From assembly GCA_046726415.1 (NCBI GenBank), contig JBKPAK010000151.1, positions 1-13,998 of the forward strand: a stretch of DNA of 13,998 bases, given 5' to 3'. How positions within the stretch are numbered: position 1 is the first letter of the stretch; each line of letters starts with the position of its first letter. Origin of the DNA: Candidatus Methylomirabilota bacterium (lineage in GTDB: Bacteria > Methylomirabilota > Methylomirabilia > Rokubacteriales > CSP1-6). Positions 1 through 13,998 of this stretch are shown one piece after another. Under the pieces are notes generated by a model that saw only the letters and a program-made list of their open reading frames with translations, ran no database searches and was not told the DNA's origin. The position numbers and the translations under genes were made by a program.

Positions 1-20
1 GCGCCGGGGCGCCCCGAGCA

Positions 21-57
21 CTTGGGGGGCTTGGGGGGCCCTGTCGAGGCCCCCCAT
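21..57. repeat. Short GC-rich palindromic element (REP-like)
   Basis: TTGGGGGGC occurs twice in tandem (22-30, 31-39). TGGGGGGCC (32-40) pairs perfectly with GGCCCCCCA (48-56) around a 7-nt loop CTGTCGA. Only one copy is in this window, so dispersed-repeat status is inferred. Confidence 0.55.
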
Positions 58-84
58 CTCAGTAGGAGCACGACGAGCACGCCG

Positions 85-828
85 ATGCGGATCGACATCG
101 TGACGCTATTCCCCGCGATGGCCGAAGTCCCGCTCGCGGAATCGATGATCGGACGAGCGCGCCAGCGAGGCCTGGTCCAGATCCGCGTCGTCGACCTTCG
201 CGACTACGCGGTGGATCGGCAGCGAACCACCGACGATTACCAGTTCGGCGGCGGGGGCGGGATGGTGCTGAAACCCGAACCACTGTTCTCAGCGGTGGCG
301 GCATTGCGAACGCCGGAGGCGCACGTCATTCTGATGGATCCGCGGGGACGACGCTTCAGTCAGGAGGTCGCGCGAGAGCTGGTGGGGCGGACGCATCTCA
401 TCCTCCTGGCCGGACGCTACGAAGGCGTCGATGAGCGCGTGCACGATCTACTGGCTGACGAGGCACTGTCCATCGGAGACTACGTCCTCACAGGCGGCGA
501 GCTCCCCGCGCTCGTGGTGACGGACGCCGTGGTGCGACTGGTGCGCGGGGTACTGGGCGCCGAAGGAGCGACAGAGCGCGAGTCCTTCGCCAGCGGCCTG
601 CTGGAGCCGCCGCAGTACACGCGGCCGGTGGAGTTCGCGGGCGCCCGGGTACCCGCGGTACTGATGTCTGGCGACCACGCCCGCATCGCGCAGTGGCGCC
701 GGCTGCAGGCGCTGTGGCGCACGTGGCGCACGCGGCGCGACCTGCTGGTCGCGGCGGCGCTGACGCCCGAGGAGCGCGCGCTGATCGATCGCTTTGAACA
801 CGGGGAGAGGCCGGACGATGTCCGGTGA
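85..828 (+). CDS. trmD: tRNA (guanine37-N1)-methyltransferase TrmD
   Basis: Typical N-terminus MRIDIVTLFP at ATG 85; motifs DDYQFGGGGGMV, GRYEGVDER, SIGDYVLTGGE, LLEPPQYTRP, VLMSGDHARI; conserved position upstream of rplS. 247 aa from ATG 85. Confidence 0.97.
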   Translation: MRIDIVTLFPAMAEVPLAESMIGRARQRGLVQIRVVDLRDYAVDRQRTTDDYQFGGGGGMVLKPEPLFSAVAALRTPEAHVILMDPRGRRFSQEVARELVGRTHLILLAGRYEGVDERVHDLLADEALSIGDYVLTGGELPALVVTDAVVRLVRGVLGAEGATERESFASGLLEPPQYTRPVEFAGARVPAVLMSGDHARIAQWRRLQALWRTWRTRRDLLVAAALTPEERALIDRFEHGERPDDVR

Positions 829-855
829 CCCCGCGATGAGAAAGGACTCGCAACC

Positions 856-1251
856 ATGGACGCCATTCGACTGGTAGAAGCCGGACAGCTCAGGAAAGAC
901 CGAGACGGATTCGCCCCGGGCGATACCGTGCGGGTGCAGGTAAAGGTCGTGGAAGGCGAGAAGGAACGCATCCAGGCCTTCGAGGGCGTCGTCATCCGCA
1001 AGCGCGGCGAAGGAGGGCGAGCGTCGTTCACGGTGCGCCGCATCTCGTACGGCGTCGGGGTGGAGCGGACCTTCCCCCTGCATTCTCCTCGTATCGAGCG
1101 CGTGCAGGTTGTCCGCCGCAGTCGCGTGCGCCGCTCGAAGCTCTACTATCTCCGCGGTCTGGCGGGCAAGGCGGCGCGCCTGAAAGAGAGGCGAGTGGCC
1201 GTTGTCCCCCCATCGGGAGAGGCCCCCTCAGAGCCAGCCTCCCAGCCGTAA
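856..1251 (+). CDS. rplS: 50S ribosomal protein L19
   Basis: [47 protein letters not shown] and [10 protein letters not shown] are L19 signatures; AAGGA SD at 842-846. Confidence 0.98.
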
Positions 1252-1263
1252 TCTCGATCCGAC

Positions 1264-1905
1264 GTGCCGCCCTTGTCGGCGCCGTATCACTACGAGGCGC
1301 GCGCGTGGCGCACGGGTCTCGTGCGTATCGCGGGAGTCGACGAAGCGGGGCGGGGACCTCTGGCCGGACCGGTAGTGGCCGCCGCCGTCATCATCGAGCC
1401 GGCGCGGCGCATCAGGGGATTGGCTGACTCCAAGCTCCTGCCACCGGAGCGGCGCGAGGAACTGTTCGAACGCATCCAAGCGCGTGCGGTCGCCGTTGGT
1501 GTCGGCATCGTGGACCACGACACCATCGACCGGATCAACATCCTGGAGGCCACACGCCGCGCCATGCAACAGGCCTTGGCCGGACTCGCCATCGCCCCCG
1601 AGCTGGTCATCACGGACTTCGTAAAGTTGGCTGGCCTCGCATGCCCGCAGCGCAATCTGGTGGACGGTGACGCCCGCTGTGCGAGCGTGGCCGCAGCGTC
1701 TATCGTCGCGAAGGTCGTGCGCGATCGGTTGATGCTCGAGGCCGACCGCGAGTTTCCCGAGTACGGCTTCGCCCGGCACAAGGGCTACGCCACTCCCGAA
1801 CACCTCGCCATCCTGGATCGGCTCGGCCCCTGCGCTCTGCACCGCCGGAGCTTCTCCGGCGTGTGGCGGCAGGGCGAGCTATTCACCTTCATCGAGGAAG
1901 ACTAG
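1264..1905 (+). CDS. rnhB: Ribonuclease HII
   Basis: AGVDEAGRGPLAGPVVAAAV, GLADSKLL, IDRINIL, AASIVAKVVRD, YGFARHKGY, HRRSF motifs; rplS-rnhB-yraN synteny. The exact GTG start is uncertain. Confidence 0.96.
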   Translation: MPPLSAPYHYEARAWRTGLVRIAGVDEAGRGPLAGPVVAAAVIIEPARRIRGLADSKLLPPERREELFERIQARAVAVGVGIVDHDTIDRINILEATRRAMQQALAGLAIAPELVITDFVKLAGLACPQRNLVDGDARCASVAAASIVAKVVRDRLMLEADREFPEYGFARHKGYATPEHLAILDRLGPCALHRRSFSGVWRQGELFTFIEED

Positions 1906-2086
1906 GGAGAGTGGGTGCCTCGAGAAGGTCCCAAGACCCCATCGCTCGAGCGTCCCGGAAAAGTCTCGATGCACCTCGGCCCGCCGCGCTGGGAGGTCCG
2001 GGGAACCCGGGACGCTCCTCGCCCGCGAGCACTGTCAGAATGTGTCGACACTTTCCCGTCCACCCTCGCCGCGCTATGACACCAGG

Positions 2087-2455
2087 GTGACCAATCAACG
2101 CCGCTCCCTGGGACAGGTGGCGGAAAGCGCGGCTGCGGAGTTCCTCGTCAAGGCCGGCCTCCGCGTGGTGGAGCGGAACGTCCGCTTCACGCTGGGCGAG
2201 CTCGACCTCGTGTGTCGCGACGGCGACATCCTCGTCTTCGTCGAGGTGAAGTGCCGGCAGGCGCGCTGGGGCGACACGCCGGCGGCGGCCGTCTCGTGGC
2301 ACAAGCAGCGGCGGCTCGTCCAGCTCGCCCAGCTCTACCTGAAGGCGCGTGGGTTCCGAGACGTCCGCTGCCGCTTCGACGTCGTCGCGGTCACCGAAGA
2401 CGGCGTGGGTCGCCTGGCCGTACGTCACCTTCGCGGCGCGTTCGACGGCACCTGA
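2087..2455 (+). CDS. yraN: YraN / UPF0102 family PD-(D/E)xK nuclease-like protein
   Basis: LGQVAESAAAEFL, ERNVR...GELDLV, LVFVEVK, KQRRLVQLA, RFDVVAV, HLRGAF. GTG 2087 gives 122 aa, the usual family size; follows rnhB as in many bacteria. Confidence 0.92.
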   Translation: MTNQRRSLGQVAESAAAEFLVKAGLRVVERNVRFTLGELDLVCRDGDILVFVEVKCRQARWGDTPAAAVSWHKQRRLVQLAQLYLKARGFRDVRCRFDVVAVTEDGVGRLAVRHLRGAFDGT

Positions 2456-2613
2456 CGCCGCCGACGACGCCTGCGCCGTGATGCGCTCCCGGCCGCGACG
2501 TCTGGACGCGCCGGCCGAAGTCGTTGGCTACCGCGTCCAAGGCCGTGTCGCGAGTGCATCGATCGGGTCGCCTAAGGCCTCAGCGGTAGGACACAAGGCG
2601 GTGCCTCGCCGCA

Positions 2614-2642
2614 TTGCGTGCTCTCGGGGCGGCCGGTACACT
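2614..2642 (+). promoter_or_regulatory. Sigma70-type promoter candidate for the enzyme operon
   Basis: TTGCGT (2614-2619), 17-nt spacer, TACACT (2637-2642). ATG 2651 follows after 8 nt with no SD, consistent with a leaderless or near-leaderless mRNA. Confidence 0.6.
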
Positions 2643-2650
2643 CACGGGCC

Positions 2651-3694
2651 ATGACCATTCGCTGGGATGCCTATCGCACGGCGCTGCCGTCCATCGAGCG
2701 CGCGGTAAGCCGCACGCCTCTCGTGAAGCTCAATCGCATCCTCACCGTCGGTCCACCCATCTACGTGAAGGTGGAGTGGTTCGGGCCCTCCGGCAGCCTC
2801 AAGGACCGCATCTACCTCCACATGTTCGAGCAAGCGGAGGCCCGCGGCGATCTCCGACCCGGCATGCGCGTGCTCGAGTGCTCGACGGGGAACGCCGGCA
2901 TTGCCTGCTCGTTCGTGGCTGCCGTCAAAGGCTATCCGTGCACGGTCGTGATGCCGGACGGCATGAGCGAGGAGCGGAAGAAGATCATGCGCGCCTATGG
3001 CGCCGACCTGGTCTTCACACCGGGTGGCGAGAGCGACGTCGATCTGTCACTCAAGAAACTCGAGGCCATCCGGGCGCGCGATCCCAGCGGGTACTGGGTG
3101 CCTGGACAGTTCGGGAACGCCGACAACATCGACGCGCACTACCGCACCACCGGTCCCGAGATCTGGGAGCAAGCCGGAGGTATCGTGGGCGCCTTCGTCG
3201 CTGCCCAGGGCAGCGGTGGGACCCTGAGTGGCGTCGGACGGTACTTGCGCGAGCGCGACGGTCGGGTCAAGCTCTACGCGGTGGAGCCAGACGAGTGCGC
3301 GCTTCTCTCGCGACGAGCCTGGGGTCCGCACGGCATCGAGGGGATCGGCGACGGCTTCATCCCTGCGAACCTCGACGTCTCGCTGCTCACCGGGATCATC
3401 ACGACCGGCACCGACGAGAGCGTCGGCATGGCTCGCCGCATTGCCCGCGAGGAAGGGCTCTTCTGCGGGATCTCCACCGGATGCAATGTGGCGGCGGCCA
3501 TCAAGCTCGCTCACCGCCATCCGGAGTTGCCGTCGATCATCACCATGGTGAACGACACTGGGCAGCGCTACTTCACCACCCCGCTGTGCGGCGAGACCAA
3601 ACAGGTGGACGTGCCGGAGCGGGATCACCCCATGGACGAGCGAACACGCCGTGAGCTCGATCGCTACCAGGCGCGCTGGGAGATCCTGACGTGA
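2651..3694 (+). CDS. PLP-dependent cysteine-synthase-family (fold type II) enzyme, divergent
   Basis: RTPLVKL, SGSLKDR (PLP Lys51), ECSTGNAG, MSEERKKIMRAYGA, QFGNADN..AHY.TTGPEIWEQ, GSGGT, HGIEGIGDGFIP, EEGLFCGISTG, DTGQRY. 347 aa from ATG 2651, with a C-terminal extension. Confidence 0.9.
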   Translation: MTIRWDAYRTALPSIERAVSRTPLVKLNRILTVGPPIYVKVEWFGPSGSLKDRIYLHMFEQAEARGDLRPGMRVLECSTGNAGIACSFVAAVKGYPCTVVMPDGMSEERKKIMRAYGADLVFTPGGESDVDLSLKKLEAIRARDPSGYWVPGQFGNADNIDAHYRTTGPEIWEQAGGIVGAFVAAQGSGGTLSGVGRYLRERDGRVKLYAVEPDECALLSRRAWGPHGIEGIGDGFIPANLDVSLLTGIITTGTDESVGMARRIAREEGLFCGISTGCNVAAAIKLAHRHPELPSIITMVNDTGQRYFTTPLCGETKQVDVPERDHPMDERTRRELDRYQARWEILT

Positions 3695-4647
3695 GGCCCG
3701 GCGAGTACGACTTCGTGGCCGCCCGCCGGCGCCTGGAGGGCAAGGCCAAGTCGGCCGGCGAGAAGCTCACCTCAGTCGAGGACGCCGTGCTCCGCGTGAA
3801 GGACGGTGACCACGTCGCGGTGGGTGGCTGCCTCTTCTCGCGGACGCCGATGGCGCTGGTGCGCGAAATCCTCCGCCAGCGCCGGACCGGTCTGACTCTC
3901 TCGCGAAACCTCATGTGCACGGAGGGCGAGTTCCTCATGGTGACGGGCGGTGTCGAGCGCGTCGTCACCGCCTGGATGTCCATCGGCCTGCCCTGGGGGG
4001 TCTCGAAGATCCTCCGCCACTACGTGGAGTCGGGCAGGGTGGCCCTTGAAGAGTGGAGCCATCTGGCCCTTGGCTTGCGCTTCCGGGCGGCGGCCATGGG
4101 AGTGCCGTTCCTTCCCGCGCTGACCATGCTGGGCTCGGATCTCATGGGCGTGGGGGGCATGAAGACCATCCAGGATCCCTACACGGGCGAAACGCTGGCC
4201 GCCGTCCCCGCGCTGTTCCCCGACGTGGGCATCGTGCACGTGCACCGGGCCGACCGCTTCGGCAACTGTCAGATCGACGGGTACCCTCACATGGACGCCG
4301 ACATCGCCCGGGCGGCGAGCACTGTGCTCGTCACCACGGAGGAAATCATCTCGGACGAAGACACTCGGCGCTATCCCGATCGGACGGTCATCCCCGGCTT
4401 TGCCGTCGACGCGCTCGTCCACGCTCCCTTCGGATCCTTTCCCCACGAGTGCTACGCCCTCTACGAGGCCGACTACGATCACTTCGGGGACTACACGGCC
4501 GCCATCGACGCCCGGGGCCCGGCCGCCGTGGCGGACTATCTCGATCGCTACGTCTTCCAGCCCGCCACCTTTGTCGACTACCTGGATCTCTTCGGCGGAG
4601 CACGCCTGGCCGAACAGCAACGGAAGGCCCGCGAGCTCACCCGATGA
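3691..4647 (+). CDS. Family I CoA-transferase subunit A (GctA/CatI-like)
   Basis: VKDGDHVAVGG, RTPMALVREI, EEWSH.AL.LRFRAAAMGVPFLP, LGSDL, DPYTGE, PDVGIVHVHRADRFGN, VTTEEII, PFGSFPHECY. Its GTG overlaps the upstream TGA (GTGA 3691-3694). Confidence 0.92.
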   Translation: MRPGEYDFVAARRRLEGKAKSAGEKLTSVEDAVLRVKDGDHVAVGGCLFSRTPMALVREILRQRRTGLTLSRNLMCTEGEFLMVTGGVERVVTAWMSIGLPWGVSKILRHYVESGRVALEEWSHLALGLRFRAAAMGVPFLPALTMLGSDLMGVGGMKTIQDPYTGETLAAVPALFPDVGIVHVHRADRFGNCQIDGYPHMDADIARAASTVLVTTEEIISDEDTRRYPDRTVIPGFAVDALVHAPFGSFPHECYALYEADYDHFGDYTAAIDARGPAAVADYLDRYVFQPATFVDYLDLFGGARLAEQQRKARELTR

Positions 4648-4802
4648 CCCCGCGACTGCCTCGAACAGCCCACCCGCGGCTCACGCCGCCCTCCAGCCCG
4701 TCGCTACCAACGACCCCGCGCCTGCCTCGAACAGCCCACCCGCGGCTCACGCCGCCCTCCAGCCCGTCGCTACCAACGCCGCCACGCCCGCCTCGACAAT
4801 GA
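4644..4802 (+). CDS. Putative 52-aa Pro/Arg-rich repeat peptide bridging the two CoA-transferase genes
   Basis: ATG 4644 overlaps the subunit A stop (ATGA 4644-4647); its TGA overlaps the subunit B start (ATGA 4799-4802). Sequence M-(TPRLPRTAHPRLTPPSSPSLPT)x2-PPRPPRQ. Translation is inferred only from the coupling geometry. Confidence 0.35.
   Translation: MTPRLPRTAHPRLTPPSSPSLPTTPRLPRTAHPRLTPPSSPSLPTPPRPPRQ
4646..4796 (+). repeat. 66-bp tandem direct repeat, two full copies plus a degenerate partial third
   Basis: 4646-4711 and 4712-4777 are identical except A4655/C4721; 4778-4796 matches the start of unit 2 at 15 of 19 positions. Confidence 0.95.
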
Positions 4803-5569
4803 CCTCGCGGTTCAACGCGTCCGAGCTGCTCGCGGTGATCGCATCTCGGCAGCTCCGCGACGACACCACGGTCTTCGCTGGCGTTGGAGTCCCGCTGCTC
4901 GCCGCCGCCCTCGCCAAGCAGCGTCACGCGCCCCGCCTCACCCTGGTGATCGAGGGAGGCATCATCGGGCCCGAGATCGCGCCCGGCCGGCTGCCGATCT
5001 CCACCAACGAGATGCGCGCTGGACATCGGGCCACCATGTTGCCCGGAATCACCGACGCCTTCCTCTTCGCCCAGCGCGGCTTCGTGGACGTCGGTTTCAT
5101 GGGCGGCGCCCAGATCGACCAGTACGGCAACATCAACACCAGCGCGATCGGCGGGGACTACTGGAAACCGAACGTGCGGCTCCCGGGCACCGGGGGGGCC
5201 AACGACATCGCTTCCCTGTGTCGCGAGGTCATCATCGTGACGCCCCACGAGAAGCGCCGCTTTGTCGAGCACGTCGATTTCATCACCAGCCCCGCCTGGC
5301 TCGAGGGCGATGGCTCGCGCCGCCGCGCTGGTCTCCTCTTTGGCGGCGTCTCGCGCGTGGTCACCACGCTCGGCATCTTCGGCTTCGACCCCCAGACGCG
5401 ACGCATGCGCATCGAAGCCACCTACCCGGAGGTGACCGTCGAGACCATCCGGGCGCACACCGGCTTCGAGCTGGGCGTCGCCGCCGAGGTGGGTATCACC
5501 GATCCGCCCGGGGAGGACGAGCTGGCCATGCTGCGTGCCCTAGATCCGGAGCGCCGTTTTCTCGGCTAG
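4799..5569 (+). CDS. Family I CoA-transferase subunit B (GctB/CatJ-like)
   Basis: ELLAVIASRQL, VFAGVGVP, HAPRLTLVIEGG (Glu52, the position of the catalytic Glu of GctB), DVGFMGGAQIDQYGNINT, RLPGTGGANDIAS, HEKRRFVEHVDFITSP, VVTTLGIFGFD, TGFEL. 256 aa from ATG 4799. Confidence 0.93.
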   Translation: MTSRFNASELLAVIASRQLRDDTTVFAGVGVPLLAAALAKQRHAPRLTLVIEGGIIGPEIAPGRLPISTNEMRAGHRATMLPGITDAFLFAQRGFVDVGFMGGAQIDQYGNINTSAIGGDYWKPNVRLPGTGGANDIASLCREVIIVTPHEKRRFVEHVDFITSPAWLEGDGSRRRAGLLFGGVSRVVTTLGIFGFDPQTRRMRIEATYPEVTVETIRAHTGFELGVAAEVGITDPPGEDELAMLRALDPERRFLG

Positions 5570-5586
5570 CCCCAAGGAGTCGCTGC

Positions 5587-6522
5587 GTGCACATCGGTCT
5601 CGCCATCAAGAATTTCGTGGGGCCCACCGAGACGCCTGACGTCGATGCCATCATCGCCTATGCCGAGCGCGCCGAGACACTCGGCTTCGAGTCGCTGTGG
5701 GCGTGGGATCACGTCATTCTCGGAGTGGAGCCGTCCTTTCCCATCCTCGAGGCCGTGGGCATCCTGACCGCCGTGGCCGCTCGCACGCGCGTCATCAAGT
5801 TGGGCACCGGCGTCATGGTGCTCCCGCTGCGCAATCCGACCGTGACCGCCAAGGCCCTCGGGACCCTCGACGTCATCTCCAAGGGACGGCTCATCCTGGG
5901 CGTGGCCGCTGGCTGGTACGCGCGGGAGTTCGACGCGGTCGGCGTGCCCTTCAAGCAGCGCGGCCGGCTCTTCGAAAGGAATCTCGACATCCTGACCCGT
6001 CTGTGGGCAGAGGATCGCGTCAGTCTGCAGAGAGACGAGTTCAACCTGCGCGAGGCGGTGATGCGCCCGCGAACGGTACAGCAGCCGCGACCGCCGATCC
6101 TGATCGGCGGCTACGTGAACGCCGTGCTCCGGCGCGTGGCGACCAGAGGCGACGGCTGGTTGACCTATTTCTACACTCCGGACAGCTACCGGAAGTCATG
6201 GGAGAAGATCGTTGGCTTTGCCCGCGAGGCGGGCCGCAATCCCCAGACTCTCACCGGCACCAATCAGCTTGCCATCTACGTGGGGCGATCCCGCGCGGAG
6301 ACGGAAGGGCCCATGCGGCACTGGCTTCAGACGGAGTGGGACGTGGCGGCGTGGAGCGAGTCCACCATCGAGCATGCCATCCGAGGGAGCGTGGACGAGT
6401 GCGTGAGCCAGCTCCGCGATCACGTGGCCACGGGCGTGGACAGGCTCATCCTGATCCCCTATCGCTATGAGCCCGCGCAGGTCGAAATCATCGCCCGAGA
6501 GATTCTTCCCCGTCTGCAATGA
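5587..6522 (+). CDS. LLM-class (luciferase-like) flavin- or F420-dependent oxidoreductase
   Basis: AAGGAG SD at 5574-5579 before GTG 5587; AERAETLGFESLWAWDH, AARTRVIKLGTGVMVLPLRNP, LDVISKGRLILGVAAGW..EF..VG, QQPRPPILIGG, RVATRGDGW. 311 aa. Confidence 0.93.
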   Translation: MHIGLAIKNFVGPTETPDVDAIIAYAERAETLGFESLWAWDHVILGVEPSFPILEAVGILTAVAARTRVIKLGTGVMVLPLRNPTVTAKALGTLDVISKGRLILGVAAGWYAREFDAVGVPFKQRGRLFERNLDILTRLWAEDRVSLQRDEFNLREAVMRPRTVQQPRPPILIGGYVNAVLRRVATRGDGWLTYFYTPDSYRKSWEKIVGFAREAGRNPQTLTGTNQLAIYVGRSRAETEGPMRHWLQTEWDVAAWSESTIEHAIRGSVDECVSQLRDHVATGVDRLILIPYRYEPAQVEIIAREILPRLQ

Positions 6523-6573
6523 CGCCCTCTGGGCCCATCGCTCGCGACCTCCAGCGCAAGCCGGGCTAGTGCC

Positions 6574-7236
6574 GTGCCATACAGCGCCGACCGCGCCGCC
6601 ACCTTTGACCGCGTCCTCCGCCCCGAGCGCGGACAGACCGCGCTCCTGGTCGTGGACATGCAGCGCGGTTTTCTGGATCCGGGCGAACCCATGGAAGTGC
6701 CGCCGGCCCGCGACATCGTCCCCATCATCCAAGGGCTTCTCGACCTCTTCCGGGTCAAGGAGCTGCCCGTGATCTTCTCCGAGTTCGTCTATTCGCCTGA
6801 GGTGCCCCTTCTCGTCGGAGAGCTTCACGTGGAGCACAAGCCCGCGCCGGCCGACGTGCCACGCGGCTTCGGAACGCCCTCGTCCAGCTGTCTGGAGGGC
6901 GACCCCAGCGCTCACACCGTGCGGGCCCTCGCACCCCGACCCGGGGAGCTAGTCGTGCGCAAGCGCTGGTATGACGCCTTCGCCGGCACGCCTCTCGACG
7001 GCGCGCTGCGGGCCCGGCGGATCACCGCGCTCGTCATGACGGGAACGATGACCGACATCTGCGTGCTGGCCACCGTCATCGGCGCCTTCAACCGGGAGTA
7101 CCGGATCTCCGTGGTGGAGGATGGCGTGGCTACGCTGTGGCCGGAGATCCAGCATGCTACCCTCGACATCATCCGCCGCGCCTACGGCCGGGTGATCCCG
7201 GCCAAGGCCGTGGCTGACGAACTCGGACAGTGGTGA
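6574..7236 (+). CDS. Isochorismatase-family cysteine hydrolase (amidohydrolase)
   Basis: Catalytic triad D28 (ALLVVDMQRGF), K130 (VRKRWYDAF), C163 (GTMTDICV); VVEDGVA. No obvious PncA-type DxH metal motif. Confidence 0.92.
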   Translation: MPYSADRAATFDRVLRPERGQTALLVVDMQRGFLDPGEPMEVPPARDIVPIIQGLLDLFRVKELPVIFSEFVYSPEVPLLVGELHVEHKPAPADVPRGFGTPSSSCLEGDPSAHTVRALAPRPGELVVRKRWYDAFAGTPLDGALRARRITALVMTGTMTDICVLATVIGAFNREYRISVVEDGVATLWPEIQHATLDIIRRAYGRVIPAKAVADELGQW

Positions 7237-7246
7237 GGAGCCGGCG

Positions 7247-8176
7247 ATGAGCGTACCCCTAACCTTCTCCGGTGTGATGCCCGCGAATATCCTGCCGTTC
7301 CTGGCCGACCTTTCCATCGACGAACCGGCGTACCGCAGGCACCTGCGCTGGCTCGCTGACACGCGCGGCGTGACGGGCATCGTGGCCAACGGTCACGCCG
7401 CGGAAGTCTCCTCCCTGACCCGCGAGGAACGCAGGCGCGCGCTGGCCATTGCGCTCGACCAGGTCGCCGGCGCTTGTCCGGTGGTGGCGGGCGTGTACTC
7501 CGACGGCACGCGGGAAGCGGTCGAGTTTGCGCGCGAGGCGAAGGTGGAGGGGGCGGCCGGCGTCCTCGTCTTTCCGCCCACGCTGTTCATGTGGGGTGCC
7601 CAAAACAAGCCCGACATGGTCATGCGCCACTTCTCGGAGATCGCGGCCGGGGCGGACCTTCCCATCATCGTCTTCGAGTATCCTCCGGCCTCGGGAATCG
7701 GCTACGCGCCGGAGACGCTGGCTCGGCTGACCGAGATCCCGCAGGTGGCCGGCGTGAAGGACTGGTCCAACGACATCGTGGCCTTCGAGCGGAATCTGCG
7801 CGCCCTCCGCGCCACCGGGCGCCCGGTGGCCATGCTGTCGTCGTTCACCATGTCGCTGATGTCGACGTTCCTGCTGGGTGCCGATGGAGCCATCTCGGGG
7901 ATGGGCAGCGTGACCGCCGACCTACAGGGGGAATTGTTCGACTTGTGTCAGAAGGGCGATGTGGACGGCGCTCGGCGAGTGAACGACCGTCTGGATCACC
8001 TGGTCCGCGTCTTCTACGCCCCACCATTCGTCGACATGCACAATCGCATGAAGGAAGCGCTGGTCATCCTGGGCCGCATTCCGGCAGCCCATGTCCGCCC
8101 TCCGCTCACGCCCGTGAGCGACGCCGAGCGCGACGCGATCCGGGACGCCCTGCGGGCCGCCGGCCTCTCCCGATAG
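7247..8176 (+). CDS. DHDPS/N-acetylneuraminate-lyase superfamily enzyme (class I aldolase fold), non-canonical
   Basis: GAGGAG SD at 7235-7240; GVMPANILPF...SID, NGHAAEVSSLTREER, PVVAGV, GAAGVLVFPP, DLPIIVF, AGVKDWS (Schiff-base Lys171), LGADGAISG, KEAL..LG, VRPPL. Confidence 0.92.
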   Translation: MSVPLTFSGVMPANILPFLADLSIDEPAYRRHLRWLADTRGVTGIVANGHAAEVSSLTREERRRALAIALDQVAGACPVVAGVYSDGTREAVEFAREAKVEGAAGVLVFPPTLFMWGAQNKPDMVMRHFSEIAAGADLPIIVFEYPPASGIGYAPETLARLTEIPQVAGVKDWSNDIVAFERNLRALRATGRPVAMLSSFTMSLMSTFLLGADGAISGMGSVTADLQGELFDLCQKGDVDGARRVNDRLDHLVRVFYAPPFVDMHNRMKEALVILGRIPAAHVRPPLTPVSDAERDAIRDALRAAGLSR

Positions 8177-8239
8177 CCTCTCTCGGCGCGGGCGGACCCC
8201 CGTGGGTCCGCGCCAGGCACCGGCCGAAGGGGCACGGCG

Positions 8240-8286
8240 CCGTGGGCAACGACCCCGGCATCGTTGCCAGGGCCACGGTCTCTTCT
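8240..8286 (+). terminator. Candidate intrinsic terminator after the enzyme operon
   Basis: GGCAACGA (8245-8252) pairs with TCGTTGCC (8261-8268), extended by CCGTG/CACGG (8240-8244, 8274-8278), then TCTCTTCT (8279-8286). A second perfect stem GCGGACCC/GGGTCCGC lies at 8192-8211. The U-tract is weak. Confidence 0.4.
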
Positions 8287-8346
8287 GACAATCTCCCTGT
8301 CCCGCCGTCGGCTCTCAGTTTGAGGTGGCCGCGAAAAACAACTCGA

Positions 8347-8375
8347 TTGCAATGCCCGGCGCCAGCGAGTATAAG
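8347..8375 (+). promoter_or_regulatory. Sigma70-type promoter candidate for the ABC transporter operon
   Basis: TTGCAA (8347-8352), 17-nt spacer, TATAAG (8370-8375), preceded by an A-rich tract (GAAAAACAA) in otherwise GC-rich DNA. Confidence 0.6.
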
Positions 8376-8475
8376 GGGGCCACAGCCGAGCCGGTTTCCC
8401 AGGGCACGTTCCCCGAGGCGCGAGGCCGAGGCGCGTCAACGAACAGATAGGAACTTCGCCGAAAGGAGGCCTGAC

Positions 8476-9774
8476 ATGCGTCGGTTCCTACCTTTGGGTT
8501 TTTTGTCCTGCTTGCTAGCGGTCGGAACTCTGGCCTTCATGCTGACTGCCCCTGTCCCGGTGGCCTCCCAGGCCCGACCCGCAGGGGCCCCGACCGAACT
8601 GAAGGTCGGGTTCGTCGATTTCCTCTCCGGCCCGGCGGTCCTCTTTGGCGCCTCCGGAAAAAACACCGCGGAGTGGATGGTCGACAAGTGGAACAAGGAG
8701 GGCGGCATCCGGGGCGTTAAGGTAAGGCTCGTGATCGTGGACGAGGCCGGTGGCCCGGACAAGCAGGTCACCGAGTTTCGGCGTCTGGCCCTCGACGAGA
8801 AGGTGGACACCGTCGTCGGCTTCACCTCGAGCGCCACCTGCCTCGCCGTGGCGCCGGTGGCCGAGGAACTGAAAGTACTCACCGTCGTCCATATCTGCGG
8901 GACTCGCCGTTTGACCGAGGAGCGACCGCTGAAGTACGTCTTCAGAACCTCCAATCATCAAGCGGCAGACAGCGTGATGCTAGCCCGGTATGTCCTCGCG
9001 GTGAAGCCGGACGTGAGAACCATCGCCGGCGCGAACGAGGACTACGCCTGGGGCCGGGACTCCTGGGATGACTTCAAGGGGTCGATGCTCCGGCTCAAGC
9101 CGGACGTAAAGGTCGTGGCGGAACTCTGGACGAAGATCCAGGCCGGGGAGTATTCGGCGGAGATCTCGAAGCTTCTGGTGGCGAAGCCCGACGTGGTCCA
9201 CAGCACCTTCTGGGCGGCTGGGCTGATCACGTTCATCAAGCAGGGCGCGCCCCGGGGGCTGTTCAAGGACAGCCTCGTGACCTTGAGCGTGGCTGAACAG
9301 TCACTCCAGGATCTCAAGAAGGAGATGCCCGACGGTGTGATCGTCGCTCCGAGAGCGACGCCGGGCTACTTCCTCTTTCCGGACCCGGCAAAGAATCCCC
9401 TCCAGAAGGAATTCGTCGAGGGAATCAAAGCGCGCTACGGACGCTATCCCGAGTACGCGTATCACCGCACGTACCAGGCGTTCGCGGGGCTTAAGGCCGC
9501 CTACGAGAAGGCCATCGACCAAAGCGGCGGCAAATGGCCGAAGACCGAGGACGTCACCAAGGCCTTTGAAGGGCTGACCTGGCCAACGCCGTACGGAACC
9601 ATCACCATGCGAGCCGATCACCAGGCCGTCCACGGGGGGTTGGTCGGGCTGACCAAGTTCAATCCTCAGTACGGCTTCCCCACGATGGATCGAGTGGCGA
9701 CGTTCCGGGCGGAGGAGATCATGCCCCCCGTTGGGGTGAAGAGTCCTGACTGGATCGCCCAGCTCCCGAAGTAG
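8476..9774 (+). CDS. HAAT/Liv-type ABC transporter substrate-binding protein
   Basis: AGGAGG SD at 8464-8469 before ATG 8476; signal peptide MRRFLPLGFLSCLLAVGTLAFML...; LKVGFVDFLSGP, NKEGGIRG, VVGFTSSA, YVFRT, DYAWG, TPYG.ITMRADHQ typical of type I periplasmic binding proteins. 432 aa. Confidence 0.93.
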   Translation: MRRFLPLGFLSCLLAVGTLAFMLTAPVPVASQARPAGAPTELKVGFVDFLSGPAVLFGASGKNTAEWMVDKWNKEGGIRGVKVRLVIVDEAGGPDKQVTEFRRLALDEKVDTVVGFTSSATCLAVAPVAEELKVLTVVHICGTRRLTEERPLKYVFRTSNHQAADSVMLARYVLAVKPDVRTIAGANEDYAWGRDSWDDFKGSMLRLKPDVKVVAELWTKIQAGEYSAEISKLLVAKPDVVHSTFWAAGLITFIKQGAPRGLFKDSLVTLSVAEQSLQDLKKEMPDGVIVAPRATPGYFLFPDPAKNPLQKEFVEGIKARYGRYPEYAYHRTYQAFAGLKAAYEKAIDQSGGKWPKTEDVTKAFEGLTWPTPYGTITMRADHQAVHGGLVGLTKFNPQYGFPTMDRVATFRAEEIMPPVGVKSPDWIAQLPK

Positions 9775-9795
9775 CTTTCCCGCGCAATTCAAGGC

Positions 9796-9834
9796 ACGAG
9801 GGGCGGGAGGGTTGAGTTCCCTCCCCTCCCTCGT
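9796..9834 (+). promoter_or_regulatory. Intercistronic stem-loop after the binding-protein gene (mRNA stabiliser or partial terminator)
   Basis: ACGAGGG-GC-GGGAGGG (9796-9811) pairs with CCCTCCC-CT-CCCTCGT (9819-9834) around loop TTGAGTT; no U-tract. This position is typical for ABC operons. Confidence 0.65.
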
Positions 9835-9856
9835 CCCGCTCTAGCCGAGGCGTCGC

Positions 9857-10753
9857 ATGCGCCTTCTCACCACGATCGCCATGGACGGGACGGTATTTGC
9901 GGCCATCCTCTTTCTTATCTCGGTGGGCTTGACCCTGGTCTTTGGCGTGCTTCGCATCCTCAACGTGGCCCATGGCGGCCTCTACGCCTTCGGGGCCTTC
10001 ACGGCCACCACGTCGGCTTTGCTGCTCCTGAACCTGGGGGCGAATCCTTACCTCACCTACCTGATGCTCCTGCTGGCACCCGTGATCGTGGGCGTCATCG
10101 CTGGTCCCCTCATCGAGCGCGTCTTCCTGCAGCGGGTGTACGGCCGCGCCGAGGCGATCCAACTCCTGCTCACGTTTTCGATCTTCCTGATCCTGGACGA
10201 CCTGATCAAGCTCATCTGGGGGACCAAGCCGCTGTTCGTGAGCGAGCCCTACACACTCCTCGGGGAGTTTTCCCTTTCGGGCATTCGTTACTCCTGGTAC
10301 CAGGTGATGCTGATCGCCGTGGCCATCCTCTTCGGGGGAGTGCTGGTCTGGGCCGTGCGGGGCACCCGCATTGGCAAGATCGCCGTCTCGGTGATCAACG
10401 ACCGCGAGATCAGTCAGGCCATCGGCATCAACGTGAACCGTGTGTATATGGGTGCGTTTACCCTGGGTGCCTTCTGCGCCGCCCTGGGAGGGGCCCTCAT
10501 CGCGCCGACCATCGCCGTGGCGCCGGGCTTCGCCGTGGACGCCACGGTGCTGGCGTTCGCCGTGATCGCCATCGGAGGCATGGGAAACCTGGAAGGTGCC
10601 GCTCTGGGCGCGCTGATGGTGGGATTGCTCCGAGCGCTGGCTGTGCACCTCCTGCCGGAGGCCGACCTGGTGGTGATCTACCTGGCGATGATCGTGGTGC
10701 TGGTGATCCGGCCGCAGGGGCTCTTCGGTCAAGTGGAGCTGCGAAGGATTTGA
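9857..10753 (+). CDS. Branched-chain amino acid-type ABC permease (LivH-like)
   Basis: LISVGLTLVFGVLRILNVAHG, LIERVFL, LLLTF, TRIGK...DREI..AIGINV, AALGGAL, AVIAIGGMGNLEGA, IRPQGLFG; multiple hydrophobic segments. Confidence 0.94.
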   Translation: MRLLTTIAMDGTVFAAILFLISVGLTLVFGVLRILNVAHGGLYAFGAFTATTSALLLLNLGANPYLTYLMLLLAPVIVGVIAGPLIERVFLQRVYGRAEAIQLLLTFSIFLILDDLIKLIWGTKPLFVSEPYTLLGEFSLSGIRYSWYQVMLIAVAILFGGVLVWAVRGTRIGKIAVSVINDREISQAIGINVNRVYMGAFTLGAFCAALGGALIAPTIAVAPGFAVDATVLAFAVIAIGGMGNLEGAALGALMVGLLRALAVHLLPEADLVVIYLAMIVVLVIRPQGLFGQVELRRI

Positions 10754-11706
10754 TGCTGGCCCCCACGGTCGGTGTAGCGCTGCTCCTCGTTGTGCCTCTC
10801 ATCCTGCCCGACTGGATGAAGTTCATCGTCACGCTCGCCATGGCCAAATTCGTGGCCGTGTTGGCAGTGGCGCTCTTCCTCAGAGCCAACCTGGTGACCT
10901 TTGGCCACGCCATGTTCTATGCAGTGGGCGCCTACGCGGTCGGCTTCAGCGTCAAGTGGTTTCGCTTCGATGACATGGTGATACTGCTCCCGCTCGGGGC
11001 TCTGCTGGGGGCCGGCGTGGCCGCCCTTGTCGGCCTGGTCATCGCCCGATACCGGGAAGTCTTCTTCGCCATGCTCAACCTGGCCTTCTCCATGATGCTC
11101 TACGGCGTTCTCCTCAAGCTCTATTGGCTCACCGGCGGGACGGACGGACTCGGCGTGGGAGTACCCAAGTTTCTGGGGTACACGCCGCCGAGGGAATTTC
11201 TGAGAGACGTTCTGTACTACACGACGCTTGGTGTGGTGGGGATTGTCATTTACGCGGTCTATCGTTTCCTGGCCTCCCCGCTCGGATTCTATCTCCGGGC
11301 CTTTGCCGACAACGAGATCCGCATCGAATACTCAGGCGAATCGGTGCGACGCATCCTCTACGTCACCTACATCCTTTCGGGTGCGCTCGCCGGGCTGGCT
11401 GGGGTCCTGGCCGCCTTCACCGTCGGGCACATCGTGCCGGAGTATTCCTTCTGGATCCAGTCCGGCGACTTCGTCTTCGTCGCGCTTCTCGGAGGGTACG
11501 GGAGCGTGGTCGGTCCCCTGATCGGCTCCATCGCCTTCGAGTTCATCCGCACCTACGCCTCCAAGTACTTTCCCAACGAATGGCAGATGACCCTCGGCAT
11601 CATCATGCTCGCGATCATCCTCTTCCGCCCCGGGGGACTCTGGGCCATCTACGAGGCCCTGGCCGCCCGCATCAGAAGGCGGCCGAGCGAGGGGCAGCGT
11701 GCCTGA
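10753..11706 (+). CDS. Branched-chain amino acid-type ABC permease (LivM-like)
   Basis: TGATG overlap with the upstream gene; LVTFGHAMFYAVGAY, FFAMLNLAF, LTGGTDGL, SPLG..LRA..DNE.R, LLGGYGSVVGP, FRPGGL. Confidence 0.94.
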   Translation: MLAPTVGVALLLVVPLILPDWMKFIVTLAMAKFVAVLAVALFLRANLVTFGHAMFYAVGAYAVGFSVKWFRFDDMVILLPLGALLGAGVAALVGLVIARYREVFFAMLNLAFSMMLYGVLLKLYWLTGGTDGLGVGVPKFLGYTPPREFLRDVLYYTTLGVVGIVIYAVYRFLASPLGFYLRAFADNEIRIEYSGESVRRILYVTYILSGALAGLAGVLAAFTVGHIVPEYSFWIQSGDFVFVALLGGYGSVVGPLIGSIAFEFIRTYASKYFPNEWQMTLGIIMLAIILFRPGGLWAIYEALAARIRRRPSEGQRA

Positions 11707-12451
11707 CGCATCGATCCTGAGAACGGTCGATCTAACCAAGTCCTTCGGGATGGTGACGGCGGCCGATCGGATCAATCTAGAGATCGGCGCGGGCGAGTTG
11801 GTCGGAATCGTGGGAGCCAACGGGTCGGGGAAGACCACGTTCCTAAACCTGATCACGGGCTATCTGACGCCCGAAGGGGGCCGCATCTTTCTGATGGGGG
11901 AAGATCGCACCGGGTTGCCACCCCGCGTGATCACCCGGCTCGGAATCGCCCGTTCGTTCCAGATCCCTCAGCTCTACACCAATCTGAGCGTTCTAGAGAG
12001 CCTCCTGCTCTCCCTGGCGGCCCAGGCCGGCAAGGGGGCCGGCTTCTGGCGACCGCTCTACCGGCAACCGTGGATGGAGGAAGGCCTGGAAACCCTCACG
12101 CGATTCGGCCTGGAGACCAATGCCCACCGGCCGGTCAGCGAGTTGCCGGAGGGCGGCCGGAAGCTGCTCGACATCGCTCTGTCCTTTGCCCTCAAGCCGA
12201 AGCTTCTCCTGATGGACGAGCCCACAAGCGGCGTCAGCATCAAGGACAAGTTCCAGATCATGGACACCCTCATTGCGGTCGTGCAGGAGAGCCGTCTCAC
12301 GACGATCTTCGTCGAGCACGACATGGAGGTGGTGCAGCGCTATGGTCGGCGGGTGCTGGCCTTCAACGACGGCCGGGTGATCGCTGATGGGAGACCGGAG
12401 GCGGTGCTGGCTGATCCGGACGTCCGGAAGGCCGTTCTGGGTCGGGTGTAG
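11699..12451 (+). CDS. ABC ATP-binding protein (LivG-like)
   Basis: Walker A GANGSGKTT, GIARSFQIPQL, LPEGGRKLLDIA, Walker B LLLMDEPTSG, VEHDM, DPDVRKAVLG. Confidence 0.95.
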   Translation: MPDASILRTVDLTKSFGMVTAADRINLEIGAGELVGIVGANGSGKTTFLNLITGYLTPEGGRIFLMGEDRTGLPPRVITRLGIARSFQIPQLYTNLSVLESLLLSLAAQAGKGAGFWRPLYRQPWMEEGLETLTRFGLETNAHRPVSELPEGGRKLLDIALSFALKPKLLLMDEPTSGVSIKDKFQIMDTLIAVVQESRLTTIFVEHDMEVVQRYGRRVLAFNDGRVIADGRPEAVLADPDVRKAVLGRV

Positions 12452-12453
12452 CG

Positions 12454-13104
12454 ATGCTCACCGTCGAGAAACTCTGCGTCAGCATCAAGGGATTCCCCAT
12501 TCTCCGCGGGGTGACCATGGAGATCCCGGAAGGAGGCCTGGTCGGTCTGGTGGGCCGAAATGGCGCCGGGAAGACGACCACCCTCAAGGGCATCCTGGGT
12601 TTGGTGCCGGTGACGGGCGGACGCATCGCGCTGGATGGGAGGGATCTCGTGCAGGTACCCGCGCACAAGCGCGCCCCGCTGGGGATCGGCTACATGCCCG
12701 AGGATCGACGGCTCATCGGCGCCTTGACCGTCGAGGACAACATCCTGATGCCGGCGTGGGCCACGGGGCGCACGGACGATCGCCAGCGGCTCCGATACAT
12801 CTACGAGATCATGCCCGACGTGCCGCCGCTGGCCCGACGGCGAGCGTCAACGCTCTCCGGTGGCCAGCAGAAGATGGCGGCGCTGGCTCGGGCGGTGATG
12901 ACAGGCACGAAGGTCTTGCTCCTGGATGAGGCCTTCGAGGGGCTCTCCCCCGCCACCGGTGAAAAGTTCACCGGAAGCATCCTGGCGCTCCAGCGGGAGG
13001 GGCTGGCCATCCTCATCGCCGAATCGGACGACAAGCGTCTCAGCTTCGTGAAGCGCATCTACACCATCGAGCGCGGCGAGATCGCGGCCTCGACTGAGGC
13101 GTGA
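12454..13104 (+). CDS. ABC ATP-binding protein (LivF-like)
   Basis: Walker A GRNGAGKTT, GIGYMPEDRR, LTVEDN, signature LSGGQQKM, Walker B LLLDEAFEGLSP. Confidence 0.94.
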   Translation: MLTVEKLCVSIKGFPILRGVTMEIPEGGLVGLVGRNGAGKTTTLKGILGLVPVTGGRIALDGRDLVQVPAHKRAPLGIGYMPEDRRLIGALTVEDNILMPAWATGRTDDRQRLRYIYEIMPDVPPLARRRASTLSGGQQKMAALARAVMTGTKVLLLDEAFEGLSPATGEKFTGSILALQREGLAILIAESDDKRLSFVKRIYTIERGEIAASTEA

Positions 13105-13610
13105 GAGTGCTGTGGGGCCGGATCGTCGCGCTTGCGGCGGCGCTGGCGACGCCGGCGTTCGCCCTCGACACGCCTAACGAACGGATCACGCTGGTGGGGC
13201 TGACCGGCGTCCACGTGGTCGTCTACGACATAGGCGGAGAGGGAGAACGAGCCGGGCTCGGGCCATCGAGCCTCCAGGCGGAACTGGAGCAACGGCTCAG
13301 AAAGGCCGGGCTCCGCGCCCTCGGCGCGCGCGAGGCGCTCAAATCCTCGAGCCGGCCAACTCTCGAGCTCCGGCTGAAACTGGTGCGCTCCCACGAGGCA
13401 CCCCCGCTCTACATCTACAGCGTTGATCTGGCACTGCGGCAGCAGATCCAGCTCGCGCGGGACCGAAAGATCGATTCGTTCGCCATCACGTGGAGCGATC
13501 CCCCGGAGGTGGGCGCGGTCGGGCCTGCGCGCGTGTCCGTCGTCCGCGATGCGATCCGTGCCAAGGTGGAGCAGTTCCTCTCGGCGTGGCAGGCCGCCAA
13601 CCCGGATTGA
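13101..13610 (+). CDS. Hypothetical secreted protein
   Basis: GTGA overlap with the LivF-like stop; Sec signal peptide MRVLWGRIVALAAALATPAFA-LD (AxA site); natural-looking alpha/beta sequence and GC3 bias. No named domain recognised. Confidence 0.8.
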   Translation: MRVLWGRIVALAAALATPAFALDTPNERITLVGLTGVHVVVYDIGGEGERAGLGPSSLQAELEQRLRKAGLRALGAREALKSSSRPTLELRLKLVRSHEAPPLYIYSVDLALRQQIQLARDRKIDSFAITWSDPPEVGAVGPARVSVVRDAIRAKVEQFLSAWQAANPD

Positions 13611-13794
13611 CAAGAAGTGCGACATGGCAGGCCAGTTCTCTCTCCATACTGTTCACCTCCGACTGGTTCGTCCTCGCCCGTCGAACGCTAGCCGAGGCGA
13701 GGCGGCCCGGCCGAGCGCCCTCGCTCGCTGCAACCTCCGTCGCCTCCCGAGCGTTTCTCGGGGCAGGACGCGCACGTCGTTGGGGGGCGATGTC

Positions 13795-13823
13795 TTGCAC
13801 GTCTTGGCCTTTTCGTGTAGATA
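13795..13823 (+). promoter_or_regulatory. Weak sigma70-type promoter candidate for the gene at 13887
   Basis: TTGCAC (13795-13800), 17-nt spacer, TAGATA (13818-13823) in a locally AT-richer patch; the -10 lacks the final T. Confidence 0.4.
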
Positions 13824-13886
13824 GGAGCAGCCTTTTCCCCGTTCGTTCCGTGCCCGGAGCGCGGGCGCCTTCAAGGAGGAAGATCG

Positions 13887-13998
13887 ATGGCAGAGCTTTG
13901 GCAGTTGGAACCCTGGGCCCAGGATATGTGGTGGAGCGGGAAGACCACCCGCCGAACGTTCCTCGGCCTCTCGGCGACGGCGGCCGGCGCCCTTGGAG
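13887..13998 (+). CDS. 5' fragment of a Tat-exported protein, possibly another ABC substrate-binding protein (runs off the window)
   Basis: Strong SD AAGGAGG at 13873-13879; my translation MAELWQLEPWAQDMWWSGKTTRRTFLGLSATAAGALG has the twin-arginine motif T-R-R-T-F-L followed by a hydrophobic stretch. Not in the supplied ORF track. Confidence 0.8.
   Translation, partial: MAELWQLEPWAQDMWWSGKTTRRTFLGLSATAAGALG

Follow-up and report, generated by a model that had tools for sequence, protein, structure and literature searches.

A conserved operon of uncultured soil Rokubacteria with a possible role in F420-dependent, CoA-activated catabolism

Six enzyme genes lie side by side in a 13,998-nt stretch of DNA (the window) from a metagenome-assembled genome of a soil Rokubacterium (Methylomirabilota), and the question that they raise is whether they serve one pathway and, if so, which. 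An earlier note on this DNA had read them as a six-enzyme operon for the catabolism of an N-heterocycle or a modified N/S-containing amino acid, an interpretation that our analysis partly supports. In agreement with that note, NCBIfam and literature searches found no characterised pathway that corresponds to the locus gene for gene. Its features are the following:

2614–2642, + strand: promoter candidate, with −35-like TTGCGT (2614–2619), 17-nt spacer and −10 TACACT (2637–2642)
2651–3694, + strand: g1, Pfam PALP (238 bits)
3691–4647, + strand: g2, Pfam CoA_trans (96.9 bits)
4646–4796, no strand assigned: tandem repeat in the g2–g3 spacer, 66-nt unit, 2.3 copies, 94% matches
about 4799–5569, + strand: g3, Pfam CoA_trans (98.5 bits)
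about 5587–6522, + strand: g4, Pfam Bac_luciferase (180 bits)
6574–7236, + strand: g5, Pfam Isochorismatase (132.6 bits)
7247–8176, + strand: g6, Pfam DHDPS (147.8 bits)
8183–8223 and 8226–8285, + strand: two GC-rich hairpins 3' of g6 (folding against shuffles)
8476–13104, + strand: Liv/HAAT-type ABC importer, consisting of a substrate-binding protein (SBP; 8476–9774, Peripla_BP_6), two permeases (9857–10753 and 10750–11706, BPD_transp_2) and two ATPases (11699–12451 and 12454–13104, ABC_tran)

Transcription signals and boundaries

The six genes are co-oriented and tightly spaced, and Pfam places them in the families previously named. The start of g2 lies over the stop of g1 (a 4-nt overlap, GTGA), and the coordinates leave gaps of 151 nt between g2 and g3, 17 nt between g3 and g4, 51 nt between g4 and g5 and 10 nt between g5 and g6. 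As stated before, Pfam finds neither a regulator nor a flavin reductase within the window.

The promoter candidate matches the consensus at 8 of 12 positions and was missed by the consensus scan, but of the 22 rows displayed from an alignment of 33 loci, about 20 keep its −10 box (GGTACAAT/GGTACACT) at the same position, 7–8 nt 5' of the g1 start. The operon thus probably has its own promoter. In the window, 8 nt separate the end of TACACT from the g1 ATG at 2651, so that the transcript would probably have no leader or hardly any. The repeat insert, also described earlier, is missing in two genomes of the same genus, where the g2–g3 spacers measure about 11–30 nt, and its partial matches elsewhere in the genome reach only 70–77%; it is a strain-specific tandem duplication and probably not functional. 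The terminator that had been proposed at 8240–8286 did not hold up well. The 8226–8285 hairpin (dG −33.3, z −1.94) is equalled by 6 of 200 shuffles, the 8183–8223 hairpin has a z of −0.96, neither is followed by a T-run and the terminator scan called none there, so that the hairpins are a weak terminator at best. A 300-nt gap with TTGCAA-17-TATAAG at 8347–8375 precedes the importer, which is probably a separate transcription unit from g1–g6.

A four-gene core conserved across two clades

We surveyed some 80–81 loci, the denominators given here being the loci assessable for each gene. Alongside g2, g1 was found in 76/79, g3 in 74/77 and g4 in 69/71, and these four genes, g1–g4, are the conserved core. 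In a separately fetched set of 20 related genomes, 17 have the whole core, with the provisos that genomes of relatives do not count as independent samples and that the 80 loci overlap with this set. Orthologues of g2 (55–92% identity) occur in 22 of 41 related genomes, and the operon in 18 of the 25 genomes of the family, counting the window's own. By comparison, g5 is present in 33 and missing in 29 of 62 loci, and g6 is present in 44 of 62; both are accessory genes. The earlier description of a genuine operon whose genes also cluster elsewhere therefore stands, with a core of four genes in place of a fixed set of six.

A chance assortment of unrelated genes is extremely improbable. Genes of the luciferase-like (LLM) family are very numerous in Rokubacteria, with 105 matches in the source genome, and Liv-type genes are numerous too, so that single adjacencies could arise by chance; nevertheless, the order of the core genes is kept across two clades at 68–92% identity, g1 and g2 overlap, and three of the genes are found together again in Alphaproteobacteria (see below). 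Moreover, among eight paralogous GctAB loci with the same gene order and about 40% identity, none has g1 or g4 as a neighbour, and the link between the core genes is therefore specific. Synteny in dozens of genomes shows a co-clustering far beyond chance and contradicts the chance explanation.

The surroundings of the core vary. At most loci the operon adjoins housekeeping genes (ffh ... trmD-rplS-rnhB-yraN) and has no regulator. In a sister clade, the place of the g5/g6 accessories is taken by a LamB/PxpA-type lactamase and a GntR regulator, the hydrolase being swapped by clade (isochorismatase type versus LamB type); among the 11 loci of this clade, a GntR/FCD regulator lies directly upstream of g1 in seven, a divergent Liv ABC system occurs in five and an XDH-family molybdenum subunit in three. 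As to the importer that the earlier note saw as a possible feeder of the route, 28 of 29 loci have a Liv-type SBP gene at most three genes after g6, but only one of 80 loci carries orthologues of the ABC genes in the window, the others having a paralogous system.

Predicted activities of the encoded enzymes

The g2 and g3 products (318 and 256 aa) resemble the alpha and beta subunits of GctAB, matching glutaconate CoA-transferase 1poi_A at 4.9e-42 and 1poi_B at 9.4e-46, respectively, with VESG of the latter aligned to IEGG. The catalytic Glu of g3 (V-I-E-G-G) is kept, E52 being invariant in 71/71 orthologues; AibB (5n02), in contrast, has no Glu at this position. The pair is thus predicted to be a catalytically competent GctAB-type CoA-transferase.

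The g4 protein (311 aa) is an oxidoreductase of the LLM class, and its best family is TIGR03619 (Rv2161c-type), with 197.2 bits in NCBIfam over a cut-off of 166.9. Its scores on the FMN sulfur monooxygenases lie far below those on F420 families, the matches to SfnG (81 bits) and SsuD (55 bits) being weak. The source genome has cofD and cofH, the F420 genes whose presence the earlier note wished to see checked; cofD exceeds the cut-off in 38 of 41 relatives and, being near-universal in the order, is non-discriminating. On the basis of the family model and of genomic linkage, g4 is predicted to be F420-dependent.

These scores bear on the comparison with Rut pyrimidine ring opening made in the earlier note, with g4 as RutA and g5 as RutB. 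The order of the two genes fits, and g5, a 220-aa cysteine hydrolase of the isochorismatase family (amidase type), weakly matches RutB (64.9 bits; PDB 8bkd, 4.3e-15). However, the RutB cut-off is 377.95 bits, RutA is not among the best 25 of the 31 matches of g4, g5 is missing in 29 of 62 loci and gives way to a LamB-type protein in the other clade, and the families of RutC to RutG are absent from the window (Pfam). Family scores and gene content contradict this analogy, which we consider very improbable. The best PDB match of g5 is 6xix, a 'cysteine hydrolase' (8e-20), and its D28, K130 and C163 are conserved in 30–31 of 31 orthologues.

The g6 protein (309 aa) has the DHDPS/NAL fold and keeps the Schiff-base Lys (G-V-K-D). 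Its Thr/Tyr/Tyr positions differ from those of 3si9, 2rfg and YagE, with NGHAAE for GTTGE and FEYP for YNIP; the alignment also shows PPTLFMWG. These motifs are invariant in 40–41 of 41 orthologues, and g6 scores 134.5 bits on dapA (TIGR00674), under the cut-off of 206.15. The claim that two enzymes of the operon carry altered active-site motifs is borne out, and the genome has canonical genes elsewhere, one copy of dapA and three of cysK over the cut-off.

With respect to g1 (347 aa), it is a CysK-like fold-type-II PLP enzyme that scores 319.5 bits on cysK (TIGR01139, NCBIfam), under the cut-off of 350.95. Its best PDB match is 2egu (8e-78; the alignment shows SLKDR, STGNAG and GSGGT); it also matches O-ureidoserine synthase 3x43 (5.5e-65) and SbnA (176 bits). 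Its Asn loop reads CSTGNAG, and some 35 conserved residues extend the C-terminus (P-x-R-x-H-P-x-D ... Q-x-x-W-E); the motifs are invariant in 70–71 of 71 orthologues. Among CysK-like PLP beta-replacement/elimination enzymes, g1 falls into a subfamily of its own. Haloarchaeal proteins 54% identical over the full length share the loop and the extension, and the subfamily is found in haloarchaeal selenium-dependent molybdenum-hydroxylase clusters: in Haladaptatus and Halostella, the relatives lie between yqeC and moeA/mocA and adjoin selD, yqeB and TusA- and DsrE/DsrH-type sulfur-relay genes. These two haloarchaea provide the only subfamily relatives of g1 with annotated context, and there the genes around them serve cofactor maturation (yqeB, yqeC, selD, moeA, mocA) and not catabolism.

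This context would fit sulfur or selenium handling, in which g1, as a true enzyme of the cysteine-synthase type, would fix (or release) sulfide or selenide and the operon would degrade or build an organosulfur carboxylate, g2/g3 providing CoA activation, g4 C–S chemistry or redox and g1 sulfide capture or supply. The LLM family includes many C–S-cleaving enzymes, to which the weak SfnG and SsuD matches of g4 may be added, and g1 keeps all CysK PLP-binding motifs with a score near the family cut-off. We regard this explanation as rather unlikely: yqeB has no match in the source genome (98% completeness), g4 sides with the F420 families, the amidase and lactamase indicate nitrogen chemistry, and the operon has neither a serine acetyltransferase nor a sulfur carrier.

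Distant counterparts and a possible pathway

Orthologues of g2, g3 and g4 (45%, 56% and 49% identity; reciprocal best hits) form a trio on Sinorhizobium pSymA, directly 3' of npdG-cofE-cofD-cofC-cofGH for F420 biosynthesis. The Sinorhizobium LLM protein and g4 match at 360 bits, the next of the 105 LLM matches reaching 154. Near the trio are a Liv ABC system, PyrC, an M20 deacylase, PntAB and an XDH-family subunit. In addition, a GctAB pair on a Natrinema plasmid (43% and 47% identity) adjoins an F420-type LLM gene and cofH. Both loci lack g1, an absence that in Sinorhizobium also speaks against the sulfur or selenium explanation, and the two haloarchaeal plasmids with g1 relatives lack the trio; what g1 does in the pathway is therefore not transferable from either context.

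The gene families with their intact catalytic residues, the synteny and the link between g2-g3-g4 and F420 genes across phyla describe a functional operon inherited within uncultured soil Rokubacteria. Tentatively, and with somewhat less than even confidence, we propose that it encodes a catabolic route, undescribed so far, in which an N-containing carboxylate is activated with CoA and processed with F420, its direction, step order and substrate class being inferred. The imported substrate would be a carboxylic acid that contains nitrogen (an amide, a lactam or a heterocyclic acid), with its amide or lactam bond hydrolysed by g5 or the LamB-type protein and a carboxylate converted to a CoA thioester by g2/g3; g4 would reduce the thioester with F420H2 or oxidise it with F420, g1 may deaminate or beta-eliminate the amino-acid-like product, and g6, as a re-wired Schiff-base lyase, might split a 2-oxo acid into pyruvate and an aldehyde. 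Indirectly, the sister-clade regulator, lactamase and molybdenum subunit, together with the PyrC, deacylase and XDH-family genes flanking the Sinorhizobium trio, favour the idea that an N-heterocycle or N-containing acid is degraded.

Some observations run against catabolism: g1 is nearest to biosynthetic cysteine synthases, about 30 bits under the cysK cut-off, its annotated relatives stand in cofactor maturation, and the operon lies mostly beside housekeeping genes, with no regulator. An alternative would be biosynthesis of a beta-substituted alanine-derived metabolite or cofactor, in which g1 would be the synthase and g2–g4 would prepare its nucleophile in acyl or reduced form; most CysK-family members whose function is known are synthases, such as those for O-ureidoserine and SbnA, and both the presence in 18/25 family genomes and the housekeeping surroundings without a regulator agree with this. 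We think it quite unlikely, as the importer neighbour, the GntR/FCD regulator and divergent importer of the sister clade, the swappable hydrolases and optional g6, the absence of exporter, ligase and carrier genes, and the Sinorhizobium island, where hydrolases and an XDH-family hydroxylase accompany the trio, all argue against it. The SBP near g6, the sister-clade regulator, divergent transporter and molybdenum subunit, and the hydrolase swap speak for the catabolic route. As the trio is present in the cultivable Sinorhizobium meliloti, its function is testable there.

Gene order and control elements of the locus

The MAG under study (7.6 Mb, 98% complete) carries the window as one whole contig of 13,998 bp. 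The ORF listing and Pfam agree on six co-oriented genes in the order claimed by the earlier note, followed by a Liv-type ABC importer.

before g1, + strand: trmD, rplS, rnhB, yraN
2651-3694, + strand: g1, PALP (CysK-like PLP enzyme)
3691-4647, + strand: g2, CoA_trans (CoA-transferase subunit)
about 4799-5569, + strand: g3, CoA_trans (CoA-transferase subunit)
about 5587-6522, + strand: g4, Bac_luciferase (LLM oxidoreductase)
6574-7236, + strand: g5, Isochorismatase (hydrolase)
7247-8176, + strand: g6, DHDPS (DHDPS-fold enzyme)
8476-9774, + strand: substrate-binding protein (SBP) gene of the importer, then two permeases and two ATPases

The spacings also stand as previously given, with a 4-nt overlap between g1 and g2 and then distances of 151, 17, 51 and 10 nt. 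A 66-nt tandem unit (2.3 copies, 94% matches, 4646-4796) fills the 151-nt spacer between g2 and g3 and is in frame with a long 5' extension of the g3 ORF. This repeat is absent from two same-genus genomes and finds no more than weak partial matches in the rest of its own genome. Near-identical copies of the window are present in soil metagenome runs of several studies. Contigs from four DNA runs are fragmentary; they break within the repeat, with ends at 4675 and a start at 4725, and in no case is it spanned. The short-read contigs of two runs end within it. At one related locus (L071) a unit of about 21 nt resembling CTCGGGCTGGATCTTCGGCCC is repeated several times in tandem within the yraN-g1 spacer, which is another spacer-repeat expansion at the operon locus.

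The promoter proposed earlier for g1 (TTGCGT-17 nt-TACACT, 2614-2642) is retained in part, since its -10 box is conserved but the pair falls under the threshold of the consensus scan. A GGTACAAT/GGTACACT box lies 7-8 nt 5' of the g1 start in about 20 of the 22 rows displayed out of 33 aligned yraN-g1 spacers, and no Shine-Dalgarno sequence precedes g1 in 2630-2653 or at the aligned loci. The conserved box so close to the start codon, together with the missing Shine-Dalgarno sequence, fits a g1-first transcript that is leaderless or nearly so, and suggests that Rokubacteria translate the operon's first gene without a leader. The terminator proposed at the other end is weak: it was not called by the scan and has no T-run, and the hairpins found 3' of g6 (z -1.94 and z -0.96) do only marginally better than shuffles. 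The 300-nt gap ahead of the SBP gene, with a TTGCAA-17-TATAAG pair at 8347-8375, suggests that the importer is a transcription unit apart from g1-g6. A second sigma-70-like hexamer pair is found in the same gap (8264-8292), and, in contrast to g1, the SBP gene is preceded by a strong ribosome-binding site, AAAGGAGG. Beyond the ABC ATPases, an ORF at 13101-13610 encodes a protein of 169 aa whose N-terminus resembles a signal peptide and which matches neither Pfam nor NCBIfam.

Conservation of the genes within and outside the phylum

An orthologue of g2 was found in 22 of 41 related genomes at 55-92% identity, a count that takes in the window's own genome and a further one, G011; the cofD survey of the related genomes also takes in G011. 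This genome was left out of the set of 20 g2-bearing genomes with flanks, where g1-g2-g3-g4 occur together in 17, g6 in 11 and g5 in 5. Co-clustering of the genes is found beyond the window's own genome. In a scan with one genome per species we obtained 202 relatives, the best 80 of which, together with the window, make up a set of 81 loci whose genes were defined with our own GC3-based caller and clustering. The 80 loci overlap the 20-genome set and, as kin, are non-independent samples. They are labelled Candidatus Rokubacteria, Rokuibacteriota or Methylomirabilota, with a few labelled Binatia, Chloroflexota, Verrucomicrobiia and others that have identical synteny.

Occurrence of the genes at the assessable loci of the 81-locus set (best 80 of 202 relatives plus the window)
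Gene: loci with gene/assessable loci
g1: 76/79
g3: 74/77
g4: 69/71
g5: 33/62
g6: 44/62
LamB/YcsF gene: 11/63

Most of the seeming absences are failures of the gene caller, and tblastn still finds the genes; one locus (L097) is without g4 and two (L124 and L139) are without g1 upstream. Two arrangements were distinguished. Clade A (g2 identity of at least about 75%) has yraN, g1-g2-g3-g4, g5 in some loci, g6 and then a Liv ABC system, with a PhzF-family gene between yraN and g1 in 10 loci and an SDR gene directly 3' of g6 in 8 of 29. Clade B (g2 about 68-72% identical) has a GntR/FCD regulator, g1-g2-g3-g4 and a LamB/YcsF (PxpA-like) gene, is without g5 and g6, and carries, ahead of the regulator, a Liv ABC system in divergent orientation together with an XDH-family Mo-binding subunit. 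A conserved convergent set of glycosyltransferase, TPP enzyme, FAD/NAD-binding reductase and second LLM also occurs in clade B (e.g. L141, 12454-16927). The trio g2-g3-g4 is a conserved unit. As a negative control, eight paralogous GctAB loci (about 40% identity) in related genomes of the same taxonomic order have no g1 or g4 neighbour. The association with an importer, suggested earlier, holds for the position of the SBP gene, at most three genes from g6 in 28 of the 29 loci with sufficient sequence, but not for the window's own transporter, a different paralogue that is common to a single other locus (L108) among the best 80 of 202 relatives.

Outside the phylum, the best tblastn match of g2 among plasmids is Sinorhizobium pSymA (45% identity over 97% of the query), and the best plasmid matches of g4 are the same pSymA loci (49-51%, the next at about 30%). 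The pSymA island of S. meliloti and S. fredii has orthologous g2-g3-g4 in the same order (45%, 56% and 49%), which are reciprocal best matches, an LLM that also belongs to TIGR03619 (190 bits) and an adjacent Liv-type ABC system. When searched back, the Sinorhizobium LLM finds g4 at 360 bits and the next protein at 154 bits, among 105 LLM matches in the genome. Unlike the operon, the island has no g1-, g5- or g6-like genes and has its own F420 biosynthesis genes, Fno, PntAB, PyrC and an M20 deacylase. According to the annotation and our own scans, the order in the region is PyrC, Liv ABC, npdG, cofE, cofD, cofC, cofGH, GctA-like, GctB-like, TIGR03619 LLM, M20 deacylase, pntAB and XDH-family subunits, which looks like a self-contained F420-powered pathway. 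In CP130049.1 (about 44.4-65.3 kb; L151 and L152) this is an accessory island, where PyrC is a second copy and the F420 biosynthesis set is complete. The one paper found that names the pSymA genes (PMC8407117) lists them, for strains GR4, KH35c and KH46, among the GWAS hits for nodule competitiveness and gives no function for them in its available part. A Natrinema plasmid carries GctAB-like genes (43% and 47%) beside cofH and an F420-type LLM of another subfamily; a TPP enzyme is located near these genes, as in the convergent set of clade B. No g1-type gene was found on pSymA or on the Natrinema plasmid.

Active sites and family relationships of the six enzymes

The oxidoreductase g4 passes the model for F420-dependent LLM enzymes, TIGR03619 (197.2 bits against a cut-off of 166.9), and its Sinorhizobium orthologue adjoins cofE, cofD, cofC, cofGH and npdG. 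Among the F420 genes for which the earlier note advised a search, cofD (319 bits) and cofH (484 bits) are present in the genome on contig C175, both above their cut-offs. The organism is thus predicted to be able to make F420, and the LLM of the trio very probably uses it. The single LLM query gave 105 matches in this genome, a very large expansion of luciferase-like oxidoreductases. According to the available part of a 2021 review (PMC8498797), Rokubacteria are among the predicted F420 producers and no F420-dependent enzyme had by then been studied experimentally in bacteria outside Actinobacteria.

The best solved relatives of g2 and g3 are the two subunits of the glutaconate CoA-transferase GctAB from Acidaminococcus fermentans (1poi_A, 4.9e-42; 1poi_B, 9.4e-46; PDB 1POI), with which they share the architecture of a two-subunit class I CoA-transferase. 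The homology is distant, though, with scores far under the cut-offs of the NCBIfam subfamilies, and the context of g2/g3 is without hydroxyglutarate-pathway genes. The IEGG motif of g3 aligns with VESG of GctB (1poi_B), whose Glu we take to be the catalytic residue, and all 71 orthologues of g3 keep it (E52) without exception. An AibAB-type decarboxylase or IpdAB-type hydrolase was considered and rejected, as the Glu-Gly of g3 is replaced by Gly-Ser in AibB (5n02) and the IpdAB matches are weaker (1e-13 to 1e-21). Because g3 retains the Glu that is absent in AibB, g2/g3 should be a true transferase.

The hydrolase g5 contains the motifs VVDMQ, RKRWY and TDICV, whose D, K and C are kept by 30-31 of the 31 orthologues and presumably correspond to the Asp-Lys-Cys catalytic triad of isochorismatase-like cysteine hydrolases. 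The analogy with RutA/RutB drawn in the earlier note does not survive the comparison of family scores and gene content, by which the Rut pathway was ruled out. The likeness is confined to an LLM gene beside a gene of an isochorismatase-family amidase, whereas g5 scores 64.9 bits against RutB with a cut-off of 377.95 (it is also far from biuret hydrolase), the best families of g4 are F420 LLMs with RutA not among the 25 matches listed, the amidase is optional, and none of rutC to rutG is found as a neighbour in the window.

With DapA/DHDPS and the NAL-superfamily aldolases, g6 shares the TIM-barrel fold and the conserved Schiff-base lysine, its G-V-K-D falling on the lysine motif in 3si9 and 2rfg and the K being invariant in 41 of 41 orthologues. 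It differs from DapA in reading NGHAAE for GTTGE, FEYP for YNIP and PPTLFMWG for PYY, replacements kept in 40-41 of 41 orthologues at what we take to be the Thr/Tyr/Tyr proton-relay sites of DHDPS, and in scoring below the cut-off of dapA (TIGR00674, 134.5 against 206.15 bits). A true dapA is located elsewhere (contig C238, 366 bits), the single canonical copy over the cut-off.

The fold, PLP lysine, phosphate loop and Ser/Thr at the pyridine N of g1 are those of CysK/O-acetylserine sulfhydrylase, and its SLKDR (PLP lysine) and GSGGT (phosphate-binding loop) align with the motifs of 2egu CysK, its best solved relative (8e-78). The PLP lysine is invariant in 71 of 71 orthologues. Nevertheless, g1 remains under the cut-offs of the family (cysK TIGR01139, 319.5 against 350.95 bits; cysKM, 324.3 against 344.15), is extended at its C-terminus by a conserved stretch of about 35 aa and, where the Asn loop of canonical CysK is T-S-G-N-T-G, reads S-T-G-N-A-G after a Cys (CSTGNAG), invariant in 70-71 of 71 orthologues. 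Three other cysK genes of the genome pass TIGR01139 (433, 403 and 401 bits). The claim that two of the enzymes have altered active-site motifs was therefore confirmed, with the g1 loop and the g6 positions invariant or nearly so. The roles of the active-site residues of g1, g3, g5 and g6 are taken from what is known of their families; as these positions are invariant or nearly so across 31-71 orthologues, they are selected features rather than decay.

In the ESM Atlas g1 meets generic PALP clusters only. A search with representatives gave one full-length match above 50% identity (63%, 350 aa); the other rows with at least 51% identity are partial (proteins of 157-322 aa), and the remaining rows covering most of the query have at most 47%. 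The best plasmid matches are from two haloarchaea (54% and 52%, full length), followed by ordinary cysK at about 45% or less. The protein of one of them, Haladaptatus, has the CSTGNAGIAC loop and C-terminal tail of g1, finds g1 in the Rokubacterial genome at 411 bits against 221 for canonical CysK as a reciprocal best match, and groups with g1 in the tree (83/87 support). In both plasmids, from Haladaptatus halobius (L153) and Halostella pelagica (L156), the gene is located between yqeC and moeA/mocA, with yqeB, selD, an XdhA-like hydroxylase and purine transporters as further neighbours, and the Haladaptatus cluster additionally contains TusA- and DsrE-type sulfur-relay genes. This context is a selenium-dependent molybdenum-hydroxylase cluster, in which no described role for a CysK-like gene was found in the literature searched. 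Both these neighbours and the similarity of g1 to true cysteine synthases keep alive the alternative that g1 handles sulfide or selenide. As a trait of the operon itself, the selenium-dependent Mo hydroxylase was rejected: yqeB (TIGR03309) has no match in the 98% complete Rokubacterial genome, the trio is absent from the haloarchaeal plasmids (one has no match to GctAB and the other only a GctA-like gene of 32% identity), and the Sinorhizobium and Natrinema records lack g1. The contexts of g1 and of the trio outside the phylum (two haloarchaeal plasmids versus pSymA/Natrinema) do not overlap. The gene selD is present in the Rokubacterial genome (contig C223, 11994-12938; L154) and contains one in-frame TGA; a selenocysteine-containing SelD and Sec decoding are suggested in this Rokubacterium.

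A possible F420/CoA-thioester module

Our functional statements on the operon are all derived from sequence and context, and we rate it as a catabolic operon of known folds, in which the new elements would be an undescribed F420/CoA module and the CysK-like subfamily. The constant importer, the GntR regulator of clade B, the interchangeable amide/lactam hydrolases and the recurrent XDH-family, PyrC and M20 neighbours speak for a carboxylic acid containing N that is taken up and degraded, and whose activation with CoA would precede the redox step. As the trio is found in Sinorhizobium with F420 synthesis genes, Fno and transhydrogenase, it is suggested that F420H2 is consumed and that g4 acts as a reductase, a direction inferred from this context. 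The carbon skeleton would be finished by g1, through beta-elimination or beta-replacement, and by g6, through Schiff-base cleavage. This catabolic interpretation is at its weakest where the role of g1 is concerned. Pyridine or pyrimidine carboxylates, lactams of amino-diacids and beta-substituted alanines are candidate substrates by speculation. Homology of the SBP was of no help in naming a ligand, its best solved relatives (3i45 and 4ey3, about 1e-26) being too distant; we assume that 4ey3, like 4evs and 4f06, binds benzoate derivatives.

Similar logic operates in the routes for nicotinate in Eubacterium barkeri and Azorhizobium, which lead to diacids of the glutarate type that are activated with CoA. 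It is also found in the 2,8-dioxopurine pathway of gut anaerobes, in which, according to the available part of the preprint, a Mo hydroxylase acts first, followed by reduction of the ring and then its opening by amidohydrolases, and the fold-type-II PLP enzyme YgeX yields pyruvate (bioRxiv 10.1101/2025.04.24.650524). Unlike in these reductive N-heterocycle pathways, the PLP enzyme of the operon is CysK-like and not DpaL-like, the reductant would be F420H2 and the genome is without yqeB, so that there is no gene-for-gene match and the relation is one of analogy only. The operon is not a Rut, Cys/Lys biosynthesis or AibAB/IpdAB-type system nor, as far as the available part of that preprint describes it, a 2,8-dioxopurine pathway; with any of these it shares logic at most. 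No description of the operon or of what the trio does was found in the literature searched, subscription journals and supplements lying outside the search, and none of the systems compared matches gene for gene, in agreement with the earlier view that the operon follows no characterised pathway.

We put forward, as a tentative and rather doubtful joint reading, that the GctAB-type transferase and the TIGR03619 LLM form a portable F420/CoA-thioester module and that the g1 subfamily is a new CysK-like class. The module would be common to Rokubacteria, Sinorhizobium and, more loosely, haloarchaea, and would reduce, at low potential, a heterocyclic or unsaturated acid activated with CoA, as in the ring reduction of a heteroaroyl-CoA; the F420 synthesis genes, Fno and PntAB of the Sinorhizobium island could power this reduction. 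If the proposal of the module is true, F420 would have a physiological role and an acyl-CoA substrate that are each the first beyond Actinobacteria and methanogens. Through the role of the g1 class, the route would be connected with sulfide/selenide chemistry or with a beta-substituted alanine, as hinted by the haloarchaeal selenium-dependent Mo-hydroxylase clusters.

What marks out the CysK-like subfamily delimited here is a substrate loop that is altered but fixed, along with a C-terminal tail that is likewise fixed; its members are found in two genomic contexts of very different kinds. One F420-type LLM among the 105 LLM matches of the genome is now tied to defined partner enzymes. Rokubacteria, a group that has never been cultured, are abundant in soils. 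The presence of the trio beside F420 biosynthesis genes in S. meliloti, which is cultivable and genetically tractable, turns an operon of an uncultured phylum into a testable question: what purpose F420 serves in such bacteria, and for which soil compound CoA activation and a low-potential hydride are both required.
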